Made by a program: the position numbers and the translations under genes. The notes beneath the pieces are model-generated. The model was given only the letters and a program-made list of their open reading frames with translations. It made no database searches and was not told where the DNA came from. This document shows, piece after piece, positions 1-64,000 of a DNA stretch of 64,000 nucleotides (positions within the stretch are counted from its first letter, which is position 1; every line of letters starts with the position of its first letter). The DNA is taken from assembly GCA_053919585.1 (NCBI GenBank), contig CM132785.1; one strand, given 5' to 3'. The stretch is from Euprymna scolopes. Lineage: Eukaryota.

Positions 1-1160
1 CTTGTTGACAATTGGATTTTATTTTATATTTTTGACCGATTACCCATACTTTACATCTGTAAATTATCATGCCGATACTTCTTTTTTTCAGAACTGGATA
101 AACGCTTTTAAATGAACCACGACACCAATATATTAAGCAGGTAAGTTTCAAAGTTAATATTATTGTCTAAAGAAAAACTTACTTGTTATATGTTTGTTTT
201 GTTTTTTTTACGACTTTAATGTTCTGTTAAATATTTTATTTAATTTTCTTTTTTTTTCTGAGCAGTTATCGAGACTTCAAAGATGTTATCTTTGTGTTTT
301 TCTTTTTATACATGTATGTTACTGTTATGCCTCTGAATTAGCGACAATAAAAACAGAACAACGGTTTAAGTCAAGATATGTATTATTAAAAGACACACAG
401 AGAGTTGCAGAATGAAAAGAGTGTTTGCGTTTCACTGAGCATGCAGGCTTATCTAAGGAACTAGAACCCTACCGAGGATCGTTAAGGGTTTTGGTATATA
501 CGGACGGTGAATGGTTCCATTTTTCCTACAAACTCAATTGGTCTCCAACTCTTACTTACGTATCCAACTTTAATTATGACGCGTTTGTTTTTCTTTCGGC
601 GTAGCCTCATCGAATAGCACTTAGCAGCCGATATTCAGGTAAGCGAACCTTTATATCATATTGCATTATACAACCGTACACTTCTCCCATGTAATTTTTC
701 TCGATTACGTCATTCACGAAAAACTAGTTTACCAAAGGTATAGTTCATTTAGGCTTACCCGGTTTACTGTCTTCCACTGTAGAACGCCGGGTTTCAATAT
801 ATATATTTTTTTACGTTTTTCTTTCTTTCATGAAATACACTAACATGCACCAAACTAGCCGAATGCCACCTTTTCGTTAATTATTTTTTATTTAAACAGT
901 TGCCTAAAAACGAGAATAGATTTTCCCACTTTCTTTCCTTCAAATATTTCCCTTAAAATGTTTTCCTTTTATTATTCTTAAATAGTAAAACTTTTCTTAT
1001 TCAGGAAAAGAGTTAAGCCTACGTAAATAAATAAATGTTTGTACACGTGACAATTTATCAATAAATGGTTTAGTTACTTTTTTTTTAAAATTATTTATGA
1101 AAAGAGTTAACGTAAATAATCTTTGTAAAAATAAGTGCGAAAGTGCCGTAGTTGTACTCC

Positions 1161-2510
1161 TATGCGTAATTTCTATACTTATAGGTTTTTGGATTTTTTT
1201 TTACACTGGATTATTATTGATTGGACACTAATTAAACAGATTATTAAAAAAATAAATAAAAAAGCATCATCATTTCGACATTTGAAAGTGGTGCTCACTT
1301 TTTAGTTACAACGTTCTGATAAATCAGTCACCCATTTTGTAACCAATAAAAACGTGGTATATCAAAACCATAGAAAGTAAAAATAATATGAGTCTCTACC
1401 GCATTTGTAAGTCAGAAATATATTTGTTTCTCAAAGAAAAAAAAATAGATTGAACATGACTTTTTTATTGTTTTTATGAAAATAAAGTTTTGAGGTTTTT
1501 TTTTTTTTACTTATTTAGTTTAAAGTCAGTTTGTGGGTGTTTTTTTTGTTTTTTTTTAATAATTTGTTTTCACGAAAGGTGAGAGTGTTTTTGTTTTTTT
1601 TCAAAACTTAGTTTTTTTTTTTAATTTTTTTAAGATATTATAAATTCCACTAACATGCCGCAGAAATGTTGGTGTTTATGCAGAGAGTGATCCGCGCTAT
1701 TTTTTAAATCGTATTTCCACGTTTAATTAAAGTTGTATGATGTTTTTTATTCAATTGTAAGGTTATAGTACAGAATAGGTACAAAACACCCTCCCCTCCC
1801 CATGTTAAGAATTGCGTTCAAAATAATAACGTTATTATTTCAGCACGGATCACTGTCTGCATGAGTACCGAAATGTTTAATAATTTGGTATTTTTTTAGT
1901 TTGGGTCCACCTCCACAATGTCCCTTTAAATGACGACATATATAGTTTTTCGAGTATGTTGAATACGGACATCGCATTGAAATTTTGCGGAAATCAATAG
2001 TTATCAAGATATAAAATTTATATTATACATTGTATGCGTTGGCGGCCATCTTTTTACGCGCGTGCATTTGTTTATGGCCGCCAAAGAGTACAATGCATAA
2101 TACAACATTTTATATCTTGATAACTACTTATTTCTGCAAAATTTCAATGCGATTTTCGTATTCAGCATAGTCGAACACCATTACAAATCGTCATTTAAAA
2201 GAAAATTGAGGAGGTCGACCTAATCTAAAAATTTACCAATAATTTTCCATCCCGTACGCCTCCCGATACATTGCTTCGTCAACATGCGACCATTTTATAT
2301 CGCCCGAAGCCACTTCCGTATTTCGCCAAAAAAAAAAAAAAATGGGATGACCGATTTACCAGAACCTGGTAACTAAAAAGTGAGTACCACTTTCAAATGT
2401 TGAAATAATTTTTTTTTCAATTTTTTTTCATAACCTGGTTAGTGTTCGATCAATAATAATCCATTGAAAAAAGTTCAAAAAACCTATCAGTATAGAAATT
2501 CGCATGGGGG
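1161..2510. mobile_element. Composite foldback / non-autonomous DNA transposon with nested inverted repeats
   Basis: Outer ~150-bp IRs (1161-1310 vs 2368-2510; CATTTGAAAGTGGTGCTCACTTTTTAGTTAC / GTAACTAAAAAGTGAGTACCACTTTCAAATG). Inner IR ~1675-1700 / 1841-1864. A ~350-bp palindrome 1885-2238 centred on ACGCGCGT (~2056-2063). No ORF; termini and TSD unresolved. Confidence 0.65.
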
Positions 2511-2659
2511 TGATGGTTGTATATCTCCGCCACGTAAGTAAATAAACAAAAAATGTTATGTGCACATGCGTTAGCCTTGACTAGGGGGGACTAAGTGAAC
2601 GACCATTAAATAATTCTGCGGGTCGTCAAGGAAATCAACGCGCAATTAGTACCAAAATA

Positions 2660-3070
2660 GTTTTCATGATATGAAGTAATTTTTTTTCGAAAAATGGGTC
2701 ATCACTTTTCCATGTAAATTTAACTTAAAATGAACAGCCACTTTCTGGCCACCCGGGGAAATGTCATTTAATTTCGTGTTTATTGGCGTAAAGGTTTTCT
2801 GACGACGCAGTTTGGTACGCGAGTGCATATTTAACAGTTTTCGTTTATGCTCACGCGTAGCATAAACAAAGGCTACGTCTGTGAAATGGAAAATAGTCCC
2901 AGAGTTCAGGGGGTATTGCCATGCAAAAGAAATCAAACAAAAAGCTTTTTACCCAAGAACTTTTTAGCACAGAAAAATACAAAAAAACATAGCATCCATT
3001 TTTTTTTCTATCGAATTCATTTGCGGTTTTTATTGAAAACTATTTTCCTCCTGATTTTTGATATAATTTT
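2660..3070. mobile_element. Truncated second copy of the adjacent TTAA-flanked MITE
   Basis: 2663-2960 is a diverged direct repeat of 3180-3415 (shared ATCACTTTTCCATGTAAATTTAACTTAAAATGA and AATAGTCCCAGAGTTCAGGGG). Confidence 0.65.
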
Positions 3071-3077
3071 CCATTAA

Positions 3078-3629
3078 GGGCCGTGCGTCTCAAGTTCGTA
3101 TATAACAAAAAAAAAAAAATTAGACTTCGGTGTGCTAAAAACGAATCTGCAAACCGTTTCCGTTGCAAAAAAAAAGTGTTTATGACATGAAGAAATTACT
3201 TTTTCGAAAAGCGGGTGATCACTTTTCCATGTAAATTTAACTTAAAATGAGCACCAACTTTCTAGCCACCTGAGAGTTTATTGGCTAAACAGCTTTCGTT
3301 TATGCTCACGCATAGCGTAAACGAAGGCTACGGCTGTGAAATAGAGAATAGTCCCAGAGTTCAGGGGTTATTACCAAGCAAAAGAAATCAAACAAAAACG
3401 TTTTAGCCAAGAAACACACAGAAAAATGCCCCTTTCTCTGGTGACCAGAAAGTGGGTGTTCATTCTAAGTTAAATTTACATTATAAAGTGATCACCCACT
3501 TTACGAAAAAGTAATTTCATGAATATCATGAAAACCTTCTTTTTGCTACGGAAACAGTTTGCACATTCGTTTTTAGCACACCAATATCTACAATAAAATA
3601 TTTCGTTATATACGAACGTGAAACGGGTC
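3078..3629. mobile_element. MITE with ~200-bp TIRs and TTAA TSD (Kolobok-like)
   Basis: TTAA at 3074-3077 and 3630-3633. 3078-3275 is the diverged reverse complement of ~3435-3629. Purine (GG) 5' terminus plus TTAA fits Kolobok rather than piggyBac; the superfamily is an inference. Confidence 0.7.
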
Positions 3630-3756
3630 TTAAAGTAAAATAATACCGGATTTTTTGGAGCAGATTTGCCGTTTAGTTTTATAAATATCCTCAAACCAGG
3701 TAATCACTAAAAGGGACTTTTAAAAGTCGTCACCTGTATCGAGCAAAAGTTTAAAA

Positions 3757-4830
3757 CCACCGATTATATGCCAGCCTACGTCATGATAACATATATTGAG
3801 TGAGTTCCTGACAGCATTTTGTATAGTTTTTTAGTTTAAACTCATTTTCCCCAAAATTTCACCAAACTTTACATGTTCGATACAGTCTGCCGCAATTTGT
3901 ATTTTTCAGATATACCGATAAACATTGAATGTTTTTGAACCGATTATACATTGCATAAACACACTAAACTCTTATCCAGTTAGGTAGAACATTTAATTTT
4001 CTTACCTTTGATAACATTTATTTGTTATATATTTATTTTTGAAAACTTTTTTGTATCTGTGTTTAGTGATATGAACCCTTTTCATTTAATGTAACGTTTA
4101 GTCGGCTTTAAAAACAGTGTTTATCGGTGTATTTGAAAGCTACAAATGGTGGCGGACACTGTTGATTACGTTAAGTTAGAGAAAGTGAGTTAAAACTAAA
4201 AACACTATACAAAACACTGTCAGAAACCCACAGATTATGCCAGCCTATGTCACGATAACATATATTTGTGGGGATTCAGACACTGTTTTGTATAGGTTTT
4301 AGTTTTCAACTTACATTCCCAAACTTCACGTATTCAACAGAGTCTGTGACCATTTCTGTTTTTCGAGCCGATTAAACATTTTACATTACATAAAAACACT
4401 AAACAATTATCCAGTTAGGTAGAAATGTAACTTACCTTACCTTTGCTTTCATTTATATTTTTCTGGACAACTTGTTTCTAATCTGTGTATAGTAACCCTC
4501 CCCATCAACCAAATATTAATTATTAACTCACATTTTTGTATACGGAAAACAAAAAACAAAAAAAAAATTAGCGTTTCAACATTTTTGCTACGTTCGGCTT
4601 TATCCACTGATTGTTGGTCGAGTCCAAACCATGAATGATTGACAGAAACTCCCGAGGATCCAGATCAAATTTTGCGAGAGTACCATTTTTTTTCATTTTC
4701 GCCTTCTTTTTCACAATTTGGAGTGGATTGCTGTACTAAAAATATAAGAAACATGCATTTTTCTCTTTTTGTTAAATTTTTCTAGTACACCAAATTGAGC
4801 CACTGCAACGCGTTGCAGGGTACAGTCAGT
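3757..4830 (+). mobile_element. Probable non-autonomous Helitron with internal direct and inverted duplications
   Basis: Unit 3760-4078 is repeated at 4232-4498, with an inverted partial copy at ~4105-4230. 3' hairpin CTGCAACGCGTTGCAG (4803-4818) is followed by GGTACAGTCAGT, a degenerate Helitron hairpin + CTAG|T end. 5' end not identified. Confidence 0.5.
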
Positions 4831-4923
4831 ATATAGAATAAATCAAATAGGAAAACAAGGGGACTTTTGCATACATCAATCAAACAGTGAGCTAACATGC
4901 AAAGAAGACACAAACAGGCATGA

Positions 4924-4978
<55 letters not shown>

Positions 4979-4984
4979 TATATA

Positions 4985-6199
4985 CGAGAGGCGTTCAATA
5001 AGTAATGCTCTTGACCCACTCCCCATAGGAGTAGAACAACGAAACGTGGCACTGTTATTAGTTTTTCTCTACGTAGGAACCACTCAGAGTTATGCATTTC
5101 TCGCATCGTTTGATGCAGCTCTGGAGACCGTATTTGTAGAACACCTCAGGTTGGTCCTTCAACCACGACGTGACTTCAGAAATCAAGGCTCCGTCATCTG
5201 GGAAACGCTTATCTTTCAAAAACAACTTCATGGCTGGGAAGAGGTGAAAGTCAGAGGATGCAAGGTCAGAAGAGCAAAGGGGATTAACGAGAATTCCATA
5301 ACAAAACGCCCGTGCTTCTGATCTGGTGACATGAGAGTTGTGGACCAGAGCGTTGTCCTGCAGGAGGATGGTACCTTTGCTGATCTTACCCAGCTTCTTG
5401 GTCTTGATAGCTTCCCTTAATTTCATGAGAAGTGAAGCATAATAGGATCCTGTAGTTGTGGTAGCCTTTGCCAGGAAATCTGTCATCACTGGTTCCAGAG
5501 GAGTGTGAGCATGACCTTGTCAGCGGAGGGCTGCACCCTTACCTTCTTTGGAGCTAGTGCTTCTACTGCATGTACTCTGCTTTGGTCTCTGGATCATAGT
5601 GATGGACCCATGTTTCATCCTGTGTAATCAGTCTTTTGAAAAACTTTGACTCATCTTCTTGGCACATCTCCAAATTCATCCTTGAAAACTTGACACGTTC
5701 TCGTTTCTGGAATGGCGTGAGCAACCTGGGAATCCATCTAGCAGACACCTTATGCAAATGGTCATGAATAATAGTTTCCACAGACCCTGTACTAATCTTG
5801 AAATCTTGGGCTAATTGGTGAATAGTAATGCGCCGAGCTTCTAACTTGAGGGGCAGATGCCTAATCAATGGCAGAAGAGGGGCGACCACGTCTATGTTTA
5901 CATTCACGATGCCAGCGTTTTACAAGGTCATATTATAACCATGAGTTTCTTTCATTTCATCAAAAGTCTCCTGTGGTGCGTGTCCTTTCAATACAAAAAC
6001 CGGATCACCGCTCGACATTCACCAGGCTCCATTTCACACCTGACTGAGTTTGAACACCTGCAAAACAATAACCACAATTAGTTCAGAGCTGTACTTTGCC
6101 ACATAAACCGTAGAGATATAAAGCATTGCACATGACGAATATCAGCTAGATCAGACAACTAGAAGTGGGCCAGGGGCATTACTTATTGTATGTGTCTAG
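4985..6199 (-). mobile_element. Mariner (DD34D) transposon, irritans-like, decayed
   Basis: TIRs 4985-5020 and 6164-6199 flanked by TA. Transposase fragments contain SARWIPRLL, LITQDETWVHHYDPETK, LLQDNA, SDLASSDFHLF and KCITLSGSYVEK, with frameshifts and a deletion. Inserted beside (TA)n. Confidence 0.92.
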
Positions 6200-6492
6200 T
6201 ATGTATGTGTGTTTATACGTGTGTGGTTATGTAGGGCACATATGTATTGGATGATATACGTGTATGGTCTTCTTAAAAATATAAGAAACAAATCAATTTA
6301 CCTTGAGAGAAAAGGGGCACACACAAATATAAATAGATATTTGTGAATTATTCTACAGATTTCTCTCTTTTGGATTATTTTTGACCATCTTCCAATTACG
6401 CGATTCCCTTGGAATGTACTTGTGCGAATGGAAATTTAACAGACTTTCTTGGATTTGCGTTTTTGGATTTTACCGACCTTGCATAATTTTCC

Positions 6493-6784
6493 TTCATCAG
6501 ACTATCCATTCACGTGAAATCAATTTTTTGTTCACCCTATATCCTCTGCTTCACTTTGGTTATCAAGTAAGATCTTTGACTTACTTGTAATTTCATCACA
6601 TACTTTTGCAAGCAAAATCCGATCCTGCATTTTGTTAAATCCTACCCTCTGATAAGAAGGAAAGTATTTCTTCGAAACTACGCGGATTAAGGACGGTCCA
6701 CTTATATAGTGTTTCTTTTTCAAATTAAATATGTTTAACACTTTTTCAAATTGTTTTTTACATGTTTTTTTTAACTATTGCTCT

Positions 6785-6788
<4 letters not shown>
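6493..6788 (+). mobile_element. HHR-bearing repeat family C, copy 1 (probable PLE pseudo-LTR)
   Basis: Aligns with 13104-13400 (+) and 35872-36021 (-). Ends TTGCTCT directly before (TA)n. Confidence 0.75.
6646..6692 (+). ncRNA. Type I hammerhead ribozyme, degenerate core (CUGAUAA)
   Basis: CCT-CTGATAA-GAAGGAAAGTATTTCTTC-GAAA-CTACGCGGAT-TA-AGG. Confidence 0.6.
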
Positions 6789-6823
<35 letters not shown>

Positions 6824-7889
6824 ATGTGTTAGTAATCTGAGATATTGGAGAAAGAAATTGCTTCCAGTATCATGTGCTGATGAGTATTTTTTCCTGTGTA
6901 TGTGATTCTTCTTAACAGTTGTCAAAATATATCCTGCAATACATTTACGCAGAAAGAAAACAATTTTCTAAGCAGAAAAATAAAATTAAAAATGGATTAG
7001 ATTTCGTAAGCAATTCCCCTAGGTGACAAAACAAGAAAGAGTATGCATACACGTTGAACGATTGATGTACCTGATGTGTCGTTACTCATGTAGAAAAATT
7101 GAACTGAAAAAAAAAATGGAATACACAAATCCCAGAGGGTAGGTTGAACATGTTGCGCAATCAACGTGCGTTTTACACTTCTTATAGAAAATAGATGAAC
7201 TTACCACAAAAATAAAATCATTATCACATTACGTTAACCTTATCATGGGTTGGTTATTATGTCCAATAAAACTTATTTTAGTGTATATTAATTGCAATAT
7301 TATTAATTTTCAAATAAAAATATGCATGTTGTAATTTCACTATCATGTACACATATGCGTGCCTCATGTGTCCTTATACATTTCCCATTTGTTTTTGTTT
7401 TATTTTCAAATAAAAAATTCGAGAAAGACTTATTATGTACTAATATAATCTAATCGCTTTTTAATTGAAGGTTTATATATTTTACACCGTATATGACATA
7501 TATCTGAGTAAGTAAGAATAAAATAAAATATTAGCTTGTCCGGCCAACTGCCGTATAATTTTAGTTAATAGACTAATATATTACAAAGAAGTGGCTAAAA
7601 CGATAGTTTAATTAGGATATACCACTATCGTAATATAAGACAAATGCCTGAGGGAGTATCTATACACAGATGATGCTACAGAGTTTAAGCTTTGTACGAC
7701 AGCTACATCTCTCTCTTGGTTCAAAATGTTGACATCCAGCAACAAGAAAGAGCAAGATAGCCAGCAACAGGTCAAACTGCAGACCAGCTTAATGCGGGTA
7801 CTGGTCTCCGGCTTTGTTGTTTTTTTTTTAATCAGAGATCCGCTTCTCCCAGAGGGGCGTCCGTCACAACGCCCCAAGGTAGCCCTCTC

Positions 7890-8300
7890 CATCCACACAC
7901 ATGGAAATGAGCACATGCATACATACAGATGTATGCCAACATACATATGCATGTGCACACACATGCAAACATACACCCACAGTAGAACACAAATACGCAT
8001 ATGCATACACATGCATATACACACTTACACATAATACACATGAAGGAAAATTCCAAAAGTTTTATGCACATATATACTCATAGATACATACATGCATATA
8101 TACATGCATACATACATATATATATACATACATACATATATACATGCATACATACATACATGTATGCATGCATACACATCATTTTTTATCTTTATTTTTA
8201 CTTTTATTTTATTTTTATTGTTATTACTATTATTATAATTATCATTATTATTACCATTCTCATTATTATAATTACCCTATTATTAATGGTATTATTGCAA
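7890..8300. repeat. Low-complexity (CATA/TACA)n and (TTA)n tract
   Basis: Degenerate simple repeats; source of the spurious His/Thr/Tyr/Ile-rich ORFs. Confidence 0.85.
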
Positions 8301-9172
8301 CTTTTATAATGTCTCCTTATTCTTCCACCTATCAAACTATATGTATCTTAACCCTTTTGCATCAAGTTAACGCACTCATAGACATTGCCATCCTATCCTG
8401 CGACCGTCCCCCTATAGTTATACTCCCTATGTCATAACAGAAGAAACTTAAACATATTGCCGCACATTAACTAATCAATATAACAACCTTGAATAACCCT
8501 TCCCCAAATTATAAGCGATTTTATAGCTGCGATTTGCCGTTTAGGTTGCACAAAAACTACCACTCCATAGATAATAGACACCTCACAGACCGTTAAAATA
8601 AATTACCACGCAAGAAAAATACACCCACAATTTAAACCTAAAACATATACCCCTTAAACTCAACAGTAGACCATATACAATCTTATATATCATACTATAT
8701 ATAACAAGCTGCTCCTTTATTTATTTAGAATTCAATAAAGTTTCTCCAACATTCTTTAATCAATCTTAATGTTTTTCGTTCCTAATGAACCCTACGCTAG
8801 ACGCCGCATCTTCCCCTTGCTACCTAGCGTCTCCTCTATTCTTCTGATGAGAAACATTAGGCTTCGAAATGCTCTGGCATAAAGAGTCTCTTCTATCCCC
8901 CGAATTTTGCTTGTATTCCATTATTTGATAAAGGATCAATTCTATATCTACTTTATTTTATTTTTCTTACTTTGAAGATTGTAATGCTGGGTATAGGGGC
9001 AGCCAAACCAGCTGCCAACATAGACTATACCAGTATATATAGTTTTGTGACTTCATTTAATACTCTTGTCGTCCTACTGTATAAGCTCCAATAATAATCG
9101 TTGAACTTGTAATTATCCAGATATGTCTCCTCTTGTAGAATTGAACTCTGTTTTTTACTCTTACACATTAGG

Positions 9173-9173
<1 letters not shown>
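8300..9173 (+). mobile_element. Highly decayed PLE 3' end / pseudo-LTR
   Basis: Weak GIY-YIG-region-like peptides (RPPIV; QEKYTHNLNLKHIPLKLN), then an intact HHR, ending at (TA)n. Confidence 0.4.
8839..8886 (+). ncRNA. Type I hammerhead ribozyme, intact core
   Basis: Stem I TTCTT/AAGAG; CTGATGA 8844-8850; stem II GAAAC-attag-GCTTC (one mismatch); GAAA 8866-8869; stem III TGC-tctg-GCA; cleavage triplet AUA. Confidence 0.8.
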
Positions 9174-9230
<57 letters not shown>

Positions 9231-9238
9231 ATATATAT

Positions 9239-9628
9239 GGCATCTAAGCTTACGCCTCTGTCCCATCGACGAAACGTTGCATCCCTCTGCTTGTTCTACA
9301 AGAATTTTAATGGTGAGTGCTCTGACGAACTGCAAAACCTTGTGCCCCCACGTCGCAGACACCCTCGACAAACCCGACAGGCAGCTAAATCCCAGCACCA
9401 CACAGTAGAGATCCCTAGATGCAAAAGATCCTTCTACTCCAGTAATTTCTTCCCTAGAACCGCTAGACTCTGGAATTCCATTCCAGGACCATGCTTCCCT
9501 AACTGTACTGACATGCAGAAGTTAAAGTGCAACGTGAACCGACATCTTGCTGCCCAAAACCCTACATAGTGTCCCTATCGTTGCTGACCCTGATAGTAGC
9601 CCCCTACACCTGAGTGGCAATGTGCCTT
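9239..9628 (+). mobile_element. CR1-clade LINE family B, 3' fragment
   Basis: PLSHRRNVASLCLFYK...FFPRTARLWNSIP; closely matches 56380-56770. Confidence 0.9.
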
Positions 9629-9885
9629 NNNNNNNNNNNNNNNNNNNNNNNNNNNNNNNNNNNNNNNNNNNNNNNNNNNNNNNNNNNNNNNNNNNNNNNN
9701 NNNNNNNNNNNNNNNNNNNNNNNNNNNNNNNNNNNNNNNNNNNNNNNNNNNNNNNNNNNNNNNNNNNNNNNNNNNNNNNNNNNNNNNNNNNNNNNNNNNN
9801 NNNNNNNNNNNNNNNNNNNNTTGAAAAATAACAACAATAACAAAATCTAAATTTATAAGCGATAAAAATAAACAGTATAATCAAT

Positions 9886-9953
9886 CTAGGGATTATGGCC
9901 TAACGGTTAAGGCACCAGACTGTGGTAAACATGGTCTGAGGTTCGATCCCTAG
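9886..9953 (+). promoter_or_regulatory. tRNA-derived internal Pol III promoter
   Basis: A and B boxes at tRNA spacing; D-arm GCC-taacggttaa-GGC; CAGAC/GTCTG stem; ends CTAGGGAT/ATCCCTAG pair. Not a canonical cloverleaf. Confidence 0.75.
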
Positions 9954-9964
9954 AAACAGTAAAA

Positions 9965-10009
9965 CTACGCTGATGAGAGGTAAAAACCTTGAAACACGCG
10001 TGTACGTAG
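9965..10009 (+). ncRNA. Type I hammerhead ribozyme, intact, palindromic stem III
   Basis: CTACG-CTGATGA-GAGG taaaaa CCTT-GAAA-CACGCGTG-TA-CGTAG; stem I is a perfect 5-bp helix. Confidence 0.88.
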
Positions 10010-11057
10010 ATTATTGTTTTAAAAATAATAAAATAAATAAAAATGTTATATACGGGCGACTTTCTAAGCAAATAAAAAAATGAGCTCAGAGGCAGCGCCA
10101 ATATTAACCATAGATATCGCTTGAAAAATANNNNNNNNNNNNNNNNNNNNNNNNNNNNNNNNNNNNNNNNNNNNNNNNNNNNNNNNNNNNNNNNNNNNNN
10201 NNNNNNNNNNNNNNNNNNNNNNNNNNNNNNNNNNNNNNNNNNNNNNNNNNNNNNNNNNNNNNNNNNNNNNNNNNNNNNNNNNNNNNNNNNNNNNNNNNNN
10301 NNNNNNNNNNNNNNNNNNNNNNNNNNNNNNNNNNNNNNNNNNNNNNNNNNNNNNNNNNNNNNNNNNNNNNNNNNNNNNNNNNNNNNNNNNNNNNNNNNNN
10401 NNNNNNNNNNNNNNNNNNNNNNNNNNNNNNNNNNNNNNNNNNNNNNNNNNNNNNNNNNNNNNNNNNNNNNNNNNNNNNNNNNNNNNNNNNNNNNNNNNNN
10501 NNNNNNNNNNNNNNNNNNNNNNNNNNNNNNNNNNNNNNNNNNNNNNNNNNNNNNNNNNNNNNNNNNNNNNNNNNNNNNNNNNNNNNNNNNNNNNNNNNNN
10601 NNNNNNNNNNNNNNNNNNNNNNNNNNNNNNNNNNNNNNNNNNNNNNNNNNNNNNNNNNNNNNNNNNNNNNNNNNNNNNNNNNNNNNNNNNNNNNNNNNNN
10701 NNNNNNNNNNNNNNNNNNNNNNNNNNNNNNNNNNNNNNNNNNNNNNNNNNNNNNNNNNNNNNNNNNNNNNNNNNNNNNNNNNNNNNNNNNNNNNNNNNNN
10801 NNNNNNNNNNNNNNNNNNNNNNNNNNNNNNNNNNNNNNNNNNNNNNNNNNNNNNNNNNNNNNNNNNNNNNNNNNNNNNNNNNNNNNNNNNNNNNNNNNNN
10901 NNNNNNNNNNNNNNNNNNNNNNNNNNNNNNNNNNNNNNNNNNNNNNNNNNNNNNNNNNNNNNNNNNNNNNNNNNNNNNNNNNNNAGTATTGCGATAAAAT
11001 AAAGACATAAAAAAGAAACACACCGTAGTATGTGTTCATCAACGTTTCGTCTCTATC

Positions 11058-11101
11058 TTCATCCAGAGGAAGTCTCGAAATAAAGACGAAACGTTCATGA
11101 A
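11058..11101 (+). ncRNA. Minimal hammerhead remnant (core CAGAGGA) inside an inverted duplication
   Basis: TTCATC-CAGAGGA-AGTCT cgaaataa AGAC-GAAA-CG-TT-CATGAA. The inverted arm at ~11020-11052 retains GATGAA, restoring stem I. Confidence 0.45.
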
Positions 11102-11125
11102 CACATAATGCGGTTTGTTCCATTT

Positions 11126-11167
<42 letters not shown>

Positions 11168-11185
11168 ATATATATATATATATAT

Positions 11186-11515
11186 GATAAAAAGCTATAG
11201 CAAACATCTAAATGAATAATTTAACCACAGTTCCTGATTTCAAAAAAAGAAAAATTAAAAGATTCATCCGCCTTACTTTTAATGCTAGGTTTATTTATGG
11301 TGTGTTTTAAATTCAATAAAAACCTTCTTAATTTGCTGATGAGGAGACCTTGCTTACCAAAAAACTATATATAATTATTCTACATAACTTGATGTATACC
11401 ACAATAAAAAAAATTGTTTTCCGAAACGATCGTACAGATAATTGATTTTGTTATTGTTCCTTCTTATGAAACTTATTTTTAATTTAATTAAAATTTGATT
11501 TTTAAATTTTAAATT
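11186..11515 (+). mobile_element. Internally deleted solo pseudo-LTR of the 31-36 kb PLE
   Basis: Reverse complement of 31205-31465 joined to 31603-31678; follows (TC)n(TA)n and runs into a gap. Confidence 0.85.
11331..11439 (+). ncRNA. Type I hammerhead ribozyme with long stem II insertion
   Basis: ATTTG-CTGATGA-GGAGAC...GTTTTCC-GAAA-CGATCG-TA-CAGAT. Confidence 0.72.
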
Positions 11516-13103
11516 NNNNNNNNNNNNNNNNNNNNNNNNNNNNNNNNNNNNNNNNNNNNNNNNNNNNNNNNNNNNNNNNNNNNNNNNNNNNNNNNNNNNN
11601 NNNNNNNNNNNNNNNNNNNNNNNNNNNNNNNNNNNNNNNNNNNTTTAGAATTTCACGTTGGAAAATAGTTGATCTTACATGCTAGAGTTATAACGTCGAA
11701 CATCGCTTACATACGCTTTGGAATGTAAATAGAATCGGCATCAATGACTTGTTGTTGTACATATAAATGGATTCGCAATCTGCTGGTTCCATAGTATATA
11801 GCATCTGCATAGTAAGAATAATTAAACTCTCGGAATTAAAGTGATGATTGTTTAGTTTTTAATGATAAAGATTGAGAACATAACCTAATTTGTTAAGAGA
11901 AATTTTTTATCGGCTTAAGTATATTACCTTTTAGAAAATAAAATAATTTTTCGCATAAAATTGATAGAATTAGTTGGGAAGATAATTTTCTTTAGAATCC
12001 CGCTAATCTTGCTTTCAGCTATATTCCAAGTCTAGCTGAAATTTGCTAAATACGGTTGGTAATAGTGGAAGCACTGTTTGCTTGTGATGAAAAACATTCC
12101 TCCAAAAAGCATTCCTTTAAACGGTGCCCATTATGTATCGAAATTGATTCTAATGAGCAAAAAGTAGAATTTAATATGAGTGTCATATTGAGAAAAAATC
12201 GAACATGTTATTGAGCAATGTGCGGAAACGTGCGCAAGAGAAACAACAAATGATATGACAACTCGGCAAACAACATTTAGATATTTCCTTGTTTTGGCAT
12301 CGGTAACTCTACGGGGAGCCACAGAAATTCTGAAGCAGTTTTTCTCACTCTCAACATGACAAGTGTTTTGCATTGCGTGACGGATGAGAAATGGCGTGTC
12401 GGAGTTATTGATCGCTTCCCGTCTTACTCAGTTTGATTGTATGAACTTTAAATAATTCAGTTATTTGTATTTTTTTCTTTTACGAATAAACAACTTCATC
12501 TCGAAAAAAGTTATTTTAAAATCCTTGGTCTTCGTCGACTTTCAGACGACACAATTTTTATTCGAAACTTAAACTTTAAATAAATTACATTTGTTATTGG
12601 ATTTCTATAATAGGTATAAATATTCCATCATATGCAAATATGACAAGAGATATTATGTAGAAAGAAGACGCCAGCCAAAGCTTAATTTAGAGAAGTTCGA
12701 AAAATGTTATGGTTGTAAGAGAAACAGTTATATTTTATGTATGATACTATATGAAAAATACATTTCCTATGAAAAAATATAAACATCAAATAATATGAAA
12801 CTAGTGGAAATTCTACAGCGGACTCTTTTATATGTAAGATATTGATGTTGGCATTATCTGGATGTTCGGCGTTATTGCAGATACACTGATATTATTGTAG
12901 CTCTTTTGTTAAAATTGCAAATGTATTTCATCTAAGCTATCAGGGACGCCCAGAGAAGCCAGGTCGTAAAATTCACTTAATTATGATAGTTTTATTCATG
13001 CAGATTTCGAATATGATCTTATAAAGTGAATTGCCAATCGATTTTATATATTCTAAAATCGTTGCAGGTCAAGTATCCAAGGACGCCATTGGATACTTTA
13101 CCT

Positions 13104-13400
13104 TTCACCATACTATCGATTTACGTAAAGTCACCTTTATCTCCACCCTATTCCCTATGCTTCACTTTTTGTTATCAAGTAAGATATTTGACTTACTTGT
13201 AGTTTCATCAAATACTTTTGCATGCAAAATCCGATCCCGCATTTTGCTAAGTCCTACCCTCTGATGAGAAGGAAAGTATTTCTTCGAAGCTCCGCGGATT
13301 AAGGACTATCCACTTATTAAGTGTTTCCTTTTCAGATTAAATATGTGTTTAACTCTATTTTAAAGTGTTTTTAACATGGTTTATTAACTATTTGCTCTTA
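13104..13400 (+). mobile_element. HHR-bearing repeat family C, copy 2
   Basis: Aligns with 6493-6788 (GTTATCAAGTAAGAT...CAAAATCCGATCC...CCTACCCT). Confidence 0.75.
13258..13304 (+). ncRNA. Type I hammerhead ribozyme, GAAA mutated to GAAG
   Basis: CCT-CTGATGA-GAAGGAAAGTATTTCTTC-GAAG-CTCCGCGGAT-TA-AGG. Confidence 0.62.
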
Positions 13401-13548
13401 TTATAAGCTCTATCTCTTATTTGGTTTCATCAAGCTTTTACATCTGGTTTAGATTATTTTATAAATATTAATTCATTAATATTTATAATATACTTTAGTT
13501 TTACCATCGTGGATCATTTTGGTAAATTTAATTGTAATTTTATATATG

Positions 13549-13601
<53 letters not shown>

Positions 13602-14857
13602 TAGATGGAAGAAGAGAAATGAATAGACATAAATTATAGAATAAAACACACACACAAATAAAAAGAATCAAATATATTTTAACCCAATGAAACAAAAAGA
13701 GATGTGCGACAAAGGAAATAATATAGAGGGTCGCAGAGAATTGAAGAAATAAACGAACAAACTAAAACAGTAAAGTAGAAGAAAAACAAAGTAAGAAAAG
13801 AAACACACACATAGTTAATATAAGAAAAATGTAAGAAAACACGAGAAACACACATATAAACACAAGATTTCGAAAATTATTATCAAATAAGTTTTATTAA
13901 AAAAATATTAAACTTGAAATCGTCCGATCATTAATCCGTAATGAGTTCGTCTTTAAAAATCATTGAAAACTTCAAAACCAACGTTTAAAATATAGCAGAC
14001 TTTTCCAAACACAAACTTACCTCAATCAGGGTAACGGCGGGTGACCCTGCGTGTTAATTCCCGAAAGCAATTACTTTTGCATGTCGCCGGACTATTTAAT
14101 TGACAAGGCCCCAAAAACATCTGACCTGCGTGCACGCCGCTGGTGCGCGCACCTAATTCCTTTTTTATTAGTTACCGTTGCCCTTTTTTTAGTTTCGTTT
14201 CCAAGAACACCCATTATGGCTTGTATTGCTCACGTTTTTAAATACATAATCCTAACAAATTATTTTATTTCTTATTTTTTTCTGTTGTTAAATTCATTTG
14301 TCACCAAACATCAAGTCAAACGCCTATCAGTACCGGCGTTTTTTTGTTTTTGTTTTTTTTTTTTTGTCTTTCTCTTAATAATCGGCTTATTGGCATATTT
14401 CTTTTGATCCTCAATTAGCTGCCTTTTCGCTTCAGTGTACTTTTATAAATTATCTAATCGACAGTCTATTCATATGCGATATAAGACACAATTACCTTTG
14501 GTATCGGTGATTTCCAATCCAAACTATGTGCTGAGCACCTCTACGCTTGAACATAACTCAAGCGACGTAGTTGATTACAATACAATCTTTCACAATGAGA
14601 GCCATATCCTTAACCTAATGCATCATAAAAACAAAACGAGAACGACGTCCGTACCAGCGGTTTCTATTATTCTAAAGATCAGCTCTAATTTTCTACTCTC
14701 TGCGTTTTTTTATAGAAATCTCCCTCCTGCACGTTTTATTTCTACTGGTAAAATACTTCTGTTGATCAGTTCAAATCTTTCAAATTCCTTTCAACATATT
14801 TCCAAATTAAATTTCGCAGAGTAATAGTTACTCTTTTTAACATATTGTTAACAACGT

Positions 14858-15640
14858 TTTTGTATATAGGAGTCCCCATTTATCAAGGCTTACAGGCAAA
14901 TCGAGAATAAGTTTTAAGGAATTCAACAGGTGTGCAGTTCTAAGAAACAAGCTTTGTTCATGGAATCTACGTTTAAGTTTAGGCACAGATAAAGAGTATG
15001 GCAAATTATTGATAGTGTTTTCAGGTAGATGAGTGCGTCTCACAAAGTTTGTCGCGGGGAGCCATGGATTGAAGATTAGAACATGACTTGCCATGAAAAT
15101 AATGCCAAAGTAGATACAGGCTCGCAACGTCTATTTTGTGATAATTACGTTGCAGGGAAGAGAAAAAAGACATCCCCTACTAGACTACGAATCGATTTTG
15201 AACGCTGATAAGGCACGATAATGTATTTCTAACAGTATCTGCCCAGATGTGACAACCGTTCTTCGTCCTTGGACGTACCTGGCTCTTATAACTGTAGAGA
15301 ATTGCATCAGCAGGTATCTGTAGAAGGACCCGGCCACTTCCCCAACAGTATTGGCAACGACTTTGATAAACGTGTTCCGTTTCAGATCAGGAGTAAAGGT
15401 GAATGTCAGAAGCTTGTCATAATACTTAGCATTCGCAACAGAAGAGCCATTCATTTATATTGATGCACGATGATCATCAGAGCGTTGGTGATGTAAAGAT
15501 AGAAGCTTGGTTTAAGATGCATCCAAACCAATCAGTCACTGCTTTACCCATTGTACCACGTGCTCAATATCCGAGGAGATAGAATCAGAGAGAATGTGGT
15601 CATTTACAGATTTTCATGTGCTTCTACAGACGATAGTGAC
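14858..15640 (-). mobile_element. CR1-clade LINE family A, decayed 3' fragment
   Basis: LTFTFTPDLKRNTFIKVVA and RRFHEQSLFLRTAHLLNS; homologous to 39927-40517. Confidence 0.85.
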
Positions 15641-16778
15641 GCAATTCTCTGCAGTTTCATTTGATATGACTTAAAATACCTGCACTTCTTGCCATGCAAT
15701 TCTCACAAGTATCAATTAAAATGCTTTCAATTAAATTTTCAGAAGTAAAAGATTGAAACAGTTCAATTATTTTCAATTCATTTCATAGAAGTATCAGATT
15801 AAATGCATTCAAATTCTTCTCAGCTCTGTTTTAATTAAGTTTTTTCAAAAGAACACAAGCGCGCAATTTATTTCTTAAAGTATCAGTTTACATGCTTTAA
15901 AACACATTACAACATGTTTTCAATTTAATTTTCAGCGTATCTGGTTATGCATCACTTCTGCTTTCCTTTCCGGAAAGAAGTGTTTATTCGTCAGTTTTAA
16001 CGCCTTCTTATTTATCGTGAAGAACGGAGTAGCATCAGAAGTCATTTACAATATATTTTATACGCATTTCAATCTTATTTACTATTACCTTTTTTTTCTC
16101 TAGAGGATTCAGTTTGCTCACCTTCAAAGGAGCCATGGGGCATAATATCATCCCATTTTCTAATTCACATATTAATCTTTAGCCACAGTCAACATATTGA
16201 CTCCGGGCAAGACTGATCACTGTTCAAACGTATCGATCCCGGGTCGTAAGGCTTTCTCTCCCAGTTTCTCTCTGTTTTCGACAAAGTACGCAGATTGGTT
16301 TTACTGACCCGTGTCACTCGAGACGTTTTAGCCTGTTGGTGCCCTTCCACAACATTCTCTGGAGTCAAGTCCTAATTTGCAGTCACTTGCATTTTCAGCG
16401 GATTACCCTTTCGCAACGTCTGTCCTAGTGTTTTGTCTTCGAAGGCTTCTCTCACCGACTTTACCTTACCTGCTCGCTCCTCGAATTTAGAGCGTTCCTA
16501 ATCACATCTACAGCGATTCCTTCACGAGATTTCTCACTCAGTAGTGAATATTGCAGCTGCCCTCAGAAAAATCGAGAGTTCACCTTCAGTTTCCGCTCGA
16601 TAACCCCCCCACACAAAATCTGCCTTTCACTGACTTCGTGTAACCATCCATCCAGTTCCCTCGAACCACTGTCGACAATCTCCATTTCCATCTGAGCACT
16701 CACTCTTAACTGATTCAGTTATAAATTATCAACAACATTACGTCCAACAGATTCAACTACCTTTAATTTTTTACCTTC

Positions 16779-18620
16779 TTTTTTTACATAGGCATCACCA
16801 TTTATCAAGGCCAAGAGGCCACTTGGGGATAAGTGTTAAAAAGTGTACAGTAGAAATTGGACTATAGAGTAATCGTTAGTAATGGAAATTCGGTAAATGT
16901 GTTAGCGTATATCGAACGGTTAATAAAAAACTTGTGTACTTTAGACTTCATGACAACGATATTGTAAATTAGGGAAATGGAAGATAATTCCACAGGCGTA
17001 CAGTTGTAAGAAAGAAGCTTCGTTCATGGAATCTGCGTTTACGTTTAGGAACAGATAAAAGGTGGGGGAAATTATTGATAGTGTTTTCTGCTAGACGGGT
17101 GTTTCTTGTGAAAGTCTGTTGAGGGGGCTTAGATTTGAGCTCAGCCGAGCACTTACCATGAAAATAACGACAAAGGAGAGACAAACTCGCAATATCTCTT
17201 CTATGAGAAAAAGGTTGCAGGAAAGAGGCTCATACGAGGCTACGAAGTCTATTTTGAACTCTATCAAGGCATGATAAGTAATTTCTAGCAAATAATGCAT
17301 TTGATAATATATTTCTAACAACTTCTGCCTAGATGTGGCAACAGTACTCCATCCTTGGACGTACCTGGCTCTTAAATAGATAGAGAATTGTATCAGCAGT
17401 GAGATATCCTAGAAGGAGTCCATTATTATTCCAGTGGCCTAGGCAACGGATTTAATGTATGCATTCCATTTAATATCAGAATAAAGGTCAAGCCCAAAAG
17501 CTTGCAAAAACATGAGGACTCCCCAAAACGAGAGACATTCATTTCAACTGTTTCCAGATAGGGGATCAGAGTGTTGATGATGTAAAGATAAAAAAAACTA
17601 GGTTTTACTTGCATTAAAAGTAAAACAACCGCCCCCTTTCCCTATCGCACCACTTGCTCAAGATCATAGAAGAGAGAATCAGAGAGAACTTGGTAGTTTA
17701 CGGTCTTAGATGAGCTACCATAGATAGTAGTGTCATCAGCATAAATGTCTACGCATGAGAGACGATGTGATTTCTAAGATCATTTATGTAGATCAGGAAG
17801 AGATTTGAACCCATGATGGACCCCTGAGGGACTCTAGCATTAACACTGAGAGCTTCTGATTTCTGCCCATCAACCACTACTCTTATGAACCTATCAGAGA
17901 GAAATGACTTAATAACTGAGAAGACATTTCCAGCTATACCGTAGCTGGAGATCTTGTGAAGTAAATCTTTATGCCATACTCTATCAAAGGCCTTTGATAT
18001 ATCAAAAGCAATTGACATAGAAAGATAATCTCTGTCGAGAGATTCGCCAATCCTATGGGATATAACTGTAAGCACATCTGCTGAAGATATAGCAGAACGG
18101 AAACCATATTGCGTATCACTAAGAAGATTAGTTTTGCTGATATGGTTGATTATTTTTCTATTTAACACAGATTCCTAAAACTTACACGTGACGCACAGGA
18201 CACTTATTGCCCTCTACTGTGATGGAGATGAGCGATCGCCTGGATTCTTTAAAACAAGGCATACTGATGAGATTTTCCATGGTGACGGAAGCAATTCTGA
18301 AGACAACGTTTAAACAGTTTTGTAAGGATGGACGCTAGTTCAGGTTTAAGTCTTTTGAGTACTATAATCGGAATACTATCAGGGCCGGTTGCTTTACTGA
18401 AATCAAGGCTTTTGATCTTGGTCTCAAAGGGGGGGATTAGCTGCAAAGTTATTGGCAAAGAGTTCGGCTTTGTCTGAGGCTGACGAGATGACGTCAGATC
18501 CAATTATGAGGGTTGGGATAGAACACACGCTTCTGTTCAGGATGTTGATTGTTATTTACACAAACTGGTGGGAACCAAGCTTTTGCTCAGCTACTTTGGA
18601 CTAAACATACTGAGCATACT
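16779..18620 (-). mobile_element. CR1-clade LINE family A, 5'-truncated, decayed
   Basis: KATGPDSIP, QYGFR, FDISKAFDRVWH, VPQGSIMG and YADD (17731-17745); poly(A) tail at ~16779-16786. Confidence 0.92.
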
Positions 18621-19364
18621 ACACTCTTTAATATCTGAAACATACACGTTAAAAAGATTTCTAACTAAAATGTATTTTCAACATAAACTGTTTCTTCGCG
18701 TTTTTGCTTCTAGGAAAAATGTAAACAGTTTTTTTTTGTAAAGTTTAGTTGTTGCAAAATAAATAGCATTTAAAACTACTTTAAAGAAACAAACTAAAAG
18801 GCAGGTAGATGGAAAAGTTACTTTATTTTTATGGTAAGATTTATTTATTGTATATTTGGTTTTTACCCTTGGCCGCGTGTTAGCTTCACTGCTAAATTTT
18901 CGAATACTTTTAATAAATAAAAATAAACAGTTTCTGCATATTATATATTTCCGTCTGCTACCAACTTAAATCGCAACGCTAAAAGTGTTCGTATTAAAAA
19001 AAATAATAGCACAATATTTTATGGACAAGAACACGTTATGTGCAGATTTTAATAATAATTTAAAAAAAATATATAAGAAAACCTCCTTTTTTTTCAATAA
19101 CAATGTCATCATATCTATACAAGCGCACACTCTAAGAAAACAACGAATTTCACGACACGGAGCCGCGTCAAGCGACAATTCCTCAAGAGGCTTTCATCAG
19201 CTGTCTAAAGCGTCTAATCAGCGCATGCGTACAAGAGAATTTCATTAAGAAAGTGTTACTGTGAATTTCACAGCTCCAAGCAAGTTTTATTTTTGTTATT
19301 ATATGAATTTGGAGATACCGACATTAAAGTTAATGATTTTATAATGTACACAAAGAAAAATTAA

Positions 19365-19409
<45 letters not shown>

Positions 19410-21087
19410 CAAAAGTATTATTTTTAATTTTATCATTAATATTGTGTAGAAATAACTTGGGGGTGCTGCAGTCCCACGGCTCCATGCACGAGCCGCCACT
19501 GCATTTTAGGATTGTATAGACTATTATTAAGCTTTGCAGGCGTCCTAGACTTATATCCTGGTTGAAATGTCACAGGTATAACGACGCGAAGACCCGGTAC
19601 CCCAGTCAAAAAAAGGGCACGGACTGCAAATATTGCACGATTTAGACCGTAGTGTTCACATGTACATAAGAATAGTTGAAGGTGGTGTCGATTCGAACAG
19701 GCACAAAGGTCCAAAAGCATGGTCAAGATCGCTTCTACCGTGTTAGAGTTAGAGTAAGTATCATGTAGTTCTTGCCTCAATAGTGACTATCAGGTAAGGG
19801 GCGAACACAAGGAGTAACAAAAAAAAACTCAAAAAGCCAAAATTATTATATCAAAGTCTTCATTGAAAGCGTGTGTTGCAGGCCGGATGCACAGCGTAGG
19901 TGGGCTATTCTCTCCTGTTGCTTGCTTCCCGATAAGTCAGATCAGTTTAATTTGATATTATTAATCTGCGAGTAAATCTCAGTTCTGTAAACGACAACTA
20001 ACTAATTCCAGACACGAGATTGGGTTTCGTGAGTATATATTAATTTTTAAAATCAATGAGGATTACAATAAATGCTATTTAATTACAAATTTAAAAAAAA
20101 AGAAACAGAAAACAGTAAAATATCTGCAATGACCTTTCTACCACAAGCAGTCTGCGTAAATACTAGCTCAAACTGTTATTTTTCTGCGTTCGGCTGACTG
20201 AAAATCGCTCTGTGACTCCTTTCATTGGAGGAGAGTGGGTAAGGTTTAGCGAGTGTAAGATTCTTATGCAGCAATCCCTCTTCATTACATGATACTATGG
20301 TTTGCCTGGATTGGATAATTGGCCAAAGCACGCGTGTATATTAATTAGATTTTTCCCCAAATTAAATGTGTAAATAAAGTATTTTAAATATTGCATATCG
20401 AAGCTAAATTACACAAGAACTGGAGAACAATTATAATTGTTTCTGTTGATTTTATATGTTGTGTCTTACAAACTACGATAAAACACTCAGTTCTTCACCG
20501 CATACAGGGACACTCATAGCAGAATGTCAAGATCAGTATGTTCATCAAATTAATGAAGACTATAATGTTATTAATTATGTGTTTCTAATAATCGTGATAT
20601 GTTAACATAAGAAAATGATAAAACTCTGAGGAAACACAATTAACATCAGATGAAACCTTAGTTCCTAAGTTTAGAATGTTCTAATTTATAAAACTCCCCT
20701 GCTTTCTCTCTTTTCGTCTCTCTTTATGATTTTTTCTCTTTATTTTTCTCTCTCATTCTTTCTATATTTCTTTCTGGGTTTTTCTAACTCTGTTTCTTTC
20801 TCTCATTCATAACTATACTTCCGTTTTACTTTCCCATTTCTCTCTTCCTCTTCCCATTATCTGCATATCTCGTTTCCTCATTTTCTCTTACTTTCTCCCT
20901 ATCTCTCTAATGAAAATATATATTGTATTTTGCTCTACGATTTAACGCAAAGTAACATTATGCAATAAAGATAGCAGAGCAGGAAAACATAACGTCATTC
21001 TTCTCAATATGTATAATGTATTTTGAACACAACCGAAACACACATTTTCCACTTTCAATATCCTACGTACATAATTCCTATATACAC

Positions 21088-21611
21088 AGTTGGGCAGGAG
21101 CTGCTAGAAAGGACTTGTCCTGACTTGATAGAGTTCAAAATAGACTTCGTAGCCTCGTAGAAAATATCCTTTTCTCTTCCATGCAACCTCTATCTCAAAG
21201 AAGAGATGTTGCGAGTTTGTCTCTACTGTATCGTTATTTCAGTCTACGCCCCCCCCTCGGCAAACTTTCACAAGAAACACTCGACTAGCTGAAAACACTA
21301 TCAATACTTCACCCCCACCTGTTATCTGTGCTTAAACCTAAACGTAGATTCCATGAACAACGCTTCTTTCTAACAACTGCACGTATGTGGAATTGTCTTC
21401 TGTTTGCCTGCTTTCCAACTGACTACAATATGGTTGTCTTCAAGTCTAACGTAAACAAGTTCCCGATGAGCCGTTCCACTTGTTAACAAATTTACAGAAT
21501 TTCCATTACTAACGATTACTATATTGTCCAATTTCTGCTGTACACTTTTTTACCCTTATCGTCGAGTGGTTGCTTGGTCTTCATAAGTGGTGATGCCTAT
21601 GTAAAAAAAAA
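21088..21611 (+). mobile_element. CR1-clade LINE family A, 3' fragment
   Basis: Reverse-complement match to 16779-17340; ends GGTGATGCCTATGT-poly(A). Confidence 0.88.
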
Positions 21612-22711
21612 ATTCTGCAAACATGATTTTTTCGAATTAATATCTATTATTCATACTATTTTTTTTCGAAAATCATATTTTTCATCATAAGGAATTTAAT
21701 ATCAGGATATTTATATCAGAATCCCGAAGTCTTATCTTTTTCCCCAACAATAAAATACGTGTTGTGTTTCTTTTCCATTTTACTACGAATTGGATCTGTA
21801 TTTATGCATTACAAACGTGCATGTATAAGATATAAATTCGTTATATATGGTAGATAAAGTATGCAGTATAGTCGATTCTTATGTCATGGATATATTTGAA
21901 AATATTTACAAGTATAAAAGCAAAACTCACAGATATATGCAATAATGTATATGCATAAAACAAAAGACAGAAAAACGTTCCCTTCGAATCGGAGTGTTAT
22001 CCAAATTTAATTAAAAAATTTGTTTGGATTTGTTTATCTATATTGCTATGAGATAGAATAACAATGGCGATTGTAAATATCAACATATCCTAGTAATTGC
22101 TAATTAGCCAGGACTTGTGTTTAGCTTTTCTAAGGTTTTCTAGTTGTTAACAGATACGTTATTTTGGTCAGCTAATCCTAGGTGTAAATAGTATTTTTTT
22201 AACCTTAATAGTAGCAATAATTGTAATACTTATGAGTTCTAGACTAAAAAATAGATGTTTATATTTGAATGGGAATACTTGTTACTACCCGTTAACCAGC
22301 ATTGTGTGGTGGAAGCACGCCCTAACCTCGTAAAAAGTGTAAGTACAGTTGTTGTTTGTATTGCCCAAACCCCAACTTCCTCATGTTAAAAACGGCTTTT
22401 GGAATATACACTTCCAACTTCCTTATTTGTGGACAATGTAAACGTGATCTTGGTTCTCGTGACTCTTTTGTCTTCCAATTTGTCGTCAGGTAAAATTTAA
22501 ATCATGTGGTTACAGTGTAGCGACAATAAAAAAGCGTTTAATTAAATGCCGCTTGTTATGGATTTAGCTGAATAAGATATTAAAAATCACATTTTTTGTA
22601 CTTATGCACTAATCTTACCGGGCTGGCGGGTGTTTTGTAACATATCTATACTTTCACCTAACAATTTAAGAAATAAAAAGTATCGTAAAACGTGAGTTTA
22701 TGTGATCATTT

Positions 22712-22769
<58 letters not shown>

Positions 22770-23907
22770 GTGTATATATATATTTCACCTGAGGATTTAA
22801 TAATAAAAAGTCCTAACTTAAATTTAAATTGTAAAACTATTTTAAAAAATTGCACCGCAACATAAGTGCATGAACACCACATTATTTTAATAATATATAT
22901 ATAAATACCCTTTTGATAAATGTTACGACAATGATAGACACGGTGCTTATCGGAATGAATGGAAAGTTTTAATGTTTCTTATTAATATGTATTTAATTGC
23001 GTTCTATAGTTTAATAAAGTAATGACCAATGGCATAAATATAATCAATTATTATATGTCATCTGTTGTGGTCAACCTACGGTAGTTTTGTTTAGAGGGGT
23101 GAAATTGCGTTTCTTTGATTATATACAAGATTAGTTAAATGCGCATGAACATGGGTTCCGCAATACTTAACTAGTTTAAAGCTTTCGTGCCGTGCTGTGT
23201 AGAGAACCGTGCATCCAAATGTTGACTTATGAACATTCTAAAATTCGCCCCTTAGATTTCTTAGTAGATTATCAGGAACACTCCTGAACAAGTATTTATT
23301 TCGTTTAACAAAATTTAAGATTGATCTTATTTATCTATTCATTACATTCTCGCCTGAAGAAAAGCAATTACGTTCAAGTTTGGTGACAACACAATACCAT
23401 AAATCTTTTGCTAATCGCGGGGAATGTTGTTTAATTGAGCACAAGTAGGAGAGACAGGGATCCATTACAGCTATCAGATTGTGAAACAAATTATATGATG
23501 CGCCATTTCTGAAATGCAATCAGATTTACAGTTATTCCAGATGGGACAGTTACACAATAATTTAATGAAAAGGCTTCTGTTACACACCACATAACTAAGT
23601 TACAGTTGGTATATGAATTGGATATGCACAATATGNNNNNNNNNNNNNNNNNNNNNNNNNNNNNNNNNNNNNNNNNNNNNNNNNNNNNNNNNNNNNNNNN
23701 NNNNNNNNNNNNNNNNNNNNNNNNNNNNNNNNNNNNNNNNNNNNNNNNNNNNNNNNNNNNNNNNNNNNNNNNNNNNNNNNNNNNNTAGCAAAACCTCATA
23801 CAGCAGATTTGGCAATCTATATGTCTTGACATTCACAATAGAATTCTTTTTCATAAAAGGGCTATACACACTAACACATGCAGTTTATTAATTAATTTTT
23901 TATCATA

Positions 23908-24272
23908 TTTTCACCCCCAAAAGGCACATTGCCACTTTGATGTAGGAGCTACTATCAGGTACATAAGCATCAGGAGTACTATGTAGGGAGTTGGGTAGCA
24001 AGATGGCGGTTCACGTTACACTTGAACTTTTGCATGTCAGTACAATTAGTGAAGCAGGGACCCGGAAAGGGAATTCCAAAATCTAGCGGTTCTGGGGAAG
24101 AAGCTACTGGAGTAGAAGGTTCTGTTACATCTAGGGATCACTACTTTGAAGAGGTGGGATTTATCTGCTTTTCAGGTTGGTCGGGTGTATTTATGTAGAG
24201 GGGGAACAAGAGCATGTGATTCGTCAGAGCATTCCCCGTTAAAGTACTTGTAGAACAGGCAGAGGGATGCAA
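23908..24272 (-). mobile_element. CR1-clade LINE family B, 3' fragment
   Basis: ASLCLFYKYFNGECSDE; 3' UTR matches 56720-56785. Confidence 0.88.
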
Positions 24273-24744
24273 AAATGTTAATCATGTATACATGTTTATT
24301 CAGTAAGGATGATAAATCATTAAGAGTACAATTTTTTTTACGCAATGACTGTTCGAATCCTAATGCTTTTAGTGAGGAGAGATAAAAGAGATGTCGCATC
24401 TCAGATATGTTACATATCATTTTCTTTCCTTTTCTGATAGATATTAGCAAACAGTCAGACCCATAGATAATATAAGAAAATACGGAAATCTGCGCCCCTG
24501 GCTATGCTCAATACTACATAGTTATACACAAATATATGCAAACAATAGACGAAATAAGCGATGGAACAAGTATCATATAAACTATGAAAGTACAGTCAAT
24601 GTAACTAAATACGACTAAACATCATTTCATATTTGCTACAGGACCAGTTTTTGTTAGTTTGATCACTGCCATTAATAATGGTATATAAATGTCTCTGTTT
24701 GCTATTATTAGCAATCATAGTACCAACAAAAAACAGCATCAACA

Positions 24745-24812
24745 ATAACAACAACAACAACAACAACAATAATAATAATAATAGTAATAATAATAGTAAT
24801 AATAATAATAAT
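24745..24812. repeat. (CAA)n(TAA)n microsatellite
   Basis: Direct reading. Confidence 0.9.
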
Positions 24813-25325
24813 ATCTAATTTTTTTGGAAACTTTCATACTTTTAATGCTATGTTCTGTCTGCTAGTAATTCCAGTCAAAGTTCCCACTCGAGATATTTTT
24901 ATATAGTCCATGTGAAGCATTTACCCACCCTCAATCGTTTGTACAGAAGTTTGATCGCATACTGGCGCGTGGGTTTCGTTAGTTTTCTTTTCGCTGTATC
25001 GCCTACAGATAGAGCATATTGATGGGTACGTACCAGAAAACGCGTCATCTTTTGACTCGACGCTGTACCAATATTCTGCTTCCTATATATTACACAGTTT
25101 GCTGGCGGCGATACTTTTTACAGTACTGTGACTGCGCTGACTCATTCCGTTACCAATGAAGACGTATGCAGAGCAGAAAAGAAATCAAACTCTACACTCA
25201 TTTAGGAAAATTATATACTAATATTTGTTTGATTATACGTTTTTTGCCATGGAAGACATCGCCAGATGCAAACCGTGTATTGTCGCAGTAAAACATTGCC
25301 TAAAATGGGACACATTAAAATAGGT

Positions 25326-26596
25326 CAGAGGGATGTGCAATAGTAATGCCTCTGACCCACTTCCCATAGGAGTAGAGCAACAAAAATTGGCACAGTTATT
25401 AGTCTTTCTCTACATAGGAAGCACCCACAGTTATGTATTTCTCCCATCGTTTCATGCAGCTCTAGAGACCGTTTTTGTAGAACACCCCAGGTTAGTCCTC
25501 CAACAACAACGTGACTTCAAAACTCAAGGCTGCATCATCTGAGAAAGTCTTTTCTTTCAAAAACAACTTCATGGCTGGGAAATGGTGAACGTCAGAGGGT
25601 GCAAGGTCAGGAGAGTAGGGAGGATGGAGGTGTATTTTCATAACCACAAGCCCGTGCTTCGGATCTGGTGACATGCGAGTTGTGGACCGGAGCGTTGTCC
25701 TGCAGGAGGAGGGTACCTTTGCTGATCTTGTCCGACCTCTTGATTTCGATAGCTTCCCTTAATTTCCTCAAAAGTGAAGCATAATAGGCTCCTGTATTTG
25801 TGCTACACTTTGCCAGGAAATTTGTCATCACTACTCCGTCCTGGTCCCAGAAGACTTTGTGGATGACTTGCCTTGCCTTCTGTTGAGGTTGTGAGTCCAA
25901 GTGCTTCCACTGCATTGACTTGGCTTAGATCTCTATATCATAGTGATTGACCCAGGTTTCAGCCTGTGCAATCAGTCTTTTGAAAAACTTTGACTCATCT
26001 TCTTGGCACATCTCCAAATTCATCCTCGAGCACTCGACGCTTTCTCGCTTCTGGAGTAGTGTGATCAACCTGGGAATCTATCTGGCAAGCACCTTATGCA
26101 AATGGTCATGACTGCGTGTTTCCACATATCCTGCACTAATCCTGTAAATTTTGGGCTATTTGGCCGAATATTAACGCGCCGATCTCCCAAAATGGAAGCC
26201 TCAACTTGACGCACATATGCCTCATCAATGGCAGAAGTAGGGCGACCAGGTTTGGGAGCTGTTTCCACAGACTTACTGCCATGTTTGAATTCACGATGCC
26301 ACCGTTTTACAAGGTCATATGATGGGGCATTATCCCATCCGTTTCTTTCATTTCATCAAAAGTCTCTCGTGGTGTGCGTCCTTTCAAATACAAAAACCGG
26401 ATCACTGCTCAACATTCAACAGGCTCCATTTCACACCCGACTAAGTTCAAACACGTGTAAAAATAGAAGCCACTATGGGTACAGAGCTCTAATTTGGCAC
26501 ATAACCCATGGAGATATAAATCATAGCACATGCTAAATTTTGGCTATATCAGTAAACTGGAAGTGGGTCAGCGGCATTATTCATAGCAACCCCTTG
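25326..26596 (-). mobile_element. Mariner (DD34D), second copy of the 4985-6199 family, decayed
   Basis: Degenerate TIRs at 25326-25361 and 26562-26596; VFWDQDGVV, LLQDNAPVH, HPPYSPDLAPSD; colinear with copy 1. Confidence 0.92.
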
Positions 26597-26712
26597 TAAT
26601 ATACATCGCCACACGTTTCCCGGTGTTTTTTTAGTGTTTAACACCTTTGACGCCAACGCATGGATTACGAATCGATCTCCTGATAATTGTTACACTCTTT
26701 GATTTGGGTTTT

Positions 26713-28416
26713 CAAAGCCGAACTATTGCCCAAGAACATTGCAGCTAATTCTTCCCTATGCGAAGAAGACCATCAATTTCCTGTACTCCCTCGTATAACA
26801 GACAACACGCTATGCAACATACAAATATCTGTGCGTGAGGTCGCTAAGCTAAACAAGAACATTGATTTCAGTAAAGCAAATGGCCCTGATGGCATTCCAA
26901 TTAGTGTTGAAAAACGCTTCAACCGTAACTTCCCCCATACTTACAAAACTGTGTATGCGTTGCCTCTAGCAGTAGTGCTTCAGAACACCTTGAAAAAAAC
27001 TCATCAGTATGCCATGTATTTAAGAATTCAGGTGATAAGTAATCTCCCTCTCAGTACAGACCAATAAGTTGATTGAATCCATATTAAATAAAGAAGTAGG
27101 CAACCACCTTACCAGAAATAACATTCTTAGTAACATGCAATATGCTTTCCGTTCTGCTAGATCTACAACATATGTGCTAACGATTATATCTCATAGGATT
27201 AGCGACAAATGATTCGTTTCTGTGGCAATTGCTCTTGACATATCAGAGGCCTTCGATAAGGCATGGCATAAGGGTCTACTCACAAGATTTCCAGCTACGG
27301 TATAACTGGAAATGTTTTCTCAATCATTAAACCATTTCTCTCTAATAGGTTCATAAGAGTAGTGGTTGATGGACGGAAATCAGAGGCCCTTGTTTTTATT
27401 CTGGAGTCCTTCAGGGGTCAACACCGGGCCAAAATCTCTTCCTGATCGTCATCAATTATCTCCTAAAACACACAAATCATTCGTTGACAGCTATGCTGAT
27501 GAAACGACCATCTATGTCAACACATCAAATCCGTACATGACAAGATTCTCTCTGATTCCCTCTCCTCTGGTCTTGAGCGAGTGGTACAGTGGGGGAAGAG
27601 GTGGTTTGTTACTTTTAATGCATCCAAAACCAAGTTCCTATCTTTACGTCATCAACTCTCTGATCTCCATCTGGCATCAATTGAAATAGACGCCACTCGT
27701 CTTGGGAGGTTCCATGTTTTGACAAGCTTCTGGGATTGATTTTTACTCCTGATCTGAAATGGAACACGTACATCAAGGCAGTTGCCAAGGTTGCTGGAAA
27801 ACTGGTAGGGTCCTTCTACTGCTGCAGAAGATATATCACGGCTGATGCTATTCTTTGTCCATATAAAAGCCAAGTACTCAAAGGATGAAGTACTAAAAAC
27901 AGCCTATCCTGCCTTGAGAGAGTACAAAATATACTTCGTGGATTAGTGGGGGATGGTCTTTTCTCTTCCCGGCAACCTCTTTCTCACAGAAATACGTTGC
28001 GAGTCTGTCTTTGTTTTATCGTCATTTCCATTGCAAATGCTCGTCTGAGCTCCAATATCTGGTCTCCCTCGCCAATATTTTACGAAAAACACCCGTCTAG
28101 CTGAACGCACTATCAATATTTTTCCCCACTCTTTATCTGTTCTTAAATCAAAACGTAGATTCCATGAACAAAGCTTCTTTCTTAGTAGAAGTGCACGCCT
28201 GGTGAACTCTGTTCCGTTTGCCTGTTTCCCACCTCACTACAACTTGGATGTCTTCAAGTCCAGCATAAACAAATTCCTGATTAACCACCCCCTTAAGTAC
28301 GACACTTTATCAAATCTCCAATACTAACGGTTGCTACGATATTATCACATTGATTACTGTACACAAAATAACCCTTATCCTCGAGTAGCTTCCGGGCTTT
28401 ATAAGTGGTGTAAAAA
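26713..28416 (+). mobile_element. CR1-clade LINE family A, 5'-truncated, decayed
   Basis: KANGPDGIP, DISEAFDKAWH, YADE and TPDLKWNTYIK; homologous to 39852-41600. Confidence 0.92.
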
Positions 28417-30375
28417 TACCTTAGAAACTTCAGTGTGAATCTCTTTTGAAAATATGAGTACCCGTTTTACACAGGGATAGTTGTGTTGATTTTGAAATAT
28501 CTAGATCTGGTAAAATGAAAAACGGTTACATTGACTCAGTGTTCCTATTAATTGTATTACAATACCTTGCATGGATGTTAGGATTACTTTTTATTCTTGA
28601 ATCCATTCTTATTTCTATTCTCATTCATTTTTATTGAATGCACTTGCTATTGATTCGGTAGTTACGTAGCATTATTCTATTATTTATTTAATTACATTAT
28701 TCCTGGGCATTTTTGATAAATTTTAATATTCGGGTACGTCTTTATGAGCGTATTTTTTTGTAAGTTTTCATAATGTGTTTTTTATATATTCACTTATTCT
28801 CAGTCGTTATACTCACTCACGTTTCTATTCACATATTCTTTTTTTCCTCAGATACCTTCCCTTTATTCTCTACTTACGATCTGTCTATATATATTTCTTT
28901 TTTTCTGCTTTCGGTTATTATTTTATTTTTTACTTAGCATTACCACTAACAAGTTATCACGCAACTTTTGCGTAAGTGCCTACTATTAAAACCATGTCTC
29001 CGAAAGATTAAGAAAATGTAAGTTTTACGTAACATTTAAAGTTCTGGATATACGTACAATCAGGGAAGCATGTAGCATGAATGGAATTCAAAAATCTTGT
29101 TTTTAGAGGGAATATATAATTAGAATAAAAAGATTTCTATTATTAAGGGACTTCAACAGTGAAGGGATGAGACGTTGTTGTTAAGCGGATTGGTCAGGGG
29201 ATATCAACATCTAGCGGGCAAACATGCAATGATATCACCGTTTAAAATATCTGTAAAGATATTGTTTAAAATATATGTAAAACAGACACAGCGATACAAC
29301 ATTGCAATGTGGGATGACGGTTTGTGCTTAGTTGAAAATTGGGGTCTATTAGATTGAAAATGTACTTTGAACCCTATTCAAAATTGAGCGTCTTGTAAAT
29401 GCACCAGCCCAAATGTGGTAACAATGCTGACACTGAAGAAGTACAGAATACTCTAAGGTGCCAGCATTTTTCTAGCTGGATAGAGTGAACTTCCCTTTTT
29501 GCAGCAGTCTTCCCAATGTCCGCAATGTATTTCTCATCTTTTGTATCATCGTTCATTCTTTCCGCTGTCTTAGTCATTCGATTTACCATATTTCTCTTCT
29601 CTTCGTTTTTTCATCCGCATCCCCATCTATTTCGCCTGATTATTCTCTCGACATCAGTGACATATTTCCCACCTGCAGAATCAATTACTTTTCTTTACGT
29701 ATCTTTTTATTACATTCTTCTTTTTTACGATTCGCTCTTTAAACATTCCACCATTGGTTTGATCTTTGAAATGAGAGGATGACATTCAACTGAGTGACAT
29801 CAAGAATAAAACAAAAGTATTGCAATGCACTAAGTGAAAGACTTGCTGGGCAAAATATTGCCGCCAGTTCTGATTGAAACTAAGGATAGGTTCGTTCTAT
29901 TGAGTTCCGTTAGCTTTTCGAACACCTAGCAATTCACTGCCTTATAAAAAAGTAAAAAAAATGTAAAGAAACAGAAAATGTAATCAGAACAAAGACAAAG
30001 TCAAGGAAATAATTGAAATTTTAGCCCCGGTTATTTTATTGAAAGAAAAGCAAATATTGCAAGCATCTTTTTGTATCTGCATCTCTTATTATCTGGAAGG
30101 CAAAGATACTCATGAGAAGACATTCATTAACAAAAGAAAAAAGGCAAAACTAGCTTATTGAAAGGATTTACTTTAGAAATACAAGCATCAATGATTATTA
30201 TAAGTTGTTTATTTTTCAGCTATCCTCTTCAAAGTCTTGCGCCTGTAGATAAAAATAAAAGTTTTTCTTCCAGCCTTGTGCAAAAAGATTCGACATCGTT
30301 TGTTAATTCAAGGACATACAACTATACAAATTCGTTGTCGTAATGATGCTATATAGTTTATCTTCCTCTCCACAC

Positions 30376-30430
<55 letters not shown>

Positions 30431-30519
30431 GTCCGTAAAGTTACTATACAGTCTTATTGTTTTATTGTATTATATTTGTATTAATAGTTAATATAAATAA
30501 TAAAATGTTAATATTAATA

Positions 30520-30586
<67 letters not shown>

Positions 30587-30589
<3 letters not shown>

Positions 30590-30833
30590 CGATAACAATT
30601 AGATCATTCTCTGACTGACGTAAATGAACATTTAAAATAAAAATGTTTTAATTCGACGTTATTTCACGCGGTTAATGGTAGCCTAATTGATTAGGTATTC
30701 GCTAAACCGAACCAGAGATGTCTCGTGATGCGGGGTTCGAATCGTTCGACTGGTATTAATCCTGACACCCTGCACTGAAGATTCCCGAATGGACGAAACA
30801 CTAGTGTCTGTAGGTGTTTAATAATTATTATAG

Positions 30834-30835
<2 letters not shown>
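30587..30835 (+). mobile_element. ~250-bp tRNA-head + HHR unit inserted in (TA)n
   Basis: Starts AAGCGATAA; A box-like TAGCCTAATTGA 30679-30690; B box GGTTCGAATC 30734-30743; HHR 30765-30817; (TA)n on both sides. Confidence 0.78.
30765..30817 (+). ncRNA. Type I hammerhead ribozyme, palindromic stem III, GUC site
   Basis: ACACCCTGCA-CTGAAGA-TTCC cgaat GGAC-GAAA-CACTAGTG-TC-TGTAGGTGT; first pair of stem II is mismatched. Confidence 0.82.
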
Positions 30836-30901
<66 letters not shown>

Positions 30902-31009
30902 GATACGTTTGAAGCTGAAACAGGGCATTATTACAAAAGAAACAGATATTTATTTTGTTTGGAATTCATATAAGGAACACAACGTATTTTTATAAGAGAC
31001 ACACATCTA

Positions 31010-31052
<43 letters not shown>

Positions 31053-31282
31053 GTATAGTTGTTAATCATTCAACGAATTAAAAATGTATGACGTGAATGA
31101 GTTTCCATTCAAGCTAATTGTTGGATTATTTTATTCTGATATATATATATATATATATATATTAAGTAATGTGATTTATAATTTCAAATTTAAAAATTTA
31201 AAAAAATTTTTTAAATTTAAAAATCAAATTTTAATTAAATTAAAAATCAGTTTCATAAGAAGGAACAACAACAAAATCAATT

Positions 31283-31391
31283 ATCTGTACGATCGTTTCG
31301 GAAAACAGTGCTTTTTATTGTGGTATACATCAAGTTATGTAGAACAATTATATATAGTTTTTTGGTAAGCAAGGTCTCCTCATCAGCAAAT
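31283..31391 (-). ncRNA. Type I hammerhead ribozyme in 3' pseudo-LTR, intact core, long stem II
   Basis: Minus strand ATTTG-CTGATGA-GGAGAC...TGCTT...AAGCA...GTTTTCC-GAAA-CGATCG-TA-CAGAT. Confidence 0.78.
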
Positions 31392-31765
31392 TTAGGAGGG
31401 TTTTGATTGAATTTAAAAGACACCATAAATAAACCTAGCATTAAAAGTAAGGCAGATGAATCTGAAAAATTGAAACAAAAGGTTTGGATTTTAAATTTAT
31501 CAGAAAATTAATATGAGTTAGAGATAGAAATAAGTAGAGAAAAATATATATTTTTGAATTTACATAATAAATTTGATTTAAAAATATATAGAGATATTTG
31601 CCTTTTAATTTTTCTTTTTTTGAAATCAGGAACTGTGTTTAAAGTAGTCATTTAGATGTTTTCTATAGCTTTTTATCTTATTGAATGATGAATTTAAAAA
31701 GGGGGACGCTCGTGCGATAAATTGTTTCCGTTAGCGTATTTTTGATTTAAAGACGCTACAGTTTA

Positions 31766-31823
<58 letters not shown>

Positions 31824-32009
31824 ATATGTGTATTACAAGTTTTAAGGGGAGATAATTGTCATGTGTTCTTGACTTTATTTATTATTTATTTTACGGGTCT
31901 AAGGGAGGTAATTAGTCTAACTTAATTTATTAAAAAATAATCACAATTGTAATCTATTTTTACTAATAAGTAATTTTTAATGATTTAAGGTGGTTTATAT
32001 TTATTAAAT

Positions 32010-34504
32010 TTAAACCAACATTTATGACTACATGTCAGAAGCTCATGTCTTGAATTTAATAGTTTGGTTGTACTTTTTATATCTTCATATTTTAAAATTT
32101 TTAGGGTCTCTTTTGTACATAGTGCACAAAATTTATCTCCTGGTTTATATGATTTGCATGTCTCAATTATTTGTCATTTTAAGTTGAAAGAAATATTGCT
32201 ATTTTTTAGTTGCCAAATATAGTTGGATAGAGTAGTTGGTTTTGATAGAGAGTTATTTTTAAAAGAATGTTTGTGCGTTGAAATTCTATGTTTTATTAGG
32301 CTAGATATGGAAGCAATATATATTACCTCTTGATTGTTGTGATTATTTTCCGTTAGGTCTATTGTTGGATTATTATGTGGTGGGTTGATTAGTAATTGAT
32401 CGGTAGATTGATTTAAGTTGGTGTTATTATTTAATCTGGTAGTTGAGTTATGGCTGTTAATAGGTTCATGTAGATTTGGAGTTTTTGATACTGTGCAGCT
32501 ATAGATAACATTTTTAATTTTACATGAGCCTTGTAGGGGGCATTTATTTTTTCTTCTACAGTTACAGTCCGATGTATTTTGTATAGTTGTATTTTGTAGT
32601 TTTTTAATTTTCTTATTATTAGAGCTAATTATTTTCTGATGAAGGTTAGGCATAGTAGAGTAAGAGACTTTAATTGCGTTCTTATTGAAAATTTTATTAT
32701 ATCTATGGGAGGGGGCTTTAAATTTGTTATCTAATATTTGAAAAAAATTCTCTGGCTATGTTTGTTTCTAGGTTTTTGGAATATGGAGGGTTGACCCATA
32801 GGATCTCCTTGTGTCTATTCTTACGTTTACGGGTTTTGGTTTGCTGTTTATTTGTATTATTATCTAATATTTGTAGTTTGGTTTTATCATTTTTGGTCTC
32901 TTGGTTATTTTTCTTAACTCGTATACGGGAGGACATTGCCATATTTTATGTTATTACGCTCTTAATATGTTTATTTTAATGCAGTTTATGTTTCTATCAT
33001 TTTTATTTATGAATTTAATTTGTGAATTATATCCAGAGTTTTTAAGGGCCTCATTATAGTATTTTTCATTTTTGGTAAATATGGATTTAGTAGAAGACAG
33101 TCTAGAAATTCTTAAAGCGATATTGGGAACTATTGATTTTCATATTGATTTAGGGTGGTTTGATTGAGTGTGGACATATAGAAGTGATTGGTTAGGTTTA
33201 TGGTATAGTTCAAAGGTAGAATTCTCGAGATTTAAGGTTATGTCTATGAAATTAACAATTTTTTTTATTCGGGTCGATTTTTATACTAAGTCCATAATTT
33301 TTAAATAATTTATGTAGAGCTTTAATTGCTTTTTCATAATTTTTATTAGTAGAATTAGTTATGAAAAGTGCATCATCTCTATATAGCCCTCCTTCAAGTT
33401 TGAATTGTTTATGGAGTATACAATGTATTTCATGTAAAAGGAACAGGTCAACTAGATCAGAGACCTGAGTCGAGTCCGTCGATCACATTAAAATGTTGAA
33501 GTGGTTAGGGGGTATTTTTCCTGGTCCAATATTTATTATAAAATGTTATTAAAGACTGTCTAGCTATAAGTATTAGTTTAATTTCGTCTTGAGTTATATT
33601 AGTTAATTAATAGAGATTTATTAAGTAAGATAGGTGATATAGATTGGTAATATGATTCAATGTCAAAAGAAAGAAATTTAATATTATTTTTATTTTGAAT
33701 ATTAGAAAACCAGTCGATTACTTGGTTGGAAGATTGCCATAGTGGGTATTTTATTATGGATTTAATTTTGGGGATAATTCTATCTAATATGTTTTTACTA
33801 ACCAGTCCTATATCTGATTTCGAGGGGCAAATGAGTCTAAAAGTAGGGTTAATATTAAAGCTGTGTTTGTGGTCTTTTAAAGTAAATCTCGGGGTACCTG
33901 GTACCGTTATTTCTGTGTATTTATCTATTTTAAGTTTAGTTAAAATGTTTTTTGCATCATTATTTATTTTATTTAGTGCTGATTTATTTGTAGTTTTATA
34001 ATTTTTATTAAGTTCTTTATATATTAGATTTTTATATTGTATATAGTCCATTGTGTAGAAATTTCCAGTTTTATCTGCCGGTACTATGAGTTTATTTTGG
34101 TGGCTTATAGAAATAGATTTTGAAAATTTATTTATTTTTTTAAGTGTTGGAGTGATATATTTTTTATTTTTCTTAAATTTAATACTTTTAATCAAGTTGA
34201 TTAAGTCATTTTCAAAATTTACAGTGTCAATGTTTCTCTTAGGGTTTTGGTATGTTTTTAGTCTGTAGTATTTCGCTGCTTTTCTTTCTTCATTGTCTTG
34301 TCTGAGGGTGGTTTCTTTTATTTCTCCAGGTTGGTGGTGTATTGTATCTGTGGTTTCATTTTGGTAATTATCAAAATGGTAGGCTTTCCATCTCAAGTTC
34401 CTTATAAATATATTTATACTTGTAATTAAGCTGGTTATAAAGGTGTCTTTAGGGGGTATAGGGATGCATTTGGTTGATAATTGCAAGTCCTTCTTATGAA
34501 ACAT
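32010..34504 (-). pseudogene. PLE RT-endonuclease ORF, disrupted
   Basis: ADKTGN, TLKDHK...FRLICPSKSDIG, FLSFDIESYY, GLYRDDA (~33370-33390), WVNPPYS, CNCRRKNKCPLQGSC, VIY...YIA, CALCTKE, LLNSRHE; several stops and frameshifts. Confidence 0.9.
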
Positions 34505-34831
34505 ATATACAATTACGTATATAAACTCAACCTGTTATAGGGAGCTAATAATTTAAAGGAAATTAGAACAATAGTCTAAAGAGCTGAGTGTATTTTTATG
34601 TAACAGTGAAATTACTAGTTTAATTAAAATACAGGAAATAGAAAGTGTTCGTTGTATTTTAGATATATAACAAGCTCGATAGTTAAATGTTCTAGAGCTA
34701 ATTCAATATTAAGTAATGTGATTTATAATTTAAAATTCAAAAAATTAAAAAAAAAATTAAAAATTTAAAAATCAAATTTTAATTAAATTAAAAAATCAGT
34801 TTCATAAGAAAGAACAACAACAAAATCAATT

Positions 34832-34940
34832 ATCTGTACGATCGTTTCGGAAAACAGTGCTTTTTATTGTGGTATACATCAAGTTATGTAGAACAATTAT
34901 ATATAGTTTTTTGGTAAGCAAGGTCTCCTCATCACCAAAT
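34832..34940 (-). ncRNA. Hammerhead in 5' pseudo-LTR, core mutated (GUGAUGA)
   Basis: Same as 31283-31391 except C to G at the first core position. Confidence 0.65.
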
Positions 34941-35079
34941 TTAGGAGGGTTTTGATTGAATTTAAAAGACACCATAAAGGTCTCCTCATCACCAAAAATG
35001 ATTGAATTTAAAAGACACCATAAAGGTCTCCTCATCACCAAATTTAGGAGGGTTTTGATTGAATTTAAAAGACACCATA
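34920..35079. repeat. Triplicated 57/46/57-bp unit containing the 5' half of the HHR
   Basis: AAGGTCTCCTCATCACCAAA...GACACCATA at 34920-34976, 34977-35022 and 35023-35079; single copy in the other pseudo-LTR. Confidence 0.9.
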
Positions 35080-35837
35080 AATAAACCTAGCATTAAAAGT
35101 AAGGCAGATGAATCTGCAAAATTGAAATAAAAGGTTTGGATTTAAAATTTATAAGAAAATTAATACGGGTTAGAGATAGAAATAAGTAGAGAAAAATATA
35201 TATTTTTGAATTTACATAATAAATTTGATTTAAAAATATATAGAGATATTTGCCTTTTAATTTTTCTTTTTTTGAAATCAGGAACTGTGTTTAAAGTAGT
35301 CATTTAGATGTTTTCTATAGCTTTTTATCTTATTGAATGATGAATTTAAAAAGGGGGACGCTCGTGCAATAAATTGTTTCCGTTAGCGTATTTTTTTATT
35401 TAAAGACGCTACAGTTTATATATATAGAGAGAATATATGTGTATTAAAAGTTTTAAGGGGAGATAATTGTCATGTGTTCTTGACTTTATTTATTATTTAT
35501 TTTACGGGTCTTAGGGAGGTAATTAGTCTAACTTAATTTATTTAAAAAATAAAATAATAATTGTAATCTATTTTTACTAATAATAATTTTTAATGATTTA
35601 AGGTGGTTTATATTTATTAAATTTAAACCAACGTTTATGACTACATGTCAGAAGCTCATGTCTTGAATTTAATAGTTTGGTTGTACTTTTTATATCTTCA
35701 TATTTTAAAATTTTTAGGGCCTCTTTTGCACATAGTGCACAAAATTTATCTCCTGGTTTATATGATTAGCAAACTAGTAATTTCACTGTTACATTAAAAT
35801 ACACTCAGCTCTTTAGACTATTGTTCTAATCTCCTTT

Positions 35838-35871
<34 letters not shown>

Positions 35872-35873
<2 letters not shown>

Positions 35874-36021
35874 AGCAAATAATTAATAAAACATGTAAAA
35901 ACATTTTGTAAAAGACTTAAAACATATTTCATTTGAAAGGAAGCATTAAATAAGTGCATAGTCCTTAATCCGCGGAGTTTCGAAGAAATGCTCCCCTACT
36001 CATCAAAGGGTAGGATTTAGC
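35872..36021 (-). mobile_element. HHR-bearing repeat family C, copy 3 (HHR 35963-36009, core UUGAUGA)
   Basis: Minus strand CCT-TTGATGA-...TTCTTC-GAAA-CTCCGCGGAT-TA-AGGAC; 3' end abuts (TA)n 35842-35871. Confidence 0.72.
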
Positions 36022-36340
36022 TCGGTAAGTACTCTGGTGGTTTATCACGGGACTACCGAACCCTTGACAATTTTATGCAGGATTTTTATCGCTTATAAAT
36101 GTTTAATTTTTATATATTTATTTTTTTTTATTGGCGATTAATTTCTTACATTTTATTTCGCCCCTTGCGCGTTTTTATTACAAGAAAAACTACTTATCGA
36201 GCCATTGTAGGTTCGATCCTTGTCAATAAAATCTAGCTATACTGATGAAGAGTATACTCTGTAACATGCATGTATAGCGATTAGTTACTTTTATGCACGT
36301 AGTAATTATTAATTATTAATTAATAATTAATATTTAAATA
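36021..36340. mobile_element. tRNA-head + HHR unit split by an inversion
   Basis: Minus part (36185 to 36021): ATTTATAAGCGATAAAAAT, A box-like TAGTCCCGTGATAA, ending TACTTACCGAG. Plus part starts TACTTATCGAG (36191), then B box GGTTCGATCC 36210-36219 and a degenerate HHR. Confidence 0.65.
36236..36278 (+). ncRNA. Type I hammerhead ribozyme, degenerate
   Basis: GCTATA-CTGATGA-AGAG tata CTCT-GTAA-CATGCATG-(UH missing)-TATAGC. Confidence 0.6.
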
Positions 36341-37987
36341 AAATAAACAAGTAAATGCGTCTTAAAATGTGGGCGAAGAACAATGTAAAGAACGAGAAAC
36401 ATATGTATCATAATTGATCAAAGCTCAAACTTCAATTGTATCTCATGTGCACATTATTCCGAATGTGAATTTTTTGCACAATCGCCACACGGAACATTTA
36501 CCCTGTGAAGCCTACACACCAGATTTTTCTAAAATTCGTTTGAATTTTTAGACAGTAATGTGTATTTCGTCTTCAAATGTGTCCGTGAAATTATAGTAAA
36601 TGAATATATGCGGCAGTTAAAACAGTGAAGTTGTTAAACTTTTCAGAAATCCACTTCTCCGTTTCCCTGTATAAGTGACAGGAAAATGATTTGTTTCTGC
36701 CACACTTATTGTATTTTACAGTTGACTTTGCACCCAATGCTAAGTAAAAATCAACAACAATAAATATAGATAGCAGAATTAACTCCTGTCACGAAGGTTT
36801 AAATATGGATTTTTGTTTTATGATGAAAACACGCGAAAGGACTATTAAAGTTCCGAAATTCTGAAGACCCCTCCCGTGTATTTTTTGGATGGTATATATA
36901 ACGGCATCGGAACGTGTATGTTATAATCTTTCTGTATAACATAGAGGGGTCTATATTATGTACGTATATCTTAGTCGTGACTCGTCCAGTAATTTTAACA
37001 CAATCCTGGTTTGGAACCGCTGCTGGTTGAATAGCCCACCAGATTACCGGAAGTAAAATTTGACACAATTGTCAATGTCGCGAAATGCGTTTTGAAACAA
37101 AATGGAAAATAACAGAGCAAAGACTACAGGTACAATTACACACTCTTCTCTGGTCCTTCTTGCATATCAAATGCATCTGACCTCATTTGACAGAACTGTG
37201 GCTTTCATGCCTTTATTTAACACCGTAATCACATTGAGCATATATATTCCGCATGTCAAGCTTCCATTACAGCTTACGACGATAAACATATTTAAATAAC
37301 AGACATGTTACAGAAATGAAGAAGAACAATTCTTTGGGGTATTAACGTCGGGTCAATCAGAGAAAAACAATGCGGTTCGTTCTTGATTTTGTTTGACAAA
37401 TGCTCAAAAGGAGATTCAAAGAGGATTTCTCCTAATAAATCAAAACAATCTCTCGTTGTTTTGGACTATGCAATTCACCCGTTTTTTTAAACCTCTACCT
37501 AATTCCACGATACTTGAAAATGATCCCTATTTTAAAATTAGAATTAGTGTTCTACATTCTTTAATTTTAAAATATAAATAATTTATACTTTAAAGATTGA
37601 TTTTGCTTTCATAACATTCTGTATTAATTAATATTACTACGATCATAACAATCATCGACTCGTAATATCTTCAACGTTTCCCTGACAATATCTAAGACTG
37701 GCCTTATAAATATCTTGTATTTCACTTAATTTTTCGAACCATCTTATTATCTCTCATCAACCATTGCTATAGAGAAAACGCATATATTATGTATAAAAGG
37801 TTTGTATACGTAAGTAGTCAATTTTGAATTAAGTGTGAAATGCATGCACGATGAATATATAAGCTAAGGAAAATATATGGTTTACCTATACATATACATA
37901 GGGACATGGAATAAAATATAGTGACAGTATTTGAGTCGATCTTTTAAAATCATTGGAAGTAATAATCTATTTAAAAGCACAAAAATG

Positions 37988-38029
<42 letters not shown>

Positions 38030-39851
38030 TATGCACAGATGAATCAAAATCCAATGTGTAGTCTACTTGTAGGTTGTTTATATCTTCGATAAAACACGTT
38101 GTCAAATACCTCAGCAAAAGCAGCCCTCGCAGCAACAAGCCATTTGAATTCCACCAAGGTCAATACGGTATATGCTGATTGGCATATCACATAGGATCAG
38201 TGAATTCTAACGCAAGAGGTCTTTCTATATCCAAAGTCATTTAAAGGATTTGCAAAAAACTTCTTGACTGGAATATCTGAAAATAGTTTTCTCTTTGACA
38301 GGTTTATATAATTCGTCATTAGTTTATTGCAGAGATTGACGCTTATTATTCTCTTCTCCAACATATCTTGTATATTTATATAGAATTCGATGATGGTACC
38401 TACACCCATTGTTGATATTCCCTCTTCTTGACGTATTCAAATCAAATGCCTTCAAAATATTACATTATTTTCGTTATTCCGTTACTCCTACAATTATTTT
38501 TGAAAATTACCATCGCTATCGATTCTTTTTTACAAATTCCAGAAATAAAACTTGTAAAGCAATAACAAATTATGCATGCAATATTATTAACTGTTAACTG
38601 TTAAATGTTAACAGAAATATGAGGTATGAATTATTGCATAATAATTGAAAGAAACAGATTTTGCGTGCAAATTCTTGCGCTTACATATACAAGTGGGGAG
38701 GAAAAGCGGCCATCTCTATAAAGCATCGTTGCCATAAATCNNNNNNNNNNNNNNNNNNNNNNNNNNNNNNNNNNNNNNNNNNNNNNNNNNNNNNNNNNNN
38801 NNNNNNNNNNNNNNNNNNNNNNNNNNNNNNNNNNNNNNNNNNNNNNNNNNNNNNNNNNNNNNNNNNNNNNNNATATNNNNNNNNNNNNNNNNNNNNNNNN
38901 NNNNNNNNNNNNNNNNNNNNNNNNNNNNNNNNNNNNNNNNNNNNNNNNNNNNNNNNNNNNNNNNNNNNNNNNNNNNNNNNNNNNNNNNNNNNNNNNNNNN
39001 NNNNNNNNNNNNNNNNTGTGTTTATTAAGACAAGCATTGTTGAAAACCACGAAGTGTTTCTGTTTAATCGCCTTTTTTTTGTAATTTGTTCATTTTCCTT
39101 ATAATCCTGCAAATACCGCGGCCATAGTCGTATTTCTCCATCGTTTGTTTCCTTTGCGAGTATTTCAACTGATTTTCTCCAGTGGTCTTGACTGAGTTTT
39201 TTTTAATTACTGTTTCGTATAAAATCTGGAGGCTTTTATATACTTCAGTTCAAATTAAATTAACATTACTCGAAATATGGAAGCGTCTTGTGTGCACTGG
39301 AAAGTACTTTACGTCTCTCTACAGTAACGTAATGCACAATAGCTTATAGCCTACATTGCAGAATTAAATATCTACTGTTGATTTTTTTATTTTATTTCAT
39401 CTAATAGTTTCAATTATAGTTTTAAAAGCGACGTCAAGTATCATGGGTTGAATGTGCCTAAAAATTACCCAATTGTTTGCATTACTTAAGAAACTCCTGT
39501 GATGTCATACGTCGGGGCTTTTTGCGTGTGCGATGATAAAACCTCTAAAATATATAACATTGTTAATTTTGCCATCTGGTCTTTATTTTTTGTTCAATAT
39601 TTCCATAGATTTCAGATGCATTCCAGTAAAAAAAGAAACATATCTAAGTACATTCACCAAACATGAAATACATTTACGAAAATTTTAGAAANNNNNNNNN
39701 NNNNNNNNNNNNNNNNNNNNNNNNNNNNNNNNNNNNNNNNNNNNNNNNNNNNNNNNNNNNNNNNNNNNNNNNNNNNNNNNNNNNNNNNNNNNNNNNNNNN
39801 NNNNNNNNNNNNNNNNNNNNNNNNNNNNNNNNNNNNNNNNNNNNNNNNNNN

Positions 39852-41600
39852 TAAAGGCCAGGAAGCCACTCAGCGATAAGCGTTATTGCAAGTACATTAC
39901 GTTAGTGTGGAGATTTGATGAAGTGTTTACTTAAGGGGGCGGTTCATTAGGAATTTGTTAACGTTGGACTTGAACACCTCCAAGTTGTAGTCCGGTGGGA
40001 GGCAGGCAGACGGAACAGAGTTCCACAGGCGTGCAGTTCTAAGAAAGAAGCTTTGTTCATGGAATCCACGTTTTGATTTAGGTAAAGATAAAGAGTGGGG
40101 AAAATTTTTCACAGTGGATTCAGCTAGACGGGTGTTTTTCGTGAAAGATTGGCGAGGGGGCACCAGAGATTGGAGTTCCGACGAGGACCTGCCATGGACA
40201 TAGCGATAAAACAAAGATAGGCTTGCAACGTCTCTTCTGTGTGAGAGTGGTGGCAGGGTAGAGAAAAGGTCATCCCCCACTAAGCCACGAAGTCTATTTT
40301 GTACTCTGTCAAGGCAGGATAGGCTATTTTTAGCAGCTCCTGTCCAGATATGGCAACAGTATTCCATCCTTAGACGTACTTGGCTTTTATATAGATAGAG
40401 AATTGCATCGGTAGTGAGATATCTTCTAGAGCGGTAAAAGGATCCCGCCATCTTTCCAGCGACCTTGGCAACCGACTTGATGTACGTGTTCCATTTAAGA
40501 TCAGGAGTAAAGGTCAAATCCAGAAGCTTGACAAACCACGGGCCTCACGCAGACGAGAGCCATCCATCACAATTGATGCCAGCTGGGGATCAGAGCGTTG
40601 ATGATGTAAGGATAGGCGTTTGGTTTTGGATGCATTAAAGGTAACCAGCCACGTCTTCCCCCACTGAACCACGCGCTCGAGATCAGAGGAGAGAGAATCA
40701 GAGAGAACTTTGCCATTTACAGCCTTTGATGTGTTGCCGTAGATGTTCGTGTCATCAGCATAAATGTCAACGAATGATTTAAGTGTGTGTTAAGGGAGGT
40801 CATTGATGTAGATCAGGAAGAGAGTTGGGCCCAGGATTGAGCCTTGAGGGACTCCAGCATTTATATTGCAGGCCTCCGATTTTTGTTGATCAACCACTAC
40901 TCTTATGATCCTATAGGAGAGAAATTATTTAATAATTGAGAAATCATTTCCAGTTATACCGTAGCTGGAAATCTTGTGAAGTAGACCCTTATGCCATTCC
41001 TTGTCGAAGTCCTTTGATATTTCAAGTGCAATTGCCCCAAAAAGGAAGCCTTTGTCAAGAGATTGACTAATCCTGTGGGTTATAACCGTCAGCACATCTG
41101 CGGTAGATCTTTCAGAGGGGAAACCATATTGTGTGTCACTAAGAAGGTTGTTTCTGCTGAGATGGTTGACTATTTCTCTATTTAATATGGATTCAAGCAA
41201 CTTACTCATAACACACAGGAGACTTATTGGTTTGTACTGTGACGGAGATGACTTATCACCTGAATTCTTAAATACAGGGCAAACTGATGAGATCTTCCAG
41301 GGAGTCAGAAAGCGCTTCTCCTTAAGGTAGCGCTTATATAGTTTCGTAAGTTTGGGAGCGAGTTCTGGTTGAAGCTTTTTTAACACTATAATTGGGATGC
41401 CATCAGGGCCAGTTGCTTTACTGGAATCAAGATTCTCGATTAGCTTTTCGACCTCATGCACGGATATTTGTATGTTACCTAGCATGTTCTGTGTTATAGG
41501 AGGAAATATGGGGAGTTGATGGCCTTCGTCGCATAGGGTAGAATTAGCTGCAAAGTTCTTTGCAAATAGTTTTGCCTTGTCTGACGCTGACGAGATGACC
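39852..41600 (-). mobile_element. CR1-clade LINE family A, 5'-truncated, best-preserved A copy
   Basis: [54 protein letters not shown]; 3' end runs into a gap. Confidence 0.95.
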
Positions 41601-42735
41601 TTAGTCACACCCGCACAGACAAGCAGCAACACAGATACACATCTGTTATATATCAGCATTAGCAGAGAGATCCGGCATTGAGGGATTAAATGCTTCACCC
41701 GGACAGAAATTCATTGTCATCAAAATCAGTGAAATCGCCTATTTTAAATCAAATCGCTCTAGTAAATAAAGCATCACCGCAGTGAATTGCGAGCAAGTTT
41801 CACATCCCTCCCCGCAGTGATTTACGCCAACATACTCTGTAGTCTACTCTGCACTGTATAGAATCCACTGATGATTTTCTGAATGCAAGACTAAAGTATA
41901 ATAGTTTAATTGTGTAATAAACAGAAGAAATTATCTCCAACGCGTCGATATCATCAAAGAAAAATCTGTTGATTTTATTCAATCGTTTTTAACTTAATCA
42001 TTTGAGTTAAAGTTTAATGTGCAATACTTACGTATCATGGTTCATTTATTCTATGAAAGGTAATATTTATTTATCCTTCGCCACTGTCTTATAAAATAAT
42101 CTACAGTTTATTTATAGACTGACGTTTTCCTGTGCGTTGATAAAATTCTACTGGTGTCAGGTTGGTAAATGTCTGAAGATTGGTCATAAGAGGACAGTTT
42201 AATTGAATGTTTTTATATTTTACGTTTTCATAAAAGATGTGATGCGATTTCCATTCGATGCTACATACAAACAATTATTTTGTACATGATAAACATGTGC
42301 GTTCATTAAGTTGTCCATGTCGGGCATCTGGGGTGCTATTCAAAACACACTTCTGTAAACCATTTTTCGTATTTTTTATTTTTTTTGTTTTAGTCTCAAT
42401 TTTCAATTATTTCCCTATTACTTGTCTTTTTCTATGTTTTTTTTTATAATTTTTATTACTACATTCATGAGTATTAATTCTAATATTCATTTTAATTTGT
42501 TTTGAGTTATTAAAGTATAGTTAAGTCTTTTGTTTCAATGCAGGTCACTCTCATACGGTATACACGTATTACTATATATAATAAACTGATAATGAGTTTA
42601 TAGCAAATTCGCGTAATCAAAATATATTAATGATTTAATATGTACATATATATATTATATTAAATAATAAATATATTTCTATATAATTATGATTCAATAT
42701 AATATATATATATGTAATTTCCACTATACTAATTG

Positions 42736-42781
<46 letters not shown>

Positions 42782-43310
42782 TTTAAAAATATTAAGAGGA
42801 ATGAGTAGGCAGTAAAACTCTAAAATAATTTGCTAATATTTAATTTTTTTATGATTGAAAAACAAAAAAAATGTGTTTCTTTTTATCACAAATAGGTTTA
42901 TGCCATTTCACTAAAACACATATTATAATTTATCCTAACAAGAGTTATAAATCCTCTTATTTTAATAAAAGAAACAATTTTTCGTGACATAAATATTTAT
43001 TTAATTATTTCCCCCAATTTCGAATACTTGCGTTATTTGCTCTAGAATTTCTCCCGAAAAATTATGACAACCCTGACATGTCATCATCATTTTATCAGTA
43101 ATGTTATAACAATAGCATTTTTTCCTTGTTTTGATTCTAGTGATATGTTACATGTTTGTATGGAGAGCCGTGGGTTCTTGGTTTATTAATTGTATCTAAC
43201 TGTGTCGGATATATGATCAACATGAAAAGCAACAAGGAGAATACGCTGTAGTCATAGCCTTATTTATCAGTAGTTTTGCTTTATATACAAATCTTTATGT
43301 CGACAAAATA

Positions 43311-44580
43311 TTCGGTTGAAAAAAAGTACTTGCGGTTTTCAACTTTTACATCTAGATGAGCATATACCTGCTAAAAAATAATGATCAACGTAAAACCCCT
43401 ACACATCAATGTAAATTTGCTAATGTAAAACATGTGTGTTTGTACTAGTAACGTAAGCAATCTAGCGTACTAGTGGCGATGAAGTCGCTGAAGGGATTTT
43501 TGATATCGTTAGGTTTTTATTTTTCACGCAGAATGCTTCCTGATGCGTGTAAACAGGGTAATCGGTAGGGTAGAGGTCTGGAGAGTATGGCGAATGAGGC
43601 AGGATTTTGTAGCCTAATACGACCAGCTTCTTCAATGTCGATTAAGCCAAGTGGGGTCGGGCATTGTCGTGGAAAAGAATAGGGTCTTTTCTGTTGACTA
43701 ATGCTGGGGCTTGTTGTCAGGGTGTCTGATACATTTCATCGTTCTTTACAGTACTTCCCTTCGTTTGGTGTCGCCTGCTTTAAAATTATGAAATAGATGA
43801 GACTAGTCGCCGACCATCAAATAGTTCGCATGACGTTCTTTTGGATTAACTCTAACTTCGAGAAATATCATAGAGCGTTGTCGGCGTCCAGCTACTGATC
43901 CGAGGATTGGTTCTTGTATCAAAACACCCACCTTTCATCGCACATCCCAACCCGGTCGAGAGACCGGTCGTTTCTCTTGTGTTTAAGAAGTGAAAATGAT
44001 AATATATAACGACGTTTCTTTTGACTTTCGTTCAGTTAGTGAGGCAGATATTTTATAAAATTATTTTTTCACCGTAATCCTTCTGAATTGGATCGAAATC
44101 GTCGCATAATTTACATCTAATTAACAAGCAAGTTCTCGAAAAATTGCTCTTATATTGTCGTAAATTAATACTTCTTAACTGATTGATTTCAACATACGAT
44201 TACCGATAACTATGCTCTCATCTACTAGTCTTGTCTCCGCCATGAAATTCCTGAAACGACCATTATGATGTTAGTTCACTGGTTGTTGCTTGGTCAGACG
44301 CTACTGTAATATCACGAGTTGTCGGTACTGCTTTTCGGTCTTGGTTGAACTACTAATAAATATGTGTGAATTATTTTTTTACCTCTTGTATTCAACATTC
44401 TGAAAAAATAATAACTATTTAAAAACAATCGTATTTTAATCGGTAATACATAGCGAAAAACCCTCCTCAAAATGATATATGAAGTAAAGATATAATATCG
44501 AAGACTCAAAGGAAAATCAATCATTTTAAAGCAAAATCAAAAACTCCTGACAGAAAATGCAAGAATTATTTTTATAATCG
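43311..44580 (-). mobile_element. Old mariner, cecropia/Hsmar1-like, absent from the ORF track
   Basis: TIR TA|TTCGGTTGAAAAAAAGTACTTGCGGTTTTC at 43311 with a weak partner at 44553-44580. Minus-strand peptides LDRVGMCDERW (~43930-43960), LVNRKDPILFHDNARP (~43655-43700) and ILPHSPYSPDLYPTDY (~43558-43608). Confidence 0.82.
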
Positions 44581-45390
44581 TCAAAAACTGAAAATCCAGT
44601 ATCGGTGATGTTGCTGTTATATTGTATTATCCACAGTGCGTTTTCAATAGTGTTTACATCATGTTAATTGTACTGCCTCATATCAATTCTTAAACAGAAG
44701 GAATTCCAGGCGAGTTATATCCGTTGAATCCTTTTACGATCACAGTAATTTTACATATATATTTCAAACAGCAGAAACCGTTCTTACTTCCAGACGTTTT
44801 ACAGCAGCGATTTTTTGTCCATTTTTTACATCGATCTGCAATAAAAAGAAAAGTAAAATCATGGGATATGCGGAGTGATATAATGCTGGTCAATAGTATT
44901 TTCGGTGAATAAACGCCAATATGAAGATCAATAGGACACACTGGAACTCAGAAGTATAAACCGGTTACGTAGATAGTCAAACATTTCGATAAGCCCAAAT
45001 TCAGCTCCAAAAGATGTGTATATTTGTAATAAACTGTTTGCGTAATACAAAATTGAAGATTTTTCTCAGGTATTTTTACATGCAAATAGAACACAAAATA
45101 TACGCTACAGTATAAGATAAGCTCATCATTAAATATAGTTTAGAATCCGGTATATGTATGAAAATGTATAATGGCATATCAAATGCATTAAAGGCTATAC
45201 AGATTTGCTTCTATGAAATTGCTACTGCAAAGAACTGCTTACAACAATATCAGTCCAAGAATACAATCAGTGACGCATCTTTATGTGGCACCATTTGTTT
45301 AGTTGCAACTTTATACATAGTTACATAGATATCCTTGCTGTCGTGTAGAAGTTGGGCAATATTTTCCCCAGGAATCTATTTCTACAGCCC

Positions 45391-45394
<4 letters not shown>

Positions 45395-45463
<69 letters not shown>
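45395..45463. repeat. (GT)n microsatellite
   Basis: Direct reading. Confidence 0.95.
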
Positions 45464-45467
<4 letters not shown>

Positions 45468-45559
45468 GGGGCTTAGCATATTTGGGTTTAGCTAAAGGAG
45501 GAAGATCCATAGGCATATGAAATTCATAAGCGGTTTCCAGTTGCATGTATAAGAATGTG

Positions 45560-46850
45560 GAAGCCGAATAAAAGTTGACTATCAAAGATTAATAAACGAA
45601 CTATGGATGATTTAGAAACTGGTTGCAAAATCTGGAAACGCTAATAAGCAGAAGCAATAATTTCACCCGGGGTATCTGAATGGGATTCGATAAGGACAAA
45701 TACGCATTCGGAGTATGAGAAGAGGAACACTTACAGCAACGAGAAGCATGGAATTACTACCGAAACGGAGGCGAGTGTACTGTGTAAACAAGACAGCCAC
45801 AAATAATTGGGAGTTACCGGAGCAGATAGAAACAAACAAACTTAAATAAAAGAGAAATTTAAAATAAAAAAATTCAGAAGTACAACAGCATGCCTTGAAA
45901 CTAACATATTGAAGGGATCTAATAAAACGCATACACCGATAAGCAGCATCATTATTCAGTTACTCTGGACCGTTTCAGGATAGACCAAATATAGACATGA
46001 AACATAATTACTAATCGCTATGAACAATGCATTATACCTAAAGACTGATGCTGTCTTACTCTATGTGAAAAGAAAATAGGGTAAAATACGACTGTTTCGT
46101 ACAAAATACTGTGTAAAATATCAGAGAAAATTAGCATAATACAGGAGAGCGAAAGAATAATAACTGCATAAAATACATTGAATAAACAAACAACAGAAGA
46201 AAAGGGGGTATAGCTGAGGTGAAAATGCTAAGAGAAACAGTTAAATGGAAGAATTATAAACGCGGTAAAAGAAGAGAATTAAACGAAAACATATAGACAT
46301 GACTGCAAAAAGGTAACCTAGAGAGATAAATAGTATAGCTAATAACCACCTACTATTAAGGATCAACACGTAACAAAATACAGTAAATGCAGACTTTGTA
46401 GACAAGTGTACGAAACAATAAAGATCATAACAATCGAATGCATTAAACTAGCTCAAATAAGAATATAAAAGATATAGAAACTTAAGGATAGAAGAAGGCA
46501 GTACAATAGAAAGTATGCAGAAACTGCATCGTAAAGAAAAAGCTAAATTCTACAAGCACGAACCGGAAATTGTATTTGAAAATGATGTCACAGAATCCTT
46601 TGGCAAATAAATATACAAAAAGGTATAGCAATGCAAGCAAGAAAACAAAAAGGATATTATAATGGTTACCAAAAGGGATAAGCCTATATAGGCCGTAGAT
46701 TTTACCGTTCGAACAAGTTACATATGGACATATTGAGAACGGACAAGCCCACCTTACATATGCAACTGCCCAGAAAGCTTTAATTTATATGAAGATGAAA
46801 ATAAATTAATAATTGAACCTTAAGAAAAAATGCATTACACACTTGGAAAA
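45560..46850 (+). mobile_element. R4/Dong-like RLE non-LTR retrotransposon, very decayed 3' half
   Basis: MDDL (~45603); zinc knuckle KCRLCRQVYETI...IECIKLA (~46385-46455); YKHEPEIVFEND; DIIMV...AVDFTV. Confidence 0.6.
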
Positions 46851-47994
46851 TTGGGATGAATATAGTTATGTTATATCCATTTGTTATCTCTGGAAGTTTC
46901 TATATGAACGTCTTCTGCCTGAAGATCATGTGTATTAGTTTCCCCATTTAAGGGATTTCTTAAATATGTCTGCTCAATTCATTATTTTGTTTGGTTGAAG
47001 GCTCTCACCCATTCCTTCTATATTCTAAACGCTATTGAAGCCAGATATGAAAAAAAGGAAATGATCATAAAGAAAAAACAGAATAGTTAAACTCCAGGAA
47101 AAATGAGTCATTCCAATTGTAGTAGAACTAGAAAATTAAATCAGCAAGGAAATTGCCAAGTCTACAAAATACGCATTCATTACAGAATACATGCACAGTT
47201 CTTATTTTCTATTGTAACTGTCTCCTTGATCTCGATACGCAATGTTGAGCATTTCCCTTCTCCACCCTCTTTCTGAAACGAACAATACGAAATATCCCTC
47301 ACTGATCGAAGCAAATGCAAAAATACTGCCCAAACCAAAAAACGACGTATTTTATATCCGCAGGGGCACAACATAATGCAAATGAGTACAAACCGGATTT
47401 CCTTTTCCATCACGCAGGCGCAGTGTAATTTGTGCATTAAACGTGAATGCGTTTGGCTCGTCATACATTATCTACCCTCCTCCCCCACCACATGTTCAAG
47501 GTCGTGCTGGTAATCTTCTGCGTATTCTCCGCCGCAGAGGTGATTCTGGGGTCTCTCTATTCTGTGTTTTCTGTAGGCCAGGTATTGTAATACACTCAAT
47601 ATAATCTGAAGTCTTATCTGCTCTGCCAGATTAAATGGCATTTGGTCGGTGTTACGAGGATTCTCCATATAGAGTGTGTTGTCGGCCAGGCAGAGTAATA
47701 CATGCAGTGTTATCTGAAATTTTATCATCTACATTACCAGAGAGGATGGTATATGTCCGGTCTAGTGTATCCTTCACATGGCGCGGGACACCATCAGCAC
47801 CAATGGCTTGCGGACTGATCACTTTCGTTACAGTTTCTTTCTTGGGACTTGTATGTGCATCGATTACATAGTAGTTTTATCCATACAGGGGCACCCAGAT
47901 TCCATAAGGCTTGTACGGAGGCTGGTAACGTGGGCACTGGATCGATGTTCTTCACTCTAATTGATCCCGTTGGTAGGTGCACTCAACGATAATG

Positions 47995-50900
47995 TAGGGG
48001 AAGTCGGGGTAAGTTGAGCCAATTTTCCATTTTGGCTCTTCAGAACCCAAACGACTAATTAATTTGCAAAGATGAGTGTATTATTATAAAATTCTTTTAT
48101 TTGGGAACATTTTGAAACAAGTTGCAGTTTTCTGGTAGTACACCTAAACCGACCATGTGCTTTACAAAAATGCATATCAAATGGCTCAACTTGCCCCGAC
48201 CATGGGGCAAGTTGATCCAACCTCTGGGGTAAGTTGTGCCACACAGGGGTAAGTTGTGCCACGCAAAAAATGTGTGGCAAATAAAGAAAGAACAAGCCCA
48301 AAATTGTTGCTGTGGTTATAAAACAAATTATAATAATGAAGTAGAAATGTTAATTACAGCGAATGAACCAGTACAAACTTTGAAACATATATCTGAAAGT
48401 AAGTTAATGAAGTTGCCACTGTGACAAGTCACAGCTGAAAACGAGCTGGCTAGAACAACGGACAGAACTGCCAACACTATTTGGCTGTGGCAGCTTGTAA
48501 ACAACATCATCTACATTGAAACCCGCTTCGTCCTTTGGGTTTGGAACAAACACAGGCTTGTCCGTTCCTACCTTCCCAGCAACTTTTTGAAGGAAAACAC
48601 CTTCAAACTCAAAGTCCTCCCTGTTAAGAGTGTCAACCCGGGCAATATAGTTCACGGTTCGTGATTTGCCAGCACATTTAACAACCACAAAGTCACCTTC
48701 GATTATTGGGCTATCCAGATCAATGTCACCATCACTATCTGATGACACATCATCAAATTCAAAATCTGAATCATCAGTGTCACTTGAACATGGGGTTTTA
48801 GATCTCGGGGGACATGATTTTTCCCACCAGCATTGAACAAACACTGTTTTGTTTTTGTTAATAGGATCCTCTTTCTATTTTCAGAAAGGGCTATCAGCTT
48901 CTGTCGTTCAGGGCTGTCAGTCAAAATCTTTGAGCTGTCCTTTTTGTGACCACCTCTTCTTGCCTTTCTTGGTGCTGCTTTCGGAAATGGCTGAATTACA
49001 GATGGTGAAATGTATGGACGATGCATGACATCATGTGAGCTAGATGAAACACAAGACCCAGATGCGGATGGTTGCATAAGATCATATTCTTGCTGTTTTT
49101 GTGGTCGGACATCATCACTGTGCATGGGCAAGACTGCTCCAGGAACCTCACCTGATGGTCCTGCATCTTCCACAGTAGAATTTGCCTCAAGGCTTTCTGC
49201 TGCCACATTTTGCTCACGGTCAGTTGGGAGAGAAGGAGAAAAGTCAATTTAACTAAAGATGTCCCGGTTAAATGGATGAATGCCCGAGGCTTGGAATCCA
49301 GCAGCAATGTTCAATGGTGCCATGGCAATCATCTGGGCTTGGTTCACTAGAGCTGGGATTTCATATATTGTTACTGTTTTCCCTGGATTGGACCGTAGCC
49401 ACCCATCCATGGCTCTGTTGTATGCTGTTTTGAAGGGTGCATACACTGACCGGTCGAGCGGCTGGAGACGATGGGAAGTGTGTGGTGGAATGATCAGTAA
49501 GACAACGCAATGAGATCTTGCTGTGTTCGCAACATTCAAAGAAATGTGTGTGTCATGGTTGTCGAGGATTAAGAGGATTTTCTTTCCTGGTGAGCACTGG
49601 TGTGCTTGATGATGTGATTTAAATATTCCACAAACACCTCTTCATTCATCCAGCCACTTCGTGTTGCCTTCCCTATGCACTGTGTTGATCCACCTCTGAT
49701 GAAGTGATCTCTGTAGTGGACTCTGGGAAAGATGAACAGAGGAGGCACGACTGATCCAATTGCACTCACAGTGTACACCACCGTTACCAATTCCCCACAT
49801 TCAGCGGAGGTGATTGAGCCAACTTGTTTCGTTCCTTTTTCTGTGACAACGGCTCCAGGGTTTTGAACGGTGGTGCACCCAGTCTCATCAGTGTTGTAAA
49901 TGTCACTTGGTGAGAACTTGTACTTGTCTATTATCTGACTCAAGTTGTTGAAAAATTTATCAACAACTGGGTGGATGTTGCTTCTGTGATTCTAATTGCC
50001 AGGTTCTGGCGCTTCTTGAAGCCTAACCACCAATCATATCCTGCTTTTTTCTCACGATCCCAACTTGGTGGCAGATTGAGAGTTTTTTTTAGCAAACTCA
50101 TATGCCAGTGTGCGACATCTTCTCAATGACAAACCATGAAACATGTCTGACAATTGTTTCACGTGGCCAGCCAAATCCCTTTCCATTTCAGGACTAAAAA
50201 CCAATTGCCATAAGGAAACATGTGTGTAAGCCGTCCCTGCTGGTTGACTGTCTTGTTTGTCCATGTACCGCTTCAGTGTCATTCGATCAATGTTAAAGTC
50301 TTCTGCAGCACTCCTCACACTCTGACCTCCAGTAACAGCGGCAGCAGCCCGTTCCATAACGTATGTAGGAGTTTGTCCACGATTTGTCTTTCGCACGTAG
50401 TGGCGCATGTCTGGTGGGCTTTTTTTCTGTGAAACACACAAAAAAGAAAAATGAAGTTAACACAATAAATCCGATAGTGATGTAGAATATTACTAGAGTG
50501 AACTAGTTGATTCAGTGGAGTTCCTGGCATAAGTCTGGAACATTGAACAATGAATGCCAGAACAGCTGGCATTTGTAGAGAGGCACCTGCCTCTCCTGGC
50601 ATGTTTAGCCAGGAGCCTCCAAATGGAATAACCCCCCATGCCTGACTAATTGTAGGCTAGTCCATAATGGTGGAGAGGGGGGGTAAGTGCATTCTTGATT
50701 CTACAATGACAATATTAATAATGTTAAAAATAATAATGATAATAGTAATAATAAAAATAATTAGTAGTATTAGAATAACAAAGCGCCTGTACAGCGTGCA
50801 AATTCCTCTCCAAGCACGGCTTACACATCTTAAACATTTACCAGGTAACCCATAGATCTAATTCTTATACAAGTAGAGCATGTAACTTATACAACATGCA

Positions 50901-51409
50901 TTTTGAATTCACTCTATAACAGGCCTACTGATGTGTTTGCACATTCATCTGTTTCTTGAAAACGTGTGAAAAGACATATGGGGCAAGTTGAGCCAGTGGC
51001 ACAACTTACCCCATTAGCATTGGCTCAACTTACCCCAGTCTGACCTCATTGAATTGTATGTTCAAATGGATGCATCTCATGTGTGGTGAATGTAAACATC
51101 TTTTACAGGTATGAAGGCAAGTAATTGAACAAACAACTACCACATATTATATCTAATCAAACTATTACTACACACAAGAAACATGAACTCACCTCTGTAA
51201 CGCTTTATTTTACTTTTTTGGCACGAAATGTGATTTTCTTTTACCGCATCAACCTCCGATATTGGTTCAGCAAAACTAAATGGTGGAGGTTAAAGTCACG
51301 TGATCAGTTGTTTATAGATTGCATACAAACTTCGATTGGCTTAGTCAATTATGGTTAAAAGGGGGTGGCTCAACTTACCCCTATGCTCAACTTACCCCGA
51401 CTTCCCCTA
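47995..51409 (-). mobile_element. pogo/Tigger-type DNA transposon, full length, frameshifted
   Basis: TIRs TAGGGGAAGTCGGGGTAAGTTGAGC / GCTCAACTTACCCCGACTTCCCCTA at a TA site inside the Gypsy integrase. Confidence 0.95.
48404..50409 (-). pseudogene. pogo transposase (psq-HTH, CENP-B HTH, DDE_1, C-terminal extra domain)
   Basis: MRHYVRKT...SVRSAAEDFNIDRMTL, FSPEMERDLA, IYNTDETG, PPLFIFPR, SGWM, LDNHDTH, PPHTSHRLQPLD; several frameshifts. Acceptor TTTCACAG (~50427) lies just 5' of the ATG. Confidence 0.9.
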
Positions 51410-54400
51410 TAGTCCTTGGGCGTGCCATTGTCCCAAATGCACTGCTTCCTGGAGAGTGCATCTCTTTCTGGCTGCAATCCGCTTAATATCCTTCTGCAAT
51501 GCCATTGCCTGCTAGCACGTATGCACACGGAAATCGCAGGCGTACACACCAACCAGCGGAAAACTCATTGAATTCCTTACTTGTAAATGCAGTGTCGTTG
51601 TCAGTTGCCAGTTCCTGCGGTGGACCACGCTAAAAAATTGCGACTCAAGATGCTGTATGATGTGTCAGGAGTCCTGCTGCGACAACATGCGTTAAATGGT
51701 AAAACGCGCTGGACCGCAAATCGGTGAGCGCCAGAAAGTTTTTGCCGTTAAAGTGTTATATGCATCCCCAAAGTTAAAGTGTGTTATATGCATCCCCAAA
51801 GTTAGCCAATTAGTTTGTACCGCCAATTTACCTGGTGTCCAATTACATTGGGACGGATCAATCGGCCGACATTCCTCGCATTCTACGATAGCTGACCTCA
51901 CGTCAGCTTAGGTAATTGTTGGCCAAACTCACCGAACGAAATGTGGTGTGAGTCAGGTGCCTGGATGTCCACTACTCTTATGAAGTGCAAGACTACTAGA
52001 CATTGGGTTACTCTTTGCAGCAATGGTCAAAGGTATAGGTTCATTCACGGAGTTCATCCTATTGAGCCACTTTTGTTGAACAAGTGTCATGGAGTCTTCC
52101 ATGTTCTTACTCGATGGGACCAGAGCACCGTCTATTGAAAATCCATACTCTTCCACCAGTGATTTTATCGTCCAATCTTCGTCGGATTAGCATTTCGCTG
52201 GTAGCCTATGTGCGTACTCTAGTTCTTCCAGTGAGCGTGCCACTAACCATTTCTGTTTTTAAGTATATAAATGTGCACTTCCAGTGTAATGCAAGGTTGA
52301 TGCTCTTCAACGCTCCATCATGTTCAGCCAAGTTAATATGCTGCACGCCGTATGTGGATCGCAGCCGACATTCACCTTCGAAAACAATAGTATCACGTTC
52401 CAGGAGCGCGCCGGTCACCAGAGGAGTTTCGTCTATCATACATTTGCGTTTTGTCTGTTTACAAACCATAGACCATGTGAGGGATCGCTCAGATTCACCC
52501 TGATTTTTTCCCGGAGCATTTGTTGAAGTGGAACATACTCTGTGGTGTTGTCCCATCCTTGGGTTACGGCGTGTGCTCGTCGATTTATGATTCATGTTGC
52601 TGTTCATAGCCACCTACACACTGGCAGATGCCCGATCAGTTTCCTGCACAGAGAGAAACTGGCTCGACGTGTCACAATCTCTGGAACATCTGGAATTATA
52701 CTACCATGCTTCCATCGTAGAGTCTACGCTTCCCCAGACGTTCAATCCAAGCACTCGTGCGCCATCTTCAAGCCGCTATTCTTCCTTGCTTTCCATTACC
52801 ACCCGAGGAAAATGTTGCTTACTCGTTCTGCAGGCGCCCCTATGCTGTTGATGTATAAACCATCTATATATGCCGATGTTACTTCTTGAACAGTTACATC
52901 TTAGGACAAAACATCCTCCAAAATTTCCTGCATAATGGATTGGGATCGGATAAACTCAAATCCGATCCTAGTAAGGCGGTATACCTCCCCCTGTACAACA
53001 ATTGTCGACAGCTGCTGCAACCCATTCGTTTTTTGCAACTGACATTGCTCGGCTGAGTATATTTCTATGATATGGTTGATATCAGCAGATGCACACGATG
53101 ATGAGTATTTCTCTTCTTCACCCTTTTTCTGAAACGAACAACACAAACTCTATCTAACCGACCGAAGCAAATGAAAACAATACTGCCCACATACACAAAA
53201 AAAAAATCCGACGTCTTTTATATCCACGAGGTCGCAAACTTATGCAAATTAGTACAAACCGGATTTCATGTAACATCACGCAGGCGCAGTGTGATCTGTG
53301 CATTATTCATGGCTCGTCATACATTGTCAACACAAAATTACATGAAAGGCTAGTTTATCAATTGAAAAAAATCATTCATGTTCCAGAATGGATAACCAAA
53401 AATAGAACTACACTGGTGCAAAGAACACAGAAACAGTTGCCATTTCCAGCAATTCCAGACCTATAACCTGTTTAACAATAATGGAAAAATACTTACTGTA
53501 TAACTGAGAGATCAAATTTATCAGTTCCTTTCACAACTGCTGACTACTCCCAGGGGGAACAGAAACAATTCCAAAAAGAGAAAAAGAGGAACACACGAGC
53601 AATTTTACACAGACCAAAGGGTTCTGAAGGAGGTCAAAAGTAGAAAAAACACCCTGCCTATTGCATGGATATACTATATAGAAGCATATAAATAAATGCC
53701 TCCGTGCATGGATAATAGAATGTCTGATAATTTCTAAAATACCAGATAATATAAACAGTCTTATAGAAAATGCAATGGGAACATAAATACTTGAATTCGC
53801 ATCAAATGGATAATACGTAACAGAAATCAAAATACAAAGAGGGAGAATCATTAATCATCATATGTACTGTTCTATTATAGTTATCATGCCCCTGAACAAC
53901 ATCATAAGAAAATGGCAAACCTTATAAAAAGGGCACTAACACATGAGTCAGAATGAACTACCTAATGTACATGGATGAACTAAAACAGATTAAGCAAATT
54001 ACAAGCACTTATAAACACGGCCAGAATCTTAATCCATTATGAAAGTCGCTATGGAAAATGAAACACTGCTTACCATGAGGGTAGGAAAACGAAAAAAACA
54101 AAAACAAGAAAAGATATAGTACCGTCCAATCAAACATAAATGAGGCCATTGGATGAACAGGATAGCTACAACTACTTTGAAAGCTGGAATCTAGCGACAC
54201 TAAAGCAGCAGAAATAAAAGAGAAAAAAGAAAAGATATACCGTAGAAGAACAAGAACACTCCTCGAACTGATATAAATAGTCAAAACTTGATTCAAGAAA
54301 TAAACGCATGCGCAGTGTCACTAATAAGATACTCTGCGCCGTTCATAAGCTGGAACAAAGTAGAACTAAGGAATCTACATCAGAGGACTAGGACATTCAA

Positions 54401-55030
54401 TAAGATACCCAATTCACTATAGATGAGGGGTGATACTGGCCTACTATATGTAAAAATGGAAAGACTGCTGGCCTGTGTAAAAACTGTTTAAGTAACTCAA
54501 AATAAGGATTAGAAAAACAAAATGCAGAACACCGAAAGAATAATTATTTCAGTAAGAGACGGAAGAAACAAAAATATACAAAAGCAGATGAAGAAAAAAT
54601 ACAAGCGGAACAGCCGCATAGACGATACATAAGGATGGCAAAACAGAAGAACACCGAAACCACTTGGAAATTACTACAAAAATCCAAACTTAACAGGAAA
54701 ACTTATTAACTAATGACAGATTCTCAAGATAACGCATTTAGAATAAACCTCATCCAAGCAAGGGTCGACAAGACATAAGAACACAGCAAATGCAGCCTCT
54801 TCGGATAAAGAAGCAAAGCAATAAACCACATAATAAGTGAATGCAGAAAACAAGCCTTAAAATATTAAAAAAAAACAGACACGGTCATATGGGAAAGGCA
54901 GCACAATTGCAATTATGTAAGCAATTGTATCTTGAACACATACAGTAATTGTACAAACAGAAACCGGCAGCAGTCCTGGAAAATGAAAGTCACAATATCG
55001 AATAAACCCATACAAACAAGAAGATTGGAT

Positions 55031-56802
55031 GTCAACAATCACGAGGTTGTCTCCTCAGCAACCGACAAGGCTAACATGCTTGCCAGTCGGTTTGCCTCAA
55101 ACTCCACACTGGACCCTTCAAACCACCCCCTACCTGACTTTCCTATGCGGACAGACGCCACACTAGACGATCTGAAAACCACCCCTGCTCAGGTGCATGC
55201 TATCATAAAAAACCTTGACACCTCAAAAGCATGTGGACCCGATCTTATCCCAGCTGTGCTATTAAAAAAGTGCTCAGCCGAAGTAGCTCCAGTTCTCTCC
55301 AAACTCTACAACAAATGTCTTAATGAAGCTTGCTTTCCGGGCTGTTAGAAATCTGCTTCTGTTGTACCAGTATTCAAGAATTCTGGCGAAAGGACAGACC
55401 CATCAAATTATCGCCCCATTAGCCTCCTCCCACTTTTTGCCAAAATATTTGAGACCATAATTAACCATGCTCTAGTCCATCATCTTACAGATGCAAAACT
55501 ACTGACTGACAAACAATATGGATTTAGACAAGCCCGTTCCACAGCAGACATCCTCACCGTGATCTCTGAACGTATATACCAATCATTGGACAAAACGGGG
55601 GAAGGCAGAGCGGTAGCTCTAGATATATCTAAGGCTTTTGACAGGGTATGGCATGAGGGTCTCCTCAGTAAAATCAGATCATACGGTATCACTGGTAGAA
55701 TACTTAACATAATTAAATCCTTCTTAGATAAGAGAAAAATCCAGGTAGTCCTCGACGGTCGCTCATCTAAACAATATGATATAAATGCGGGAATGCCCCA
55801 GGGTTCTATCCTTGGACCTCTATTGTTCCTGATATTCATAAATGACCTCCCCGACAACATTGCCTCTGAGATGGGTATATATGCTGATGACACTACGCTC
55901 TATGGCAGACACGACAGGAAGACGAATGAACACATTTCTAAAGAAATGGCAGAAACACTAGAGGAAGACCTCCAATCTGTAGTGGAATGGGGACAAAAGT
56001 GGTTGGTCGCGTTCAATGCTGCCAAGACTAAACTAGTTTCATTCAATAATTACAAGAAACCCTCTCTACCACCAATAGCAATGGCCAACGACCCTTTATC
56101 TGAGAGTCCATCTTTCAAACTCCTTGGCCTAACGTTCACAGGAAACATGAGTTGGAACAATTACATTGAAGGCATTGCCAGGGCCGCTGCAAGAAAGGTA
56201 GGCTCTCTCTACCGTGCTAGAAAACTACTAACACCCGAAAGTATTCTGTACCTCTATAAGGCCACCATTCGCCCATGTATGGAGTATTGCTGCCACATCT
56301 GGGCTGGTGCATCTGCTACTAGTCTCTCGCTCCTTGACAAGGTTCAAAAGAGAGTCGCAAATCTGATAGGCCCTGAACTGGCATCTAAGCTTCAGCCTCT
56401 GTCCCATCGACGAAATGTTGCATCCCTCTGCCTGTTCTACAAGTATTTTAGTGGTGAATGCTCTGATGAACTGCAATCACTTGTGCCCCCACGACGCGAG
56501 CACCCTCGACAAACCCGACAGGCTACTAGATCCCACCCCACACTGTAGAGGTCCCTAGATGTAAAAGATCTTTTTACTCCAATAGTTTCTTCCCCAGAAC
56601 CGCAAGACTCTGGAATTCCATTCCAGGTCCCTGCTTCCCCAACAGTACTGACGTGCAGAAGTTCAAGTGTAACGTGAACCGACACCTTGCTGCCCAAATC
56701 CCTACATAGTACCCCAGTAGTTGTTGCCCCTGATAGTAGCCCCCTACACCAAAGTGGCAATTTGCCTTGTTTGGGGTGAAAATGTAATAAAAAAAAAAAA
56801 AA
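55031..56802 (+). mobile_element. CR1-clade LINE family B, 5'-truncated, relatively young
   Basis: RT with [32 protein letters not shown] and YADD; only one stop (55346-55348) and one frameshift (~56540); poly(A) tail. Confidence 0.96.
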
Positions 56803-57489
56803 TAATAATAATAGTCCACAAGAAGGAAAAGTCTTGCCGGATTGAAGATTTTGCCCTTCCTGACAGACCACAGAATGCAGATCAAGAAATAAATCGCGGA
56901 GTCAATATACGGAACTGGCCAGAAAGATCAAAGCAAATTGGAAAATAAAGAAAGTAAAGATTACATGGCTAATATTAGAACACTATGTACGATAGCAAAA
57001 AAAAAAAAATAGAATGAGAAAGATTGGAGTCGAAGGGATTACAGAAGAGATATAACAAATCGTAAAATTGAAAACTGCAGAAATACTAAGGAAAACCCTG
57101 GAATGTAGAGAAAACACGCCATACATATACTACACACAAACAGGATACATAAACGACTACAGATGCAAAAAAAAAAAAAAAAAAAAATAGGAGCAATACA
57201 AAAAGTAATAAAAAAAACAGAACTGCATAACTATAAGATACCGTGTTTTCTCTTTTTTTTTAATGTCATCATAAGCGGGTACTACTCCAAATAATAAGGA
57301 TCAAGGATGATTTAAAGACCGAATATAGAAAACACTAACCAGACTTCCGCTGGATGAGATAGGGGACTGGAGCCTTAGGGATGCTTATTACCACCCAACT
57401 CCGTGAAGGCCAATGGTCGTCGCCACCAATAATTCAAGAGTAAGCAGCTGTTGCAAGAACGCAACTTCTTTTAAAAAGTTTTTTGAAAG

Positions 57490-57605
57490 GTCGAGAGTAC
57501 TGGTGCTCTGGGAAGACTTGTTGTCACTCATACTCAAGAGAACACCAAACGTTTTTTCTCAAAGAGCAATCTTAGATGATAGTTTGTTACTACGCCTAGT
57601 GAGTA

Positions 57606-57660
<55 letters not shown>
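57490..57660 (+). mobile_element. Probable R4/Dong 3' end with (TAA)n tail
   Basis: GAGAGTACTGG...GAAGACTTGTTGTCACTCA...GAGTAA(ATA)n. Dong-type elements end in or target TAA repeats. Confidence 0.5.
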
Positions 57661-58429
57661 TACACGATTTCGTGTTATATCTTCACCCTCTGAAGTGAGG
57701 AGATTTATTTTCAGGTTATTCTCTCTCAACCCTTATTCAATATCAATAGCTTCGAAGATTAAGAGACTATGTAGTCCCAACAATAACGGATGTCTAATTA
57801 AGTCCGAACGCTTCATGGATGTTTTTTCAAATATCATTCAAGCTGATTTGATATCACACTTACTGTCACCATAGTTACTTGGGTATTAACCACATGAAAA
57901 TACCTTACATCATAGATCAACAAAGTGCAAAGGACACCCTTCTCGTTTCTATTCTATGACGACATTGAAAAAGTATACGATTTGCAATCTCTTTTAAACC
58001 TTGTGAATGAATATATATTATTTGTAATTGCTTATTCTCAGAAGACATTTCTCGCATCATACGCGACATCATCATTCTCTTTTTTCTTACATATTAAATC
58101 AGTTACCTCCTACAAAATTTTTATGCATATTTTCTTCATAGAATTTTCCAGTAAATACAAATTTCCACATGGCAATGCTTTCTGCAGTAATCCTTCTGAT
58201 CCACTTCGTTACACACTGTTTCAAGGTACGGAACTGACTAAAAATGTTTCAGGTTTCAGTAGTAATAAAGCTGAAAATAAATTAGATGTAAAATTGAATA
58301 GAAAAAATGATATGAACAAAACTAAAATTAAATAAATAAAATAAAAATAACGGCAAATTTAAAGTAAACATTAAAATTAAACATTAAATATAATGTTACC
58401 AATAGTTATGATAAAATTAAATTAAAAAT

Positions 58430-59360
58430 CAGACACTGGGTGGAACCAACAACTGTAGGAGAATTGTCAGCTTTAACTTTATTATAAATAAAATTATTAA
58501 CCAATATTTCCGGATAATCACGGTGAATAAACATATCTTTAATCTTCTTTAATTCACAATCCAGTTTACTAGAAGAACAGATTCTAAGGGCTCTATACAC
58601 TAATGCCTGTATGAGCCCTATTTTTCTTGAACTGAGGGGGAATGAGAGCCAATTCGTGTAGAGGCCGGTAAATGTCGGATTACGATAAATAGTCGTAAGA
58701 AAAGAGTTCTTACCACGTTCAATTTAAACATCAAGAAAGGGCAAGCAACCGTCATACCCATCCTCGATAGTAAATGTTAATGATTTATGGAGGGAATTTT
58801 GTTTATAGAAGAAAGATAATTCATCATTTTCTGCTGCAAAAGCTGCAAAGGTGTCGTAGACGTATATAAAGTATATCGATGGTTTCGATATACTGTTAAA
58901 TAGTGCAGACTCATAATATCCCACAGAAATGTCGGCTAAGTCCGGGTCCAGGGGACTTCCCATCTGAACCCCATCAATCTGACTATCCATGATATTATCA
59001 AAGCTGAATTCTACAGCTTTAGTACAGATTAATAGGAGTTCAACAAATATATCTCTAGGGATGGGTGGGGGTTGGGGGGTAAAATCCCTGTTGTAAAGGG
59101 AATCAGCACAAATATCTCTAGTCTCTTGTAGCGGGCATTAGTAAATTAACCAGATACGTTGAAAGAACACATTAAGTGGTTGTCAACACCGGGTTTCAAT
59201 TCGTGTAAGTAATCAACTACTCTACATGAGTTACTAATACAATGTTTGTGTATAGAGCCTGAACCGGTTTTATAATCTTTAAAAGCTGGGAAGACCCCGC
59301 CCTAGACATAACAGGTATAAGCTAAGCGGAACAGCTTTTTTGTGGATTTTAGGCATGTAT
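58430..59360 (-). mobile_element. Penelope/Poseidon-type PLE RT fragment, decayed
   Basis: QIDGVQMGSPL, YVYDTF (YVDD-like), LTFTIE...LPFLDV, YRNPTFTGLY, LVYRALRICS...DYPE. Confidence 0.88.
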
Positions 59361-59430
59361 AAATACTGATTTTTTTAAAATTATTTTTAGTTTATATATA
59401 TATCATAATTAATATATATACATACACACA

Positions 59431-59487
<57 letters not shown>

Positions 59488-59605
59488 CTACTTCATTTAT
59501 TCACATAAATCTAATATACGAAAGTATAGATTTATGCGTCAACTTTAAGTATTTACTTAAAAAGTGTTCAAGCTAGTTAGTAATTTATAAAATATATATG
59601 GCGAT

Positions 59606-59659
59606 TAAGCTACACTGAATATTCTGCGTTTCATCCAACTATAGGATTCTTCAGGCTTA
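59606..59659 (-). ncRNA. Type I hammerhead ribozyme, intact core
   Basis: TAAGC-CTGAAGA-ATCC tatagtt GGAT-GAAA-CGCAGAATATTCAGTG-TA-GCTTA. Confidence 0.82.
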
Positions 59660-60087
59660 TTCGCTAGTGTTGTTTTTATACGGTGTTTTTTTTTATTTAT
59701 AATGTGCTTTTGGGGTCATAGTATCGGGTTTTGAAATCTAAGGAAGTCATGCCTATGTAATATTTTTTTGTTATTCGGGTTTTCTTTCGCAAATATTGTT
59801 GCTTGATAAACTATGCTTTTTGTTAGACATTTATTTTGGACTGGGCAAATGCAGACATTTAGATGGCCCATGTAAATTATGTCTCCATGAAAAATTTTCT
59901 ATCCTGTACTTTAAAGAACCTCAAAATCAATTAAACTCTAGGCGGGAAATAGCAAACAACTGTGTTCATAAAATAAAACTTTTTCTAGGATAGCGATACA
60001 AAATAGCTTTAAAAATAAAAATAACAATAGAAAACAAACAAATAAATAAATTAAATAAACATTAATATACATAAACGACCACACACA

Positions 60088-60118
<31 letters not shown>

Positions 60119-60333
60119 GCATGTATGTGGGTATACATAGGTATATTTATATGTATAAAAAAGGAGAACATCTACCTAAAACCACTAACCTAGTTCTAAA
60201 ACAGATCCTTTGTTTCATAAAATGCATACACCTTGGCTGATAGGAAGGGGCACGGTGGATACTAGAAAGCTGATTGGCCAACTATTAATCCTCAACATAT
60301 ATAAAAACAAGAAGCAACCACAGAATTCGCGCA

Positions 60334-60387
60334 TAAGCCTGAAGAATCCTAATGTTGGATGAAACGCAGAATATTCAGTGTAGCTTA
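60334..60387 (+). ncRNA. Type I hammerhead ribozyme, intact core
   Basis: TAAGC-CTGAAGA-ATCC taatgtt GGAT-GAAA-CGCAGAATATTCAGTG-TA-GCTTA. Confidence 0.82.
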
Positions 60388-60410
60388 ATCGCCATATATA
60401 TTTTATAAAT

Positions 60411-60413
<3 letters not shown>

Positions 60414-60475
<62 letters not shown>

Positions 60476-61051
60476 TATGTGTGCAATACATATATGAATG
60501 TTTCTATGATATATTTATGTGTGGATGTATATATGCACATTTCCGTCCATGTAATGCATAATTATGTTGATGTGCACATCTTTGTACTGCCGTACATGCT
60601 CTCTCATTTTTATTTATGCTTATATATTTGTATGTGTATGTATATGGATATTTATGTGTATGTGTATTTATATGTAATATATATTTTATATGTATGTATA
60701 TGTATATTTATACATATACATAATATAATGTTTATATGTATGCGATTGTATGCATATATGGTGTGCGTGTACTTGCGCGCATATGGATATATATTCGTGT
60801 GGGTGTAAATATGAATACATGGATCTGAACATGTCTGTGTATGCATATGCATGTGTACGGTATGTATGCGTGTGTGTGCGTGCATGCGTACATATCTGTT
60901 TATGCATATAATCATTTATATATAATATGTGTGCATGGGGAATGCATATATTATATATGTATGGTCGTTGTATGTGACTACCTATAGGTGTGTATGCGTA
61001 TATAACGGGGTTTATTGTGTATGCATATATATTTGTACCTTTATGCACATA
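60414..61051. repeat. (TA)n and degenerate (TATG/TGTA)n low-complexity tract
   Basis: Direct reading. Confidence 0.85.
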
Positions 61052-61547
61052 NNNNNNNNNNNNNNNNNNNNNNNNNNNNNNNNNNNNNNNNNNNNNNNNN
61101 NNNNNNNNNNNNNNNNNNNNNNNNNNNNNNNNNNNNNNNNNNNNNNNNNNNNNNNNNNNNNNNNNNNNNNNNNNNNNNNNNNNNNNNNTTATCAATACAC
61201 TCAGAGTGAATTTTGAGCCAAGAGCACATACATTTAAATACTAGCTCTGGTATTTTCCTCGGAATATGTATGAGAATTTTTCGGCACTGAGATAATTTTC
61301 ATTCGGGAACGTTACTGTTTTTATNNNNNNNNNNNNNNNNNNNNNNNNNNNNNNNNNNNNNNNNNNNNNNNNNNNNNNNNNNNNNNNNNNNNNNNNNNNN
61401 NNNNNNNNNNNNNNNNNNNNNNNNNNNNNNNNNNNNNNNNNNNNNNNNNNNNNNNNNNNNNNNCTGAGTTCCTTCTCTGTAGAGGGGAGGGCAGAAATTA
61501 CTTCCAATTAAAAAGCAGACATTGCCTCTAACTCGGCCATCTTTGGG

Positions 61548-61603
<56 letters not shown>

Positions 61604-61629
61604 GTGAAACTGTCACATTTGTTATTAAT

Positions 61630-64000
61630 ACTTTTTTTTTAATTACATATTCACCCCAAACAAGGCACATTTCCACTTTGGTATAGGGGGCTACTATCAG
61701 GGCAACAACTACTGGAGTAATATGTAGGGATTTGGGCAGAAAGATGTTGGTTCACGTTGCACTTTCACTTCTGCACGGCAGTACAGTTGGGGAAGCAGGG
61801 ACCTGGAATGGACTTCCAAAGTCTAGCGGTTCTGGGTAGAAACTACTGGAGTAGAAAGATCTTTTACATCTAGGGATCTACAGTGTGGAGGTGGGATTTA
61901 GAAGTCTATCGGGTTTGTCGAGGTTGTTCAGGTCGATGGGGCAGAAGTGCTTGCAGTTCATCAGAGCATTCACCATTAAAATACTTTTAGAACTGGCAGA
62001 AGGATGCAACGTTTCGTCGATGGGACAGACGCTGAAGCTTAGATGCCAGTTCAGGGCCTTTCAGATTGGCGAGTCTCTTTTGAACCTTGTCAAGGAGCGA
62101 GAGACTAGTAGCAGATGCACCAGCCCAAATATGACAGCAGTACTCCATACATGGGCGAATGGTGGCCTTATAGAGGTACAAGATACTTTCGAGTGTTACT
62201 AGTTTTCGAGCACGGTAGTGAAATCCCACCTTCCTTGCAGCGGCCCTGGCGATGCCTTCAATATAATTGTTCCAACTGATGTTTCCTATTAACGTTAGGC
62301 CAAGGAGTTTGAAAGATGTACGCTTAGATAAAGAGTCGTTGTCCATTCCTATAGGTGGTAGAGAAGGTTTCTTGGAACTATTGAATAAAACTTGTTTAGT
62401 CTTGGCGGCATTGAACGTTACCATCCATTTTTGTCCCCATTCAACTACATATCGTAGGCCATCCTCTAGTGTTTCTGCCATTTCTTTAGATATTTGTTTT
62501 CCTGTCGTGCCTGTTATAGAGTGTGGTGTCATCAGCATATATACACATCTCACAGACAATTTTGTCGGGGAGGTCATTTATGAATATCAGGAACAGCAGA
62601 GGTCCAAGGATAGATCCCCGGTGAACTCCCGCATATATATCATATTGTTTCGATGTACGACCGTCGAGGACAACCTGGATTTTTCTCTTATCCAAGAAGG
62701 ATTTAATTATGTTAAGTATTCTACCAGTGATACCGTATGATCTAATTTTTGTGAGGAGACCCTCATATCATACCTATTCAAAAGCCTTAGATATATCTAG
62801 AGCTACTGCTCTGCCCTCGCCCGCTTTGTCCAGTGAATGGTATATACGTTAAGAGATTACAGTTAGGATGTTTGTAAGGTGATGAATTAGAGCATGGTTA
62901 ATTAAGGTCTCAAATATTTTGGCAAAAAGTGGGAGGAGGCTAATAGGGCGATAATTTAATGGGTCAGTTCTTTCACCAGGATTCAGCAGTTTTCCAACAG
63001 ACCGGAAAGCAAGCTTCATTAAGGCATTTTTGTAGAGTTTGGAGAGAACTGGAGCTACTTCGACTGAACATCTGTTTAATAGCACAGCTGGGATGAGATC
63101 GCTCACATGCGTTTGAAGTGTCAAGGTTATTTATGATAGCATGAATTTGACCAGGGGTGATTTACAGATCGTCTTGCGAGGCGTATGTCTGCATAGGAAA
63201 TTCAGAAATTTGGAGGGGCCCAATGTGGAGTTGGAGGCAAACCGACTGGAATGCATATTAGCCTTGTCGGTTGCTTAGCAAACAATCTCGTTATTTTTTG
63301 GTTAGTGGAGGAATTGTTGATTTTCCAGAATTCACAAGTTCCTAGTTTTTATGCTTCAATACGTTTTTAAGTGGTTTCGGTAAATTCTCTCTAAGCTGTC
63401 GCTATTTATTTCTTAACATTACTTCTCTCTGTTTGAACTGGACTTATTACGGTTAAGTCTACGGTATGCATGCTGCCTTTGAGCAATGGCAGTAGAGCAA
63501 GTTGAAGTAAACCATTGGGGAGAGTGGCGCTTGCTATAAAATGTCCGTATGGGGTCATGTGCTTCGATGGCAGGTTTGAACCATTCGGTTGTCTCGTTTG
63601 TGTACTGTTCAGCAGGAAGAGAAAATATTTCCCCATGGGGACTCTGTGATAAGATATCTGATGGATTCCCTGTCAGCTTTGTTATAATATCTTGTATTTT
63701 TGATTACTAACTCTTCAGTTTTGTCTCTAGTGTTTAGGACGATTTCAACAATTATCACTGAATGATCAGCGTTTCCCAGTGGGCTGTCGGGATTAGGTAT
63801 ACAATCATCGGGAACTCTGATCAAAAATAGATCTAGAAGTGATGCATACTGTTCGTACTGGTCAGGAAAACGGGTTGGAAACGTAACAATTTGTGATAGG
63901 GAGTGAGATATAGAGAAACTATAAGTTGTGCTGCCCGCTGCATGTCTAAGTAGAGAATCCAAGCCAGTTTTTGTGGTGGACATTAAGTCACCAAATAAAT
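61630..64000 (-). mobile_element. CR1-clade LINE family B, long decayed copy including APE endonuclease end
   Basis: TFPTRFPD...LLDLFL...PLGNADH (APE), YRPISLL, GSILGPLLFLIFINDL, YADD, RPCMEYCCHIW; continues past the window edge. Confidence 0.94.

What the first reader, a model, noticed from the sequence alone, without database searches (positions are those of the whole stretch)
9821..10130. tRNA-promoter + hammerhead 300-bp monomer, probably a collapsed tandem retrozyme array
Seen: a tRNA-like head (A box 9896-9906, B box 9940-9950) lies 14 nt upstream of a complete type I HHR (9965-10009) whose stem III is the palindrome CACGCGTG. The contig between two gaps begins (9821) and ends (10121) with the same TTGAAAAATA, exactly 300 bp apart. 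TATCGCTT (10115-10122) complements AAGCGATA (9857-9864), a local hairpin only across a monomer junction; the relative at 36.1 kb has this ATCGC...GCGAT arrangement contiguous. Known: tandem 170-400 bp type I HHR repeats (non-LTR retrozymes, schistosome SM-alpha, newt satellite 2) self-cleave to monomers or circles, and palindromic stem III favours dimeric cleavage. Inference: a Pol III-transcribed, self-processing RNA family, likely undescribed in this genome although the general class is known.
Basis: partly seen in the sequence, partly recalled or inferred. Interest (0 to 1): 0.88.

Follow-up and report, generated by a model that had tools for sequence, protein, structure and literature searches.

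The report
tRNA-headed hammerhead retroelement copy in (TA)n
This is one copy of a young, roughly 314-bp non-coding jumping element of a large mollusc genome that joins a tRNA-like piece to a self-cutting hammerhead RNA motif; it is a real but already known kind of element, probably copied by a Penelope-like reverse transcriptase, and not a collapsed satellite array.

Summary

The unit belongs to a dispersed family. The 35-nt HHR core has 805 matches in the 5.9-Gb genome, against 0 for the reversed control. Copies differ 0.3-3.9% from the family majority.

In 68 loci sampled only on the HHR core:
- Copies are 46-1114 nt long (at most 3.5 units). Half exceed one unit.
- 5' ends are scattered. 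97% of 3' ends fall at three UA-rich sites.
- 81% of those ends abut (TA)n (background 11%).
- There are 12 head-to-head inverted pairs.

This is the insertion signature of Penelope-like elements (PLEs), not of a long satellite.

Folding predicts an inactive monomer and an active double hammerhead in a dimer.

A young, abundant PLE in the same genome carries its own tRNA-like module and minimal HHR in its 3'UTR, and also ends in (TA)n.

Pol III transcription, cleavage and circles remain untested; RNA evidence is weak.

The scan had already found this kind of element on other DNA of this genome. Verdict: a new member of a known kind (animal retrozyme / Sm-alpha-like).

The parts
9821..10130 (+). 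Visible part of the element: one 300-nt unit plus the first 10 nt of the next. The family unit is about 314 nt. This copy lacks 14 nt at about 10053/10054 and differs 2.9% from the family majority.
9846..9860 (+). First 3'-end site of family copies (query positions 26-40, ...ACAAAATC then (TA)n or (CT)n(TA)n). In multi-unit copies this is the unit junction.
   Evidence: 39 of 86 blocks end here, and 35 of those 39 have (TA)n within 40 nt
9857..9864 (+). AAGCGATA, the 3' arm of an 8-bp stem with 10115-10122 across the unit junction. The stem closes the A-rich loop that holds the first 3'-end site. It is also the 5' end of the short unit form.
   Evidence: part of the circular MFE fold
9885..9954 (+). 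tRNA-like domain closed by a 9-bp inverted repeat (TCTAGGGAT 9885-9893 / ATCCCTAGA 9946-9954). It is not a foldable cloverleaf.
9896..9906 (+). A box-like TGGCCTAACGG
   Evidence: intact in 25 of 29 copies
9940..9950 (+). B box GGTTCGATCCC
   Evidence: intact in 28 of 29 copies
9965..10009 (+). Type I hammerhead ribozyme motif: helix I 9965-9969/10005-10009, core CTGATGA 9970-9976, helix II 9977-9980/9987-9990, GAAA 9991-9994. The predicted cut is after A10004.
9994..10003 (+). Helix III, the self-complementary 10-mer ACACGCGTGT. As a monomer it gives 3 bp plus a CGCG loop. In a dimer it gives a 10-bp intermolecular helix.
   Evidence: other families in the window keep other self-complementary strings at this place
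10017..10020 (+). TTTT run 13 nt after the cut site, a possible Pol III terminator. Genomic copies read through it.
10033..10056 (+). Second 3'-end site of family copies (query positions 213-236, A/T-rich, ...GTTATATA then (TA)n)
   Evidence: 35 of 86 blocks end here
10115..10122 (+). TATCGCTT, the 5' arm of the junction stem. Several copies start at about this point, directly after (TA)n.

Best explanation
The stretch is one insertion of a young, dispersed, non-coding retroelement with a unit of about 314 nt. The unit consists of an A-rich junction, a tRNA-like domain with A and B boxes, a canonical metazoan type I hammerhead with a palindromic helix III, and an A/T-rich tail.

It is best read as a non-autonomous element of the animal retrozyme / Sm-alpha kind that uses the reverse transcriptase-endonuclease of a Penelope-like element.

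Shown:
- It is a family spread over all large scaffolds.
- Copies sit in (TA)n microsatellites.
- 5' ends are scattered, while 3' ends fall at a few UA-rich sites.
- Half of the copies are longer than one unit and run through the unit junction and through the HHR cut site.
- Head-to-head inverted pairs have their 3' ends pointing outward.

Inferred mechanism:
1. Transcripts longer than a unit let two HHRs pair through helix III and cut.
2. Monomers may be circularised by a cellular tRNA ligase.
3. A PLE enzyme nicks (TA)n and primes on UA-rich stretches of a circular or multimeric RNA (or switches templates).
4. This gives permuted copies of 0.15-3.5 units.

The tRNA-like head may drive Pol III transcription, or it may serve as a structural or processing handle. 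That is open.
For: - Copy number: 805 matches to the 35-nt HHR core within 3 mismatches, reversed control 0. More than 2012 first-look candidates for the whole unit.
- Youth: copies are 0.3-3.9% from the majority.
- Architecture in 68 loci chosen only on an exact HHR core:
  - 83 of 86 3' ends fall at three sites.
  - 67 of those 83 have (TA)>=3 within 40 nt, against 11% background (p about 6e-49).
  - 43 of 86 blocks are longer than one unit; the maximum is 3.5 units.
  - 12 head-to-head pairs against 2 tail-to-tail.
- These features are the published PLE features: partial tandems, inverted 5'-truncated copies, a 30-40-bp tail and microsatellite bias (PMC8557442).
- HHR fold: the dimer MFE of -30.7 is the double hammerhead, while the monomer HHR fold scores -4.2 against an MFE of -11.9.
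- Helix III is self-complementary with different letters in other HHR families of the window: ACACTAGTGT, ACGATCGT and ACATGCATGT.
- The circular monomer folds to -64.7 kcal/mol, z = -5.2.
- Candidate partner:
  - At least 15395 GIY-YIG candidates, 150 of 150 scored over cut-off, in frames up to 870 aa and often in tandem or inverted pairs.
  - L046:64-1462 is the C-terminal part of an RT plus a GIY-YIG domain, with a 3'UTR holding TGGCCGAGTGG, a B-like box, a minimal HHR, a tail and then (TA)n.
  - That stretch is contiguous at 93-99% identity in 40 or more places, with two 3'-end classes about 35 nt apart.
Against: - No cleavage, circle or discrete transcript was shown. In raw polyA RNA reads only 12 of 9.2 million records lay on the unit, on both strands, with no pile-up of ends at 10004/10005.
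- Copy ends do not coincide with the HHR cut site, so the ribozyme's role in the cycle is inferred, not shown.
- The one PLE 3'UTR I could read has no primary sequence similarity to the unit (score 26 against shuffles 22 +/- 3). The partner is therefore not identified.
- Rfam's hammerhead and tRNA models do not report the motifs.
- The HHR is no better conserved among copies than the rest of the unit, as expected for dead copies.
Confidence: 0.75

Rival explanations
1. This is a long tandem (satellite-like) retrozyme array that the assembly collapsed to one unit. Pol III transcribes it from the tRNA-like head of each unit, and the transcript cuts itself to 300-nt monomers or circles.
For: - The visible piece starts and ends with the same 10 nt, 300 nt apart, and is bounded by N runs.
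- A and B boxes stand at canonical spacing.
- True tandem copies of the family exist: L060 has 2 units and L096 has 3.5 units.
- Published animal retrozymes are tandem repeats (PMC7229834).
Against: - In 86 family blocks only 4 reach 2 units and 1 reaches 3 units; none is a long array.
- The usual form, a partial unit plus a full unit plus the first 28-37 nt of the next, also begins and ends with repeated letters.
- The TTTT at 10017-10020 would stop Pol III about 130 nt into the unit, yet copies read through it.
- There is no tRNA fold.
- The flanks are masked here, so the locus itself is untested.
Confidence: 0.1
2. An ordinary tRNA-derived SINE moved by a LINE. On this reading the hammerhead is a passenger without a role, and the (TA)n tail is a microsatellite that grew from the SINE's own 3' end.
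For: - LINE reverse transcriptases are present in the window (RVT_1 at 93 bits at 55559-56548).
- A LINE 3' fragment lies just upstream of the first gap (9398-9628 is 88% like 56538-56768).
- Many invertebrate SINEs end in short repeats (my own knowledge).
Against: - (TA)n also lies upstream of 52 of 86 blocks.
- Copies longer than one unit and head-to-head pairs with outward 3' ends are PLE traits, not LINE traits.
- There are two alternative 3' ends, both at UA-rich sites.
- The HHR architecture with a self-complementary helix III recurs in several unrelated families and in a PLE 3'UTR.
Confidence: 0.08
3. A DNA-level repeat (satellite or segmental duplication) spread by recombination. The hammerhead and the box motifs would be chance resemblances.
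For: No curated model reports the motifs. The sequence is A/T-rich and lies among simple repeats.
Against: - 805 dispersed copies on all large scaffolds with unrelated flanks.
- The full HHR descriptor is expected 0.013 times per window.
- The A+B boxes occur in 0 of 100 shuffles.
- The dimer MFE equals the double hammerhead.
Confidence: 0.02

Closest known systems
Sm-alpha / Sj-alpha SINE-like elements of Schistosoma (Ferbeyre et al. 1998; Laha et al. 2000; summarised in PMC2770079)
   Same: A short non-coding dispersed retroposon that joins a tRNA-derived region carrying Pol III boxes to a type I hammerhead. It reaches thousands of copies.
   Different: - Sm-alpha is recognisably tRNA-Gln-derived (tRNAscan calls it). 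Here no tRNA tool or model calls the head.
- The host phylum differs.
- Here copies sit in (TA)n, often exceed one unit, or form inverted pairs.
- No sequence homology between the two was tested.
Animal non-LTR retrozymes (Cervera and de la Pena 2020, PMC7229834; Li et al. 2026 preprint 10.64898/2026.07.22.740005)
   Same: - A unit of 170-400 nt.
- Low G+C (33% here).
- A type I HHR with a short palindromic helix III that needs a dimer.
- No coding capacity.
- A highly self-paired predicted circle (z = -5.2).
- Coexistence with HHR-bearing PLEs.
   Different: - Described retrozymes are tandem repeats from dimers to large multimers. Here most copies are 0.5-1.5 units, and the longest of 86 has 3.5.
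- A tRNA-like head is not part of the published definition.
- circRNA has not been shown here.
Penelope-like elements and their pLTR hammerheads (Cervera and de la Pena 2014, PMC4209133; Craig et al. 2021, PMC8557442)
   Same: Insertion architecture (5' truncation, partial tandems, inverted 5'-truncated neighbour, short terminal extension), microsatellite target bias, and an HHR built to act as a dimer.
   Different: - This element has no ORF.
- Its HHR is the canonical type (helix III of 3 bp plus a 4-nt loop), not the minimal PLE type.
- The published (TA)n bias is for Naiads, which lack canonical HHRs. Here the (TA)n-associated PLE I read has a C-terminal GIY-YIG domain and a minimal HHR.

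Membership tests
Hammerhead ribozyme, type I | Conserved core CUGANGA ... GAAA, with an unpaired H17 before the cut | tested here: met
   CTGATGA 9970-9976, GAAA 9991-9994, GTA with A17 at 10004
Hammerhead ribozyme, type I | Three helices around the core, with helix I open (5' and 3' ends in helix I) | tested here: met
   Helix I has 5 bp, helix II 4 bp and helix III 3 bp plus a loop, or 10 bp in a dimer. The descriptor hits here and is expected 0.013 times per window. The dimer MFE is the double hammerhead.
Hammerhead ribozyme, type I | Match to the curated covariance model (Rfam Hammerhead_1) | tested here: not met
   No hammerhead family is reported at gathering score or at E<=10. The same holds for the PLE minimal HHR in L046.
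Hammerhead ribozyme, type I | Self-cleavage | not testable with these tools
   Raw RNA reads show no pile-up of ends at 10004/10005, but only 12 reads were laid.
Animal non-LTR retrozyme | Non-coding unit of 170-400 nt, low G+C, with a type I HHR | tested here: met
   Unit of 300-314 nt with 33% G+C. ORFs listed over it run through N and are artefacts.
Animal non-LTR retrozyme | Head-to-tail tandem arrangement (dimers to large multimers) | tested here: inconclusive
   43 of 86 blocks exceed one unit, but only 4 reach 2 units and 1 reaches 3. The flanks of this copy are masked.
Animal non-LTR retrozyme | Abundant unit-length circular RNA | tested here: inconclusive
   PolyA libraries only: 12 raw reads, plus family contigs in RNA-seq runs. 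No test for circles was possible.
tRNA-derived SINE (Sm-alpha type) | Internal Pol III A and B boxes at tRNA-like spacing | tested here: met
   9896-9906 and 9940-9950. One match in the window and 0 in 100 shuffles.
tRNA-derived SINE (Sm-alpha type) | Head recognisable as a tRNA (fold or homology) | tested here: not met
   ARAGORN finds none at default or -ps. At 70% of threshold it gives only an implausible fold. Rfam tRNA gives no hit. The domain instead closes by a 9-bp stem, 9885-9893 with 9946-9954.
tRNA-derived SINE (Sm-alpha type) | Pol III transcript of the whole element | not tested
   The TTTT at 10017-10020 inside the unit argues against a full-length Pol III product.
Non-autonomous partner of a Penelope-like element | PLE insertion architecture: 5' truncation, partial tandem, inverted 5'-truncated neighbour | tested here: met
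   scattered 5' ends, 12 head-to-head pairs, and a partial unit upstream of a full unit in many loci.
Non-autonomous partner of a Penelope-like element | Shared target with a resident PLE | tested here: met
   81% of 3' ends lie next to (TA)n against 11% background. The PLE copy in L046 ends in (TA)n in the same microsatellite as a family copy. That is only one PLE end read.
Non-autonomous partner of a Penelope-like element | Sequence homology of the unit to a PLE terminal region (pLTR) | tested here: not met
   No similarity to the L046 PLE 3'UTR beyond an A run.
Non-autonomous partner of a Penelope-like element | Young, abundant autonomous PLE in the same genome | tested here: met

The most novel reading that the evidence does not exclude
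In this mollusc lineage a two-part cassette, a tRNA-like domain followed by a dimer-dependent hammerhead, may be a working module shared by autonomous Penelope-like elements (in their 3'UTR) and by their short parasites. On this reading the tRNA-like part does not act, or not only, as a Pol III promoter. It would act as a handle for tRNA-processing or ligating enzymes or for the PLE reverse transcriptase. The priming site would be a UA-rich loop held by the junction stem (9857-9864 with 10115-10122) that anneals to nicked (TA)n. This would give a concrete model for how Sm-alpha-type tRNA-hammerhead SINEs arise from PLE ends, and for what PLE hammerheads are for.
Probability: 0.15. Interest if true: 0.6.

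Novelty: new member of a known kind. Interest (0 to 1): 0.35.

Why it matters
- It adds a second phylum, after flatworms, in which a tRNA-like head is fused to a hammerhead in a high-copy retroposon.
- It gives an unusually clean data set: a young family with about 2% divergence and ends readable against (TA)n. That helps with two open questions: how animal retrozymes are copied, and what PLE hammerheads do.
- An autonomous PLE in the same genome carries the same two modules in its 3'UTR. This fits the recent proposal that animal retrozymes derive from PLE ends.
- For genome annotation, it explains a recurrent cause of gaps and misassembly next to (TA)n tracts.
- It is not a new kind of system, and this scan has already reported the kind several times on other DNA of this genome.

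Tried and rejected
1. Rfam, at gathering score and at E<=10, on the window, the unit and the PLE 3'UTR: no hammerhead and no tRNA. The curated models do not see these dimer-type motifs.
2. ARAGORN at default and relaxed thresholds: nothing credible for the head.
There was no end pile-up and no informative joints, so it neither supports nor refutes expression as a discrete RNA.
4. L034, where a family copy lies 157 nt upstream of a PLE ORF, looked like a pLTR-ORF junction. Thirty-nine other copies of that PLE all start at L034:1740 and share neither the spacer nor the unit, so the two are only neighbours.
5. Similarity of the unit to the L046 PLE 3'UTR: none.
6. Identity between units within a locus, measured at fixed lag, was confounded by indels and is not used.
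7. The dimer fold of the PLE minimal HHR did not return a clean double hammerhead. Its assignment rests on the published descriptor features only.
8. The GACGAAACGTT in the inverted repeat at 11003-11133 resembles the 3' half of a minimal HHR. The same string occurs inside a LINE ORF (9268-9280), so I make no claim for it.
9. L001 and L039 are the window's own locus, returned unmasked by the genome search.
   - One BLAST table listed L001 before I noticed this. It showed only short partial matches beside the full unit.
   - I did not read its letters, excluded both loci from every later analysis, and give that table no weight.

Full report
**The observation**

A 310-nt island (9821-10130) lies between two N runs.
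- It starts and ends with TTGAAAAATA, 300 nt apart.
- An A box (9896-9906) and a perfect B box (9940-9950) stand 44 nt apart. The combined pattern occurs once in the window and in none of 100 shuffles.
- Fourteen nt after the B box lies a complete type I hammerhead (9965-10009):
  - helix I CTACG/CGTAG;
  - core CTGATGA;
  - helix II GAGG/CCTT with a six-nt loop;
  - GAAA;
  - the self-complementary 10-mer ACACGCGTGT as helix III;
  - GTA with the predicted cut after 10004.

A descriptor of my own (core, three helices, H17) finds this site. It is expected 0.013 times per 63 kb in Markov resamples.

Curated tools are silent. Rfam reports no hammerhead or tRNA at gathering score or at E<=10. ARAGORN reports no tRNA, and even at relaxed thresholds gives nothing credible for the head.

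**The ribozyme**

As a monomer the hammerhead fold is worth only -4.2 kcal/mol, against -11.9 for a competing fold. For two copies, the minimum-energy structure (-30.7 kcal/mol) is exactly the double hammerhead. It has a 10-bp intermolecular helix III, and both helices I form in trans. This matches what is published for most metazoan type I and PLE hammerheads, which have a short palindromic helix III and are active as dimers (PMC4209133).

Other hammerhead families in the same window keep a self-complementary string at this position, with different letters:
- ACACTAGTGT at 30.8 kb;
- ACGATCGT at 11.4 and 31.3 kb;
- ACATGCATGT at 36.27 kb.

This is covariation in favour of the intermolecular helix.

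**The family**

The 35-nt core has 805 matches within three mismatches in the 5.9-Gb genome (413 forward, 392 reverse). The reversed control has 0. At least 100 matches are exact, and they lie on all large scaffolds. The whole unit has more than 2012 first-look candidates.

Twenty-nine full units differ 0.3-3.9% (mean 1.8%) from the majority. The window copy differs 2.9% and lacks 14 nt, which is why its unit is 300 nt rather than about 314. The family is young.

**The architecture of copies**

I took 68 loci chosen only because they hold an exact core. That choice is blind to arrangement. I mapped 86 blocks in them.
- Lengths run from 46 to 1114 nt, with a median of about one unit.
- 43 blocks exceed one unit, 16 exceed 1.5 units, 4 reach two units and one reaches three (3.5 units).
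- 5' ends are scattered over the unit, with a cluster just before the junction.
- 3' ends fall at three sites in 83 of 86 blocks: query positions 26-40 (39 blocks), 213-236 (35 blocks) and 305-310 plus a short ACAA tail (9 blocks).
- All three sites are UA-rich. 67 of the 83 are followed within 40 nt by (TA)n or (CT)n(TA)n, against 11% of positions in the window (p about 6e-49).
- (TA)n also lies upstream of 52 blocks.
- Twelve block pairs are head to head with their 3' ends outward; two are tail to tail.

None of the sampled loci is a long array.

This set of traits is what Craig et al. describe for Penelope-like elements: 5' truncation, a truncated unit upstream of a full one, an inverted 5'-truncated neighbour, a short terminal redundancy and a microsatellite target (PMC8557442).

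Nearly all copies run uninterrupted through the hammerhead cut site, and many run through the unit junction. The template therefore cannot be a cleaved linear monomer. It must be a circle, an uncut multimer, or the product of template switching.

The released monomer, folded as a circle, is far more structured than shuffles (-64.7 kcal/mol, z = -5.2), as reported for retrozyme circles (PMC7229834). The fold contains two notable stems:
It closes the A-rich loop that holds the first 3'-end site.
- A 9-bp stem, 9885-9893 with 9946-9954. It closes the tRNA-like domain, so this domain is not a cloverleaf.

**A candidate partner**

The genome holds at least 15395 first-look GIY-YIG candidates. All 150 that were scored pass the Pfam cut-off. 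Many have identical scores, sit in open frames of up to 870 aa, and form tandem or inverted pairs 1.3-5 kb apart.

One such element lies beside a family copy in L046.
- Its frame shows RYVDD, the PLE thumb region and a GIY-YIG domain, and stops at 1059.
- Its 3'UTR then holds, in order:
  - an A run;
  - a perfect A box (TGGCCGAGTGG);
  - a B-like box;
  - a minimal hammerhead (CTGACGA, one extra A, GGCCG...CGGCC, GAAAC, palindromic ACGT);
  - a tail.
- It then abuts (TA)n.

The last 763 nt are contiguous at 93-99% identity in at least 40 places (1498 candidates). They have two 3'-end classes about 35 nt apart, and they occur in clusters of tandem and inverted copies.

So a young autonomous PLE of this genome carries the same two modules and, in the one end I could read, the same target. 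Its 3'UTR has no primary similarity to the unit, so it is a candidate source of the enzyme, not the parent sequence.

**Expression**

The only read-laying run allowed put 12 of 9.2 million raw polyA RNA records on the unit. They lay on both strands, with no pile-up of ends. RNA-seq contigs of other runs hold family sequence. This does not show a discrete transcript, cleavage or circles, and polyA libraries are the wrong kind for that question.

**Pol III**

The boxes are real, but three facts call for caution:
- the head does not fold as a tRNA;
- a TTTT run kept in 27 of 29 copies follows the ribozyme, yet genomic copies read through it;
- a similar tRNA-like module sits inside the 3'UTR of a 2.7-kb PLE.

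**The collapsed-array idea**

Family statistics make a long array unlikely here.

The genome search returned the window's own locus unmasked, as L001 and L039. One BLAST table listed L001 before I noticed this. I did not read its letters, excluded both loci afterwards, and give that table no weight.

**Comparison with what is known, and novelty**

The closest known things are:
- Sm-alpha and Sj-alpha of schistosomes, a tRNA-Gln-derived SINE with a hammerhead (PMC2770079);
- animal non-LTR retrozymes (PMC7229834);
- PLE hammerheads (PMC4209133).

A 2026 preprint argues, for vertebrates, that retrozymes derive from PLE ends (10.64898/2026.07.22.740005). For cephalopods I found only a count of 235 Rfam hammerhead hits in the giant squid genome paper (PMC6962438). 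The run labels say mollusc. That this is a cephalopod is my inference, from the genome size and about 46 chromosome-size scaffolds.

Earlier notes of this scan report the same kind of element on other DNA of this genome. My counts and architecture agree with them and were obtained independently.

**Verdict**

The finding is real and well formed. It is a new member of a known kind.

Noticed in passing
window 8844-8887 (+): A second, unrelated complete hammerhead with a stable, non-palindromic helix III (ATGCTCTGGCAT), so probably active as a monomer. Its 43-nt core has 1916 matches within 3 mismatches in the genome, against 0 for the reversed control. The majority form has a better helix II (GAAGC/GCTTC) than this copy. 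The element seems to end at the (TA)n(TG)n tract at 9176-9240.
   Followed up: partly
window 11182-11515 (+), 31209-31681 (-), 34755-35333 (-): Three copies (93-95% alike) of a repeat that holds a hammerhead with an 80-nt helix II domain and the palindromic helix III ACGATCGT (11336-11434 on +, 31288-31386 on -). The two minus copies lie 3.6 kb apart, like the pseudo-LTRs of an old Penelope-like element. ORFs between them show only faint RT- and GIY-YIG-like strings. The plus copy starts at the (CT)n(TA)n tract just right of the finding.
   Followed up: partly
window 30587-30835 (+): A single 249-nt unit of another tRNA-like plus hammerhead family, set between two (TA)n tracts. It starts with AAAGCGATAA like the unit of the finding. 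It has a B box-like GGTTCGAATCG, the core CTGAAGA, the helix III palindrome ACACTAGTGT, and a 3' end about 25 nt after the ribozyme.
   Followed up: partly
window 35905-36403: The 'relative at 36.1 kb' is a head-to-head inverted pair of an older related family. The plus arm aligns to unit positions 109-310 and the minus arm to 295 through 252. The plus-arm hammerhead has GTAA for GAAA (T at 36262), so it is predicted dead.
   Followed up: yes
window 11003-11133: A 54-nt inverted repeat (85% complementary, 23 nt between the arms) directly after the second N run and directly before (CT)n(TA)n at 11125-11186. It looks like two short 3' ends of some element joined head to head. Its GACGAAACGTT also occurs in a LINE ORF, so no ribozyme claim is made.
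   Followed up: partly
window 9245-9628 and 55559-56810: The sequence just left of the first N run is the 3' part of a LINE. 9398-9628 is 88% like 56538-56768, which follows an RVT_1 frame and ends in an A-rich tail at about 56790. A further RT fragment lies at 40925-41698 (-).
   Followed up: partly
L046:1088-1462 (G000:C5, beside a family copy): The 3'UTR of a young autonomous Penelope-like element contains a class II-like tRNA-related module (perfect A box; ARAGORN gives a 92-nt cloverleaf only at 80% of threshold) upstream of its minimal hammerhead. I found no paper that mentions tRNA-like modules in PLE ends.
   Followed up: partly
window, all N runs: The window holds 2032 N in all, so there are N runs besides the two that flank the finding, for example 11516-11643. 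ORFs listed across them (10064-11207) are artefacts.
   Followed up: no
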